This document shows positions 1 through 64,000 of a stretch of 64,000 nt of DNA, one piece after another. A program made the position numbers and the translations under genes. The stretch is from Lysobacterales bacterium (GTDB lineage Bacteria; Pseudomonadota; Gammaproteobacteria; Xanthomonadales; Xanthomonadaceae), in contig JAEKKX010000005.1 in the NCBI GenBank assembly GCA_019510125.1, positions 46,009-110,008 on the forward strand, given 5' to 3'. Below the pieces are notes generated by a model. It had not been told where the DNA came from, ran no database searches, and saw only the letters and a list, made by a program, of their open reading frames with translations. How positions within the stretch are numbered: position 1 is the first letter of the stretch; each line of letters opens with the position of its first letter.

Positions 1-1106
1 ACCAGCCGGTGCTCGCCCAGCTCGGCCCAGCGCTGGGCCAGGTACGGGGCGACCTCGGTGCGTGCGCGATCGACGATGCCCTCCTCCTGCAGGATGCGGA
101 TGTTCTCCAGCGCCACCGCGGTGCAGACCGGGTGGCCGGAATAGGTGCAGCCGTGGGCCAGTTCGCCGCCCTGGGCCTTGAGCACCCCGGCGACGCGGTC
201 GTTGAACATGGCCGCGCCCAGCGGGATGTAGCCGGAGGTGATGCCCTTGGCGAGGGTCATCACGTCGGGGGTGATCCCGAAGTACTGCGAACCGAACCAC
301 TCGCCGGTGCGGCCGAAGCCGCAGATCACCTCGTCGGCGACCAGCAGCACGTCGTACCGGCGGCAGATCCGTTCGATCTCCGGCCAGTAGGTCATCGGCG
401 GGATGTAGACGCCGATCGCGCCCATGATCGGCTCGCCGATGAAGGCGGCGACCCGCTCCGGTCCCAGTTCGAGGATCTTCGCCTCCAGCCGGCGCGCGGC
501 GACCAGGCCGTACTCCTCGGGCGAGAGGTCGCCGCCGTCGGCGAACCAGAACGGCGGGTCGATGTGGTGGATGTCGGGGATCGGCAGCCCGCCCTGCCTG
601 TGCATGCCGGCCATGCCGCCGAGGCTGGCGCCAGCCATGGTGGTGCCGTGGTAGCCGTTGTGGCGGCCGATGAAGATGTTCTTCTCCGGCTTGTCCTGCA
701 CCGCCCAGAAGTGGCGGACGAGGCGCAGGATGGTGTCGTTCGCCTCGGAACCGGAGTTGGTGAAGAAGGCGTGATCGAGGTCGCCGGGGGTCAGCTCGGC
801 GAGCTTGGCCGACAGCTCGATCGTCGGTTCGACCGTGCACTGGAAGAAGCTGTTGTAGTAGGCCAGCCGGTCCATCTGCCGGCGGGCGGCCTCGCCCAGC
901 TCCGGGCGGCCGTAGCCGAGGTTCACGCACCACAGCCCGGCGAAGGCGTCGAGCAGCTTGTGGCCCTCGGCGTCCCAGACGTAGGCGCCCTCGCCCTTGA
1001 CGAGGATGCGGGTGCCCTTCTTCGCCAGCGCGGCGTTGTCGTTGAACGGGTGCAGGTGGTGCTCGGCGTCGAGCTGCTGCAGGCGGACGATGTCGGCGTG
1101 GTCCAT
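1..1106 (-). CDS. Class-III PLP aminotransferase (putrescine/omega-amino acid:pyruvate aminotransferase, SpuC-like); 3' end lies outside the window
   Basis: Own minus-strand translation from the ATG at 1104-1106 gives MDHADIVRLQQLDAEHHLHPFNDNAALAKKGTRILVKGEGAYVWDAEGHKLLDAFAGLWCVNLGYGRPEL ... YDVLLVADEVICGFGRTGEWFG ... MTLAKGITSGYIPL. These are typical class-III aminotransferase motifs, including the PLP-Lys region. The frame is open to the window edge, so it is absent from the ORF track. Plus-strand ORF 9..1166 is its antisense shadow. Confidence 0.85.
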   Translation of the reverse strand, partial: MDHADIVRLQQLDAEHHLHPFNDNAALAKKGTRILVKGEGAYVWDAEGHKLLDAFAGLWCVNLGYGRPELGEAARRQMDRLAYYNSFFQCTVEPTIELSAKLAELTPGDLDHAFFTNSGSEANDTILRLVRHFWAVQDKPEKNIFIGRHNGYHGTTMAGASLGGMAGMHRQGGLPIPDIHHIDPPFWFADGGDLSPEEYGLVAARRLEAKILELGPERVAAFIGEPIMGAIGVYIPPMTYWPEIERICRRYDVLLVADEVICGFGRTGEWFGSQYFGITPDVMTLAKGITSGYIPLGAAMFNDRVAGVLKAQGGELAHGCTYSGHPVCTAVALENIRILQEEGIVDRARTEVAPYLAQRWAELGEHRL

Positions 1107-1125
1107 GGAGGCTCCGGCGGATGGG

Positions 1126-2559
1126 TCAGACGTTCAACAGCAGGAACTCGCGCTCCCAGGAGCTGATGACGCGGAAGAAGGTTTCGTATTCCTTGCGCTT
1201 GACCGAGATGTAGGCGCGGACGAACCGCGGGCCCATCAGCTCGTGCAGCGGGGTGCAGGTCTCGAGCGCATCGAGCGCCTGCCCCAGCGAACGCGGCAGC
1301 TCGAAGCCCACGTCCTGGGCGCTGGTCGCCAGCGGCGCGGTCGGTTCGAGCTTGCCGCGCAGGCCCAGCAGGCCGCAGGCCAGGGTCGCGGCCATGGCCA
1401 GGTAGGGATTGGCGTCGGACCCGGCGAAGCGGCTCTCGACCCGGGTGTTCTCCGGCGTGTCCATCGGCACGCGCAGGCCGCAGGTGCGGTTGTCGAAGCC
1501 CCACTGCACGTTGATCGGCGCGACCTGCCCCAGCGCGAGGCGGCGATAGGAGTTCACGTTCGGCCCGAGGAACGCCATCGCCTTCGGCACGTAGCGCTGC
1601 AGGCCGCCGAGGTAGTGCTCGAACACCCGGCTGTGCTTGCGCTCGCCGCGCGCGGCGAACACGTTGCGCCCGGTCTTCGCGTCGACCACGCTCTGGTGGA
1701 TGTGCATCGCGCTGCCGGGCTCGTTCTCCATCGGCTTGGCGAGGAAGGTCGCGTACACGCCGTGGCGCAGCGCGGCCTCGCGCATGGTCCGCTTGAACAG
1801 GAACACCTGGTCGGCGCGCGACATCGCGTCGGCATGGATGAAGTTGACCTCGAGCTGCGCGGCGCCGGATTCGTGGATCAGCGTATCCACGTCCAGCTCC
1901 ATCGCGTCGCTGTAGTCGTACATCAGGTCGAGGATCGGGTCGAACTCGTTGACCGCGTCGATCGAGTACGACTGGCGCGCGGTCTCCGGGCGGCCCGAGC
2001 GGCCGGCCGGCGGCTGCAGCGGGAAGTCCGGGTCGGTGTTCTTCTGCACCAGGAAGAACTCCACCTCCGGCGCGACCACCGGCCGCAGGCCCTCGGCGGC
2101 GTAGGCGTCGAGCACCCGCTTGAGCACGTTGCGCGGGGCCAGTTCGTGGCGCTCGCCGTCCTTGGTGTAGCAGTCGTGGATGACCTGCGCGGTCGGATCG
2201 GTGGCCCAGGGCACCAGCCGCACCGTGTCCGGGTCCGGCCGCAGCAGCATGTCGGCGTCGGACGGCGTGGTCAGGTCGTAGTAGTCGTCGGGGTAATCGC
2301 CGGTGACGGTGGTCGCGAAGATGCCCTCGGGCAGCCGCGTGCCGTAGTCGTGCGAGAACTTGTCGGCGGGGATGATCTTGCCCCGGGCGTTGCCGGTCAT
2401 GTCCGGCACCAGGCACTCGACCTCGGTGATGCGCCGGTCCTTGAGCCAGCGCAGCAGCGCGTGTTCGCCGGCGGCGGCGGATGCGCCGGCGCGCCCGCCG
2501 CGCTGCGCCGAGCGCTTGCGGGCGGCGGTGGTCGTGCCTGTGGTCTTCTTGCGAGTCAT
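1126..2559 (-). CDS. puuA: Glutamine synthetase family protein, gamma-glutamylpolyamine (gamma-glutamylputrescine) synthetase type
   Basis: The 477-aa ORF has type-III GS/PuuA-like motifs (VAPEVEFFL, SAMHIHQS, NSYRRL, NRTCGLRVP, ESRFAGSDANPYL). It sits between an aminotransferase and a puuD-like gene. Confidence 0.85.
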   Translation of the reverse strand: MTRKKTTGTTTAARKRSAQRGGRAGASAAAGEHALLRWLKDRRITEVECLVPDMTGNARGKIIPADKFSHDYGTRLPEGIFATTVTGDYPDDYYDLTTPSDADMLLRPDPDTVRLVPWATDPTAQVIHDCYTKDGERHELAPRNVLKRVLDAYAAEGLRPVVAPEVEFFLVQKNTDPDFPLQPPAGRSGRPETARQSYSIDAVNEFDPILDLMYDYSDAMELDVDTLIHESGAAQLEVNFIHADAMSRADQVFLFKRTMREAALRHGVYATFLAKPMENEPGSAMHIHQSVVDAKTGRNVFAARGERKHSRVFEHYLGGLQRYVPKAMAFLGPNVNSYRRLALGQVAPINVQWGFDNRTCGLRVPMDTPENTRVESRFAGSDANPYLAMAATLACGLLGLRGKLEPTAPLATSAQDVGFELPRSLGQALDALETCTPLHELMGPRFVRAYISVKRKEYETFFRVISSWEREFLLLNV

Positions 2560-2563
2560 GGCG

Positions 2564-3331
2564 TCATCCTAGCCGCTGCAAGGCGCGTTGTCGGCAGGCG
2601 TCGCCGAAGGCGCGGAAGATGCCGAGATAGAACGGGTCCTCGACGACGCGCCACTCCGGATGCCACTGCACCGCGAGCAGGAAACCGCCGCCGTCGCGGC
2701 GATAGGCCTCGACCAGACCGTCCGGCGCGGTGGCCTCGACCACCAGCCCGTCGCCCAGGCGCGCGACGCCCTGCCCGTGCAGCGAGTTCACGCGCGCCCG
2801 CGACCCGCCGGCGATGCCCGCGAGCAGGCCGCCGGGCGCGAGCGCGATCTCGTGCGCAGGCGCGTACTGCACCTCGAGCGGCTCGCCGGTGTCCTCGCGA
2901 TGGTCGAGCATGCCGGCGACCTCGTGGACCTTCTGGTGCAGGCGGCCGCCGAAGGCGACGTTGACCTCCTGGAAGCCGCGGCAGATGGCGAGGATCGGCA
3001 GGCCGAGTTCGACCGCCAGCGGAATCAGGGCCAGGGTGTTGGCGTCGCGGGCCGGGTCGTGGAGGTTGCCTTCCCAGCTCGGCTCGTCCGAATAATGATG
3101 CGGCTCGATGTTGCTCGTCGCGCCGGTCAGCAGCAGCCCGTCCAGGCCTTCGAGCGTCTGCCGCAGGCCGACCGGCGGCTGCAGGCCCGGCAGCAGCAGC
3201 GGCAGGCAGCCGGCGCCGTCGACCACCGCCCGGACGTATTTCTCGCCCACCGCCAGGAACGGATGCGGCCCGATCGTCTTCCGGTCGGTCGGCAGACCGA
3301 CCAAGGGCATCCGGGGGGCGGAATCGGGCAT
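2564..3331 (-). CDS. puuD: Gamma-glutamyl-gamma-aminobutyrate hydrolase (class-I glutamine amidotransferase, peptidase C26)
   Basis: This is the C-terminal 255 aa of track ORF 2564..3763, starting at the internal ATG at 3331 (MPDSAPRMPLVGLP...). Motifs ILAICRGFQ (nucleophile Cys) and AVQWHPE fit the family. The upstream part of the ORF is an Arg/Ser-rich shadow. An alternative start is at 3310. Confidence 0.85.
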   Translation of the reverse strand: MPDSAPRMPLVGLPTDRKTIGPHPFLAVGEKYVRAVVDGAGCLPLLLPGLQPPVGLRQTLEGLDGLLLTGATSNIEPHHYSDEPSWEGNLHDPARDANTLALIPLAVELGLPILAICRGFQEVNVAFGGRLHQKVHEVAGMLDHREDTGEPLEVQYAPAHEIALAPGGLLAGIAGGSRARVNSLHGQGVARLGDGLVVEATAPDGLVEAYRRDGGGFLLAVQWHPEWRVVEDPFYLGIFRAFGDACRQRALQRLG

Positions 3332-3548
3332 GCGCGACGCTCGTCGAGAGGTTCGTTGGCGTGTCCGCACGTTAACCGCGGCGTTCGATTTCTGCAACAG
3401 CACGTCCGCACGCGGGTCCGGAAATCCGTGATTGCTGCGCCGCACCACCCACATTTTGCGGTTTTCCGAGGATTCGTGGCAGGATGTGCGTTGAGTATTA
3501 TTGACGCCTACCGAGCCAGGTTCATTGCTGTCACACTGCCGCCCGCTC

Positions 3549-4931
3549 ATGAACGCCTCCCTCGCCATGCCCCAGAACCTGACGCCCGACGACCTGCTGG
3601 CCCTGCAGCAGGCGCCCGACTGCGAACAGATCGACCTGCTGCTGCCGGACATGAACGGCCTCCTCCGCGGCAAGCGCATCGCGCGCAGCGCCCTGGAGAA
3701 GGTGTACGCCGACGGCGTCTGCCTGCCGATGTCGCTGATCGCCACCGACATCACCGGCAACACCGTCGAGGAGACCGGGCTGGGCTACGACATCGGCGAC
3801 GAGGACCGGATCTGCCGGCCCATCCCCGGCACCCTGCGTCCGATCCCGTGGTCGCCGCGGCCGATGGCGCAGGTGCTGCTCGGCATGGAGGACGCCGGCG
3901 GCGGCATGTTCGAGGCCAATCCGCGCGAGGTCCTCAAGCGCGTGCTGGCCCGCTACGCCGCGCACGGCCTGCGCCCGGTGGTGGCGGTGGAGCTGGAGTT
4001 CTACCTGTTCGATCCCCTGCCCGACGCCCACGGCCGGCCGCAGCCGCCGGTCAACGCCTACACCGGCGCCCGCAACACCAGCACGCAGGTCTACTACATC
4101 GAGGACCTGGACGATTTCCGGCCCTTCATCGACGGCGTGGCCGCCGCCTGCCGCGCGCAGGGCATCCCGGCCGACACCGCGGTGGCCGAATACGCGCCCG
4201 GCCAGTTCGAGATCAACCTCAAGCACCGCGACGACGCCCTGCTCGCCTGCGACGACGCGGTCTACCTCAAGCGCGCGATCAAGGCGGTGGCGCGGCAGCA
4301 GGGCCACCAGGCCAGCTTCATGGCGAAACCGCTCGCCGACCAGGCCGGCAGCGGCCTGCACGTCCACGCCAGCGTGCTCGACCGCGACGGCCGCAACATC
4401 TTCGCCTGCACCCCCGACAAGCCCGCCGACGCCCTGCGCCACGCGGTCGGCGGCCTGCAGCGCTGCGCGAAGGACTGCCTGCTGCTGTTCGCGCCCAACG
4501 CCAACAGCTACCGCCGCTTCGTGCTCAATGCGTTCGTGCCGCTGAACGAGGTCTGGGGCTTCAACAACCGCACCGTCGCCATGCGCATCCCGCACAGCGA
4601 CGAGAAGAACACCCGCATCGAGCACCGGATCGCCGGTGCCGACGCCAACGTCTACCTCGCGACCGCGGCGGTGCTGGCCGGCATGCTCGAAGGCATCGAA
4701 CGCGGCCACGACCCGGGCGCGCCGATCGTCGGCAACGCCTACGACCAGACCGAGGTCCGCACCCCGTACTGGCGCGACGCGATCGCCGACTTCATGGCCA
4801 GCGACTTCATCGCCCGCAGCTTCGGCGAGACCTTCCGCCACATCTACGGCCAGCAGAAGCTCAAGGAACTCCACACCTTCTATCGCGAGGTCACCTCGCT
4901 GGAATACGAGTGGTACCTGCGGTCGGTGTGA
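3549..4931 (+). CDS. Second glutamine synthetase family protein (gamma-glutamylpolyamine synthetase paralog)
   Basis: The ORF starts at ATG 3549 (MNASLAMPQNL...). It carries VAVELEFYLF, SGLHVHAS, NSYRRF, NRTVAMRIP and EHRIAGADANVYL. It is divergent from puuD and followed by a puuB-like gene. Confidence 0.85.
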   Translation: MNASLAMPQNLTPDDLLALQQAPDCEQIDLLLPDMNGLLRGKRIARSALEKVYADGVCLPMSLIATDITGNTVEETGLGYDIGDEDRICRPIPGTLRPIPWSPRPMAQVLLGMEDAGGGMFEANPREVLKRVLARYAAHGLRPVVAVELEFYLFDPLPDAHGRPQPPVNAYTGARNTSTQVYYIEDLDDFRPFIDGVAAACRAQGIPADTAVAEYAPGQFEINLKHRDDALLACDDAVYLKRAIKAVARQQGHQASFMAKPLADQAGSGLHVHASVLDRDGRNIFACTPDKPADALRHAVGGLQRCAKDCLLLFAPNANSYRRFVLNAFVPLNEVWGFNNRTVAMRIPHSDEKNTRIEHRIAGADANVYLATAAVLAGMLEGIERGHDPGAPIVGNAYDQTEVRTPYWRDAIADFMASDFIARSFGETFRHIYGQQKLKELHTFYREVTSLEYEWYLRSV

Positions 4932-4971
4932 GCCCGGCCGCGTCCGTCCCGGCACAGCGAGGAACCGGCCG

Positions 4972-6264
4972 TTGACCCAAGCGTCCCCGTCCCCCTACCC
5001 GCCGAGCTGGTACGCCGCCAGCACCGACCCGCTGCCGCCGCAGCCGCGGCTGGAAGGCGACGTCGAGACCGACGTCTGCGTCCTCGGCGCCGGTTACGTG
5101 GGCCTGTCGGCGGCGCTGGAACTCGCCGAGGCCGGTTACCGGGTCGTGGTGCTGGAGGCGCAGCGCGTCGGCTGGGGCGCGTCGGGCCGCAACGGCGGCC
5201 AGGTGATCTTCGGGTTCGGCTGCGGCGAGGCGAAGCTGGCCGCGCTGCTCGGCAGGGACGACGCCCGCCGGCTGTTCGACTGGTCGCGTGAAGGCGTGCA
5301 GTTGATCCACGAACGCCGCGGCCGCTACGCGATCGACTGCGACTGGCGCGACGGCCACATGCACGTCGCGATCAAGCCCCGCCACGTCGCCGAACTGCAG
5401 GCCTGGCAGCGCGAACTCGAACGCGACTACGCCTACCCGCTGCCGTGGTGGGATCGCGAGCGGCTGCGCGCGGAACTCGACTCGCCGCGCTACCTCGGCG
5501 GCCTCTACGACGCCCGCTCCGGCCACCTGCATCCGCTGAAATACGCGTTGGGCCTCGGCCGCGCCGCGCTCGCCGCCGGGGTAAGGATCTTCGAGGGCAG
5601 CCCGGTGCTGTCGATCGAACACGGCGCGGCGCCGGTCCTGCGCACCGCGCACGGCCAGGTGCGCTGCGACTTCGCCGTGCTCGCCGGCAACGCGCTGGTC
5701 AGGGGCGTGGCCCCGGCGCTGGACCGCAAGATCATGCCGGTCGGCACCTACATCGCCGCCACCCGACCGCTGGGCGAGGACCGTGCCCGCGCCCTGATCC
5801 GCAACGACATGGCCGTGGCCGACGTGAACTGGGCGCTGGACTACTTCCGCCTGTCCGCCGACCACCGGCTGCTGTTCGGCGGCCGCGCCAGCTACTCCAA
5901 CTTCCAGCCGCCCAACCTGTCCTGGGTGATGGCGCGGCGCATGCACAAGGTGTTCCCGCAGCTCGGCGGCGAGCCGTTCGAGCACGTCTGGGGCGGCACC
6001 ATCGACATCAGCCTGAACCGCGCCCCGCACTGGGGCCGGATCGGCCGCGGCAACGTCTATTTCGCGCAGGGCTTCTCCGGGCACGGCGTCGCCGCCGCCG
6101 GACTGGCCGGCCGGATCGTCGCCGAGGCCATCCGCGGGCAGAGCGAGCGCCTCGACGTGTTCGCCCGGATCCCGCACCGCGACTTCCCCGGCGGCCGCGC
6201 TTTCCGCACCCCGCTGCTGGTCGCCGCGATGGCCTGGTACAAGCTGCGCGACGCCCTGTGGTGA
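4972..6264 (+). CDS. puuB: FAD-dependent oxidoreductase, gamma-glutamylputrescine oxidase type
   Basis: An in-frame TTG at 4972 is preceded by GAGGAA at 4959-4964. The dinucleotide-binding motif DVCVLGAGYVGLSAALELAEAG is present. The length of about 430 aa and the DAO-family C-terminal motif GFSGHGV fit this family. The first 112 codons of the track ORF overlap the preceding gene and are discarded. Confidence 0.8.
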   Translation: MTQASPSPYPPSWYAASTDPLPPQPRLEGDVETDVCVLGAGYVGLSAALELAEAGYRVVVLEAQRVGWGASGRNGGQVIFGFGCGEAKLAALLGRDDARRLFDWSREGVQLIHERRGRYAIDCDWRDGHMHVAIKPRHVAELQAWQRELERDYAYPLPWWDRERLRAELDSPRYLGGLYDARSGHLHPLKYALGLGRAALAAGVRIFEGSPVLSIEHGAAPVLRTAHGQVRCDFAVLAGNALVRGVAPALDRKIMPVGTYIAATRPLGEDRARALIRNDMAVADVNWALDYFRLSADHRLLFGGRASYSNFQPPNLSWVMARRMHKVFPQLGGEPFEHVWGGTIDISLNRAPHWGRIGRGNVYFAQGFSGHGVAAAGLAGRIVAEAIRGQSERLDVFARIPHRDFPGGRAFRTPLLVAAMAWYKLRDALW

Positions 6265-6314
6265 GCGCGTCCTGGCGTCCCGCGCGGGCGCATGAAAATT
6301 CCGTTCACGAATGC

Positions 6315-6343
6315 TTGACGACCCCCGGGCGCGTCTCTAGAAT
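6315..6343 (+). promoter_or_regulatory. Sigma-70 type promoter for the tRNA-Ala/tRNA-Glu pair
   Basis: TTGACG (6315-6320), exact 17-nt spacer, TAGAAT (6338-6343). The -10 element ends 18 nt upstream of the tRNA-Ala 5' end. Confidence 0.6.
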
Positions 6344-6361
6344 GCCGCCTCTCCAGCAAGT

Positions 6362-6437
6362 GGGGCCATAGCTCAGCTGGGAGAGCGCCTGCATGGCATG
6401 CAGGAGGTCGCCGGTTCGATCCCGGCTGGCTCCACCA
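6362..6437 (+). tRNA. tRNA-Ala (anticodon GGC)
   Basis: A 76-nt cloverleaf was folded by hand. It has acceptor stem GGGGCCA/TGGCTCC with the G3:U70 alanine identity pair, anticodon loop ATGGCAT, a TTCGATC T-loop and an encoded CCA. Confidence 0.95.
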
Positions 6438-6485
6438 ACTTCCGAACCACCCAGGCCGGTTCGCGAAGGCACGAAGTTCCACGAC

Positions 6486-6561
6486 GTCCCCATCGTCTAG
6501 AGGCCTAGGACATTACCCTTTCACGGTAGCGACCGGGGTTCGAATCCCCGTGGGGACGCCA
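6486..6561 (+). tRNA. tRNA-Glu (anticodon TTC)
   Basis: A 76-nt cloverleaf with acceptor stem GTCCCCA/TGGGGAC, anticodon loop CTTTCAC, a TTCGAAT T-loop and an encoded CCA. Confidence 0.95.
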
Positions 6562-6570
6562 ATTGATCAA

Positions 6571-6608
6571 CGACGCAGGGCCGCCGAAAGGCGGCCCTGC
6601 GTCGTTTT
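6571..6608 (+). terminator. Rho-independent terminator after the tRNA pair
   Basis: A perfect 15-bp stem cgacgcagggccgcc / ggcggccctgcgtcg with a gaaa loop, followed by TTTT (6605-6608). Confidence 0.85.
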
Positions 6609-6663
6609 GCACACCCTACCGGTGCTTTACGCTTGAGACCGCGCTTCATCGGATGTCGATGTC

Positions 6664-6900
6664 ATGCACGGAAAGATGACCAAGGCGGAAGTCCGGCGAC
6701 GGTTCCCGGCGTTGCTCGCCGCGTGGCGTGCATTGCCTGAAAATTCGCGAATCGAGGAGCAGGCACTGCGATTCAGCGACTTCTTCTCGTGGCTGAAGGA
6801 ACACCATCCTACGGCGACGAAGTTCCGTTCGGTCATGGGCGCCGAAGAAGATCTCGAACAGTGGTTCGACTTCGCCACGCATCAAGGCTGGCGGAATTAG
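6664..6900 (+). CDS. Small hypothetical protein (78 aa), no family recognised
   Basis: It is the only non-shadow ORF in a visibly lower-GC patch (about 6610-6990) next to the tRNA genes. Its composition is balanced (K, E, F, W rich) rather than the Arg/Ala/Pro bias of shadow ORFs. Confidence 0.4.
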   Translation: MHGKMTKAEVRRRFPALLAAWRALPENSRIEEQALRFSDFFSWLKEHHPTATKFRSVMGAEEDLEQWFDFATHQGWRN

Positions 6901-6995
6901 CGCGACGAGGCGGAACACGCACGGTCGCGTTTCGATACCGGTGTCGCGACCGCGCCGGAAATCGGCGCATGTGCGTTGTCTCGATGCGCCCTGCT

Positions 6996-7493
6996 TCAGG
7001 CGATGCGCGACACCGTCATCTCGTCCACATCCCCCACCCGCACCAGCGTCCCCACGCCGTGCCCGCGCTCGGCGAGGTACTGCAGCCACTTGCCGAGGAA
7101 GGTGTTCATGCGCAGGCGGTGGTCGAGGACTTCGGCCGGCGGCGGGTGCAGGCCGATGGCGTCCTGCCAGCGGCGGCCGATGTAGCAGTGCGTGGCCTCG
7201 ACCAGTTTCGCGTCGCGGTACAGGCGCAGGAAGGCGGACGGGTCGGGTTCGCCGGTCACCGGGTCGAGCAGCGCGTAGCTGAGCCGGTATTCGACGGTGT
7301 AGGCGTGGCGCGCGATGACTTCCAGGTGGAGGTCGAGGCCGTCGCCGACCGAGGAGACGTAGCGGCCCGTCTCCAGGTCGGCCGGCGCGAACAGCCGGTG
7401 CAGGCGCTGGTGGTTTTCGGCGTACAGCGCCATCAACCACGAGAACCGGTTGATCTTCTGGGCTTCGACGGGGCGGGAGACGACGTGCGACAT
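6996..7493 (-). CDS. DUF1249 (YqiB-like) family protein
   Basis: These are the last 165 codons of the giant track ORF 6996..11033, starting at ATG 7493 (MSHVVSRPVEAQKINRFSWLMALYAENHQRLHRL...). The sequence resembles the DUF1249/YqiB family. The family call is from memory. Confidence 0.65.
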   Translation of the reverse strand: MSHVVSRPVEAQKINRFSWLMALYAENHQRLHRLFAPADLETGRYVSSVGDGLDLHLEVIARHAYTVEYRLSYALLDPVTGEPDPSAFLRLYRDAKLVEATHCYIGRRWQDAIGLHPPPAEVLDHRLRMNTFLGKWLQYLAERGHGVGTLVRVGDVDEMTVSRIA

Positions 7494-7600
7494 GGACGGA
7501 TCGTACACAGCGCGCCGCTTTCGCAACAGGATTGACGCCCGCGGCCGGCGACGGCGATGATGGACGGGCCCATCGCGCCGCGGTCCGCAACCGACCGCCG

Positions 7601-8422
7601 TCAGAACATCTCGCGCTGGATCCCCAACGTCGTCATCACCTTGCCCGCGATCTCCTCGATCGAGGTGTGGGTCGTGCTGAGCGTGGGGATGCGCTCGGCC
7701 CGCAGCATCGCCTCGGCCGCCGCCACCTCGCGCCGGCAGGTCTCGAGCTGGGCGTAGCGGGAGTTCGGCCGCCGCTCCTGGCGGATCTGGGCCAGCCGCT
7801 CGGGGTCGATGGTCAGCCCGAACAGCTTGCGCCGGTGCGCGCGCAGCCGCGGCGGCAGGCGGTCGTGCTCCAGGTCCTCGTCGGTCAGCGGGTAGTTGGC
7901 GGCGCGGACTCCGTGGTGCAGCGCCAGGTAGACGCAGGTCGGGGTCTTGCCGGCGCGCGAGACGGCGACCAGGATCACGTCCGCCTCGTCGTAGTTGGTG
8001 GCGATGCCGTCGTCGTGGGTCAAAGCGAAGTTCATCGCGTTGATCCGGCGGTGGTAGCTGTCGAAATTCACCAGGCCGTGGGCGTGGCCCACCCTCGACT
8101 GGCGCTGCTCGCCCAGTTCGCGCTCCAGCGGTTCGATGAACGGCTCGAACACGTCCAGCATCAGCGCCCCGCTCTCGGCCAGGGCCGCGGTGAGGCGGGC
8201 GTCGACGCAGGAATTGACCACGATCGGGCGGCTGCCGCTGGCCTCGCCGGCGGCGCGGATGCGCGCGGCGGCCTCGGCGGCCTTCTCCGGGGTGTCCACG
8301 AACGGGATCCGGTCGGTGCGGAACTGGGTGTCCGCGAACTGGGTCAGCAGGCTGTGGCCGATGGTTTCGGCGGTGATGCCGGTGCCGTCGGAGACGTAGA
8401 ACACCGGGCGGGCGAGGCTCAT
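7601..8422 (-). CDS. ppsR: Phosphoenolpyruvate synthase regulatory protein (bifunctional kinase/pyrophosphorylase, DUF299)
   Basis: Starts at ATG 8422 ([29 protein letters not shown]...). The P-loop-like [16 protein letters not shown] motif is present. It is divergently adjacent to ppsA, the canonical arrangement. Confidence 0.9.
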
Positions 8423-8528
8423 GCGGGCTCCGTGAGGCGTCGGAAGAAGGTCGGGGGGCGGCGCGGGAGCCGGTGTTGTTAAAATACCGCTTTCGCCGGC
8501 CCTCTGCCGCGCCCGTCCGGAGCCCCCC

Positions 8529-10904
<2,376 letters not shown>

Positions 10905-11011
10905 AGCGGCGCGGACGGACGGAACCGTCGCGGACGCGCGCGCATCGCGCGTTTCGCGGCGGAACCACCGCGTCCGGCGACGGTCCAACGACGCTCTGCT
11001 AGGGTAACGGC

Positions 11012-11881
11012 ATGTACGAACGCTGGATGGCATGGCTGGACAAGCGCGACTGGCTCGCGGTGATCAGCGACTGGGGCCTGCGCGCGCTCGGCGCGCTGCT
11101 GCTGCTGTATGTCGGCATCCGCCTGGCGCGGAAGGTCTCGCGGCTGGCCGAGAACGCGCTGCTGCGCGCCGAGGTGGACGTCACCGCGGCGATGTTCCTG
11201 CGCAAACTGGTCTATGTCGGCCTGCTGGTCGTGGTCGTGCTGGCGGTGCTGCAGGTGTTCAACGTGCCGGTCAGCTCCGCCTTCGCGGTGCTCGGCGCCG
11301 CCGGCCTGGCGATCGGCCTGGCGCTGAAGGATTCGCTGTCGAACGTGGCCTCGGGCGTCGGCCTGGTCACGCTCAAGCCGTTCCGGGTCGGCGACACGGT
11401 GACCATCTCCGGGATGACCGGCAAGGTCGAGGCGGTCAGCATCTTCCAGACCGTGCTGCGCGGCGCGGACAACCAGACGATCACGCTGCCGAACAGCCTC
11501 ATCACCACCGCGCCGATCGTCAACTTCACGCCCGGCAAGATGCGCCGGATCGAGCTGGTGATCGGCATCGACTACGGCGACGACATCGAGACCGCGCGCA
11601 AGGCCGCGCTGGACGTGATGCTCGCCGACGCGCGCGTGCTGCGCGATCCGCCGCCGGACGTGCTGGTGTATGCGCTCGCCGACAGCAGCGTCAACCTCGG
11701 CATCCGCTGCCACGTCGCCAACGACGACTATTTCCAGACCAAGTGCGAGCTGCTGGAACGGATCAAGCGCGCCTTCGACGACGGCGGGATCAACATCCCG
11801 TACCCGCAGCAGGACATGCACCTGTTCGTGCGCGGCGCGGACGGCGAGCGCGTGGAAGTGGGCAAGGCGCTGGCGCGCTAG
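11012..11881 (+). CDS. Small-conductance mechanosensitive channel (MscS family)
   Basis: A 289-aa ORF with three N-terminal TM helices followed by the conserved MscS beta-domain motif PFRVGDTVTISGMTGKVEAVSIFQTVL. Confidence 0.85.
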   Translation: MYERWMAWLDKRDWLAVISDWGLRALGALLLLYVGIRLARKVSRLAENALLRAEVDVTAAMFLRKLVYVGLLVVVVLAVLQVFNVPVSSAFAVLGAAGLAIGLALKDSLSNVASGVGLVTLKPFRVGDTVTISGMTGKVEAVSIFQTVLRGADNQTITLPNSLITTAPIVNFTPGKMRRIELVIGIDYGDDIETARKAALDVMLADARVLRDPPPDVLVYALADSSVNLGIRCHVANDDYFQTKCELLERIKRAFDDGGINIPYPQQDMHLFVRGADGERVEVGKALAR

Positions 11882-11902
11882 GCCGGCGCGCCGGCCGCCG
11901 AA

Positions 11903-12487
11903 TCAGGCCCGGACAGCGGCGAGCTCGCCGAGACGGGCGCGGTAGTGGCGCAGTTCGGTGATCGAGTCGCGGACGTCGCTGAGCGCGGTGTGCGCCGATT
12001 CCTTCTGCACGCCCTGCAGCACCTGCGGCGCCCAGCGCCGGGCGAGTTCCTTGAGCGTGCTGACGTCGAGGTTGCGGTAGTGGAAGTAGCGTTCCAGCTC
12101 GGGCATCAGCCGGTGCAGGAAACGCCGGTCCTGGCAGATCGAATTGCCGCACATCGGCGACGCCTTCGGGCCGACCCACGCCTGCAGGAATTCGAGCGTG
12201 CGGCGTTCGGCCTCCGCCATCGGCACGCCCCGGGTCAGCACCCGGTCCCACAGGCCCGACTTGCCGTGCTGGTTGCGGTTCCAGTCGTCCATCGCCTCGA
12301 GGGTGGCGAGGTCGTGGGCGATCGCGAACTCCGGACCTTCGGCCAGGATCTGCAGGTTCGCGTCGGTGACGACGGTGGCGATCTCGATGATGGAATCGCG
12401 GTCGGTGTCGAGCCCGGTCATCTCCAGGTCGATCCAGATCAGGCGGCCTTCGGAGGGCAGGCTCTCGTTCGCGGTCGGGGTCGCCAT
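11903..12487 (-). CDS. orn: Oligoribonuclease
   Basis: A 194-aa ORF with DEDDh exonuclease motifs ([35 protein letters not shown]). Confidence 0.93.
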
Positions 12488-12553
12488 GCGGCTCGCAAGA
12501 GAAGTCGTAAACCCGCATCATAGCCCACCTCCCCGTCCCGCCACGGACCTCCC

Positions 12554-13015
12554 ATGGCGCTGTCCATCCCGACCGACCACCACACCATCCTGACCGCGAT
12601 GCTGGCGCCGGCCCTGCTCATGGCCGCCACCGGCTCGCTGCTGGTGTCGGCCAACGCGCGACTGGCGCGGGTGGTCGACCGGCTGCGTTCCCTGATCGTG
12701 GCCTGGGAACAGGACGCGCCGGACCGCAACGAGCGCGACACCCAGATCAGCCGCCATCGCCATCGCGCCGCGCTGGTGCTGCACGCCTGCCGGCTGCTGT
12801 ACGCCGCCCTCGCCTGCTTCATCGGCACCAGCCTCGCGCTCGCCGCCGATGCGCTGCTCGGTTTTCCCATCGTCGGCGCGGTGCCGACGGTGCTGGCGGT
12901 GCTCGGCATGCTCTGCCTGCTCGGCGCCAGCCTCAACATGGGCCGCGAGGTCGGGCTGTCGGTAAAGAGCTTCGACGAGGAACTCGACCACGAACTGGCG
13001 CGCCGGCGCGGCTGA
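12554..13015 (+). CDS. DUF2721-like small membrane protein
   Basis: A 153-aa ORF with three hydrophobic segments separated by an amphipathic Arg-rich helix. The family assignment is from memory of similar proteins. Confidence 0.55.
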   Translation: MALSIPTDHHTILTAMLAPALLMAATGSLLVSANARLARVVDRLRSLIVAWEQDAPDRNERDTQISRHRHRAALVLHACRLLYAALACFIGTSLALAADALLGFPIVGAVPTVLAVLGMLCLLGASLNMGREVGLSVKSFDEELDHELARRRG

Positions 13016-13040
13016 GGCGCGGCGGCCGGGTCAGCCCCGG

Positions 13041-13096
13041 CAAGCCCGGCACGCCCGGCACGCCCGGCACGCCCGGACGCGCCCGGACACGCCCGG
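13041..13096. repeat. Short tandem array, 9-10-nt unit (GCACGCCCG-like), 6 units
   Basis: The units read gcaagcccg / gcacgcccg x3 / gacgcgcccg / gacacgcccg. They abut the REP-like inverted repeat directly. Confidence 0.8.
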
Positions 13097-13197
13097 TAGA
13101 GCGGCCTTCAGGCCGCTGCTTTCGGGTTCATCTCGGAACGGACCCATCTCGAGGCGGACTCGACTCGAAACGGCAGCGGCCTGAAGGCCGCTCTACC
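13096..13197. repeat. REP-like inverted repeat pair (25-nt perfect arms, 52-nt spacer)
   Basis: The arms are ggtagagcggccttcaggccgctgc (13096-13120) and gcagcggcctgaaggccgctctacc (13173-13197). Each arm is also an internal palindrome (agcggcc-ttca-ggccgct). The element is intergenic. Confidence 0.8.
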
Positions 13198-13262
13198 AAG
13201 GGCGCAGGCGTGATCGGGGGCACGGGCGCCGGCCGGCCGCGTGATCGCGGCGCGACACGCGG

Positions 13263-13892
<630 letters not shown>

Positions 13893-13980
13893 TCATCCGG
13901 CAGGTTTTCCCCGCCGGCCGTTGCGGTTAGGCTCGAACCGGAAGGATTCCGCGCCCAGCGCACACGACAGGGGAAGTTCG

Positions 13981-16900
13981 ATGACCGCACCGACCGATCC
14001 GTCCATCGCCACCGCCGGCGAGAGCACGCACACGCCCGTCCGCCTGCCGCCGACGCTGCCGCCGGAGCCCTGCTGCTGCGACGGCGACCCGATCGAAGGC
14101 CTCAAGCAGCTCTTCGTCGACTACTTCCAGGGCCGCGGCATGGCCGCCGGCCGCGACCCGGCGACGCGGCCGGTGTTCCTGCGCCTGCACGGCGTCGCCC
14201 ACGGCCGGTTCGTGGTCGATCCGGACCTGCCGCCGGCGCTGCGCGTGGGCGTGTTCGGGCAGCAGGCCGAGTACCCGGCCTGGGTCCGGTTTTCGTCCGA
14301 CCTCCAGCCGGGCGCGCCCGACCTCAAGGGCACCTGCGGCATCGGCATCAAGCTGTTCGGCGTGAAAGGCGAAAAACTGCTGGCGCCCGACGAGGCCGCG
14401 GTCACCCACGATTTCATCCTGCAGAACCACGACGTGTTCTTCGTCGACACCGCGCAGGACATGTGCGAATTCACCTGCGCCTCGCTGCACGGCAAGGGCG
14501 ACGCCTACCTGGCGGCGCATCCGGTCACCCGGCAGGTGCTGGACGCGATGGAGAAGGTCGTCGATTCGGTGCTGGCCACGCCGTACTGGAGCGTGCTGCC
14601 GTACCGCTTCGGCGACGCGCGCTACGTCAAGTACAAACTCGAGCCGCTGGACGCGCCGCCGGCGGAAGCCGCGCCGGACTTCGACGACCCGTTCTACCTG
14701 CGCGCCGACCTGCACGCGCGGCTGCGCAAGGGCGTGGCCCGGTTCCGCTTCCTCGCCCAGTTCCGCACCGACGAGGCGACGATGCCGCTCGACGCCGCGA
14801 CCGTGCGCTGGGACGAGGACGCCAGCCCGCCGGTCGCACTGGGCATTCTCGAACTGCCGCTGCAGGACCTCGACGCCCGCGGCCAGTCCGCCTACGGCGA
14901 GAATCTCGCCTGGAACCCGTGGCACGCGCTGCCCGAGCATGCGCCGGTCGGCAGCCTGTCGGACGCGCGCAAGGTCGTCTATCGCGCCTCGGCCGCGAAC
15001 CGCCGCAACGTCAACGGCGTCGCACAGGGCGAACCGGCGGCGCCGCGCCCGGCGGAGTACGCCCCGGGCGTGCCCTACCCGGCGGCGAAGGACACCCGCA
15101 TCGTCCGCGCCGCGATCCACCCGGCGATCGGCATCGCCCGCGTCGGCGACAGCCGCGACGACTTCTTCATCGGTCCGCAGGTGACGACGCCGCCGTGCGC
15201 GCCGGAGGGCTTCTATCGCGACGCCACCGGCGCGCTGAAGCGCGAGGCCGCCGAGTTCCGGATCTACGGCTACAACGCGGCCGGTGAGGTGGTCCGCGAA
15301 CTCACCGCCGACTGGGCCGACATCGCCTGGACCGTCCACCTCGCCAACCGCAAGGCGGCCTGGTACCAGTGGCAGATCGCGATGGACATCCCCGAGGCGG
15401 CGAGCACCGTGCTGCCGCTGCGCAACGCGAAGGTCAAGGATCGAGACAGCCTGGTGATCGACGCCGGCCCGCAGCGGATCGCCGGGCGCGGCGCGGCGCC
15501 GGTGGTCTGCGGCGGGACGTTCACCGACGTGCCGGTGACGCTCGGCGAACTGCGCACCGACGCCAGCGGCCGGCTGCTGGTGCTGGGCGGCCACGGGGTC
15601 TCGGCCTCGCCGACCGGCGCCCCGATCTACATCCCGACCGACGGCAACTCCTTCATCAACGCCGACGGCTGGTACGACGACACCTGCGACGGCACGGTGG
15701 ACGCCAGCGTGACGATCGAGGGCCGCGCGATCCCGGTCGCATCGGCCTGGGTGGTGACCGCGCCGCCGAACTACGCGCCGCAGGTCAAGGCCGAGCGCAC
15801 GATGTACGACCTGCTCCACGATCTCTACGTGCAGGCCGGGTGGCTGCCGGCACCGGCGACGGTGTCGTTCGCCGAGGACGTGTATCCGATCCTGCAGCGG
15901 CTCACCGGCCTGCAGTGGGTGAACCAGGGCTTCGCCACCCAGTTCGGCCACGGCGGGCAGTACGACTTCGAGTCGCCGGCGCTGATCGCCCGCCTCTGCG
16001 CGCTGCCGCCGCCGGGCGAATACGATCCGAACGCGGAATTCCGCCGCCAGGTGTTCAACAGCTTCCGCCCGCCGAATCCGCCCGACGGCAACCAGATGCC
16101 GTGGCCGTGGCTGTACGGCGACGCGATGGAAGTGCCCGCCGGCGAGAGCCCGCGCCAGAACGCCGCGATCACCGCCACCCAGTGGACGGTCCTGCAGCGC
16201 TGGGCGAACGGCGATTTCGTGCCCGACTGGGACCCCGCCCGCAAACCGCCCACGTCGATCGACGCGGTGCCGCTGGCGCGGCAGCCGGCGATGCTCGACC
16301 GCGCCGCGCTCGACTACTGCCTCGCCGACGCCTTCCATCCGGGCTGCGAGATGACCTGGCCGATGCGGCACCTGACCCTGTACGACGCGCCGTTCCGCAT
16401 CCGCCGCCGCCCGGCCGGCACCCCGGAGCCCGATTACGGCGCGACCCTCGACCAGGCCACCGCGCTGTCGCCTGGCGGCCCGCTGTACGCGCAGGGGCCC
16501 GGCGACATCAACCGCTGGATGGGCCTGCCATGGCAGGCGGACACGGCCTACTGCCGCGCCGGGTACGACCCCGACTACGATCCGTTCGCGCCGACGTTCT
16601 GGCCCGCGCGCGTGCCCAACCACGTGCTCACCGACGACGACTACCGCATCGTCGTCGACCCCGCGCAGCCGCGGGCGCGACGGATCGAAGCCTTCGTCAA
16701 TCGCACGAGCTGGAACAAGCCGCTGCACGGCAGGACCGCCGAACAGATGCTGCAGATGGTCCGGATCTTCGGCTCGATGGGGCTGCTGGAGGTGCGCGAC
16801 GGCGTCCACGAAGACCCGGCGTTCCCGACGACGATGCTGGTCGCCTCGTACGGGCCGGACGTGGCGCCGGCCGACGCCGGCAGCATGAGCGAGGCCGCGC

Positions 16901-17043
16901 GCGCGCAGCCGATGCTGAAGGCGGCGGTCGCGGACGACGCGCATCCGAAACTGCGCAAGCTGCCGCGCGGCGCGAACTTCGCAAGCCGCGAGGAGGCCGA
17001 CGCCGCGCCGCTGCCGGTGCGTCGCGGCAAGCCGCACGACTGA
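13981..17043 (+). CDS. Fusion protein: N-terminal catalase-related (y4iL-like) heme-type domain plus C-terminal LodA/GoxA-family CTQ-dependent amine/amino-acid oxidase domain (1020 aa)
   Basis: ATG 13981 is preceded by AGGGGA. Residues about 45-345 carry RLHGVAHG, LRVGVF, YPAWVRFSS, GIGIKLFGVKGEKLL, HDFILQNHDVFFV and ARKVVYRASAANRR (Tyr334). Residues about 371-1020 carry IHPAIGIARVGDS, HPGCEMTW (Cys789, nt 16345) and GLPWQADTAYC (Trp851, nt 16531). The first 159 codons of track ORF 13504..17043 overlap tadA and are discarded. Confidence 0.8.
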   Translation: MTAPTDPSIATAGESTHTPVRLPPTLPPEPCCCDGDPIEGLKQLFVDYFQGRGMAAGRDPATRPVFLRLHGVAHGRFVVDPDLPPALRVGVFGQQAEYPAWVRFSSDLQPGAPDLKGTCGIGIKLFGVKGEKLLAPDEAAVTHDFILQNHDVFFVDTAQDMCEFTCASLHGKGDAYLAAHPVTRQVLDAMEKVVDSVLATPYWSVLPYRFGDARYVKYKLEPLDAPPAEAAPDFDDPFYLRADLHARLRKGVARFRFLAQFRTDEATMPLDAATVRWDEDASPPVALGILELPLQDLDARGQSAYGENLAWNPWHALPEHAPVGSLSDARKVVYRASAANRRNVNGVAQGEPAAPRPAEYAPGVPYPAAKDTRIVRAAIHPAIGIARVGDSRDDFFIGPQVTTPPCAPEGFYRDATGALKREAAEFRIYGYNAAGEVVRELTADWADIAWTVHLANRKAAWYQWQIAMDIPEAASTVLPLRNAKVKDRDSLVIDAGPQRIAGRGAAPVVCGGTFTDVPVTLGELRTDASGRLLVLGGHGVSASPTGAPIYIPTDGNSFINADGWYDDTCDGTVDASVTIEGRAIPVASAWVVTAPPNYAPQVKAERTMYDLLHDLYVQAGWLPAPATVSFAEDVYPILQRLTGLQWVNQGFATQFGHGGQYDFESPALIARLCALPPPGEYDPNAEFRRQVFNSFRPPNPPDGNQMPWPWLYGDAMEVPAGESPRQNAAITATQWTVLQRWANGDFVPDWDPARKPPTSIDAVPLARQPAMLDRAALDYCLADAFHPGCEMTWPMRHLTLYDAPFRIRRRPAGTPEPDYGATLDQATALSPGGPLYAQGPGDINRWMGLPWQADTAYCRAGYDPDYDPFAPTFWPARVPNHVLTDDDYRIVVDPAQPRARRIEAFVNRTSWNKPLHGRTAEQMLQMVRIFGSMGLLEVRDGVHEDPAFPTTMLVASYGPDVAPADAGSMSEAARAQPMLKAAVADDAHPKLRKLPRGANFASREEADAAPLPVRRGKPHD

Positions 17044-17050
17044 GGCCGGC

Positions 17051-18166
17051 ATGCGGCCGGGCGACGTCGATGTCGTGATCGCCGGCGGTGGCCCTGCGGG
17101 CGCCGCCGCCGGCCTCGCGCTCGCCCGCGCGGGCCTGCGCGTGCGCCTGTGCGAGCACGACCCCGCGCGCCCGTTCCGGGTGGGCGAAGGCCTGCCGCCG
17201 TCGGCACGCTCGCTGCTGCGCGATCTGGGCGTGCTCGAACGCCTGTCCGCCGACGGGCATCGCCCCAGCCCCGGCACCCTGGCGTTCTGGGGCGGCGACG
17301 CCGCGCATGCGGAGAACACGCTGTTCGGCGTCGGCGGCCACGGTTGGCAGCTCGATCGCGTCCGCTTCGACGCGATGCTGCGCGATGCTGCCGCCGCGGC
17401 CGGCGCGGACGTGCGCCGCGCGACGCTGCGGCTCGATGCCGCCGGCGATGCCCGCACGCCGCATCTGGTGTTCGCTCGCGACGGACACGGCATCGAAACG
17501 CGCTTCGAGGCGCGCTGGCTGATCGACGCCAGCGGCCGCGCGGCGACGTTCGCGCGCGCCATGGGCGCCGCGCGGATCGCGCACGACCGCCTGTTCGCCC
17601 TGCACCAGCGCCTGCACGGCGGCGCCGCGAGCGATCGCGACGGCCGCACCTGGGTCGAGTCGGTCGAGGACGGCTGGTGGTACAGCGTGCTGCTGCCGTC
17701 TGGCGAGCGCCTGGTCGCCTTCCTCTGCGACGCGGATGCGGTCACGCGCCGACGCCTGCTCGGCGATCACGGCCTGTGGCGCCACCTCGCCCGCGCGCCC
17801 CGGCTCCATGCCCTGTGCAGGGCGCACGCGTGGAGGCCGCACGGGCGCGCGCTCGGCGCCGAGGCGTCGAGCGCGGAACTCGATCCCGTCGCCGGCGAAC
17901 GCTGGCTGGCGGTCGGCGATGCCGCCCTCGCCTTCGACCCGCTGTCGTCGAAGGGCATCGCCAGCGCGCTCTACACCGGCCTGCGCGCCGCGGACGCGAT
18001 CCTCGCCTGCGATCGCGGCGACGCCGCCGCGACCGGCGCCTATGCGCGGCACCTGCACGACATCCATCGCGTCTATCGCGAACAACTGCGCGCCTTCCAC
18101 GCGATGGAAACGCGCTGGCCGCACGCGCCTTTCTGGCAGCGACGGCGAACCGCCGCGGTGGCTTGA
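17051..18166 (+). CDS. LodB/GoxB-type FAD-dependent flavoprotein (tryptophan-halogenase/geranylgeranyl-reductase-like fold), predicted CTQ-maturation partner
   Basis: A 371-aa ORF starting 7 nt after the upstream stop. It has the Rossmann motif DVVIAGGGPAGAAAGLALARAG and the later motif WLAVGDAALAFDPLSSKGI. Its size and position match the lodA-lodB operon layout. Confidence 0.75.
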   Translation: MRPGDVDVVIAGGGPAGAAAGLALARAGLRVRLCEHDPARPFRVGEGLPPSARSLLRDLGVLERLSADGHRPSPGTLAFWGGDAAHAENTLFGVGGHGWQLDRVRFDAMLRDAAAAAGADVRRATLRLDAAGDARTPHLVFARDGHGIETRFEARWLIDASGRAATFARAMGAARIAHDRLFALHQRLHGGAASDRDGRTWVESVEDGWWYSVLLPSGERLVAFLCDADAVTRRRLLGDHGLWRHLARAPRLHALCRAHAWRPHGRALGAEASSAELDPVAGERWLAVGDAALAFDPLSSKGIASALYTGLRAADAILACDRGDAAATGAYARHLHDIHRVYREQLRAFHAMETRWPHAPFWQRRRTAAVA

Positions 18167-18206
18167 GGGCGGCTCGGCGGGGAGATCGTTCGACCGGATC
18201 GGCCGG

Positions 18207-18584
18207 TTAGACCCGACCGGCCGCCTCCAGCGCCGCGAACTCGTCGTCGCCGAACAGCCGCGAGCGCACCAGGAAGCGCACGCCCTCGCCGTTCTCCAGC
18301 GAAAACATGCCGCCGCGGCCCTCGACCACGTCGATGACCAGTTGGGTGTGCTTCCAGTACTCGAACTGCGGCCGGCTGATGTAGAACGGCGCGCCGCCGA
18401 TCTCGCCAAGCTGCACGTCCTGGTCGCCGACGATGAAGTCGTCCTGCGGGAAGCACATCGGCGACGACCCGTCGCAGCAGCCGCCGGACTGGTGAAACAG
18501 CACCGGCCCGTGGCGGGCGCGCAGCTTGTCGATCAGCGCGAGCGCCGGCAGGGTCGCGATGACCTGCAGCGGAACATCGGGCAT
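18207..18584 (-). CDS. DUF779 family protein
   Basis: A 125-aa ORF with HQSGGCCDGSSPMCF. It lies immediately downstream of the aldehyde dehydrogenase, as is usual for DUF779. Confidence 0.8.
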   Translation of the reverse strand: MPDVPLQVIATLPALALIDKLRARHGPVLFHQSGGCCDGSSPMCFPQDDFIVGDQDVQLGEIGGAPFYISRPQFEYWKHTQLVIDVVEGRGGMFSLENGEGVRFLVRSRLFGDDEFAALEAAGRV

Positions 18585-18668
18585 GGGCCGCCTCCGGAGG
18601 TTTCGGTGGGGAACGCCCGCGCCGCCGAGGGGGGAGGATCCCGGCGGCGCGGACGTCGTTGGCCGCGG

Positions 18669-20192
<1,524 letters not shown>

Positions 20193-20228
20193 TGAGGGGC
20201 TCCGGGGAGGGGTGGTGCGCCCAATGGC

Positions 20229-20243
20229 GCAAGGCCGGTGCCA
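20229..20243 (-). promoter_or_regulatory. Sigma-54 (-24/-12) promoter of the aldehyde dehydrogenase-DUF779 operon
   Basis: The minus strand reads TGGCAC-CGGCC-TTGC, a perfect TGGCAC-N5-TTGC match. It lies about 37 nt upstream of ATG 20192, with a sigma-54 activator gene divergent. Confidence 0.8.
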
Positions 20244-20299
20244 ACTTCCCGGTGCTGCGCCGCAGCAACGACGAATGCGCGTGCTGGCGCGGAGTTGCG

Positions 20300-20318
20300 G
20301 CGTTGCATGTTGCAACGC
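20300..20318. promoter_or_regulatory. Perfect inverted repeat, candidate enhancer (UAS) for the AcoR-like activator
   Basis: GCGTTGCA-TGT-TGCAACGC lies about 60-90 nt upstream of the sigma-54 promoter, in the divergent intergenic region. Confidence 0.45.
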
Positions 20319-20411
20319 ACAACAAGCGGCGCTTGCGCGACGCGGCGACGTGTGCTGTTTATCGGAACAGCCGCCGCCGCGACTGTCGCAGAATGCGACA
20401 CAGGAGCCGCC

Positions 20412-22310
20412 ATGACCCGCCCGCGCCCCGCCGACGAACTTGCCCATGCCCGCCGTGCGTTCTTCGAGCGCGGCAACCCGGTCGGCGTCGGCGAACTGCC
20501 GCAGACGATCCTGCGCTCGTGGCAGCGCTGTCGCCGCCTCGGCCTGCCGGAGCGCGACACCCCGTCGATCGAACCGGTCCCGGAAAGCCGGCTGCACGAG
20601 ATGCGCGAGCGCAACGAGCGCCTGCGCCGCCTGGCGCGCGCCGAACTCGAACTGCTCGCCGCCGACGCCGACGGCAGCGGCAGCATCGTGGTGCTGACCG
20701 ACGACACCGGCTGGATCCTCGACGCCACCGGACACCCGCAGTTCCTCGACAAGGCCAGCCGCGTCGCGCTGCGGCCCGGCGCGTGCTGGAACGAGGCGCA
20801 GGCCGGGACCAACGCGATCGGGACCGCGATCGTCGAACGTCGCGCGGTCGAGGTGCGCGGCGGCGAGCACTACCGCGCGCCGCACGGCATCCTCACCTGC
20901 ACCGCGACGCCGATCCACGATCCCTACGGCCAGCTCGTCGGCGTGCTCGACATCAGCGGCGACGCCCGCGCCCAGCACCTGCACGCGCTGGGGCTGGTGC
21001 GCATGGCGGTGGCGAACATCGAGCACCGGTTCTTCGAAGGCGGCCTCGACGGCTGCGAACTGCTGCGGCTGCAGCGCGACCCCGCCCTGCTCGGCTCGAC
21101 GCGCGAAGGCCTGCTCGCCTTCCGCAACGGCACGCTGGTGGCGGCCAACCAGGCCGGGCTGGCGCTGGCCGGCATCACCCGCGACGACCTCGGCCGCGTC
21201 GCCTATGAGCTGCTGTTCGACGAGCCGCTGTCGCGGCTGCGCAGCGAGGGCGCGCTGCGCGACCGCTGCGGCCGCGCGCTGTACGGCCGCATCGACGGCG
21301 CGCCGGCGCGCGTGCAGATCGCGCTGCCGCCCGCACGCACGGGCGAACCGCGGCCACGCACCGCGGCGCCGCGCCCGCCGGTGGACGACGGCCCGTTCTT
21401 CGACGCCGCCTGCGCCACCGCGCTGGCGCGCGCGCGCCGGGTGATCGACGCCGGCCTGCCGGTGTTGGTGCAGGGCGAGACCGGCAGCGGCAAGGAAGTG
21501 TTCGCGCGCGCCCTGCACGCGCGCTCGGCGCGCGCCGGCAAACCGTTCGTCGCGGTGAACTGCGCCGCGCTGCCGGAAGGCCTGATCGAAGCGGAACTGT
21601 TCGGCTACGAGGAAGGCGCCTTCACCGGCGCGCGCCGCCACGGCAGCCCGGGCCTGCTCCGCCAGGCGCAGGGCGGCGTGCTGTTCCTCGACGAGATCGG
21701 CGACATGCCGCTGGCCCTGCAGCCGCGCCTGCTGCGGGTGCTGCAGGAGCGCGAGTCGTCGCCGCTGGGCGGCGGCAAGCCGGTGAAGCTCGACTTCGAC
21801 CTGGTCTGCGCCACCCACTGCGATCTCGACGCCGCGGTCGAGGCCGGCCGCTTCCGCGCCGACCTCTATTACCGCATCGCCCACCACCGGGTGCGGCTGG
21901 CGCCGCTGCGCGAATCGGCCGAACGGGGCGACATCGTCGACGCGCTGTGGCGACGGGTCGCCGCCGGGCGCACGCTGTCCGCGGACGCGCGCGCCGCGCT
22001 GGCCGGGCATCGCTGGCCCGGCAACCTGCGCCAGCTCGACGCCTGCCTGCGCACGCTGGTCGCACTGAGCGATCCCGGCGACTGCGTCGGCATGGACGCC
22101 CTGCCCGTCGAGCTCCAGGCGACGGCCGGGACGCCCGCCGCGCCAGCGCCGCGCGCCGGCGGCATCGCCCCGCTGGAGACGCTGGAGGAAACGGCCATGC
22201 GCGATGCGCTGGCCGCCTGCGCCGGCAACGTCGCGCGCGCCGCGCGCCTGCTGGGGGTCAATCGCAGCACCCTGTACCGCCGCGTCGGACGCCCCAAACG
22301 GGCGTCGTGA
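20412..22310 (+). CDS. Sigma-54-dependent transcriptional activator (AcoR/Fis family: GAF-like sensor, AAA+, HTH)
   Basis: ATG 20412 is preceded by AGGAG. The AAA+ motifs are [30 protein letters not shown] and the C-terminal HTH is [19 protein letters not shown]. Confidence 0.9.
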
Positions 22311-22356
22311 CCGTGGCGCGGCGACGCCCGCCGCACCGGCGCGTGGGAGCGCGCGA

Positions 22357-22884
22357 TCAACGCGCCTTCGTCGTGGTCCGGCTCTCGCCGCCGAGGCTGC
22401 GCACCTCGCCCATGCTGCGGATCAGCCGCTCGGTGCCGGTGGATTCGACCGTCACCCAGCGGCCGATCTTCAGCGTCGAACGCAGCTTGACCGTGGCCTG
22501 CCGGTGGTCCGGCGACAGGGTCACCGATTCGATCGTGTACTTGACGTCCGGCGCGGTCCTGGTCGGCTTGGCGATCTTGTACAGTGCCTGCATCGCCGAT
22601 TCGGTCTCCCGGCAGGCGGTCTCGCGGTCGAGTTCGACCCGGCCACCGCCGCCGATCCCGGAACTGGTGTCCACCAGGCGGTAGTCTTCGGCCATCGCCC
22701 GGCACAGGATCTTGGCGTCCAGCCGGCGCAGCGCGTTGACCTCGTCCTGGTAATGGGCGTAGACCAGCTCCTCGTCGAGCAGGCTCGCCTCCCTGCGGAT
22801 CCAGAACAGCCCACCGATCGCGACGATCAGCACGCCCGCGCTCAGCATCCACTTGACCATCGCGAGCCTCCCCGGCTCCTCCAT
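22357..22884 (-). CDS. Hypothetical membrane-anchored protein (one N-terminal TM, about 140-aa soluble domain)
   Basis: A 175-aa ORF (alternative start MVKWML at 22860). The TM segment is [17 protein letters not shown]. Composition is balanced and no family is recognised. Confidence 0.55.
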
Positions 22885-22970
22885 TCCCCGGGCGGGATCA
22901 TAGCGCAGCGGCGAGCCGCTTCAGCGGGGTCGCGCCGCCGCCCGGCCGGCCCCGGAGACGGGGCCGCGGA

Positions 22971-24566
<1,596 letters not shown>

Positions 24567-24594
24567 GTCGGAATCCCGGGAAGCTTTGTTCTGC

Positions 24595-24672
24595 CGTCAT
24601 CCCGGCGAAAGCCGGGACCCAGCTTCGAATGACCACAGCAAAAGCGGGGTTCCGGCTTTCGCCGGAATGACG
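24595..24672. repeat. Inverted pair of REP-like elements between guaA and guaB
   Basis: The arms are cgtcatcccggcgaaagccgggaccc (24595-24620) and ggggttccggctttcgccggaatgacg (24646-24672). There are 2 mismatches between arms, and each arm is itself a hairpin (ccggc-gaaa-gccgg). Confidence 0.75.
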
Positions 24673-24720
24673 AACCGCTTTGTTCCGTGATGCTCGATCA
24701 AACCGATGTTCGACCGGACC

Positions 24721-27570
<2,850 letters not shown>

Positions 27571-27574
<4 letters not shown>

Positions 27575-27825
27575 CGCGCGCGCCCGCGGCCGAGGGCCAG
27601 CCACCAGGCCACGCCGACGGGGATCAGGAAGATCGCCGCCTGGATCGGCAGCTCTTCGCCGAGCCCATAGCCGTGGGACAGGCCCGTGCGCAGGTTCCAG
27701 CCGACCGCGCCGAGCCAACCGAGGCTGAAGGCGCCGGCGGCCATCCGGCGGCGCGCGGGCGGGGAAAGACGGAGGGCGGCGAAGGCCACCGCAAGTCCGG
27801 CGAGGATGAAGATCAGGGTGCGCAT
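27571..27825 (-). CDS. Small membrane protein (84 aa, 3 hydrophobic segments), translationally coupled to the ltrA-like gene
   Basis: Starts at ATG 27825 (MRTLIFILAGLAVAFAAL...). Its stop TGA at 27571-27573 overlaps the ltrA ATG in an ATGA arrangement. Confidence 0.5.
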
Positions 27826-27954
27826 GGGGTGGGCCTCGGCGTGCGTGCGGCACGCGCGTGTGCGTCGAAGGTCGTCGGAGTCTGTCGCAATCGGGCGCGC
27901 GCCGCACCCGCCCCGTGCAATCCGCACGGCGGCGGACGCGCGCCATCCCCGGGA

Positions 27955-28734
27955 TCAGCGCGTGGTGTAGCCGCCGTTGGCGAACAGGGTCTGGCCGGTG
28001 ATCCACCAGCCGTCGGTGGCGAGGAAGGTCACGATCGGCGCGATGTCCTGGATGTCGGTCAGCCCCTTGCGCGAATAAGCGCTGAGCGCCGCCGCCGAGG
28101 CGTGGTAGGCCGTGGACTGCGCGCTTTCCTGGCCGTAGAAGAACGGCGTGTCCATCGGCCCCGGCCCGATCGCGTTGACGCTGATGCCGCGGCGGCCGAA
28201 TTCCTTGGACGCGGCGCGGGTGTAGTGCTCGACCGGGGCCTTGCTGCCCGGATAGACGGCGTAGGAATCGGTGTACGCCGCCAGCAGCGAGCTGACGATG
28301 GTGATGATCTTGCCGCGGTCGGCCAGGGACCGTCCCGCCTGCTGGATGAAGAAGAAGGCCGCCTTCGAATTGGCGTCGAAGCTGCGCTCGTAATCGGCCT
28401 CGGTCACCTCCAGGATCGGCTTCTTGATCACCACGCCGACGGTGTTCACGGCGATGTCGATGGCGCCGAACTTCGCCTTGGCCTGGTCGAACAGCGCGAC
28501 CACGTTGTCGACCACCGACAGATCGCCCTGGAACAACAGAGTGCGGGCGCCCTTGACCTGCAGCTCGGCGGCGGTGCGCTCGGCCTGCTCGCGCGAGGCG
28601 TCGCCGTTGTAGTGGATCACGATCGCGCGCGCCCCGGCATCGGCGAATCCATGGGCGATCAGGGCCCCGAGGTTCTTGCCGCCGCCGGCGATCACGGCGA
28701 CTTTGTCCTGCAGGGTGTTGGGGCGTTCGGTCAT
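27955..28734 (-). CDS. Short-chain dehydrogenase/reductase (SDR) family oxidoreductase
   Basis: A 259-aa ORF with cofactor motif VIAGGGKNLG and active-site YxxxK (YPGSK). Confidence 0.85.
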   Translation of the reverse strand: MTERPNTLQDKVAVIAGGGKNLGALIAHGFADAGARAIVIHYNGDASREQAERTAAELQVKGARTLLFQGDLSVVDNVVALFDQAKAKFGAIDIAVNTVGVVIKKPILEVTEADYERSFDANSKAAFFFIQQAGRSLADRGKIITIVSSLLAAYTDSYAVYPGSKAPVEHYTRAASKEFGRRGISVNAIGPGPMDTPFFYGQESAQSTAYHASAAALSAYSRKGLTDIQDIAPIVTFLATDGWWITGQTLFANGGYTTR

Positions 28735-28827
28735 GGTGCGGCTCCGGTGCGGATGACGGGGGAAGGGCCCCGCCCGCGGCGGAACCGGGCGCTATGATGG
28801 AGACGGGTCCGCCCGCAGGCTTCCAGA

Positions 28828-29742
28828 ATGTCCGCCCCGTTTGCGAAATCTCCGGCGCGTCCGCCGACACCGGCCGCAGCGCCCCCGTTCGAGGTGCTGG
28901 CGCATGCGCAGTGGCAGGGGCTGGAGCTGCTGTGGTGCCGGGAGGACATCCGCACGCCGACGCAGTGGGCGATCCACGCGCCGAGGCACACGGTCATCGT
29001 CCATCTGGGCGGCGGCATGCGTTCGCTGGAAACCGAGATCGAAGGACTGGGCGCGGCGCACGGACCGCCCGCGCCCGGCGACATCTGGCTGGTCCCGGCC
29101 GGGGCGCAGTACCACGGGCAGGCGAAGGGCACGGTCATCTCGTATGCCGAACTGCGGGTCGCCCCCGAGGCCGGCGTCGCGCTGCCGGGGGCGGCCGGCG
29201 CCGAGCTCGGATCGCTGGGCGGCCGGCTCGCGCACCGGGACGAGTTCTTCCTTGCGCTGGTCGCGCGCCTGGCGCGGCTGGCGCGCGAGCCCGACGATCT
29301 GTCCGCGATGATGGCCGAAGGCCTGCAGGACGCGCTGCGCCAGCACCTCTTCCGCGATTACCGGGCCGCGCTCGTCCGCGAGGCGCCGCCGCGCGGCGAT
29401 GCGCTCTCCGCGCTGCAGTCGAGACGGCTCTCGGACTACATCGAGGCCCGGCTCGACCGCCGCATCCGGCTGGACGACCTCGCCGAGGTCGCGGGCATGA
29501 GCGTGCACCGCCTGCTGGTCGCGTTCCGCATGCGTTTCGGCAGCACGCCGATGCAGTACATCCTGGAAAGACGACTGCGCCAGGCGCGCTGGCAGTTGCT
29601 GAACACGGATCGACCGATCCTGGAGATCGCCATGGCCTGCGGTTTCAGCAGCCACGGCCATTTCACCGCGACGTTCCGGCGCGCGACCGGGACGACACCG
29701 CAGCGGTTCCGCGGCGGGCTGCGGACGCGCGCCGCGGACTGA
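28828..29742 (+). CDS. AraC family transcriptional regulator (cupin-like N-terminus, HTH C-terminus)
   Basis: A 304-aa ORF whose C-terminal region reads LAEVAGMSVHRLLVAFRMRFGSTPMQYILERRLRQARWQLLNTDRPILEIAMACGFSSHGHFTATFRR. It is divergent from the SDR gene. Confidence 0.88.
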   Translation: MSAPFAKSPARPPTPAAAPPFEVLAHAQWQGLELLWCREDIRTPTQWAIHAPRHTVIVHLGGGMRSLETEIEGLGAAHGPPAPGDIWLVPAGAQYHGQAKGTVISYAELRVAPEAGVALPGAAGAELGSLGGRLAHRDEFFLALVARLARLAREPDDLSAMMAEGLQDALRQHLFRDYRAALVREAPPRGDALSALQSRRLSDYIEARLDRRIRLDDLAEVAGMSVHRLLVAFRMRFGSTPMQYILERRLRQARWQLLNTDRPILEIAMACGFSSHGHFTATFRRATGTTPQRFRGGLRTRAAD

Positions 29743-29755
29743 CCCGCGCCGGGGG

Positions 29756-30616
29756 TCAGTCGCGCGCGGCTTCGGCCGCTTCCAGGGTGTTCTGCATCAG
29801 GGTGGCGACGGTCATCGGGCCGACTCCGCCGGGGACCGGGGTGATCCAGCTCGCGCGCGCCGCGGCCGCCGCGAACTGGACGTCGCCGACCAGCCGGCCG
29901 TCGTCAAGGCGGTTGATGCCGACGTCGATCACCACCGCGCCGGGCTTCACCCAGTCGCCCGGGATCAGTCCCGGACGGCCGACCGCGACCACCAGGATGT
30001 CGGCCTCGCCCACGTGCCGGCGCAGCACCTCCGGCGGCGTGAACTTGTGGCAACTGGTGACGGTGCAGCCGGCGATCAGCAGCTCCAGCGCCATCGGCCG
30101 GCCGACGTGGTTGCTGACGCCGACGATGGTCGCGCTCTGGCCGCGCACCGGGCGGTCGGTGTAGGCCAGCAGGGTCGTGATCCCGCGCGGGGTGCAGGGG
30201 CGCAGGCCGAACTGGCGCAGCGCGAGGTGGCCGACGTTCTCGGGATGGAAGCCGTCGACGTCCTTGCGCGGGTCGATGCGGTGGATCAGCCGGGTCGCGT
30301 CCGGGATGCCCGGCAGAGGCAATTGCACCAGGATGCCGTGGACCGCCGGGTCGGCGTTGAGGCGGTCGATCAGCGCCAGCAGTTCGGCCTCGGTGGTGCC
30401 CGACGGCAGGTCGAAGTCGAAGGCCTGGATGCCGACCTTCTCCGCCGCCCGGCGCTTGTTGCGCACGTAGGACTGCGAGGCCGGATCGCTGCCGACCAGC
30501 ACCACCGCCAGCCCCGGCCGGGCCTTGCCGGCGGCCAGCCGGGCGTCGACCTGGGCGCGCAGGTCGTCCAGCAGCGAGTCGGCGATGCGTTTGCCGTCGA
30601 GGATGCGTGCGGTCAT
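29756..30616 (-). CDS. folD: Bifunctional methylenetetrahydrofolate dehydrogenase/methenyltetrahydrofolate cyclohydrolase
   Basis: A 286-aa ORF with [25 protein letters not shown] and [14 protein letters not shown]. Confidence 0.96.
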
Positions 30617-30687
30617 GCGGGTCGGGAGAGCGTCGGGGCCGGCTATTATCCCCGATCATCCCCCGCCCCGCCCGGGAAAACGCCGCC

Positions 30688-30990
30688 ATGGACCCGAACA
30701 CCGTCACCGAGCTCGAAGCCGCGGCCTTCCGCCGCCTGCGCGACCACCTCGTGCGCGAGCGCGCCGACGTGCAGAACATCGACCTGATGATCCTCGCCGG
30801 CTTCTGCCGCAACTGCCTCGCCGACTGGTACCGCGAGGCCGCCGCCGGGCGCGGGATCGAGTTGTCGAAGGACGCCGCGCGCGAGGCCGTCTACGGCATG
30901 CCGTTCGCCCAGTGGAAGGCGCAGCACCAGCGCGAGGCCACGCCCGAACAACTGGCGGCGTTCGAGGCCGCCGCCAGGCGCCACGCATGA
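30688..30990 (+). CDS. DUF1244 family protein
   Basis: Starts at ATG 30688 (MDPNTVTELEAAAFRRLRDHL...GFCRNCLADWY). It is 100 aa and the family call is from memory. Confidence 0.65.
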   Translation: MDPNTVTELEAAAFRRLRDHLVRERADVQNIDLMILAGFCRNCLADWYREAAAGRGIELSKDAAREAVYGMPFAQWKAQHQREATPEQLAAFEAAARRHA

Positions 30991-30997
30991 CCCCGCC

Positions 30998-31768
30998 GTG
31001 CGCGTCTTCCTGATCGTCGTCGCGACCGTCGCGCTGCTCGCCTACGTCGGCGCCTGCTGGTTCCTCTACAGCCGCCAGCGCGAACTGATCTACTACGGCT
31101 GGGCGACGACGGTCGATGCCCGCGACACCGACTACGCCCTGCGCCGGCCCGACGCGACGCTGCGCGGCTGGGTCGTGCATCCGGAGGCCGGCGCGCCGAT
31201 CCTCTACTTCGGCGGCAACGCCGAGCACGTCGAACACAATCGCGACGCCTTCGCCCGGCTGTTCCCCGGCCGCAGCCTGTATTTCCTGGCCTATCGCGGC
31301 TACGGCGCCAGCGACGGCGCGCCGTCGCAGGACGCGCTGGTGGCGGACGCGGTGGCGTTCTTCGACGACGTGCAGGCGCGCCACCCCGGGCAGCCCATCG
31401 ACGTCGTCGCGCGCAGCCTCGGCACCGGCGTCGCCAGCCAGCTCGCGGCGCGCCGCCCGCTGGCGCGGCTCGCGCTGGTCACGCCGTTCGACAGCCTGCT
31501 CGCGACCTCGCGGGCGCACTACCCGCTGTTCCCGGTGCGCTGGCTGCTGAAGGACAGCTTCGACTCGGCGACGGCGCTGCAGCGTTTCCGCGGGCCGCTG
31601 CTGATCGTGCACGGCGGCCGCGACGCGGTGGTGCCCGAAGCGAACACGCAGGCGCTGATCGCCGCGCTGCCGCAGCGGCCGACCGTGGTCCGCATCCCGA
31701 CCGCGGACCACGACGACATCGCCGGGCATCCGGAATTCGCGCCGGCGCTGGCGGCGTTCCTGCGCTGA
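30998..31768 (+). CDS. Alpha/beta-fold hydrolase with N-terminal membrane anchor
   Basis: A 256-aa ORF with a GTG start and an N-terminal TM. It has a nucleophile elbow VARSLGTGVA (small-x-Ser-x-Gly) and C-terminal VHGGRD...ADHDD consistent with the Asp/His of a triad. Confidence 0.75.
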   Translation: MRVFLIVVATVALLAYVGACWFLYSRQRELIYYGWATTVDARDTDYALRRPDATLRGWVVHPEAGAPILYFGGNAEHVEHNRDAFARLFPGRSLYFLAYRGYGASDGAPSQDALVADAVAFFDDVQARHPGQPIDVVARSLGTGVASQLAARRPLARLALVTPFDSLLATSRAHYPLFPVRWLLKDSFDSATALQRFRGPLLIVHGGRDAVVPEANTQALIAALPQRPTVVRIPTADHDDIAGHPEFAPALAAFLR

Positions 31769-31780
31769 GGACGCGGCGCG

Positions 31781-32674
31781 CTAGTCGCGCAGCTTGAGCA
31801 GCGCCACCCAGGCCTTGGCATTCAGGCTGCAGGCGCGCTCCTCGTTCATCCGGCACGGTGCGTCGTCGGCGGTCGCGGCCGGCGGCACGAAACGGCCGGA
31901 TGCGTTCAACGGCAGCTTGCGCATCATCACCGTCTGCATGAGGTTGCCGCCGATCGTGTAGAGCTTGCTGTCGCCGTCGAGATCGACGCCGACCACGATG
32001 TCGCAGTGCGTCTTCAGGCTGCCGCCGCCCTGGTCGAAGAAGGCGACCAGCCCCCGGTAGTCCGCCACCCGCGCCTCCCGCGAATAGCACAGCAGGTCGC
32101 CGACCTCGGGACGCTCGCGCCAGGGCGCGACCAGGCGGTAGCGCCGGCGCGGGGACGTGGAGGCGTAGGCGTCGCGCATGTAGACGATGTGTTCGGCCGA
32201 AGACGCGAAATCCTCGACCCCGGCGCGTTTCATCACGTAGGACACGAACGCGGCGGACCACGGATGGTCGAGGATGAACGCGCGGCAGGCGGCGCTGTCC
32301 TGCCAGGCGCCCGAGAGCGCCTCGCATTCCTTCGCGCCGTTGGCGCGGCGCAGGCCGTCCAGCGCCGGCGTGCGCCGCCAGTACTCGGCCACGCGCTGCC
32401 ACGGCGGCGTCCCGCTCGCGAGCCGCTCCGCGCCGCCTTCGGCCTCCATCGGCACGCGCCCGTCCTGCCAGCCGACGCGGCCCTCGGCGTTGATGAACGG
32501 CGCGTACCAGTCCGCGTGTTCGCGACACGCCGCCTCGGCGATGCGCAGGCGCAGGCCGGTCGGCTGCCGCGGACCGTCGTGGAATTCGCAGGGCCGGACG
32601 CTTGCGCCGGCGCGCGCGGACAGCGCCAGCGCCGCGAAGACCACCAGGGACAGGCCGCGCGATGACAGCCGCAT
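31781..32674 (-). CDS. Secreted DUF2272-like protein
   Basis: A 297-aa ORF with a signal peptide (MRLSSRGLSLVVFAALALSARA) and the conserved core PWSAAFVSYVM...HCDIVV...IGGN. The family call is from memory. Confidence 0.6.
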   Translation of the reverse strand: MRLSSRGLSLVVFAALALSARAGASVRPCEFHDGPRQPTGLRLRIAEAACREHADWYAPFINAEGRVGWQDGRVPMEAEGGAERLASGTPPWQRVAEYWRRTPALDGLRRANGAKECEALSGAWQDSAACRAFILDHPWSAAFVSYVMKRAGVEDFASSAEHIVYMRDAYASTSPRRRYRLVAPWRERPEVGDLLCYSREARVADYRGLVAFFDQGGGSLKTHCDIVVGVDLDGDSKLYTIGGNLMQTVMMRKLPLNASGRFVPPAATADDAPCRMNEERACSLNAKAWVALLKLRD

Positions 32675-32681
32675 GTCGCGC

Positions 32682-33821
32682 TCAGCCCGCGCCCGCGCAG
32701 AACGCGGCGTAGTCGATGTAGCCGGGGAACGCGCGTGCCGGCGCGCAGACCGGGCAGTCGGGGTCGGGCGACAGCCGCAGTTCGCGGAAACGCATCGCCA
32801 GCGCGTCGAACTGCAGCAGCCGGCCGGTCAGCGGCGCGCCGAGGCCGAGCAGCAGCTTCAGCGCCTCGGTCGCCTGCAGCAGGCCGATCACGCCCGGCAG
32901 CACGCCGAGCACGCCGGCCTCCGCGCAATTCGGCGCATCCTCGGCCGACGGCGGCTCCGGGAACAGGCAGCGATAGCACGGCGCCGCGCCGCGATGGCGG
33001 CCGGCGTCGAACACGCTGGCCTGGCCCTCGAAGCGGTGCACCGCGCCGTAGACCAGCGGCTTGCCGAGCTTCACGCAGGCGTCGTTGAGCAGGTAGCGCG
33101 CGGCGAAGTTGTCGGCGCCGTCGATCACCACGTCGACGCCGTCGAGCAGGCGTTCGACGTTGTCGGAGGTCACCCGTTCGCGCACCGACTCGATGACCGT
33201 GCGCGGGTTCAGCGCCGACAGCGCCGCCGCCGCGGACTCGACCTTCGGCAGGCCGATGCCGGCGTCGGTGTGCAGGATCTGGCGCTGCAGGTTGCTGCGA
33301 TCGACCACGTCGTCGTCGGCGATGCGCAGCCGACCGACGCCGGCGGCGGCGAGATAGAACGCCGCGGGCGAGCCCAGCCCGCCCGCGCCGACCAGCAGCA
33401 CGCGCGCGGCCTGCAGGCGCCGCTGGCCGTCGATGCCGATCTGCGGCAGGCGCAGGTGGCGCGAATAGCGCTCGGCGAAGTCGGCGTCGATGCCGGTGTC
33501 GGGCCGCTCCGTCGGCAGGCCCTCCGCGATCCAGCGCGCGGTGCCGCCTGCGACCGAAGCCACGTTCGCGTAGCCCTGCGCCGCCAGCGCGGTCGCGGCG
33601 ATCATCGAGCGCCCGCCGCTCTGGCAGATCAGCACGATCGCGGCGTCGCGGTCCGGCAGGTGCGCGGCCGGCTCGGCGAGCAGCGCGCCCATCGGCACGC
33701 CGAGCGCGCCTTCGGCCATGCCGGTGGCGTGTTCGTGCGGTTCGCGCACGTCGATCAGCAGCGCGCCGCCGCGCTGGCGCTCGCGGGCTTCTTCGGGGCC
33801 GGGTTCGGCGATCGCGGTCAT
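32682..33821 (-). CDS. moeB: Molybdopterin-synthase adenylyltransferase (ThiF/MoeB family) with an N-terminal rhodanese domain
   Basis: ATG 33821 has GGGAGA about 9 nt upstream. The rhodanese active-site loop is VLICQSGGRS, followed by the ThiF motifs VLLVGAGGLGSPAAFYLAAAGVG and DRSNLQRQ, plus Cys pairs CYRC and CPVC. Confidence 0.85.
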   Translation of the reverse strand: MTAIAEPGPEEARERQRGGALLIDVREPHEHATGMAEGALGVPMGALLAEPAAHLPDRDAAIVLICQSGGRSMIAATALAAQGYANVASVAGGTARWIAEGLPTERPDTGIDADFAERYSRHLRLPQIGIDGQRRLQAARVLLVGAGGLGSPAAFYLAAAGVGRLRIADDDVVDRSNLQRQILHTDAGIGLPKVESAAAALSALNPRTVIESVRERVTSDNVERLLDGVDVVIDGADNFAARYLLNDACVKLGKPLVYGAVHRFEGQASVFDAGRHRGAAPCYRCLFPEPPSAEDAPNCAEAGVLGVLPGVIGLLQATEALKLLLGLGAPLTGRLLQFDALAMRFRELRLSPDPDCPVCAPARAFPGYIDYAAFCAGAG

Positions 33822-33900
33822 GGTCGGCATTCTCCCACGGGCGTCACGACGACGGGATCGCCCCCGCGCGGTCTTGCTGCGGCAGCGCGCGCCTGCCGGT

Positions 33901-35151
33901 TCAATACGCCAGCACGTCGACCACCGCGCCGGCATCGAGCGTCAGTGCGCCCTCGCCCAGCACGATCAGCGCGTCGGAATCGGCGGCGGCGCGCATGCGG
34001 TGCGAGCCGTCGGCGGGGTTGGGCTCGACGCACAGCGCGCCGTCGTCGGCGCAGGCCAGCCGGCCGCGCAGGAACTCGAGCCGATCGTGGGTCTTGCGCC
34101 ACGGCGCGCGCAGGCGGGCGCGCAGCCGCGGGCGGGCGTCGGTGCGGCCCTGCAATTCATCGAGCAGCGTGCGGCCGAGCGTCAGGTACGTCGCCAGCAC
34201 GGACACCGGATTGCCCGGCAGGCCCAGGAACAGCGCGTCGCCGAGGCCGCCGCTGCCGGGATTGTCCAGCGCCGAATGCGAGCCGGCGAACAGCACCGGC
34301 ATGCCGGGCTTCATCCGCACCTTCCAGAAGTGGATCACGCCCTCGCGCCGGAACAGCTCGGGCAGATGGTCCTTCTCGCCGGCGGACACGCCGCCGCAGG
34401 TGATCACCACGTCGAAGGCGTGGCCGGCGTGGCGCAGCGCGGTCGCGACGGCGTCGGGATCGTCCGGCAGCCGCGGCCACGCCACCGGCTCGAAGCCGTC
34501 GGCGCGCAGCAGGCCCATCAGCAGTTCGCGGTTGCTGTCGTACAGCTCGCCCGGGCGCAGCGGCAGGCCGGGCTCGACCAGTTCGTCGCCGGTGGTGAAC
34601 ACCGCCACCGTGGGTCGCCTGGCCACGTCGAGCCGATCCATGCCCTGCCCCGCGGCCAGCGCGACGCGCGAGGGCGTCAGCACCTGCCCGGCCGACAGCA
34701 GCGCGTCGCCGACGCGCACGTCCTCGCCGGCGCGGCGCACGTGCTGGCCCGGCCTGGGCGGGACGCGCACGGTCACGCGCTCCGCGTCGAGGCCCGTGTT
34801 CTCCTTCATCACCACCGTGTCCGCACCCGCCGGCAGCGGCGCGCCGGTGGTGATCCGCAGGCACTCGCCGGGGCCGACGGCGCGATCGCCCGCGGGCCCG
34901 GCGAACTGCTCGCCGACCAAGCGCAGCGTCGTCTCGCCGTCCGCGGCCAGATCCGCGTGCCGGAACGCGAAACCGTCCATCGCCGAATTGTCGAAGCCGG
35001 GCTGGTCGATCGCGGCGACGAGGTCCTGCGCCAGCACGCGGCCGTGGCTGCGCGCCAGCGCGACGCGCTCCGCGGGCAGGCGCCGGTCCGCGGCCACGCG
35101 CGCGAGGATCGCGCGGGCGTCGTCGAAGCCGATGCGGGTCGGAAAGGTCAT
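33901..35151 (-). CDS. moeA: Molybdopterin molybdotransferase
   Basis: A 416-aa ORF with FDNSAMDGFA, TTGAPLP, TTGDEL and GLPGNPVS. Confidence 0.93.
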   Translation of the reverse strand: MTFPTRIGFDDARAILARVAADRRLPAERVALARSHGRVLAQDLVAAIDQPGFDNSAMDGFAFRHADLAADGETTLRLVGEQFAGPAGDRAVGPGECLRITTGAPLPAGADTVVMKENTGLDAERVTVRVPPRPGQHVRRAGEDVRVGDALLSAGQVLTPSRVALAAGQGMDRLDVARRPTVAVFTTGDELVEPGLPLRPGELYDSNRELLMGLLRADGFEPVAWPRLPDDPDAVATALRHAGHAFDVVITCGGVSAGEKDHLPELFRREGVIHFWKVRMKPGMPVLFAGSHSALDNPGSGGLGDALFLGLPGNPVSVLATYLTLGRTLLDELQGRTDARPRLRARLRAPWRKTHDRLEFLRGRLACADDGALCVEPNPADGSHRMRAAADSDALIVLGEGALTLDAGAVVDVLAY

Positions 35152-35753
35152 GGCGTGGCGCGTGTCGGGAGGGGATCGAAGCCGGCGGCGCGCAGGTCGT
35201 CGGGGGTGTTGAGGTTACCGAAGCGGAAGCCGCTGAACACCACCGCCGCCAGATCGAGGCGTTCCCGCAGCGCACGCACGGCGCGCGCGTCCGCGGCGAT
35301 CGCCGCCGCGCAGGCGTCGCGCAGCGCGGCCACGCGCCACAGCGCGACCAGCGGCTGCGGGCCGTCGTCGTCCACCGCGAACGCGCCGTCGGCGCCGCGC
35401 TTCGACGCGAGGGTGCGGATCAGGCAGTCGTTGGCGCCGACCAGATCGACCGGCAGCGTGAGCAGCCACGGCGTCGCGCAGGCCGCGGCCAGCGCGTCGA
35501 GCCCGCAGAGCGGCCCGAGGCCGGGCGCGCGGTCGGCGACGACGGCCAGGCCCGCGGCGGCATGGCGATCCGGATCGCGATTCGCAGACACCAGCACCGC
35601 CGCATGCTCGCCCGGCCAGCGTCGGGCCCAGCGCAGCACCTGCGGCACGCCGCCGCGCGCCAGCCAGGCCTTGTCGAGGCCGCCGAGGCGCGAGGCGTTG
35701 CCGCCTGCGAGCAGGCCGAGGGTGAGGTCGGTGGGCGGGATCGGCGATGTCAC
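35148..35753 (-). CDS. mobA: Molybdenum cofactor guanylyltransferase
   Basis: Starts at GTG 35753 (VTSPIPPTDLTLGLLAGGNASRLGGLDKAWL...) and is 201 aa. Its stop overlaps the moeA ATG (ATGA). The upstream part of the track ORF is shadow over der. Confidence 0.85.
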   Translation of the reverse strand: MTSPIPPTDLTLGLLAGGNASRLGGLDKAWLARGGVPQVLRWARRWPGEHAAVLVSANRDPDRHAAAGLAVVADRAPGLGPLCGLDALAAACATPWLLTLPVDLVGANDCLIRTLASKRGADGAFAVDDDGPQPLVALWRVAALRDACAAAIAADARAVRALRERLDLAAVVFSGFRFGNLNTPDDLRAAGFDPLPTRATP

Positions 35754-35779
35754 GCGGGGGAGGCGGACCGGGGCCCGCC

Positions 35780-37180
35780 CTACTTGCTGCGCTTGATGTG
35801 CCGGATCATCCGCTGGCGCTTCTTGAGCTGGCCTTCGGTGAGGACGTTCTTCTTGTCCTTGTACGGATTGTCGCCTTCCTTGAAGACGAAGCGCACCGGC
35901 GTGCCGATCAGCTTGTAGCGCTTGCGGAAGAAGTTCTCGAGGTAGCGCCGGTAGCTTTCCGGCAGGTTGCGCAGGCGGGTGCCGTGGACCACGAAGGTCG
36001 GCGGGTTCTCGCCGCCCGGGTGCGCGAAGCGCAGCTTGGAGACGTGGCCGCGCACCGACGGCGGCGGGTTGGTCGCGTAGGCGATCTCCATCGCCTGGGT
36101 GACTTCGGAGGTGCTGAACTTGTGCGTGGCCGAGCGGTGCGCGCGGTGGATCGCGGCGAACAGTTCGCGCAGGCCCGAGCCGTGCTTGGCGCTGATGTGC
36201 ACGGCCTCGGCCCAGTTCACGAACGACAGCTTGCGCGACAGCAGGCCGTCGGTCTGCTCGCGCTGGTACTGCGACAGCCCGTCCCACTTGTTCACCGCGA
36301 CGACCAGCGCGCGGCCGGCGTCGAGCACCGCGCCGAGCACGCTGGCGTCCTGGTCGGTCACGCCCTCGCTGGCATCGAGCATGATGACCGCGACCTGGCA
36401 CTGCTCGATCGCCTGCAGCGTCTTCACGATCGAGAACTTCTCGACCGCCTCCTCGACCTTGGACTTGCGGCGGATGCCGGCGGTGTCGATCAGCCGGTAC
36501 TTGCGGTCGTCGCGCTCGAGATCGACCGCGATCGAGTCGCGGGTGGTGCCCGGCACGTCCGAGGCGATCATCCGCTCCTCGCCGAGGATGCGGTTGACCA
36601 GCGTGGACTTGCCGACGTTGGGGCGGCCGACGAAGGCGATCCGGATGCGGTCCGGATCGTTGTCCAGCACCTCGGCCTCGCCGTCGGCCGGCAACCGCGA
36701 CAGCACCTCGGCGAGCAGCTTGTCCAGGCCGGTGCGATGCGCGGACGAGACCGCCAGCGATTCGGCGATGCCGTAACGCGCGAACTCGGCGATCGCGGCG
36801 CGGCTGTCGAGGCCGTCGGTCTTGTTGACCACCAGCAGCACCGGCCGGTCGGCCTTGCGCAGCCAGCGCAGGATCTCGTCGTCCAGCGCCGACGGGCCTT
36901 CGCGGCCATCGACGATGAACAGGACCAGGTCGGCCTCCTCGGCCGCGGCGCGCGACTGGCGCGCGGTGGCGCCGGCCAGCCCTTCCTCTTCGCCGGCGAT
37001 GCCGCCGGTGTCCACGATCACGAACGGATGCGCCTCGTCGAGGCGGCAGATGCCGTAGTTGCGGTCGCGGGTCACCCCCGGCTCGTCGTGGACGAGCGCG
37101 TCGCGGGTGCGGGTCAGCGCGTTGAACAGCGTCGATTTGCCGACGTTGGGCCGGCCGACGAGGGCGACGAGAGGCAGCAT
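35780..37180 (-). CDS. der: Ribosome-associated GTPase Der (EngA), tandem GTPase domains plus KH-like domain
   Basis: A 466-aa ORF with two P-loops, [12 protein letters not shown] and [12 protein letters not shown]. Confidence 0.97.
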
Positions 37181-37264
37181 GGCGGGAACGTCAGGAAAGA
37201 GTCGGAAACGAACGACCCCGGGCAGTCAGCCTACCCGGGGTCGCGGAGCTTGAACAGCCGAGGA

Positions 37265-38494
37265 TCAGTTCAGGCGCCAGGCGCTGAGCTTGCCGTCCAC
37301 GGTCTCGACCACCAGCACGCCGTCGACCACCACCGGCGCGGCGCGCAGGGCGTCGCGGGCGACGCGGGTGCGGGCGGCGAAGTCGCCGTTGTCCAGGCGC
37401 AGCCAGTGCAGGTAGCCGTCGGCGTCGCCGACCACCGCGAACTCGCCCTGCACCGCCGCGCCGGACAGGCCGCGACGGGCGAGCCCGGCCTGCTGCCACA
37501 GCGCGGAGCCGCCGTTCTTGTCCAGCGCCCAGACGATGCCGGCCGGATCGGTCACGACGACGCGGTCGGCGCCGACGCCGATGCGGCCGGGGCCGCCGTG
37601 TTCCTGCGACCAGATCGGGCGGCCGCTGGGGCCGTCGATCGACATGGTCTGCTTCTTGTAGCTGGTGGCGAAGATCGTCGAGCCGTCGAGCACCGGCATG
37701 CCGTCGACGTCGGCCATGCGATCGAGCTCGCTGCGGCCGTCGGGCTGGCCCACGGCCTGCGACCACAGCGGGCGGCCGTCGACCAGCGACAGCGCGGCGA
37801 CCGAGCCGTCGTCGTTGCCGACGAACACGAAGCCCGGGCCCAGCACCGGCGCGTCATTGCCGCGCACGCTGAGGGTCGGCAGATCGTGGTTCCAGAACCA
37901 GCGGCGCTCGCCGGTCGCGGCGTCGAAGGCGGTGACGCGGCCGTCGTTGGAGCGCACCAGCACGCTGCCCTGGCCGATCGTGGGCGCGGCGATGACTTCG
38001 TTCGGCACCTTCGCGGTCCACTTCTGGGCGCCGGTCGCCGCGTCGAGGGCGATCACGTCGCCGTCGATCGTGCCGGCCACCACCAGGCCGTCGCCGGCGC
38101 CGGGGCCGCCGGAGAAGCGCTGCTTCTTGCTGCGGTATTCCCAGGCCTTCGCGCCGGTCTGCAGGTCGAAGGCGCGGATCGTGTCGTCGGCGGCGGCGGC
38201 GTAGACGCGGCCGTCGGCGATGGCGGGCGACTGGGCCAGGCCGAGCCGCGGATCGCCGGCGCCGGCATCCGCGGTCCACATGCGCGCGACCGTCGCCGAG
38301 GGCACGAAATCGACGAGCTCGAGCGGCTTGCTCGCGGCCTTGGCGCCGGACTTGTCCATGTCGAACCAGCCCTTGACGGTGCTGCAGCCGGACAGGGCGA
38401 CGATCGCGGCCGCGAGCAGGGCGGCGCGGACGGCGGCGCGGAACGGCGCGCGGCGCGGCGCGGGAACAGCGGAATGCAACCGAATGGAATTCAT
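37265..38494 (-). CDS. bamB: Outer membrane protein assembly factor BamB (PQQ-like beta-propeller lipoprotein)
   Basis: A 409-aa ORF with lipobox LSGC, repeated propeller blades and the yfgM-bamB-der context. Confidence 0.92.
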   Translation of the reverse strand: MNSIRLHSAVPAPRRAPFRAAVRAALLAAAIVALSGCSTVKGWFDMDKSGAKAASKPLELVDFVPSATVARMWTADAGAGDPRLGLAQSPAIADGRVYAAAADDTIRAFDLQTGAKAWEYRSKKQRFSGGPGAGDGLVVAGTIDGDVIALDAATGAQKWTAKVPNEVIAAPTIGQGSVLVRSNDGRVTAFDAATGERRWFWNHDLPTLSVRGNDAPVLGPGFVFVGNDDGSVAALSLVDGRPLWSQAVGQPDGRSELDRMADVDGMPVLDGSTIFATSYKKQTMSIDGPSGRPIWSQEHGGPGRIGVGADRVVVTDPAGIVWALDKNGGSALWQQAGLARRGLSGAAVQGEFAVVGDADGYLHWLRLDNGDFAARTRVARDALRAAPVVVDGVLVVETVDGKLSAWRLN

Positions 38495-38522
38495 CGTGTG
38501 GTCGTGCCCAGGAAGTGCTTGG

Positions 38523-39155
38523 TCAGGAAGCGGAATCGGGTTTCTTCGGGGTGCCGCCGGCCTGGGTCAGCTTCAGCTCGATCAGCCGGCGCAACTGCGA
38601 GCCCTCGTCGAGGCCGGTCAGCGCCTTCTCGTAGGCCTTCTGCGCCTGCTCCTTGCGGCCCAGCGCGAACAGCGCGTCGCCGCGGACGTCGTGGGCGAGC
38701 GGCTCGTCGACGTTCTGCAGCAGGGTCAGCGCTTCTTCGCTCTTGCCGGCGTCGATCAGCAGCCGCGCGAGGCGCTGGCTGGCGACGGCCTGGATCGCCG
38801 GGTCCTCGACGGTCACGCCGCGCAGGGTGGCGATGGCGTCGTCGCGCTTGCCGCCGTCGGCCTGGGCCTTGGCGAGGTCGAACGCGGCCAGCGCGGCATA
38901 GGAAGAGCCCTTCAGGGCGGCGGCGGCGGACTGCGCTTCCTTGAGCTTGCCGGCCTTGAGGTCGGCGACGATGGCCTGGTACTGGTCGCTGCTCTTCTGC
39001 GCCGCCGCGGTCTGCTTGTCCTGCCACCAGAACCAGCCGTAGATGGCCGCGAGGCCGAGGGCCACGCCACCGATCATGCCGGCGGCGTTGTTGCGGATCC
39101 AGATGCGGACGCGTTCGCTCTGTTCGTGTTCGTCGAGAAGGTCGTCGATCGCCAT
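38523..39155 (-). CDS. yfgM: YfgM family (ancillary SecYEG translocon subunit, TPR-like) membrane protein
   Basis: A 210-aa ORF with a single TM (MIGGVALGLAAIYGWFWW) followed by a TPR-like helical domain. Its position upstream of bamB-der is conserved. Confidence 0.85.
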   Translation of the reverse strand: MAIDDLLDEHEQSERVRIWIRNNAAGMIGGVALGLAAIYGWFWWQDKQTAAAQKSSDQYQAIVADLKAGKLKEAQSAAAALKGSSYAALAAFDLAKAQADGGKRDDAIATLRGVTVEDPAIQAVASQRLARLLIDAGKSEEALTLLQNVDEPLAHDVRGDALFALGRKEQAQKAYEKALTGLDEGSQLRRLIELKLTQAGGTPKKPDSAS

Positions 39156-39446
39156 GGGGTTCGGTCAGGTCTCGGAAAGGCGGCTGGCATGGAGGTCGTC
39201 CGGAAGTCCGGCCGCGGCGCGCGAACGCCGCGAGGTTGTAGCAGGCCGCGCCTGAACAACCACCGTCGGGACCACGTCAGCGGAAGCCGACGGCCGCCGG
39301 CGTGGGCGGGCGGACGCGGCGGAAGCGGGACGGAAGGTCCTCCGGACTCCGCTCCGGCGGAGCGACTGCGCGAGGCCGCCGGGAGGAAGGATCGACGGGT
39401 ACGGGAACTGCTGGTTCCGCACCGCGCGAGGAGCCGCCGGGACCTC

Positions 39447-40280
39447 TCAGCGGTCGATCGGCTGGAGGGAACCGTCAGAGGATACCGTAAAGCGCACCAC
39501 GTTCGCGCGAACGTAGGGGGTCAGGTCCACCGGCTGGCCGCGCAGGCGCACGCTGACCGCCTCGGCGTTGCCGATCACCGCCCTGCCCAGCTCGCCCGCC
39601 TTGAAGCTGCGGGTTTCGCCGGCGGGGATCAGCGCCTGCTCGATCACGCTGCCGTCGGCGGCGGTGAGCTTCACCCAGCTCTCGCCGCCGAAGCTCACGG
39701 CCAGCCCCGGCTCCGCGGTCGCGGCGCGGACCGGCATCGGCGGGGTCATCGAAGCGACCAGCGGGCCCTGCTGCGCCGGCACGGCGTTGGCCGGCGTCGC
39801 CGCGGCATGCCCCGGCGCGCCGGACGCGGCCGCCGGCGCGGTGGCGGCGTCCAGCGGGACGGTGTCGACGCGGCCGTCGAGGTGGGAACGGGTCGCCAGC
39901 CAGATCGGCACCGCGATGCTGGCGGTAATGACGACGTAGACCAGGCGACTGGTGACCGCCTCGGCGGCGCGCTGTGCCCAGGGCGTGTAGGTGCGCGGCA
40001 CGAGTTCGGCCACCTGCGGCGCAGGCACGGCGACGCTGGCGGCGATCGCGTCCTCGGGCAACGCCAGCAGCCTGGCGTAGCTGCGCAGATGGCCGCGGAC
40101 GAACACCGGCGCGCCGATCCTGGCCCAGTCCTCGCGCTCGAGCGCCTCGATCACGTGGGTCGGCGTCTTCAGCCGCTGCCCCGCTTCGGCCGGCGTCAGT
40201 CCGGCACGGACCCGCGCCTGGCGCAGCTTCTCGCCGATGCCGCGCGCAGGATCGGGCATGCCGGTGTCGGTGGATGTCAT
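39447..40280 (-). CDS. rodZ: RodZ-like cytoskeleton protein (XRE HTH, TM, C-terminal DUF4115-like domain)
   Basis: Starts at ATG 40280 (MTSTDTGMPDPARGIGEKLRQARVRAGLTPAEAGQRLK...). It has a central TM (LVYVVITASIAVPIWLA) and sits downstream of rlmN. Confidence 0.8.
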   Translation of the reverse strand: MTSTDTGMPDPARGIGEKLRQARVRAGLTPAEAGQRLKTPTHVIEALEREDWARIGAPVFVRGHLRSYARLLALPEDAIAASVAVPAPQVAELVPRTYTPWAQRAAEAVTSRLVYVVITASIAVPIWLATRSHLDGRVDTVPLDAATAPAAASGAPGHAAATPANAVPAQQGPLVASMTPPMPVRAATAEPGLAVSFGGESWVKLTAADGSVIEQALIPAGETRSFKAGELGRAVIGNAEAVSVRLRGQPVDLTPYVRANVVRFTVSSDGSLQPIDR

Positions 40281-40367
40281 CGCGTCGAACTCCCCAAGGC
40301 AAGGCATCCGTGCATTGCATCGACGACGCTCGCCGGAGCGTCGGGTCCGAGAATCGGAAGGGGCGGC

Positions 40368-41546
40368 TCATGCCGCATGCGCCGCCCCGGTGTCGTCTTC
40401 GCCGGCGGCGCGCACCCCGCGCGTCGCGAGCGTCTTCTGGAACTCGGCCTGGCGTCGGGTGCGATCGACGACCTGGCCCTTGAGCTGGCCGCAGGCCGCA
40501 TCGATGTCGTCGCCGCGTGTGCGACGGACCGGCGCGATCATCCCGGCCTCGTTGAGCAGCTTCTGGAACGCGCGGATGGCCGCGTCGTCCGGGCGCTCGT
40601 AGCGGGTGCCGGGGAACGGGTTGAACGGGATCAGGTTGATCTTCGCGGCGTCCTTCATCTGCACCGCGCGGTCGAACGCGCGCAGCAGGCGGACCAGCTC
40701 GCGCGCGTGCGCCGGCTGGTCGTTGACGTCCTTCATCAGGGTGTATTCGAACGTCACCGACTCGCCCTTCTTGCGCAGCGCGTAGCGCACGCAGGCGTCC
40801 ATGAGCTCGGCGATCGGGTATTTCCTGTTCAGCGGCACGAGCTGATCGCGCAGCGCGTCGTTGGGCGCGTGCAGCGACACCGCGAGCGACACGTCGCTCT
40901 CCTGCGCGAGGCGGTCGATCATCGGCACCATGCCGGCGGTCGACAGGGTGACGCGCTTGTTGGCCAGGCCGTAGCCGAGGTCGTCGCGCATCACGCTCAT
41001 CGCGCGCACGACGTTGTCGAAATTCGCCAGCGGCTCGCCCATGCCCATCATCACGACGTTGGTGAGCTTGCGCTGCTTGTGCGGCACGTTGCCGAGGTGG
41101 CGCGCCGCGGTCCACACCTGGCCGACGATCTCGGCGGTGGACAGGTTGCGGTTGAAGCCCTGGGTCGCGGTCGAGCAGAACGTGCAGTTCAGCGCGCAGC
41201 CGACCTGCGAGGACACGCACAGCGTGCCGCGGCCCTTGTCGGGGATGTAGACGGTTTCGATGGCGTTCCTGCCGTCCATGCCCAGCAGCCACTTGTGGGT
41301 GCCGTCTTCGGACGGTTTGTCGAACTGGACCGTCGGCACGCGCACTTCGGCGTGCGCCTCGAGCTTGGCGCGCAGCGCCTTGCCGAGGTCGGTCATGTCG
41401 TCGAACGCGGTGACGTGGCGATGGTGGATCCACTTCATCACCTGGTGGGCGCGGTAGCGCTTCTCGCCGAGGGTGTCGGCGAAGAAGCGCTCCAGTCCCT
41501 CGCGATCGAGGTCGAGCAGGTTCTGCTTGTGCGCGGCCTCGGTCAC
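40368..41546 (-). CDS. rlmN: 23S rRNA/tRNA adenine-C2 methyltransferase RlmN (radical SAM)
   Basis: A 392-aa ORF with the radical-SAM cluster motif [10 protein letters not shown] and MGMGEPLAN. Confidence 0.96.
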
Positions 41547-41583
41547 GTCGTGCTCGTCGATGGGATTCGCTTCGAGGGCACGA

Positions 41584-42009
41584 TCAGCGCGGGCACAGCT
41601 CGGTCGCGCTGAAGAAGTACGCGGTTTCGATCGCCGCGTTCTCCAGCGAGTCCGAACCGTGGACGGCGTTGGCGTCGATCGACTGCGCGAAGTCGGCGCG
41701 GATCGTGCCCGGCGCCGCGTCCTTCGGATTGGTCGCGCCCATCAGTTCGCGATTCTTGGCGACGGCGTTCTCGCCTTCGAGCACCTGGATCATCACCGGG
41801 CCGGAGGTCATGAACTCGACCAGCGCCGGGAAGAACGGACGTTCGCGGTGCACGGCGTAGAAGCCTTCGGCTTCCTTGCGCGAGAGGTGCTTCATCTTCG
41901 CGGCGACGATCGTGAGACCGGCCTTTTCGAAGCGCGAATAGATTTCGCCGATGACGTTCTTGGCGACGGCATCGGGCTTGATGATGGAAATGGTGCGCTC
42001 AAGCGCCAT
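41584..42009 (-). CDS. ndk: Nucleoside diphosphate kinase
   Basis: A 141-aa ORF with [15 protein letters not shown] and the active-site NAVHGSDS. Confidence 0.97.
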
Positions 42010-42075
42010 GACAGTGGGTCTCCGGGGGTAGACGGCCGCAGTCGAGCGACCGGAACCATAACATGAATGGGAAGG

Positions 42076-42101
42076 AAAAACCCGCGTGGGGACGCGGGTT
42101 T
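42076..42101 (-). terminator. Intrinsic-terminator-like hairpin plus U-run, minus-strand orientation, 67 nt upstream of the ndk start codon
   Basis: The minus strand reads aaacccgcgt-cccc-acgcgggttt followed by tttcc (9-bp GC-rich stem, then T5). On the plus strand the trailing T-run is only TTT. Confidence 0.55.
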
Positions 42102-42170
42102 AGCCGATTCGGCTGGAGGAGATTCTAACCCGGCGCGCGGTCTCCTTGCATCCATGCCGGGGATCACGTT

Positions 42171-42214
42171 TTGCGGTCGCGGGGGAAATGGCGTACACTC
42201 AAACAAGCGTTTGA
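42171..42214 (+). promoter_or_regulatory. Sigma-70 type promoter overlapped by a PsrA-type palindromic operator
   Basis: TTGCGG (42171-42176), 17 nt, TACACT (42194-42199). The operator TCAAAC-AAGC-GTTTGA (42199-42214) matches the reported PsrA consensus (G/C)AAAC-N2-4-GTTT(G/C). It lies 35 nt upstream of the TetR gene ATG. Confidence 0.6.
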
Positions 42215-42248
42215 ATCAACCCCGCCCTTGCCGGAGCCCGCGACTGCC

Positions 42249-42878
42249 ATGAGCAAAGCCCAGTTCTCGACCAAGGAAAGGATTCTCGACGCCGCCGAAA
42301 CCCTGTTCGCCCAGTACGGCTTCGGCGGGACCTCGCTCCGCCAGGTCACCAGCCAGGCGGACGTCAACATCGCCGCGGTCAACTACCACTTCGGCAGCAA
42401 GGAAAACCTGGTCAACGAGGTCTTCCGCCGCCGCATGGACGAAATGAGCGCCCAGCGCCTCGCCCGGCTCAAGGCCGTGGTCCAGGCCGACCCGGCCGAC
42501 CTGACCGGGATCCTCGCCGCCTTCGTCGAACCGCCGCTGGCGATGGCCCAGGACCGCCACGGCGGCGGCGCCTTCATCCGGGTGATCGCCCGCGCCTATG
42601 CCGAGAAGAACGACGGCCTGCGCCGGTTCCTGTCCGAACAGTACGGCCACGTGCTGCGCGAATTCGGCCGGGCCATCGCCCGCTGCCTGCCCGGCCTCAG
42701 CAAGGAAGAGCTGTACTGGCGGCTCGACTTCCTCGCCGGCGCCCTGACCTACGCCATGGCCGACTTCGGGATGATCAAGCGCCCGAGCGGCATCAGCGAA
42801 ACCGAGCATCGCCAGCGCGCCGCGCAGGAGCTCATCCGCTTCGCCTGCGCCGGCTTCCGCGCCGGCCAGCTCAACTGA
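42249..42878 (+). CDS. TetR family transcriptional regulator (PsrA/FadR-like, fatty-acid oxidation repressor type)
   Basis: Starts at ATG 42249 (MSKAQFSTKERILDAAETLFAQYGFGGTSLRQVTSQADVNIAAVNYHFGSKENL). It is 209 aa and lies directly upstream of the beta-oxidation genes. Confidence 0.88.
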   Translation: MSKAQFSTKERILDAAETLFAQYGFGGTSLRQVTSQADVNIAAVNYHFGSKENLVNEVFRRRMDEMSAQRLARLKAVVQADPADLTGILAAFVEPPLAMAQDRHGGGAFIRVIARAYAEKNDGLRRFLSEQYGHVLREFGRAIARCLPGLSKEELYWRLDFLAGALTYAMADFGMIKRPSGISETEHRQRAAQELIRFACAGFRAGQLN

Positions 42879-42939
42879 CCGGGACGCCTGCGCCACGCTT
42901 CAGCCCGGCGCCCCGGGAAAACCCCACGCAATCAACAGG

Positions 42940-45321
42940 ATGCACACCATGTCCCAGAAACCGCTGATCCGCCGCGTCGCCGTCCTCGGGGCGGGCGTGA
43001 TGGGGGCGCAGATCGCCGCCCACCTGACCAACGCCGGCGTCGACACCGTGCTGTTCGACCTCGCCGCGAAGGAAGGCGCCCCCGACGGCATCGTCCTCAA
43101 GGCCATCGCCAACCTGGGCAAGCTCTCCCCCGCCCCGCTGGCGACGAAGGCGCTGGCCGAGGCGATCACCCCGGCCAACTACGACACCGGCCTGGAGCAC
43201 CTGCGCGGCTGCGACCTGATCATCGAGGCGATCGCCGAGCGGATGGACTGGAAGCAGGACCTGTACAAGAAGATCGCTCCGTTCGTGCCGGCGCACACGG
43301 TGCTCGCCAGCAACACGTCGGGCTTGGGAATCAACAAGTTGGCGGAAGTTCTTCCAGAAGAACTTCGCCACCGGTTCTGCGGCGTCCACTTCTTCAACCC
43401 GCCGCGCTACATGCACCTGGCCGAGCTCATCCCGGCCGCGACCACCGACGCGGACGTGCTCGAAGGCCTCGAGACCTTCCTGGTCACCACCCTCGGCAAG
43501 GGCGTGGTCTACGCCAAGGACACCCCGAACTTCATCGGCAACCGCATTGGCGTGTTCTCGATCCTGTCGGTGATCCACCACACCCACGCGTTCAACCTGG
43601 GCTTCGACGAAGTCGACGCCCTGACCGGCCCGCTGCTGGGCCGGCCGAAGTCGGCGACCTACCGCACTTCCGACGTGGTCGGCCTGGACACGATGGCCCA
43701 CGTCATCAAGACCATGGGCGACACCCTGCCCGACGACCCGTGGCACAGGTACTTCAACGCCCCGGCGTGGCTGGGCGCGCTGATCCAGAAGGGCGCGCTG
43801 GGCCAGAAGACCGGCGCCGGCATCTTCCGCAAGGTCGGCAAGGACATCGTCGTCCTCGACCTGGAGAAGCAGGACTACCGCCCGGCCGACCGCGTCGCGG
43901 CGCCGGAGGTGGTCGAGATCCTCAAGCTGAAGAACCCGGCCGAGAAGTTCGCGAAGCTGCGCGAGAGCGCGCATCCGCAGGCGCAGTTCCTGTGGGCCTG
44001 CTTCCGCGACCTGTTCCACTACAGCGCCTACCATCTGGCCGACATCGCCGACACCGCGCGCGACGTCGATTTCGCGATCCGCTGGGGCTACGGCTGGTCG
44101 CTGGGCCCGTTCGAGACCTGGCAGGCGTCCGACTGGAAGCAGGTCGCGCAGTGGATCGCCGACGACATCGCCGCCGGCAAGGCCATGAGCGGCGCGCCGC
44201 TGCCGGCCTGGGTCACCGACGGCCGCACCGGCGTGCACGGCCCGGCCGGCAGCTACAGCCCGGCGAAGGGCGCGGACGTGCCGCGCTCGTCGAACCCGGT
44301 CTACCTGCGCCAGCGCTTCCCCGATCCGTTGATCGGCGAGCGCTTCCCGCAGGGCGAGACGGTGTACGAGAACGAAGGCGTCCGCCTGTGGCACGACGGC
44401 GACGGAATCGCGGTCGCCTCGTTCAAGACCAAGATGCACACCGTGAACAACCACGTGCTCGACGGCCTGCAGGAGGCGATCGGCATCGCCGAGCGCGACT
44501 TCAAGGGCATGGTGATCTGGCAGCCGAAGGAGCCGTTCTCGGCCGGCGCCGATCTCGCCGGCGCGCTCGGCCTGCTCGCCGCGGGCGACGTCAAGGGCTT
44601 CGAGGCGATGGTCGCCAACTTCCAGGCGACCAGCCAGCGCATCAAGTACGCGCTGGTGCCGGTGGTCGGCGCGGTGCGCGGCCTCGCCCTGGGCGGCGGC
44701 TGCGAGTTCCAGATGCACACCGCGCGCACGGTCGCCCACCTCGAAAGCTACATCGGCCTGGTCGAGGCCGGCGTCGGCCTGCTGCCGGCCGGCGGCGGCC
44801 TGAAGGAATTCGCGGTGCGCGCCTCGCAGGCCGCGGGGCCGGGCGGCGACGTGTTCGCCCAGCTCAAGCCGCTGTTCGAGAACGTGGCGATGGCCAAGGT
44901 CTCCGCCTCCGCGCTGGAAGCGAAGGACATGGGACTGCTGCGCAGGGACGACGTGGTCGCCTTCAACGCCTTCGAACTGCTGTACATCGCCAAGCAGCAG
45001 GCGCTGGCGCTGGCCGAGTCCGGCTACCGCCCGCCCCTGCCCGCCCGCCGCGTGCAGGTCGCCGGCGACGTCGGCATCGCCACATTCAAGATGATGCTGG
45101 TGAACATGCTCGAAGGCCGCTTCATCTCCGAGCACGACTACGAGATCGCCAGCCGCATCGCCACCGTCCTGTGCGGCGGCGAGGTCGATCGCGGCGCGAT
45201 CGTCGACGAGGACTGGCTGATCCGCCTGGAGCGCGAGCACTTCGTCGCGCTGGCGCAGATGCCGAAGACCCAGGCCCGGATCAAGCACATGCTCGAGACC
45301 GGCAAGCCCCTCCGCAACTGA
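42940..45321 (+). CDS. Bifunctional 3-hydroxyacyl-CoA dehydrogenase/enoyl-CoA hydratase (dehydrogenase domain first, FadN-type order)
   Basis: A 793-aa ORF with an N-terminal NAD motif VAVLGAGVMGAQIAAHL and a C-terminal crotonase-fold region (FSAGADL, GLALGGGCE). Confidence 0.92.
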   Translation: MHTMSQKPLIRRVAVLGAGVMGAQIAAHLTNAGVDTVLFDLAAKEGAPDGIVLKAIANLGKLSPAPLATKALAEAITPANYDTGLEHLRGCDLIIEAIAERMDWKQDLYKKIAPFVPAHTVLASNTSGLGINKLAEVLPEELRHRFCGVHFFNPPRYMHLAELIPAATTDADVLEGLETFLVTTLGKGVVYAKDTPNFIGNRIGVFSILSVIHHTHAFNLGFDEVDALTGPLLGRPKSATYRTSDVVGLDTMAHVIKTMGDTLPDDPWHRYFNAPAWLGALIQKGALGQKTGAGIFRKVGKDIVVLDLEKQDYRPADRVAAPEVVEILKLKNPAEKFAKLRESAHPQAQFLWACFRDLFHYSAYHLADIADTARDVDFAIRWGYGWSLGPFETWQASDWKQVAQWIADDIAAGKAMSGAPLPAWVTDGRTGVHGPAGSYSPAKGADVPRSSNPVYLRQRFPDPLIGERFPQGETVYENEGVRLWHDGDGIAVASFKTKMHTVNNHVLDGLQEAIGIAERDFKGMVIWQPKEPFSAGADLAGALGLLAAGDVKGFEAMVANFQATSQRIKYALVPVVGAVRGLALGGGCEFQMHTARTVAHLESYIGLVEAGVGLLPAGGGLKEFAVRASQAAGPGGDVFAQLKPLFENVAMAKVSASALEAKDMGLLRRDDVVAFNAFELLYIAKQQALALAESGYRPPLPARRVQVAGDVGIATFKMMLVNMLEGRFISEHDYEIASRIATVLCGGEVDRGAIVDEDWLIRLEREHFVALAQMPKTQARIKHMLETGKPLRN

Positions 45322-45400
45322 GATTCGCGCGCCGCCGCGCCGTCCACGGCGCGGCCTACCGAATCCCACCGCCACGAATCTCGAATCCGGACACATCCCC

Positions 45401-46609
45401 ATGACCAAGATCATCCAGGACGCCTACATCGTCGCCGCCACCCGCACCCCGGTCGGCAAGGCCCCCAAGGGCGTCTTCCGCAACACCCGCCCCGACGAAA
45501 TGCTCGCGCACGTGCTGCGCAACGTCGTCGCCCAGGCCCCGGGCATCGACACCTCGCGCATCGACGACGCCATCATCGGCTGCGCGATGCCCGAGGGCGA
45601 ACAGGGCATGAACGTCGCCCGCATCGGCGCGCTGCTCGCCGGCCTGCCCAACACCGTCGCCGCGCAGACCATCAACCGCTTCTGCTCGTCCGGCCTGCAG
45701 GCCGTGGCGCTGGCCGCCGACCAGATCCGCCTCGGCAACGCCGACCTGATGCTCGCCGGCGGCACCGAATCGATGTCGATGGTGCCGATGATGGGCAACA
45801 AGGTCGCGCTCAGCCCCGAAGTCTTCGCGAAGAACGAGAACGTCGCGATCGCCTACGGCATGGGCATCACCGCCGAGAAGGTCGCCGAGGAGTGGAAGGT
45901 CTCGCGCGAGGACCAGGACGCGTTCGCCCTCGCCTCGCACCAGAAGGCGATCGCCGCGATCCAGGCCGGCGAATTCAAGTCCGAGATCTCGCCCTACGAA
46001 GTGATCGCCCGCCTCCCCGACCTCGCCGGCAACGCGGTGCGGGTGAAGAAGACGCTGGTCGAGATCGACGAGGGCCCGCGCCCGGATTCGTCGCTCGAAG
46101 GCCTCGCCAAGCTCAAGCCGGTCTTCCGCAACGGCATGTTCGGCGGCACCGTCACCGCCGGCAACGCCTCGCAGATGAGCGACGGCGCCGCCGCGGTGCT
46201 GCTGGCCTCCGAGCAGGCGATCAAGGACTACGGCCTGACCCCGCTCGCCCGCTTCGTCAGCTTCTCGGTCGCCGGCGTGCGCCCGGAAGTGATGGGCATC
46301 GGCCCGATCGCCGCGATCCCGAAGGCGCTCAAGCAGGCCGGCCTGACGAAGGACCAGATCGACTGGATCGAGCTCAACGAAGCCTTCGCCGCGCAGGCGC
46401 TGGCGGTGATCCGCGACCTCGGCCTCGACCCGTCGAAGGTCAATCCGCTGGGCGGCGCGATCGCCCTGGGCCACCCGCTGGGCGCCACCGGCGCGATCCG
46501 CACCGCGACGATCGTGCACGGCCTGCGCCGCCGCCGGCAGAAGTACGGCATGGTGACGATGTGCATCGGCACCGGCATGGGCGCGGCGGGCATCATCGAA
46601 GCGCTCTGA
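45401..46609 (+). CDS. fadA: Acetyl-CoA C-acyltransferase (3-ketoacyl-CoA thiolase)
   Basis: A 402-aa ORF with thiolase motifs [10 protein letters not shown] (active Cys), NEAFAAQ and [11 protein letters not shown]. Confidence 0.95.
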
Positions 46610-46635
46610 TCGGCGAACCTCCTGTCGGCCGCATC

Positions 46636-46663
46636 GCGACGGGGCGCTTCGGCGCCCCGTCGC
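46636..46663. terminator. GC-rich hairpin between convergent fadA and the diguanylate cyclase gene (bidirectional terminator candidate)
   Basis: gcgacggggcgc-ttcg-gcgccccgtcgc forms a 12-bp perfect stem. There is no strong T-run on either side. Confidence 0.5.
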
Positions 46664-46673
46664 GCATCCGGGC

Positions 46674-48176
46674 TCAGGCCGGCTCGCAGATCAGGCCTTC
46701 TTCCTGCGCGATGCGGTCGCGACCGCCGCGCTTGGCCACGTAGAGCGCGGAGTCCGCGCGCAGCCACAGCGTCTCGTAGCCCTCGCTGAGGTCCAGCAGG
46801 GTCGCCACGCCGATGCTCAGCCCCGGCCGCAGGTCGGTCGCGAACGGATAGCGGGCTTCGCGGACGCCCTGCAGCAGTCGCTGCGCCGCCGACGCGGCCT
46901 GCGCGGCGTCGCTGCCCGGCAGCAGCGCGCAGAATTCGTCGCCGCCGAGGCGGCCGAGCAGGTCCTTGCCGCCGAGCGTGGTCAGGCCGATGCGCACGAT
47001 CAGGCACAGCGCGGCATCGCCGGCGGCGTGCCCGTGGCGATCGTTGATGGTCTTGAGGTTGTCGAGGTCGAGCATCAGCATCGACACCGGCTCGCCGCGC
47101 AGCCGCGACTGCTCGATCGCCTTCTCCGACATCTCGACGAAGAAATGGCGGTTGTAGGCGCCGGTCAGCGCGTCCTGGATCAACAAGCGGCGCAGGCGCG
47201 CGTTGTCCGCGTAGAGCTGCGGCACCGACAGGCCGAAATAGCTGGCCGCGGCCAGGGTGATCATCGCGAACTGCAGCAGCAGCGCGTACTCGCCCAGCCG
47301 CAGCGCATGGACCAGCACCGCGAGCACGGCGCTGAACGCGGCGATCGAGATCAGCGACTCGGTGGCGCCCTGGGTGTGGACGATCCACAGTTGCAGCACG
47401 ATCGACACGAAGACCAGGAACAGCAGCGGGTCGTTGCCGGGCATCGCGGCGATGGCGGCCAGGGACAGCGCGGTGGCGCCGAGGACCAGCAGCAGCTTCA
47501 TCGCCAGCCCGAACGGATCGCGCAGCGGCCGCGGCACGTCGTCGAAGGCGTGCAGGCGATGCGGGCAGCGGATGCCCAGGCGGTCGGCGACGTTGCGGAA
47601 AGCGAGGATCAGCAGCGGACCGATCGCGACCAGCCCGGCGTAGTCGCCGACCATCAGCGGCAGGGTCAGCGCCCACAGCCCCCCCTGCGGCAACAGCCCC
47701 AGATCGCGCGTCACCAGCGCCGCGGCGAACGCCGCCAGGGCGGCCGCGCCGAGGCCCGCGATCAGGAAGGTGGCGACCGTCTTCGGCAGCGACGGCATCG
47801 CGTTGCGCGGGATCGAGCGGAGCACGATCTTCGCCAGCAACCAGTAGGGGACTGCATGCGACAGCGCGTAGCCGAGGCCCCCGGACAGCACGCGCCAGGC
47901 GTCCAGCGGCAGCGCCAGCGCATGGATCGTCCACCACCACGCCCAGGCGTTGGCCAGCAGGACGGCCGGCCAGGCGCGCCGGCGGAAGACCATGAAGGCC
48001 GCGAAGCTGACCGCGGCGGGCGGGTACCAGAGGCTGGCCGCGTTGCGGTAATCCAGCAGGCTCGCCGCATGGAACGACACGATCCACAGCACCAGCACGA
48101 GCGACATCGCCGGCAATGTTCGCGACCACGGTTCCTGTCGACCGCCGTTGGCCGAGCCCCCTGTGGTCTTCCCCAT
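46674..48176 (-). CDS. Diguanylate cyclase (GGDEF) with polytopic N-terminal membrane sensor domain (MASE1-like)
   Basis: ATG 48176 has GGGGGA about 9 nt upstream; an alternative ATG is at 48107. About 8 hydrophobic helices are followed by GGDEF-domain motifs YNRHFF, DLDNLKTINDRHGHAAGD and GRLGGDEF. No RxxD I-site is seen. Confidence 0.85.
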   Translation of the reverse strand: MGKTTGGSANGGRQEPWSRTLPAMSLVLVLWIVSFHAASLLDYRNAASLWYPPAAVSFAAFMVFRRRAWPAVLLANAWAWWWTIHALALPLDAWRVLSGGLGYALSHAVPYWLLAKIVLRSIPRNAMPSLPKTVATFLIAGLGAAALAAFAAALVTRDLGLLPQGGLWALTLPLMVGDYAGLVAIGPLLILAFRNVADRLGIRCPHRLHAFDDVPRPLRDPFGLAMKLLLVLGATALSLAAIAAMPGNDPLLFLVFVSIVLQLWIVHTQGATESLISIAAFSAVLAVLVHALRLGEYALLLQFAMITLAAASYFGLSVPQLYADNARLRRLLIQDALTGAYNRHFFVEMSEKAIEQSRLRGEPVSMLMLDLDNLKTINDRHGHAAGDAALCLIVRIGLTTLGGKDLLGRLGGDEFCALLPGSDAAQAASAAQRLLQGVREARYPFATDLRPGLSIGVATLLDLSEGYETLWLRADSALYVAKRGGRDRIAQEEGLICEPA

Positions 48177-48450
48177 CCGCGACCATCCCCCTGCGAGTCC
48201 AGTTGCGCTCCCAGCCGTCCCTGTCCATCCCTCCGTCGGTTCCCTCCGGCCTCCGACGCCTGAAGGATAGCCCAGTCCGCGGCGGATGCAGGCGCCGCCG
48301 CAAGGAATTTGCCGTCCTCCCGACCGGCCCGGGCGCGCCCGGGGCGCGACGGACCGCCTGCTAGACTGCGGCCAGACGCAGCCGCCGGGCTGCCATGCTT
48401 CGGGCCACGGACAGGCTTTCGTCGGGCTCGCCCTCGTTCCGTGCAGCCCG

Positions 48451-50202
48451 ATGCCCACGCCGCCTCCCCGCCTCGCCCTGCTCGTCCTGCGCAACCTGTG
48501 GCCGTTCCTGCGGCGGCAGGGCTGGCTGCTGGCGCTGTGGCTGGCGACGCTGGCGGCCTCGGGAGCGGCCACGTTGATCCTCCCGCATGCGTTCGGACGG
48601 ATGCTCGACGCGGGCTTCCAGCGCGGCGACGTCGCCGATCGCGCGTTCGGGCTGATGTTCTGCGCGGCGATCGCCTACGCCGTCAGCAGCGCCGCCCAGT
48701 TCTGGTCGATGACCTACCTCGGCGAACGGGTGGTCGCCGATCTGCGCACCCGGCTGTACGCGCACCTGATCGGGCTGGACGCCGGCTTCCACGACGGCGT
48801 GCGCAGCGGCGAACTGCTGTCGCGGCTGGGCAGCGACGCCGAACTGCTCCGCCAGCTCGTCGGCAGCGCGCTGCCGGTCGCGCTGGGCAGCGCCATCGCG
48901 GTCGTCGGCGGCCTCTCGATGCTGATCGTCACCAGCCCGGAACTCGCGGCCTGGTCGCTGCTGGTGCTGCCGCTGAGCGCCATCCCGGTGATGATCAACG
49001 GCAAGCGTCTCGCCCGGATCGCGCGCGACGCCCAGGACCGCGTCGCCGAAGCGAACGCGCGCGCCGCCGAAACGCTCGCCGCCGCCGACACCGTGCGCGC
49101 CCACGCGCGCGAAGCGCACGAGCGCGGGCGCTACGCCGACGCGCTGCGGCGGGCGGTGCGCGCCGCCGATCGCCGGATCGTCGTCCAGGCGCTGATCACC
49201 TTCGCCGCCACCGCACTGGTGTTCGGCGTCTTGCTCACCGTGCTGTGGCGCGGCGTCCGCGGCGTCGTCGACCACGACCTCACCGTCGGCGGCCTCGGCC
49301 AGTTCGTCGGCTACGCGATGCTGTGCGGGCTGTCCTTCGGCCAGTTGATCGAAATCTGGAACGACGTCCAGCGCGCCGCCGGCGGCATGGGCCGCATCCG
49401 CGAACTGCTCGAACGCACGCCGGCGATCCTGCCGCCGGCGCGGCCCGAACCGCTGCCCCGTCCGCTGCGCGGCGCACTGCGCTTCGAGTCGGTCGGATTC
49501 CGCTATCCGTCGCGGCCCGGGCACGCCGCGCTGGACGGCTTCGACCTGCAGATCGCGCCCGGCGAACGCGTCGCCCTGGTCGGTCCGTCCGGGGCCGGCA
49601 AGAGCACCGTGCTGTCGCTGCTGCTGCGTTTCCACGACCCGGCCGCCGGGCGGGTGCTGGCCGATGGCGTCGATCTGCGCCGGTTCGATCCGGCTGCGTG
49701 GCGCGGCGCGGTCGCGCTGGTGCCGCAGGCGCCGACGCTGTTCGCGGCGACCGTCGCCGAGAACCTGCGCTATGCCCGGCTCGATGCGGACGACGACGCA
49801 CTGCGCGACGCGCTGCGCACCGCCAACGCGCTCGACTTCGTCGAGGTCCTGCCGCAGGGCCTGGATACGCCGCTGGGCGAGCGCGGCGTGCTGCTGTCCG
49901 GCGGCCAGCGGCAGCGGATCGCGATCGCGCGGGCGGTGCTGGCGGACGCGCCGGTGCTGCTGCTGGACGAGGCGACCAGCGCGCTCGACGCGCAGAGCGA
50001 ACGCGCGATCCAGGAGGCGCTGGACACGCTGATGCGCGGGCGCACCACCGTGGTCGTCGCGCATCGGCTGGCCACGGTGAAGAAGGCGGACCGGATCGTG
50101 GTCATGGATCGCGGCGGGATCGTCGCCGAAGGCACCCACGCGACCCTGCTGGCGCAGGGCGGTCTGTACGCGGAACTCGCGAACCTGCAGTTCCTGTCCT
50201 GA
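48451..50202 (+). CDS. ABC transporter, fused permease/ATP-binding exporter (MsbA/ABCB-like half transporter)
   Basis: Starts at ATG 48451 (MPTPPPRLALLVLRNLWPFL...). Six TM helices are followed by Walker A GPSGAGKST, signature LSGGQRQR and Walker B LLLDEATSALD. Confidence 0.9.
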   Translation: MPTPPPRLALLVLRNLWPFLRRQGWLLALWLATLAASGAATLILPHAFGRMLDAGFQRGDVADRAFGLMFCAAIAYAVSSAAQFWSMTYLGERVVADLRTRLYAHLIGLDAGFHDGVRSGELLSRLGSDAELLRQLVGSALPVALGSAIAVVGGLSMLIVTSPELAAWSLLVLPLSAIPVMINGKRLARIARDAQDRVAEANARAAETLAAADTVRAHAREAHERGRYADALRRAVRAADRRIVVQALITFAATALVFGVLLTVLWRGVRGVVDHDLTVGGLGQFVGYAMLCGLSFGQLIEIWNDVQRAAGGMGRIRELLERTPAILPPARPEPLPRPLRGALRFESVGFRYPSRPGHAALDGFDLQIAPGERVALVGPSGAGKSTVLSLLLRFHDPAAGRVLADGVDLRRFDPAAWRGAVALVPQAPTLFAATVAENLRYARLDADDDALRDALRTANALDFVEVLPQGLDTPLGERGVLLSGGQRQRIAIARAVLADAPVLLLDEATSALDAQSERAIQEALDTLMRGRTTVVVAHRLATVKKADRIVVMDRGGIVAEGTHATLLAQGGLYAELANLQFLS

Positions 50203-50224
50203 GCGTCCTTTTCCGTGCGGCGCC

Positions 50225-50830
50225 TCAGACGGGGTCAGCGTCCGGCGAACGCGCCCCGGCGGCTGCAGCCTCGTCCGCGGTCTCGTCTGGACGCGCTTCC
50301 ATCTGGGCGCGGAAGCTCGCCCAGTCGGCATCGCCGATGAAATCACTGGCGATCACCGCGCCGTCGGCATCGACGAACAGGTAGAACGGCGCCGCGTTGC
50401 GCGGATTCAGGCGCTGCGCCACGGCCTCGTCGATCCGCAGCGCATGCGGCAGCAGCGGCGTGTCGCGCAGGTAGTCGCGGGCCCGGGCCGGACGCGCGTT
50501 CACGAACACCCACAGCCCGACCCCGGCCCGGCGCATCGCCGGATGCAGCCGGACCAGTTCCTCGCGGCGCGCGCTGCAGGCGGCGCAGCCCGGCGAGAGG
50601 AACACCAGCACCGCCGGCGTGCCGCGCAGCGATCCGGAGGCGACCGCCGCACCGCCGGACAGCGGTCGCGCCGAAAACGCCGGCAGCGGCGTGCCCGGCG
50701 GCAGCGTAGCCGGCAGGCGCTCGCGTTCGCGCGCGGCGACGATCGCGGCCAGGCGCAGCGTCAACAGCAAATTCAGCGCCACCGATGCGGTCAGCAGTGC
50801 CAGCACGACGAGCACGAACGTCGGGGCCAT
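50225..50830 (-). CDS. Membrane-anchored TlpA/MauD-like thioredoxin-fold redoxin (CxxC = CAAC)
   Basis: A 201-aa ORF with an N-terminal TM (FVLVVLALLTASVALNLLLTL) and the thioredoxin-fold motif VLVFLSPGCAACS. It is directly downstream of, and in frame with, the MauE-like gene. Confidence 0.75.
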   Translation of the reverse strand: MAPTFVLVVLALLTASVALNLLLTLRLAAIVAARERERLPATLPPGTPLPAFSARPLSGGAAVASGSLRGTPAVLVFLSPGCAACSARREELVRLHPAMRRAGVGLWVFVNARPARARDYLRDTPLLPHALRIDEAVAQRLNPRNAAPFYLFVDADGAVIASDFIGDADWASFRAQMEARPDETADEAAAAGARSPDADPV

Positions 50831-50834
50831 GGCT

Positions 50835-50909
50835 CAGTCCACCATCGCCCGGTCCGACATCGCTCGGTCCGTCATCGCCGGGTCCGTCATCGCTCAGTCC
50901 GCCTTCGCC
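50835..50909. repeat. 15-nt tandem repeat, 5 units, spanning the MauE-like stop codon and the MauE/MauD-like spacer
   Basis: The units are cagtccaccatcgcc / cggtccgacatcgct / cggtccgtcatcgcc / gggtccgtcatcgct / cagtccgccttcgcc. Confidence 0.85.
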
Positions 50910-51433
50910 CGCAGCAGCCACGCCAGCTCGCGCAGGCGCACCGTCGCCACCACGCCGACGACGGCCAGCCCGGCCAGGATCGCTTCCAGTGGCCACGGCA
51001 GCGACAGCGGCCCGCGCAGCAGCACGACGCACGACGCCGCGATCAGCACGAGGTTGCGGACCACATCGAGGCCGTCCATGCGCCGGCCGGACGCGCCGAA
51101 GCACGTGCAGACGATCGCGCGGCCGTCGAGGATCGACAGCGAGATGACGACCGTGAACGACGCGAACAGCGCGAGCCCGCAGATCGCGCCGTACTGCGCG
51201 ACCGTGCCGAGCGGCGCGGACATCCCGCCGGCCAGCAGCGCCGCGGCGATGGCCCACTCCGCCGCGACGATGGCGAAGGCCAGCGCCGCATCGGCCCGGC
51301 CGAGCACGGGAAACGCCTCGGACAGGCTGCGCCGGAATGCGTCGAACCCGCCGGACTTGCCCCGGGCGGCCGCCAGCAGCGACAGCGCCACGTACCAGCG
51401 CGCGAGCACGGCGACGAGGTCGAGCGCGGTCAC
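50894..51433 (-). CDS. MauE/DoxX-family redox-associated membrane protein
   Basis: Four hydrophobic helices and the family motif CTCFG...VVRNLVL. GTG 51433 overlaps the upstream stop (GTGA). An alternative ATG at 51448 would give a 19-nt overlap. Confidence 0.75.
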   Translation of the reverse strand: MTALDLVAVLARWYVALSLLAAARGKSGGFDAFRRSLSEAFPVLGRADAALAFAIVAAEWAIAAALLAGGMSAPLGTVAQYGAICGLALFASFTVVISLSILDGRAIVCTCFGASGRRMDGLDVVRNLVLIAASCVVLLRGPLSLPWPLEAILAGLAVVGVVATVRLRELAWLLRAKAD

Positions 51434-52329
51434 GGCACCGGCTCCCAACGCCCCGCCGGCGCATCCCGTCGACGCAGGCGTCGCTGCGCGTCCTCCGCGG
51501 TGGCGATCACGGCGTCGTGCCAGTGGTCGTCCTCATCGCGCCTGGATTCGGGTTCCGCGAGCCGACGCAGTTCGCACCCGGCGTCCCGGGCGGCCGCTTC
51601 CAGCGCGGTGTCGCGCACGACCGGCAGGCCGATCCGCCGCAGGTCGTCCGCGGTCAACGCGCAGGCGGGCGCGTCGAACCCGTACAGCAGCGTGGACACG
51701 ATCTCCGCGTGCGCCTCGCGCGGTCGCGCGCCGTGCGGCAGCGACAGCAGCTCCCCGCCGATCCGCTCCAGTTCGCGGGTGCTGCGATGGAGCGCGGTGA
51801 GCGTGGTCGGGAAGACGTTGTCGCACAGCCGCTGCAGGCTCTCCTCCCGCGCCTCCGGTCGCTCCGGGCCGAACCCGTCGCGCAGCCTGCGCCAGCACGG
51901 GCGGAAATCCTCCGAGGACATCGCCGATGGCCCGTCGTCGCCGTCTGCGGCCGGGAAGTGCGGACCGATCGGCGAGAAGACCGCCATCGGGCCGGCGACG
52001 ATCTCGTGCGCCGCCAGCGCCAGCACCGTCCCTGCGGATTCGCAGCGGTTCGGCACGAGGAAGGTCAGTCGCCTGGCGAAGGCATGCAGCAGCAGCGCGA
52101 TCCGCCGCGCGGCGTTGACCTCGCCGCCGCGGCATTCCACCACCACGGCGAGCCGTTCGACCGGGCCGAGCGTGCGCAGCGCCTCGTACAACGGCGGCAG
52201 CAGGTCGATCTCCAGGCGCGACGCCGAAAGCGCCAGCGCCCGCCCGGGACGCAGCGCTTCCAGCGCGCGGAGGTGCGCGCGGATCGACACCGTCGTGCCG
52301 CGACCGCGCGGTGCTGCCGAGCCTTCCAT
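51430..52329 (-). CDS. SDH-family (serine dehydrogenase proteinase-like) Clp-fold serine protease
   Basis: Starts at ATG 52329 (MEGSAAPRGRG...). The core LAVVVECRGGEVNAARRIALLLHAFARRLTFLVPNRCESAGTVLALAAHEIVAGPMAVFSPIGP parallels the SDH/ClpP-fold consensus (TpGG...vP..A.SgGTliALAAdEIvm...a.lGPvDP) recalled from memory. The start is uncertain, with a possible GTG at 52401. Confidence 0.65.
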   Translation of the reverse strand: MEGSAAPRGRGTTVSIRAHLRALEALRPGRALALSASRLEIDLLPPLYEALRTLGPVERLAVVVECRGGEVNAARRIALLLHAFARRLTFLVPNRCESAGTVLALAAHEIVAGPMAVFSPIGPHFPAADGDDGPSAMSSEDFRPCWRRLRDGFGPERPEAREESLQRLCDNVFPTTLTALHRSTRELERIGGELLSLPHGARPREAHAEIVSTLLYGFDAPACALTADDLRRIGLPVVRDTALEAAARDAGCELRRLAEPESRRDEDDHWHDAVIATAEDAQRRLRRRDAPAGRWEPVP

Positions 52330-52641
52330 GCGCCCTGCTTCGGGTCTCAGCGGGCGGCCGGCTCGAATGCGGACAGCGGTTTCCGGGTTTCCATCGGGCA
52401 CCTTCCTTTTCCATGGGTTGGCATCGCGCGCTGCACGTCCCGCACCGGGATCCGTCTCCCGGACGTCGTCCGCAAGCTGTCGACGGCGGCGGGACGCCGG
52501 ACCGTTATAGCAGATCGCCCCTCGCGCCCGGCCGCCTGCCCGGGGCGACGATCCGAGCGCAGGGACGGCCGCAGGCGCGTACCGCGACGGCGGCCGCGGC
52601 GGGCGTGGTGACGATGGCCCGGTTCGGTACGGTCGTCCGCT

Positions 52642-53553
52642 TCAGTCCAGATCGACCACGCCGAGTTCGCTGAGGGCGTCCTGCATCATCCCGCGGGCGG
52701 CGTCGCTGAGCGTCTCGTGGTCGAGGGCGTAGCGGATGGTGGCCTCGATCAGGCCCAGGTGGGTGCCGCAATCGAAGCGCGTGCCCTGGAAGCGGTAGGC
52801 ATGCACCGGCCGCTCGGCGAGCAGCTTGGCGATGGCGTCGGTGAGCTGGATCTCGCCGCCGGCGCCCGGCGTGGTCTTTTCCAGCAGGTCGAAGATGCGG
52901 CCGTCGAGCACGTAGCGCCCGACCACGGCGAGGTTGCTCGGGGCGACCTCGGGCCTGGGCTTCTCGACGATCGCGCGGATCGGCGCGCTGCGGCCGTCGA
53001 AGTCGCCGGTGGCGACGATGCCGTAGCTGCCGGTCTGCGCCGGCGGCACGTCCTGCACCGCGATCACGCTGGCGCCGGTGGCCTCGGCCTCGTCGGCCAT
53101 CTGCCGCAGCGCGCCGGGGCCGCCCGCCCCACGCTGGCGATTCCAGATCAGGTCGTCCGGCAGCAGCACCGCGAAGGGTTCGTCGCCGACGATGGGCTTC
53201 GCGCACAGCACCGCGTGGCCCAGACCCAGCGCCTCGGCCTGGGTCACGAACACCGCGCGCACGTGCGGCGGCAGGATGTTGCGCACGAGGTCGAGCTGTT
53301 CGGTCCTGCCGGACTTCTCCAGCTTCTGCTCCAGCTCGTAGGCCTTGTCGAAATAGTCCGCGACCGCGTGCTTGTAGCGGTTGGTGACGAACACCAGCGT
53401 GTCGCAGCCCGCCTCGACGGCCTCGTCCACCGCGTACTGGATCAGCGGCCGGTCGACGATCGGCAGCATTTCCTTGGGGACGGTCTTGGTCGCGGGGAGG
53501 AACCGGGTGCCGAGGCCGGCCACGGGGAATACGGCTTTGCGGATGCGGGTCAT
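52642..53553 (-). CDS. galU: UTP-glucose-1-phosphate uridylyltransferase
   Basis: A 303-aa ORF with [35 protein letters not shown]. Confidence 0.96.
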
Positions 53554-53571
53554 GCGGTCGGGAATGGGGTG

Positions 53572-55488
53572 TCAGGTCCTGCGCGCATTGCGCGCCGGAA
53601 AGGGAACGACGGTGGCGGCGGACAACGCGGCGGTCTCCTGCGAGGCCATCGGCTCGAATTCGGGCACGGCGTCGCGCAGGATGGTCGCCAGCGCATCGAG
53701 ATCGTACTGCACCGAGGCCTCGCGCAGGCGCGCGAGCGCTTCCGCGATCGCTTCGGCGGGCACCTGGCGCGCGGCCGCCTGCAGGATCTTCGGATGCGAG
53801 GTCGGGCGGTAGCGCTCGTCGGCGTGGAACAGCGTCTCGTGCAGCTTCTCGCCCGGGCGCAGGCCGGTGTAGACGATCGCGATGTCGCGGTCCGGCTGCT
53901 TGCCGGCGAGGCGGATCATCTGCTCGGCCAGCACGCGGATCGACACCGGCTCGCCCATGTCCAGCGTGTAGACCGCCTGCTGCGCACCGATCGCCGACGC
54001 CTGCAGGATGAGCTGGCAGGCTTCCGGGATGGTCATGAAGAAGCGCGTGACCTGCGGGTCGGTCACCGTCACCGGGCCGCCCTTGCGGATCTGCTCGCGG
54101 AACAGCGGCACCACGCTGCCGGCGGAGTCGAGCACGTTGCCGAAGCGCACCGTGACGAAACGGGTCGAACGCGGATCGTTGAACGACTGGCACAGCATTT
54201 CGGCGAGGCGCTTGGTCGCGCCGAGCACGTTCACCGGGTCCACCGCCTTGTCGGTGGAGATCAGCACGAAGGTGCCGACGCCGGCGGCGGCGCTCTCGCG
54301 GGCCACGGTCTCGGTGGCGAGGACGTTGTTGCGCACGGCCTCGCGCAGTTGCGCCTCCAGCAGCGGCACCTGCTTGTAGGCCGCGGCGTGGAAGACCGCG
54401 TCCGGGCCGACCAGCGAAAGCGCATGGCGGATGACCGCCGGATCGCCGCAGTCGCCCAGCAGCGGCACCACCTCGACCTCGGGGAAATCGCGACGCAGGC
54501 GCATCTGGGTCGTGATCAGCGACAGTTCGTCGATTTCGACCAGCGCGATCCGGCGCGCGCCGTGGCGTGCGCACTGGCGGCAGAGCTCCGAACCGATCGA
54601 ACCGCCGCCGCCGGTGACCAGCACGCTGCGTCCGCCGAGCCAGTCGCGCATCGCCTTCCAGTCCGGCACCACCGGGGCACGGCCGAGCAGGTCCTCGATC
54701 GCCACTTCCTTCAGTTCGCCGGGCAGCGAATGCCCTTCGAGGATGTCGTTGAGCCGCGGCACCATGCGGAACGGGATTCCGGTGCGCTCGCAGACTTCGA
54801 TCACCTCGCGCATGCGCCGTGCGCCGAGCGAGGGCATCGCGATGACGATCAGCTTGGCCGCGGTCTCCGGCGCGATCCGCACCACGTCCTCGATCCGGCC
54901 CAGCACCGGAACGCCATGCAGGTGGCTGCCGCGCAGCTTGGCGGCGTCGTCGAGGATGCCGACCGGCTGGTAGGCGCCGGTGCGGCGCAGGTCGCGGACC
55001 AGCGCTTCGCCGGCGCGGCCGGCGCCGAGGATCAGCACCCGCACCGCGGCCTTGTCGCTGTTGATCCGGCCGTGGTCCTTCCACGAGCGGTACAGCAGCC
55101 GCGGCGCGCCGAGCATCAGGGTGATCACGAACGGATACATCACCAGCACCGAACGCGGGACCACGTCGAGCCGGTTGTAGATGAAGAGGACGAACAAAAT
55201 GGCGAGCAGGCCGAACATGCTCGCCTTCAGGATGTTGAGCAGGTCCGGCACGCTCGCGAAGCGCCAGATGCCGCGATACAGGCCCACCTGCCAGAACACC
55301 AGGCCCTGCGCGATCAGCACCAGCACCGATTCGGTGGTCCACAGACCGGGCCGCGCGGCCTGGTCGACGATGGCGTAGCGGAACTGGAGCAGGCCGTTCC
55401 AGCACAGCCAGACCATGCACAGGTCGTGCAGCACGATGGCCGAACGCGGCAGCGCGCTGGCGAGGCGTTCGCGGAGCTGCACGATCAC
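53572..55488 (-). CDS. Membrane-bound polysaccharide biosynthesis protein, nucleotide-sugar 4,6-dehydratase/epimerase (WbpM/CapD/PglF-like)
   Basis: Starts at GTG 55488 (VIVQLRERLA...), in a GTGA overlap with the upstream stop. Four N-terminal TM helices are followed by two Rossmann regions (ILGAGRAG, VTGGGGSIGSEL) and a YxxxK-type STDKAVDPVNVLGATKR. It is 638 aa. Confidence 0.88.
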   Translation of the reverse strand: MIVQLRERLASALPRSAIVLHDLCMVWLCWNGLLQFRYAIVDQAARPGLWTTESVLVLIAQGLVFWQVGLYRGIWRFASVPDLLNILKASMFGLLAILFVLFIYNRLDVVPRSVLVMYPFVITLMLGAPRLLYRSWKDHGRINSDKAAVRVLILGAGRAGEALVRDLRRTGAYQPVGILDDAAKLRGSHLHGVPVLGRIEDVVRIAPETAAKLIVIAMPSLGARRMREVIEVCERTGIPFRMVPRLNDILEGHSLPGELKEVAIEDLLGRAPVVPDWKAMRDWLGGRSVLVTGGGGSIGSELCRQCARHGARRIALVEIDELSLITTQMRLRRDFPEVEVVPLLGDCGDPAVIRHALSLVGPDAVFHAAAYKQVPLLEAQLREAVRNNVLATETVARESAAAGVGTFVLISTDKAVDPVNVLGATKRLAEMLCQSFNDPRSTRFVTVRFGNVLDSAGSVVPLFREQIRKGGPVTVTDPQVTRFFMTIPEACQLILQASAIGAQQAVYTLDMGEPVSIRVLAEQMIRLAGKQPDRDIAIVYTGLRPGEKLHETLFHADERYRPTSHPKILQAAARQVPAEAIAEALARLREASVQYDLDALATILRDAVPEFEPMASQETAALSAATVVPFPARNARRT

Positions 55489-56615
55489 GCGCGCCCCGGG
55501 GCGTCGACGACGCGGGCCCGGCTCCGATCGAGCCAGCCCCATGCCGCGCATCCCGCCGTCATCCAAGCCGCAGCCGCCATCGCGAGTCCTCTCCCCTTTC
55601 CTTCGGCCAGCCAGACCATCAGTCCGCAGCCGATCATTGTCCATGCCGCATATGACAACGTGACCGGGATGTGGCTGCCGGCCTTGCGCGCCCAGCGCTG
55701 GTAGACGTGGCCGACATGCGGCGTCCACCAGCGTTCCCCCCGCGCCGCCCGTCGGGCGAGCGTCAGGCCCGCGTCCAGCAGGAAGGCCGCCGGCGGCAAC
55801 AGCACCAGCGGCCAGGCCGACGGCGGTGTCGACGTCATCGCGGCACCCGCCAGCCAGGCCAGCACGTACCCGAGGGCCCCGCTGCCCACGTCCCCGAGGA
55901 AGATCTTCGCTTTCGGGAAATTGGACGGCAGGAACCCGAAGAGTGCCGCGATGAACGCCAACCCGACATGAACCGTCAGCGCGTCGCCGGCGAGCCAGGC
56001 GTACGCGGCGGCGACCAGGATCGCCTGGGTCGTGGCGAGGCCGTCGATGCCGTCCATGAAGTTCCAGACGTTGACCAGCACCGGCACCGAGAGGAACACC
56101 GCGAGCGCGACCCGCGGGTCGGCCCCCGACAGGAAGAAGCCGGTCGCGAGCCAGCCCGCGGCCAGGACGTGCGTGGCGAGCTTGGGCCAGGGCGGGAGCG
56201 GCCGGTGGTCGTCCAGCCAGCCGATGCCGGCGACCAGCAGCAGGCCGACGCCGGCGCAGGCCAGCAGCACGATCTCCCGGGGCATGCGCAGGGCCAGGGC
56301 CGCGATCGCGACCAGCACCGCCAGCACCACCGCGAGGCCGCCGCCGCGCGGCGTCGCGACCGCATGGCTGCGCCGCTCGCCGGGCTGGTCGAGCAGGCGG
56401 CGTCGCAATGCGTAGCCGCGGACCACCCGCGTGCCGACCGCGCCGAGGGCGGCGAACAGCGCGCACCACAGCAGCGTGCCGGTGGGGAACATGCTGTTCA
56501 AAAGCATGCTGTTCAAAAGCATGCCGTTCAAAAGCGTGCCGTTCAAAGGCATGCCGTTCAAAAGGATGCCGCTCGGAAGCGTGCCGCTCGGGAGCATGCC
56601 GGCCACCGGCGTCAT
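55485..56615 (-). CDS. Polyprenyl-phosphate N-acetylhexosamine-1-phosphate transferase (MraY/WecA/WbpL family, GT4-type initiating enzyme)
   Basis: A polytopic protein with family motifs WLDDHRPLPPWPK and NVWNFMDGIDGLA. The most upstream in-frame ATG is 56615, whose A is shared with the lapB stop TGA at 56615-56617. The first roughly 45 codons are a pentapeptide repeat, so the true start is uncertain (any in-frame ATG/GTG down to about 56491). Confidence 0.8.
   Translation of the reverse strand: MTPVAGMLPSGTLPSGILLNGMPLNGTLLNGMLLNSMLLNSMFPTGTLLWCALFAALGAVGTRVVRGYALRRRLLDQPGERRSHAVATPRGGGLAVVLAVLVAIAALALRMPREIVLLACAGVGLLLVAGIGWLDDHRPLPPWPKLATHVLAAGWLATGFFLSGADPRVALAVFLSVPVLVNVWNFMDGIDGLATTQAILVAAAYAWLAGDALTVHVGLAFIAALFGFLPSNFPKAKIFLGDVGSGALGYVLAWLAGAAMTSTPPSAWPLVLLPPAAFLLDAGLTLARRAARGERWWTPHVGHVYQRWARKAGSHIPVTLSYAAWTMIGCGLMVWLAEGKGRGLAMAAAAWMTAGCAAWGWLDRSRARVVDAPGRA
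56476..56610. repeat. 15-nt tandem repeat, about 9 units (ATGCCGTTCAAAAGC-like) at the 5' end of the wbpL/wecA-like gene
   Basis: Units begin at 56476, 56491, 56506, 56521, 56536, 56551, 56566, 56581 and 56596. Two adjacent units are identical (atgctgttcaaaagc) and the outer units are progressively degenerate. On the coding strand this reads MLPSG TLPSG ILLNG MPLNG TLLNG MLLNS MLLNS MFPTG. Confidence 0.9.
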
Positions 56616-57793
56616 CAGACGACGGCGTAGTTCAGCAGCGGCTTGACCGAACCCCATTCCTTGCAACTGGGGCATTGCCAGTGATGGCTGCGCGCGCCGA
56701 AGCCGCAACGGTTGCAGCGATAGCTGGGATTGCGGACCAGCAACTGCTCGGTGACGTGCTTGAGGTCGTGCAGGGTCGCGGTGGGGTCGGTGTGGTCGGC
56801 CAGGCTGAGGTCGATCAGCGCCGCCTCGCCGCGCACCGACGGGCGTTCCTTGAGCTGGCGCGCGAGGTAATCCCGCGCCGCATGCACGCCCTCGCCCGCC
56901 TCGACCAGCCGGGTCAGCGCCAGCACCGGTGCGATGCCGCGGTAGTGCTCGCACATCTCGGTCAGGAACGCGCGCGCGCCGCTGGGATCGCCGACCTTGT
57001 CGTAGCAGACCAGCAGGTTGGGCAGCACTTCCGGCAGATAGTCGGGATCGTGCCGCGCCGCGCGTTCGTAGGCGCGGATCGCGGCCGCGTGCTGGCCGGC
57101 GTCGAAGTCGATGCGGCCTTCCAGCATGCCCGCGCGCACCGACTTGGAATCGGCCGCGTAGGCGCGCGCGATCGCCTCGCGCGCGGCGTCGATCTCGCCC
57201 GCCGCGCGATGGCGCTCGGCGAGTTCGCACTCGAACTGCGCGATCAGCTTGCCCATCGGCTCGCCGGTCACGGCTTCGTAGCGCGACGCCTTCTCGATCG
57301 CCTGCGGCCAGTCGCGTTCGGCCTGGTAGATGCCGATCAGGTGGCGCAGCGCCTGCGGCGCGCGATCGTCGAGTTTCGCGAGGTCGCCGAACACGGTTTC
57401 GGCGCGATCGAGCAGGCCCGAGCGCATGTAGTCCTCGCCCAGCGCGAGCAGCGCCTGGACGCGCTGCTGGTCGTTGAGGTCGGGACGCTGGACCAGGCCC
57501 TGGTGCAGCCGGATCGCGCGATCGACCTCGCCGCGGCGCCGGAACAGGTGGCCGAGCGCGACCTGGGTCTCGAACGTGTCCTTGTCCAGTTCGGCGACGT
57601 GCAGGAACAGTTCGATCGCCTTGTCCGGCTGCTCGTTGAGCAGGTAGTTGAGGCCGCGGAAATAGGTGGTCGACAGCCGGCTGACCTGGTGGTCGCTGTG
57701 GCGCTCGCCGCCGCGACGGCCGATCACCCAGCCGATCACGGCCGCGAGCGGGATCAGCAGGAAATACCAGAACCACTCGGAGATGAAGGCCAT
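56615..57793 (-). CDS. lapB: Lipopolysaccharide assembly protein B (YciM: N-terminal TM, TPR repeats, C-terminal rubredoxin-like zinc site)
   Basis: Starts at ATG 57793 (MAFISEWFWYFLLIPLAAVIGWVIG). TPR repeats are followed by the C-terminal CNRCGFGARSHHWQCPSC. It is 392 aa. Confidence 0.92.
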   Translation of the reverse strand: MAFISEWFWYFLLIPLAAVIGWVIGRRGGERHSDHQVSRLSTTYFRGLNYLLNEQPDKAIELFLHVAELDKDTFETQVALGHLFRRRGEVDRAIRLHQGLVQRPDLNDQQRVQALLALGEDYMRSGLLDRAETVFGDLAKLDDRAPQALRHLIGIYQAERDWPQAIEKASRYEAVTGEPMGKLIAQFECELAERHRAAGEIDAAREAIARAYAADSKSVRAGMLEGRIDFDAGQHAAAIRAYERAARHDPDYLPEVLPNLLVCYDKVGDPSGARAFLTEMCEHYRGIAPVLALTRLVEAGEGVHAARDYLARQLKERPSVRGEAALIDLSLADHTDPTATLHDLKHVTEQLLVRNPSYRCNRCGFGARSHHWQCPSCKEWGSVKPLLNYAVV

Positions 57794-57794
57794 C

Positions 57795-58079
57795 TCAAGG
57801 CTCCGTGGTGGATGCAAGGGAGGCGGTGGCGGGGACGGCGCCGGCCGTGGCCGGGGACGCGCTGCGCTGCGCGCGGCGCAGCGGCATCACGACCGACACC
57901 ACGATGGCCAGCCCGCCGAGCAGCACGCCCGCCAGCAGCGTGCACAGCAGGATCACGCCCAGGCCGGCCTGCAGTCGCACCACGCCGAGGTCGACCACGG
58001 TCGCGCCGTCGTTGAGCACGCCCAGCGCCACGCCGGAGACGAGGAACGCGAGGGCGAACATGGCGCGGAGGAATCGCAT
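57795..58079 (-). CDS. lapA: Lipopolysaccharide assembly protein A (LapA/YciS, DUF1049) small membrane protein
   Basis: Starts at ATG 58079 (MRFLRAMFALAFLVSGVALGVL...). It is 94 aa with two TM helices and ends 1 nt before the lapB start, in the conserved ihfB-lapA-lapB context. Confidence 0.75.
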   Translation of the reverse strand: MRFLRAMFALAFLVSGVALGVLNDGATVVDLGVVRLQAGLGVILLCTLLAGVLLGGLAIVVSVVMPLRRAQRSASPATAGAVPATASLASTTEP

Positions 58080-58267
58080 GGACAGGAACGATGCGGGCCG
58101 GGGGACCTGAACGGAGAACCAGTGTATGCCGTGGCGCGGCCGATGACGATGGCCGGCACGGACCGGGGCCCGCTCGGCGTGCATGCGGGGGTCGGGAATT
58201 CGGCGATCGGGAAGTACGGGAGACGAACCCCGGGATCGAACGCGCGTGGCGGAGTCGCCGGCGCGGA

Positions 58268-58570
58268 TCAGTCTTCGGGCGGCAGCGGCACGACGTCGCT
58301 GACGCGGTCGCGCAGTTCCTTGCCCGGCTTGAAATGCGGCACGTGCTTGCCGGGCAGCGCCACCGCGTCGCCGGTCTTGGGATTGCGGCCGGTGCGCGGC
58401 GGCCGGTAGTGCAGGGAAAAACTGCCGAACCCGCGGATCTCGATGCGGTCGCCCTGCGACAGCGAGGCGCCCATCATTTCCAGCAGCGACTTGACCGCGA
58501 GGTCGACGTCGTCGGCCTTCAGGTGTCCCTGCCGCTGGGACAGGATCTCGATCAGTTCGGATTTGGTCAT
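58268..58570 (-). CDS. ihfB: Integration host factor subunit beta
   Basis: A 100-aa ORF with [11 protein letters not shown]...[25 protein letters not shown]. Confidence 0.96.
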
Positions 58571-58613
58571 GGGCGTTCGCGGTCCTGACGGGCGGGCGCA
58601 GCCGGATCACACC

Positions 58614-58642
58614 GCGACGGCCCGGGGTTCCCGGGCCGTCGC
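58614..58642 (-). terminator. GC-rich hairpin just downstream of rpsA (terminator/attenuator candidate)
   Basis: gcgacggcccggg-gtt-cccgggccgtcgc forms a 13-bp perfect stem. No clear U-run follows, so read-through into ihfB is plausible. Confidence 0.4.
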
Positions 58643-58656
58643 GATGCCGATGCGGA

Positions 58657-60348
58657 TCACTCGGAGCGGCTTTCCAGCTGCTCGCGCAGGAGCGCGCCCA
58701 GCTTGGTGGTGCCGCTGGCGGCGTCGGCGGAGGCCTTGTTGTACTCGGCCAGCGCTTCCTGGGTCTCGGCTTCGTCCTTCGCCTTGATCGACAACTGCAG
58801 CGTGCGGCCCTTGCGGTCCATGCCGACCAGCTTCGCCTCGATGGCGTCGCCGACCTTCAGGTGCTGGCTGGCGTCGTCGACGCGGTCGTAGCTGATGTCG
58901 CGGGCCGAGACGTAGCCCTCGATGCCGTCGCCCAGGTCGATGGTGGCGCCCTTGGAATCGACTTCCTTGACGGTGCCGGCGACCTTGGTGCCCTTCGGAT
59001 GCGCGGCCATGAACTGGCCGAACGGATCCTGCTCGAGCTGCTTCACGCCGAGGCTGATGCGCTCGCGCTCCGGATCGACGGCCAGGACCACGGCGTCCAG
59101 GTTGTCGCCCTTCTTGAAGTTGCGCACGACGTCTTCGCCGGTGGTGTTCCAGCTCAGGTCAGACAGGTGGATCAGGCCGTCGATGCCGCCGTCCAGGCCG
59201 ATGAAGATGCCGAAGTCGGTGATCGACTTGATCTGGCCGGACACCTTGTCGTTCTTCTTGTGGGTCGCGGCGAACACTTCCCACGGGTTCTGGGTGCACT
59301 GCTTCATACCCAGCGAGATGCGGCGACGCTCCTCGTCCACGTCGAGGATCATCACTTCGACCTCGTCGCCGACCTGCACGACCTTGGACGGATTGACGTT
59401 CTTGTTGGTCCAGTCCATCTCGGACACGTGGACCAGGCCCTCGACGCCCGGCTCGATCTCGACGAACGCGCCGTAGTCGGTGACGTTGGAGACCTTGCCG
59501 AACATGCGCATGTTGGCCGGGTAGCGGCGCGCGATGTTGTCCCACGGATCCTCGCCGAGCTGCTTGAGGCCGAGGCTGACGCGGTTGCGCTCGCGGTCGT
59601 ACTTGAGCACGCGGACTTCGAGTTCCTGGCCGACTTCGACCACTTCGGACGGATGGCGGACGCGCTTCCACGCCATGTCGGTGATGTGCAGCAGGCCGTC
59701 GATGCCGCCGAGGTCCACGAACGCGCCGTAGTCGGTGAGGTTCTTGACCACGCCCTTGAGCTTGGCGCCCTCGACCAGCTTCTCGAGCAGCTGCTCGCGC
59801 TCTTCCGAATGCTCGCTCTCGACCACCGCACGGCGGGAGACGACGACATTGTTGCGCTTGCGGTCGAGCTTGATGAGCTTGAACTCGAGCTCCTTGCCTT
59901 CCAGGTACACCGGGTCGCGGACCGGGCGCACGTCGACCAGCGAGCCCGGCAGGAACGCGCGGACGTCCTTGATGTCGACGGTGAAGCCGCCCTTGACCTT
60001 GCCGCTGATGCGGCCGGTGATGGTCTCGTTCTTCTCGAGGGCTTCCTCAAGCTCGTCCCACACCATGGCGCGCTTGGCCTTGTCGCGGGAGAGGATGGTT
60101 TCGCCGAAGCCGTTCTCGAGCGAGTCGAGGGCGACCTTGACGATGTCGCCGACGCCGACGTCGATCTCGCCGGCATCGTTACGGAACTGTTCGATGGGCA
60201 CGATGCCCTCGGACTTCAGGCCGGCGTTGATGACCACCACGTCGTTGCGCACGTCGACGACGGTGCCGGTGACGATGGCGCCGGGCTTGAGCTTGGCCAG
60301 GTTGACGGTCTGGCTCTGTTCGAACAGTTCTGCGAATGATTCGGTCAT
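58657..60348 (-). CDS. rpsA: 30S ribosomal protein S1
   Basis: Starts at ATG 60348 ([13 protein letters not shown]...). It has six S1 domains and is 563 aa. The upstream 41 codons of the track ORF are discarded. Confidence 0.97.
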
Positions 60349-60548
60349 GGGTTGATTACTCGGTTGATGACTCAGACCGGCAGGTGCGTGGAAGGACACG
60401 CTGCGCGATCCACCCGTTGCGGGCCTGGCGGGATTGCCTCTGGCCGTGGTGAGTGTTGGGGACGGAAACACCGCCGCGACGCCTGCGCATCGCGACGGAC
60501 CTTTGACTGCTGCGCGGAACGCCTCCGCGCCGCGACCGGTCGAACCGG

Positions 60549-61232
60549 TCAGTCCCGCGCCGCCGGCACCAGGGCCAGCACGCGCTCGACGACCGCTTCG
60601 ATGCCGAGCCCCGTGGTGTCGATGCAGACGGCGTCTTCCGCCGGCTTCAGGGGCGCCACCGCGCGGTTGGCGTCGCGGGCGTCGCGGGCGAGGATTTCCC
60701 GCAGCAGGTCGTCCAAGATAACCGAAACCCCCTTGTCTTTCAACTGCTTATACCGTCTCTGCGCCCGTTCCTCGGGGCTGGCGGTGAGAAAGACCTTGTA
60801 ACGGGCGTCCGGGAAGATCACCGTGCCCATGTCGCGACCGTCGGCGACCAGGCCCGGCGGCCGGCGGAACGCCCGCTGGCGGTCGCGCAGCGCGGCCCGG
60901 ACCTCGGGCACGGCCGCGATCGCCGAGGCCGCGGCGCCGGCGGTCTCGGTGCGCAGTTCGTCGGTGGCGTCGAGGTCGTTCACGATCACCCGCAGCTCGC
61001 CGTCGGCGCGCTCCAGGAACCCGATCCGGGTGTCGAAGGCGCAGCGGACCAGGGCGGCGGGGTCGGCGAGGTCCAGGTCGGCCCAGCCGGCGGCCACGCC
61101 GATCGCCCGGTACAGGGCCCCGGAATCCAGGTAGTGCCAGCCCAGCCGGGAGGCGACCAGTCGGCTGATGGTGCCCTTGCCGGACCCCGAGGGCCCGTCG
61201 ATGGTGAGGACTTCGGGGGCGGCGTCGGACAT
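60549..61232 (-). CDS. cmk: Cytidylate kinase
   Basis: Starts at ATG 61232 ([27 protein letters not shown]...) and is 227 aa, in the cmk-rpsA context. Confidence 0.95.
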
Positions 61233-61314
61233 GCGGGACTCGGCTGGCGTGGGGATCGGGATTGTACCCGCCGCCCCGCCGGCCGCCCCTCCGCGACCGG
61301 GGGGACGCAACCAC

Positions 61315-61343
61315 TTGAATGCGAAAAGAATTGCCGGCAGAAT
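61315..61343 (+). promoter_or_regulatory. Candidate sigma-70 promoter for the L36 paralog gene
   Basis: TTGAAT (61315-61320), 17 nt, CAGAAT (61338-61343). It would give a leader of about 80 nt before ATG 61432. Confidence 0.35.
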
Positions 61344-61431
61344 AGCGGGCTGTTTCGTCGCCCGCGCCGTCGATCGTCCGATCCGACCGGCGCGATCCCT
61401 TCCGTCAACCGCATCATCGCCGAGGCTCCAC

Positions 61432-61557
61432 ATGAAGGTCCTGTCCTCCCTGAAGTCGGCGAAGGCCCGTCACCGCGACTGCAAGGTCGTTCGCCGCCGT
61501 GGCAAGGTCTTCGTGATCTGCAAGTCGAACCCCCGCTTCAAGGCGCGCCAGCGCTGA
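61432..61557 (+). CDS. rpmJ: 50S ribosomal protein L36, YkgO-type (zinc-ribbon-less paralog)
   Basis: The 41-aa product [41 protein letters not shown] closely parallels E. coli YkgO ([38 protein letters not shown]...). Confidence 0.9.
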
Positions 61558-61601
61558 AGCCGGACCGCGCGCCGCGATCGCATCGCGGCGACGACGGTGA
61601 A

Positions 61602-61628
61602 ACGAAGGCCGCCTCGCGCGGCCTTCGT
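61602..61628 (+). terminator. Terminator-like hairpin after the L36 gene
   Basis: acgaaggccgc-ctcgc-gcggccttcgt forms an 11-bp stem, followed by a weak T-run (cgtgtt). Confidence 0.5.
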
Positions 61629-61637
61629 CGTGTTCGG

Positions 61638-61727
61638 GCGCCTGACGCTCGAGCGCCGGATGTGCAGACGCCCGATGTTCGAGCGCCCCATGCCCGGACG
61701 CCTGGTGTCCGGACGCCGGGCAGCGTC
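61638..61727. repeat. Imperfect 15-nt tandem array (6 units) in non-coding DNA
   Basis: The units are gcgcctgacgctcga / gcgccggatgtgcag / acgcccgatgttcga / gcgccccatgcccgg / acgcctggtgtccgg / acgccgggcagcgtc. Confidence 0.65.
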
Positions 61728-61880
61728 GCCGGGCCGCTGCGGGATCCGCGCACCGGCTTCGTCATGGTCGATGCGGCGCCGCGCCCGGGATCGCGCCGGC
61801 CATCGCGATGTGCTTACAATCCGGTGCGCCGCGCCCGTCATGTCCGCGACGTCCGCATTCACGCCTGAGGAGGTTCCCCC

Positions 61881-62210
61881 GTGCGCCATCTCCCCGCCGC
61901 CCTGATCGCCGCCGCGCTGCTCGCGGCCGCCCCGCAGGCGTTCGCCGAGACCCTGCTGATCGACCGCGTCAAGCTCGAATCCGGCACCGCGATGCCGGCG
62001 CGCGGCATGCGCATGGCCGAAGTCGAGCGCCGCTTCGGCAAGCCCACCGAACGCCTCGACGCCCGCGGCGGCCAGAAGCGCCAGTGGCCGCAGATCAACC
62101 GCTGGACCTATCCCGACTTCGTCGTCTACTTCGAGAAGGACCGCGTGATCGACACCGTCCTGATCCGCGCCGTCAGCAACGAAGTCGGTCCGAAACCCCC
62201 GATCCGGTAA
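61881..62210 (+). CDS. Small secreted hypothetical protein (109 aa)
   Basis: A GTG start and signal peptide MRHLPAALIAAALLAAAPQAFA. It ends 4 nt before the aguA ATG, so co-transcription is likely. No family is recognised, though a BamE/SmpA-like small beta fold is possible. Confidence 0.6.
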   Translation: MRHLPAALIAAALLAAAPQAFAETLLIDRVKLESGTAMPARGMRMAEVERRFGKPTERLDARGGQKRQWPQINRWTYPDFVVYFEKDRVIDTVLIRAVSNEVGPKPPIR

Positions 62211-62214
62211 GCCG

Positions 62215-63249
62215 ATGTCCCCGACGTATCGTTTTCCCGCGGAATGGGAACCCCAATCCGCGGTGCTCCTCGCATGGCCGCACTTCGACACCGACTGGGG
62301 CCCGCGCCTGGTCGACGTGGAAGAAACCTACATCGCCCTGGTCGCCGCGATCACCGCGCACGAACCGGCGGTGATCTGCGTCGCCGACGACGACCTGCAG
62401 ACCTACGCCGAGGCCCGGCTCAGCTCGGCGCGGGTCGACATGGCGCGGGTGCGCTTCGTGGTCGTCGAGTACGACGACACCTGGCTGCGCGATAGCGGCC
62501 CGATCACCCTGCGCGGCCTCACCGGCCAGCGCCTGCTCGATTTCCGCTTCACCGGCTGGGGCGGCAAGTTCGAGGCCAGCCGCGACGACCGCCTGGTCGA
62601 AGCGCTGGTCGCGCAGGGCCTGTTCCCGCAGGCCGAGCGCGTGCAGATCGATTTCGCGCTGGAAGGCGGCGGCATCGAGACCGACGGCGCCGGCACCCTG
62701 CTGACGACCTGGCGCTGCCTCCACGAACGCCATCCGCAGGCGAGCCGCGCCGAACTGACCGCGAAGCTCGCCGGCTGGCTGCGCCAGGACCGTGTGCTGT
62801 GGCTGGACCACGGCTACCTGGAAGGCGACGACACCGACGCGCACATCGATACCCTCGCCCGGTTCGCCGCGGAGGACGCGATCGTCTACCAGGGCTGCGA
62901 CGACGTCAGCGACACCCATTACCCGGAACTGCAGGCGATGGCCGCCGAACTCGCCACGCTGCGCACGCGCGCCGGCAGGCCGTACCGGCTGTTCGCGCTG
63001 CCGTGGCCACGACCGATCTTCGACGAGGGCCGCCGCCTCGCCGCCAGCTACGCCAACTTCCTGATCGTCGACGGCGCGGTGCTGATGCCGGCCTACGGCG
63101 ATCCCGCCGACGCGCGGGCGCAGGAAGTGATGGCCGAAGCCTTCCCGGGGCGCGAGATCGTCCCGGTGCCGTGCCGGCCGCTGATCTGGCAGAACGGCAG
63201 CCTGCACTGCATCACGATGCAGTTGCCGGCGGGCGCACTGGGCGACTGA
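62215..63249 (+). CDS. aguA: Agmatine deiminase (porphyromonas-type peptidyl-arginine deiminase family)
   Basis: A 344-aa ORF with FPAEWEPQSAVLLAWP, DTWLRDSGP, EGGGIETDG, DAHIDTLARF and the C-terminal catalytic GSLHCITMQ. Confidence 0.93.
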   Translation: MSPTYRFPAEWEPQSAVLLAWPHFDTDWGPRLVDVEETYIALVAAITAHEPAVICVADDDLQTYAEARLSSARVDMARVRFVVVEYDDTWLRDSGPITLRGLTGQRLLDFRFTGWGGKFEASRDDRLVEALVAQGLFPQAERVQIDFALEGGGIETDGAGTLLTTWRCLHERHPQASRAELTAKLAGWLRQDRVLWLDHGYLEGDDTDAHIDTLARFAAEDAIVYQGCDDVSDTHYPELQAMAAELATLRTRAGRPYRLFALPWPRPIFDEGRRLAASYANFLIVDGAVLMPAYGDPADARAQEVMAEAFPGREIVPVPCRPLIWQNGSLHCITMQLPAGALGD

Positions 63250-63259
63250 GAGGGGTTCG

Positions 63260-63781
63260 ATGCGCATGCGATGGCCCGCATGGGCGCTGATGCTGATGCT
63301 GCCGGCCCAGGACGTTGTCGCAGGGAAATACCGGGCGCCGGACAACGACGCCACGGTCGCCACGATCGAGTTCACTCGCAGCGTGCCCGATCCCGGCGCC
63401 AGGTCGTTGCAGAAGCTGTCGCTGTATCGGGACGCGCAGTGCACGCTCGGCAAAGGCGTCGGTTACGCGGCCGGCGTGACCAGACTCGGCGCCAAGCGGA
63501 AAGTCGTCCGCGTACCAGCGCAGCAGCGGATCTTCCTGTGGGTAACGACATCGGAGTGGACGCACGGCGGCAAGTCTGAGATGCCGGGTTTCATCGCACT
63601 CGCAACCCAGCACGACTGCATGACATTGCACAGCTTCGTACCGGAGCCGGGTCACCGCTACAGCGTCAGTCATCGCCGCACGGGCGACGGGTGCGCACTG
63701 GATGTCGAAGACATGGCGACCGCGCTGCCGCCTGCAGACCTGTCGCTGCACAATCCCATGCCTTGCAGCGATGCGCCCTGA
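63260..63781 (+). CDS. Hypothetical secreted protein (173 aa) inserted between aguA and aguB
   Basis: It has an N-terminal hydrophobic leader (MRMRWPAWALMLMLPAQDVVAG), 5 Cys residues and visibly lower GC than its neighbours. No family is recognised. Confidence 0.5.
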   Translation: MRMRWPAWALMLMLPAQDVVAGKYRAPDNDATVATIEFTRSVPDPGARSLQKLSLYRDAQCTLGKGVGYAAGVTRLGAKRKVVRVPAQQRIFLWVTTSEWTHGGKSEMPGFIALATQHDCMTLHSFVPEPGHRYSVSHRRTGDGCALDVEDMATALPPADLSLHNPMPCSDAP

Positions 63782-63824
63782 CGCCCGACGATTGAGCCTC
63801 CCTGGAAACCCACCGGCCGGTACC

Positions 63825-64000
63825 ATGAACAAGAAGACCCTCCCCGTCGCCCTGATCCAGGAGCGCAACCACGGCGACGCCGCAGCCAACCTGGCCGTCA
63901 TCGAGGCGCGCGTGGCCGAGGCCGCGAAGCACGGCGCGAAGCTGGTGCTGCTGCAGGAACTGCACAACGGCGCCTATTTCTGCCAGCACGAGTCGGTGGA
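63825..64000 (+). CDS. aguB: N-carbamoylputrescine amidase (carbon-nitrogen hydrolase family), 5' part only
   Basis: Own translation from ATG 63825 gives MNKKTLPVALIQERNHGDAAANLAVIEARVAEAAKHGAKLVLLQELHNGAYFCQHESV. The frame runs off the window end. Confidence 0.85.
   Translation, partial: MNKKTLPVALIQERNHGDAAANLAVIEARVAEAAKHGAKLVLLQELHNGAYFCQHESV

Follow-up and report, generated by a model that had tools for sequence, protein, structure and literature searches.

A predicted catalase-fold haem domain with an altered distal pocket at the N-terminus of a group III LodA/GoxA-like quinoprotein oxidase

The locus described here raises the question of what a catalase-related haem domain does when it is joined to an oxidase of the LodA/GoxA family, since both LodA and GoxA release H2O2 (PMC4417212; preprint). 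A first-pass annotation of the window (the whole stretch of 64,000 nucleotides that was analyzed) had proposed that such a fusion is encoded there and that its haem domain either destroys the H2O2 or uses it. Our analysis gives about an even chance to one answer, namely, that the haem module is a dedicated, optional, and non-classical one that intercepts H2O2 from the cysteine tryptophylquinone (CTQ) site.

The 1,020-aa open reading frame at the center of this proposal is real (Table 1). It starts at an ATG with GGGGAAG ahead of it, its alignment with a 91% identical homologue begins at residue 1, and an identical 1,020-aa protein is present in public metagenomes. All of the motifs quoted in the first-pass annotation were found in the translation, as was the CCC triplet at residues 31 to 33, and no signal peptide was apparent at the N-terminus when judged by eye rather than with a predictor. 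Both LodA profiles of Pfam match the oxidase half, a PDB sequence search with this half matched PlGoxA and LodA, and Foldseek with the full-length model returned 6byw (E, 4e-30) and 3weu (E, ~1e-25). The oxidase domain also has the GoxA-like active-site residues Phe558 and His786. The inter-domain linker lies where stand-alone haem-domain homologues end, and unfused LodA-like proteins begin at '..DTRIVRAAIHPAIG'; in the full-length model, residues 341 to 370 have a pLDDT of 62 to 68. As had been proposed, a gene for a LodB-type FAD protein begins 7 nt past the stop codon of the fusion gene. Its product scores 234 bits against the NCBIfam profile for GoxB, 224 bits for LodB, and 183 bits for QhpG and matches Pfam FAD_binding_3; a homologue follows the oxidase gene in nearly all related loci with enough downstream DNA. 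The architecture is that proposed in the first-pass annotation, a catalase-related haem-type domain joined to a LodA/GoxA-type CTQ oxidase with a LodB-type operon partner, and we regard the identity of the fusion and this architecture as close to certain. The locus as a whole reads as a predicted CTQ quinoprotein oxidase system of cytoplasm type that is encoded by two genes and belongs to the group III LodA/GoxA-like clade.

Table 1. Coordinates of the fusion gene, its parts, and the partner gene within the window
Feature	Position	Strand	Evidence
Fusion gene, catalase-fold haem domain + group III LodA/GoxA-like CTQ oxidase (predicted)	13981..17043	+	ORF, translation, 1,020 aa
Predicted catalase-fold haem domain, residues ~34-346	14080..15018	+	Family profile, AlphaFold, Foldseek
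Phe66 codon, at catalase distal His position (human His75)	14176..14178	+	hhalign
His70 codon	14188..14190	+	His in 178/178 close relatives
Gln148 codon, at catalase distal Asn148 position	14422..14424	+	hhalign; Gln in 180/181 relatives
Arg330...Tyr334, putative proximal haem-ligand motif R-x-x-x-Y	14968..14982	+	Aligned to human Arg354/Tyr358
Inter-domain linker, residues 347-376	15019..15108	+	Homologue ends/starts, pLDDT
LodA_N domain, residues 380-592, includes Phe558	15118..15756	+	Pfam PF17990, E 1.7e-78; PDB alignment
LodA_C domain, residues 722-874, FH786PGC789E motif + Asp854/Cys858/Trp874	16144..16602	+	Pfam PF18417, E 3.7e-39
Predicted CTQ-forming segment: Asp854 16540-16542, Cys858 16552-16554, Trp874 16600-16602	16540..16602	+	Alignments, codons verified
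LodB/GoxB-type FAD monooxygenase, putative CTQ maturase, 371 aa	17051..18166	+	NCBIfam, Pfam

The residues predicted to form CTQ differ from Cys789 and Trp851, the pair that had been named at first. Alignments to PlGoxA and LodA point instead to Cys858 and Trp874, 16 residues apart, together with Asp854, as the counterparts of LodA Cys516, Trp581, and Asp512; the LodA sequence (3weu) reads D512-F-F-N-C516 and Y-W580-W581-P-P-Q-S-P, and the Asp, Cys, and Trp are invariant in an alignment of the window protein, PlGoxA, and two LodA-group orthologues. Cys789 was ruled out as the CTQ cysteine because it aligns to a Val in PlGoxA and to Ile451 in LodA, and Trp851 was ruled out as the tryptophan because it aligns to LodA Trp509. 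With the pair placed at Cys858 and Trp874, the resemblance in Cys-Trp spacing cited for the other pair (62 residues versus 65 in LodA) is coincidental.

Residues ~34 to 346 are predicted to adopt a catalase fold; among solved structures, the nearest is that of MAP_2744c, a catalase-related protein of 33 kDa. A family profile built from 27 N-terminal sequences matched 3e4w (MAP_2744c; E, 5.9e-10), 4qol (catalase; 7.8e-5), and 1u5u (coral allene oxide synthase [AOS]; 1.1e-4), and an AlphaFold model of the domain (pLDDT, 88.2; pTM, 0.87) retrieved 3e4y/3e4w first in Foldseek (E, ~1e-15) and then catalases, which bears out the catalase-related N-terminus proposed earlier. A true catalase that protects the oxidase by the standard His/Asn mechanism (2 H2O2 -> O2 + 2 H2O) would fit this fold and the retained proximal Tyr/Arg and propionate arginines described below; some databases also label relatives "catalase," and a 2026 preprint makes the same guess of H2O2 detoxification. 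We nevertheless consider a true catalase unlikely: Pfam Catalase gave no match to the fusion protein even at an E value of ≤10, and the nearest solved structure is a catalase-related protein rather than catalase proper. MAP_2744c is reportedly a peroxidase with little catalase activity.

The distal pocket bears on the same point. When the domain was aligned by hhalign to human catalase (its sequence entered by hand), Phe66 took the place of the distal His and Gln148 that of the distal Asn, and the register of Phe66 was the same in HMMER alignments to 3e4w and 4qol. Phe66 is conserved in 178/178 close relatives and Gln148 in 180/181, which argues against the standard catalase mechanism; more distant relatives have a His in column 66 and keep R-x-x-His. 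The histidines of RLHGVAHG are not the distal His of catalase, a position held by Phe66. His70 aligns with human Ala79, and nearly all of the more distant relatives listed have it alongside the canonical His66. It is a separate residue, near-invariant across the wider family, and no replacement for the distal His.

The proximal side, conversely, is retained. Tyr334 and Arg330 align to human Tyr358 and Arg354, consistent with the earlier assignment of Tyr334 as the proximal Tyr, and Arg63, Arg103, and Arg341 align to the propionate arginines Arg72, Arg112, and Arg365 (hhalign); each of these five residues is at least 99% conserved among relatives. Of the Tyr and His ligands on which the first-pass annotation had relied, the alignment thus keeps the Tyr and lacks the distal His. 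Val65, Phe66, Gln148, Asn149, Phe153, Phe154, Met161, and Cys162 also show no or almost no variation within the clade. The distal His and Asn needed by a true catalase have thus been lost and the haem-binding Tyr/Arg and propionate arginines kept, and these patterns suggest purifying selection on a remodelled pocket. Catalase cores are strong oligomerisation modules, and a domain without its distal catalytic residues could act as an oligomerisation scaffold, a haem sensor, or a regulator of the oxidase that turns over no peroxide. We think this very unlikely, however, because the near-invariance of the haem-binding and pocket residues favours a functional haem pocket over a scaffold.

With invariant Phe66 and Gln148 in place of the distal His and Asn, members of the clade are probably not classical catalases in their mode of action. 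Of the two-way proposal that the haem domain destroys or uses H2O2, the simple form of destruction, that of a catalase, is weakened. A specialised peroxide-consuming haem site, whether peroxidatic, peroxygenase-like, or a slow non-classical dismutase, is more likely. Without a distal His and Asn, compound I formation from H2O2 is normally crippled; thus, any peroxide chemistry would need another acid-base group.

We compared 80 related loci, from close relatives in 80 species. The haem module is fused in 52 of them, and no haem-domain homologue was detected in the other 28 within the flanking DNA covered, at most 8 kb per side (less on some short contigs). The oxidases of these 28 loci are 60 to 76% identical to the window oxidase, with the full set of CTQ residues and a lodB gene retained, and a neighbor-joining tree of 83 oxidase domains requires at least nine changes in presence or absence of the module. 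The existence of such close relatives shows that the module is dispensable. They too lack signal peptides, and localisation therefore gives the self-protection rationale no support. All six stand-alone haem-domain homologues examined sit in three-gene cat/lodA/lodB clusters, in three gene orders, indicating that LodA-like enzymes have a dedicated partner in this haem-domain clade, fused or adjacent. The remodelled pocket may not be strictly LodA-specific, since one stand-alone Phe66/Gln148 protein (Phe161/Leu162 subtype) has no adjacent lodA-like gene, with ~400 bp downstream covered. Fusions to DyP-type peroxidases and to RoxA-like cytochromes c occur among more distant relatives and place these in a peroxide context, in keeping with interception of H2O2.

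This distribution also bears on whether the haem reacts with H2O2 to give high-valent iron that completes or repairs CTQ on the attached oxidase. The dihaem enzyme MauG completes tryptophan tryptophylquinone in methylamine dehydrogenase in an analogous way, and Tyr-ligated haem, which stabilises high-valent states (MauG, catalases), would favour such chemistry. That the module so strictly accompanies a tryptophylquinone enzyme and the maturase of that enzyme, in any gene order, is in keeping with it, as is the location of a gene for a related Phe66/Gln148 protein close to one for a RoxA-like dihaem cytochrome c. We find this role improbable: module-free relatives retain their CTQ residues and lodB, so the module is not generally required for biogenesis, and LodA and GoxA mature with LodB/GoxB alone (PMC11951088).

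Far less probable is a quinohaemoprotein dehydrogenase, in which the haem, instead of O2, takes the electrons from reduced CTQ. One polypeptide is predicted to carry both CTQ and haem, the pTM of the full-length model (0.77) suggests a defined domain arrangement, and c-haems accept electrons in quinohaemoprotein amine dehydrogenase. However, the potentials of catalase-type haems with a tyrosinate ligand are very low, and such haems remain ferric. The neighbourhood contains no other conserved electron-transfer partner, and the unfused relatives must have another acceptor.

Interception of H2O2 by the haem module, the reading we prefer, would proceed as follows. By homology, the LodB-like flavoprotein would hydroxylate Trp874, which would then be cross-linked to Cys858 with the assistance of Asp854 to give CTQ. 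The mature oxidase domain would deaminate its substrate, either a primary amine or an amino acid, yielding an aldehyde and NH3, and pass the electrons to O2, producing H2O2. The N-terminal 346 residues would bind haem b through Tyr334, with Arg330, Arg63, Arg103, and Arg341 supporting the ligand and the haem propionates. The haem module would intercept H2O2 from the CTQ site, and little free peroxide would leave the enzyme.

The architecture has been described before: Campillo-Brocal et al. (2015, BMC Genomics 16:231; PMC4417212, Table 3) catalogued 21 fusions of pfam00199/CD08152 to LodA-like proteins in group III, among them the Cupriavidus sp. UYPR2.512 orthologue of the window protein (75 to 76% identity). 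Our literature search found no biochemical characterisation of any fusion member, in line with what had been stated. New here are the split three-gene form and the presence or absence of the module among the loci of 80 species, as well as, relative to the 2015 study, the distal His-to-Phe and Asn-to-Gln changes; that study assigned the fusions no function.

Compared with the catalogued group III (y4iL-like) fusions, which have the same architecture, a size of 963 to 1,072 aa (1,020 aa here), and a lodB-like gene downstream, the window fusion shows no essential difference and is another member; a protein of the Ralstonia solanacearum Po82 megaplasmid is 59% identical to it. The best match of the oxidase half, in structure and in sequence, is GoxA (PlGoxA of Pseudoalteromonas luteoviolacea, PDB code 6BYW; Marinomonas mediterranea GoxA). 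PlGoxA shares the D-x3-C...W CTQ motif, His786 (His583 in PlGoxA), Phe558 (Phe316), and a GoxB-like partner but is ~22% identical in a structural alignment and has no haem domain, and the NCBIfam GoxA profile scores the window oxidase at 411 bits versus an equivalog cut-off of 750. LodA of M. mediterranea (PDB codes 2YMW/3WEU) belongs to the same family and has its LodB maturase encoded downstream; its profile scores 169 bits versus a cut-off of 600, between its CTQ Cys and Trp lie 49 inserted residues that the window oxidase lacks, its Cys448 corresponds to His786, and it carries no haem domain. The group III paralogue of M. mediterranea reportedly shows no oxidase activity on lysine or on glycine. 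On the haem side, MAP_2744c of Mycobacterium avium subsp. paratuberculosis (PDB codes 3E4W/3E4Y; Foldseek TM score, 0.57 query-normalised and 0.69 target-normalised) is likewise a minimal catalase core, ~320 aa long, and has a proximal Tyr, but it keeps the R-x-x-H distal histidine and stands alone, with no quinoprotein link. The coral AOS-lipoxygenase (PDB codes 1U5U and 3DY5) resembles the window fusion in placing a catalase-related haem domain N-terminal to the oxygenase that supplies its peroxide substrate, and its AOS domain has weak profile similarity to the window domain (E, 1e-4). Coral AOS keeps the distal His, however, and its partner is a lipoxygenase and its substrate a fatty-acid hydroperoxide.

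The fusion protein is encoded by a single uninterrupted open reading frame of 1020 amino acids, as the first-pass annotation had stated and as translation confirmed. All of the motifs quoted in that annotation were present in the translation, including a CCC triplet at residues 31 to 33, and the 371-amino-acid gene encoding the flavoprotein partner lies 7 nt past the stop codon. G+C content is about 70% across the window. A longer frame with a GTG start would overlap the divergent TadA-like gene and is without homologue support. The nearest relative of the fusion protein is found in a Lysobacteraceae metagenome-assembled genome (91% identity over the whole protein length), and an identical 1020-amino-acid protein (P0121) occurs in public metagenomes. 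A scan for promoters and terminators at the locus returned nothing informative.

Features of the window and residues of the haem domain of the fusion protein. Equivalences to human catalase are from hhalign; fractions give the relatives that share the residue.
Feature	Position	Strand	Description
tRNA-Ala(GGC) and tRNA-Glu(TTC) genes	6362-6561		tandem
1345-aa ORF	6996-11033	minus	mostly spurious high-GC frame; sole match DUF1249, at C-terminal end
MscS-like gene	11012-11881
DUF2721 gene	12554-13015
TadA-like deaminase gene	13263-13817	minus	divergent from fusion gene
Fusion gene	13981-17043	plus	ORF, 1020 aa; ATG start preceded by GGGGAAG
Partner gene	17051-18166	plus	LodB/GoxB-type flavoprotein, 371 aa
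DUF779 gene	18207-18584		convergent, directly downstream of partner gene
Aldehyde dehydrogenase gene	about 18669-20200		convergent, downstream of partner gene
Sigma-54/GAF activator gene	20238-22310		divergent, beside DUF779 and aldehyde dehydrogenase genes
GuaA gene	22971-24566		after sigma-54/GAF activator gene
Arg63	residue 63		human Arg72; propionate-binding Arg; 176/176
Val65	residue 65		human Val74
Phe66	residue 66		human His75 (distal His); Phe in 178/178
His70	residue 70		His in 178/178
Arg103	residue 103		human Arg112; propionate-binding Arg
Gln148	residue 148		human Asn148 (distal Asn); Gln in 180/181
Phe153/154	residues 153-154		human Phe153/154
Met161	residue 161		human Phe161
Arg330	residue 330		human Arg354, at -4 from Tyr ligand; 170/170
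Tyr334	residue 334		human Tyr358, proximal ligand; 169/169
Arg341	residue 341		human Arg365; propionate-binding Arg

The oxidase half matched the Pfam models LodA_N (residues 380 to 592; 263.9 bits against a gathering cutoff of 26.3; E = 1.7e-78) and LodA_C (residues 722 to 874; 134.3 bits against a cutoff of 25; E = 3.7e-39). Its scores against the equivalog models for GoxA (NF038173; 411.6 bits) and for the lysine 6-oxidase LodA (NF038172; 169.2 bits) were under the curated cutoffs of 750 and 600, respectively. Judged by sequence, the oxidase half is a member of the LodA/GoxA family but neither of the two characterized enzymes. A PDB search by sequence found only Pseudoalteromonas luteoviolacea GoxA (PlGoxA) and Marinomonas mediterranea LodA as solved relatives, and Foldseek with the full-length AlphaFold model (pLDDT 80.7, pTM 0.77) matched PlGoxA (PDB code 6BYW) at an E value of 4e-30 and LodA (PDB codes 3WEU and 2YMW) at about 1e-25. 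Signal peptides are missing from both fused and unfused proteins, save for one TAT-like exception, which gives no support to a division into cytoplasmic fused and secreted unfused enzymes.

The residues of the cysteine tryptophylquinone (CTQ) cofactor had been proposed as Cys789 and Trp851, with a spacing close to that of the LodA pair (62 versus 65 residues); alignment overturned this assignment. The segment F-H786-P-G-C789-E-M-T-W of the window protein aligns with F-H583-P-G-V-E-L-T-W of PlGoxA, and since this working CTQ enzyme has a valine at the position, Cys789 is not the CTQ cysteine. The segment W851-Q-A-D854-T-A-Y-C858 aligns with W-Q-S-D678-A-A-S-C of PlGoxA and with LodA residues ending at 516/517. 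To locate the CTQ tryptophan, the PDB was searched with a single C-terminal sequence and with a profile of residues 884 to 965, neither of which found a match, and the alignment obtained with a profile of residues 765 to 965 ended at about residue 898. A protein search with a 145-amino-acid piece of LodA gave short fragments only, and two LodA-group orthologues (from Tenacibaculum, L082, and from contig L083) were then recovered from the contigs of two of these fragments. With the Tenacibaculum orthologue as the query, a PDB search recovered residues 438 to 725 of M. mediterranea LodA with their numbering, including the landmarks P-M-C448-P-G, P-W509-Q-A-D512-F-F-N-C516, K530, and Y-W580-W581-P-P-Q-S-P. 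In a four-way alignment of the window protein, PlGoxA, and the two LodA-group orthologues, three residues are invariant, namely the Asp, the Cys, and, within [FW]-W-P/A-x-x-x-P-x-x-V-L, the Trp; therefore, Cys858 corresponds to LodA Cys516, Trp874 to Trp581, and Asp854 to Asp512. The Asp lies four residues before the Cys, and all three residues are invariant in LodA-group, GoxA, and group III (the LodA-like clade to which the fusions belong) proteins. According to the 2015 survey (PMC4417212), the CTQ residues Cys516 and Trp581 are conserved in every LodA-like protein. The true pair is 16 residues apart in the window protein versus 65 in LodA, a difference due to a 49-residue insertion in the latter, and the earlier match in spacing was a coincidence. 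Trp911, a candidate for the CTQ tryptophan that spacing had suggested, was ruled out by the real LodA-group sequences, which give Trp874.

Elsewhere in the active site, His786 and Phe558 correspond to His583 and Phe316 of PlGoxA, whereas LodA has Cys448 at the position of His786. The model loops that bear the CTQ and active-site residues (782 to 788 and 861 to 877) are of low confidence, as would be expected of a model that omits the cross-link. Among the LodA-group sequences, the Tenacibaculum sp. nBUS_03 orthologue (L082:4001-6134) is frameshifted into ORFs of 146 and 575 amino acids, and a 214-amino-acid N-terminal remnant is what is left of a LodA-like gene in Marinomonas shanghaiensis (L081:5001-5645).

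The flavoprotein partner matched three maturase models along its entire length (residues 7 to 365): GoxB at 234 bits, LodB at 224, and QhpG at 183. Each score is below the equivalog cutoff (400 bits for GoxB/LodB), and the likeness of the partner to the LodB/GoxB maturases is one of family level only. It also matched Pfam FAD_binding_3 and Trp_halogenase. Almost all related loci with enough downstream sequence have a homologue of the partner after the oxidase gene. A conserved third gene was sought by ORF clustering over 80 loci, which returned lineage-specific synteny only. Outside the loci with the greatest similarity to the window (L001 to L017 and L060), the DUF779 and aldehyde dehydrogenase genes do not occur beside lodAB; given this limited recurrence and their own sigma-54 activator, we rejected them as components of the system. 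The aldehyde dehydrogenase gene nonetheless adjoins a predicted aldehyde-producing oxidase. In Acidovorax/Paracidovorax and related Comamonadaceae, a different aldehyde dehydrogenase gene is located 2 to 3.5 kb upstream of the lodA-like gene, with other genes between.

Assignment of the N-terminal domain relied on a family profile and structure prediction. A Pfam search with the N-terminal 370 residues gave no match even at E ≤ 10, and thus none to Catalase (PF00199); 8 of 27 relatives of the domain match PF00199 weakly (best E = 0.0014). Sequence searching found hundreds of relatives of the domain, and a 27-sequence family profile matched MAP_2744c, a catalase-related protein of 33 kDa (PDB code 3E4W), over 285 residues at an E value of 5.9e-10, as well as a catalase (4QOL; E = 7.8e-5) and the coral allene oxide synthase (1U5U; E = 1.1e-4). 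The AlphaFold model of the domain (pLDDT 88.2, pTM 0.87) predicts a catalase β-barrel core fold. Its best Foldseek matches were 3E4Y and 3E4W (E of about 1e-15; TM scores of 0.57 normalized to the query and 0.69 to the target), followed by catalases; 183 PDB matches had E ≤ 0.001, and all 50 of those listed were 3E4W/3E4Y or catalases. The domain is a mini-catalase-type core, of the class of about 320 to 370 amino acids without the C-terminal catalase domains. For the fusions listed in the 2015 paper, a match to cd08152 was reported (PMC4417212).

To compare the haem pocket with that of a classical catalase, the family profile was aligned to human catalase (in a register that other alignments corroborate), and the conservation of each residue was counted in up to 181 relatives. 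The haem-binding side is intact, including the proximal tyrosine, and the catalytic dyad of classical catalases, the distal His and Asn, is missing. The register that places Phe66 at the distal His was the same in HMMER alignments to 3E4W and 4QOL, so that three independent alignments agree. The first-pass call of a catalase-related domain therefore stands for the fold, the profile matches, and the Tyr334 ligand; it does not extend to the distal His, which is replaced by Phe66, or to a Pfam match. Among the 1.84 billion representatives searched, 5097 scored as relatives at E ≤ 1e-3, of which 3255 remained at E ≤ 1e-10 and 1339 at E ≤ 1e-30. Among the best 150, the more distant relatives (below about 290 bits) mostly have R-x-x-His66-x-Lys-x-His70-Gly, with position 148 usually hydrophobic, in contrast to the higher scorers, including all of the LodA-like fusions listed, which have Phe66, Gln148, Met161, and Cys162. 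Because the more distant relatives have His at column 66, this column is the canonical distal His position. His70 might have served as a shifted distal His; however, it co-occurs with the canonical His66 in the more distant relatives and is a general family residue rather than a substitute. The distal pocket of the LodA-linked clade is remodeled and under strong conservation.

Several cysteines of the domain are also conserved. Cys33 of the CCC triplet (window 14071-14079) is present in 156 of 163 relatives, including stand-alone proteins, within the motif D-C-x-x-D-P, and conservation of Cys31 is limited to the fused homologues in their alignment (P-C-x-C-D-x-D-P). Cys162 is nearly invariant as well; it neighbors Met161 in the predicted distal pocket.

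The distribution of the haem module was assessed in one scan of species-representative genomes, which gave 80 loci. The fusion is present in 52 of these, including loci from Lysobacteraceae, Aquimonas, Dyella, Cupriavidus, Acidovorax/Paracidovorax, Nannocystis, Hyalangium, Gemmataceae, Acidobacteriota, Longimicrobium, and Bacteroidota. In the remaining 28, the oxidase is 60 to 76% identical and no haem-domain homologue was found within up to 8 kb on either side (less on short contigs). A neighbor-joining tree of 83 oxidase domains requires at least nine changes in the presence or absence of the module. All six stand-alone homologues (about 340 amino acids) that were looked up lie in tight three-gene clusters with LodA-like and LodB-like genes, in the order cat-lodA-lodB (Rudanella, Moorena, Flavobacterium, and Pseudoruegeria), lodB-cat-lodA (one metagenome contig, L088), or lodA-cat-lodB (an Actinomycetota genome). 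This pattern of fusion and fission, together with the six stand-alone neighborhoods, is evidence for a haem protein that is dedicated to the system as a third component yet optional. Since close relatives dispense with the module, we place a role in CTQ biogenesis below the consumption of peroxide.

Some of these genes are found on plasmids. A fusion with 59% identity is encoded on Ralstonia solanacearum megaplasmids (H1 to H15), where most PLSDB gene tables list no feature for it and one record calls it "catalase"; annotation of the gene is thus inconsistent in this plant pathogen. A tblastn search of a plasmid collection matched 171 records, with Rhizobium, Agrobacterium, and Ralstonia among the hosts, which is consistent with horizontal spread. 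The split lodB-cat-lodA cluster (L088:1-7883) lies a few kilobases from relaxase and MobC/NikA-like genes, suggesting that it is carried on a mobilizable element. Another stand-alone protein, P0323 (L090:2596-6089), has the Phe66/Gln148 pocket but Phe161 and Leu162; it is not beside a lodA-like gene (about 400 bp downstream was covered), and the second gene upstream of it encodes a RoxA-like cytochrome c. Distant catalase-related relatives that keep the distal His (P0335 to P0411) are fused, at either terminus, to DyP-type peroxidase, RoxA-like dihaem cytochrome c, patatin phospholipase, or polyketide-cyclase-like domains, and other oxidative enzymes seem to have acquired this small catalase-fold module repeatedly.

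Work on LodA/GoxA-type quinoproteins has addressed them as antimicrobial sources of H2O2, as enzymes for biosensors, and as models for protein-derived cofactors, and to our knowledge only lysine and glycine oxidases have been characterized among them. Fusion of a catalase domain to a LodA-like protein was reported in 2015 (Campillo-Brocal et al., PMC4417212), and a preprint of July 2026 noted the architecture again and proposed H2O2 detoxification. The fusion of Cupriavidus sp. UYPR2.512 (Table 3 of the 2015 paper; locus L014) is 75 to 76% identical to the window protein over its full length. With both domains in one polypeptide and this orthology, the window protein belongs to the group III catalase-domain fusions; the finding is a further member of a known group and, as a genome-scan result, one more copy of a published architecture. 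In agreement with the first-pass annotation, which knew of no characterized member, the literature searched yielded no biochemical work on catalase-LodA fusions. Neither the 2015 paper nor the 2026 preprint was found to describe the arrangement with three separate genes, the Phe66/Gln148 pocket as opposed to that of relatives with His, or a residue-level CTQ assignment for the fusion clade. Haem-bearing group III enzymes are widespread, occurring in at least 52 species in one scan (among Lysobacteraceae, Comamonadaceae, Myxococcota, Planctomycetota, Acidobacteriota, and Bacteroidota) and on R. solanacearum megaplasmids. The dedicated haem partner, fused or split, the conserved remodeled pocket, and the corrected pair Cys858/Trp874 provide a footing for experiments, in which new chemistry between haem and quinone, or an amine oxidase that is "silent," could come to light.

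By analogy with the biochemistry of LodA, GoxA, and QhpG, the flavoprotein would hydroxylate Trp874, which would then be cross-linked to Cys858 and oxidized to form CTQ. A primary amine would be deaminated via a Schiff base with CTQ, with Asp854 acting as the base, and re-oxidation of the cofactor by O2 would yield H2O2. The N-terminal domain is predicted to bind haem b through Tyr334, and its association with the oxidase suggests that it may act on peroxide generated in cis. Given the loss of the distal His and Asn, we favor a specialized peroxide-consuming site over a classical catalase. Simple electron transfer is ranked lowest, as catalase-type haems have very low potentials. A more novel reading is possible, although we consider it unlikely: the haem module would be no catalase but a clade dedicated to LodA-like enzymes, its distal His/Asn swapped for Phe/Gln, for which H2O2 from the CTQ site serves as the second oxidant, whether to re-oxidize reduced CTQ or to oxidize the aldehyde or imine product, such that the holoenzyme reduces O2 fully to water and releases no peroxide. 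If this were true, the fusion would represent a quinohaemoprotein oxidase of a new type, with a net chemistry unlike that of LodA and GoxA.
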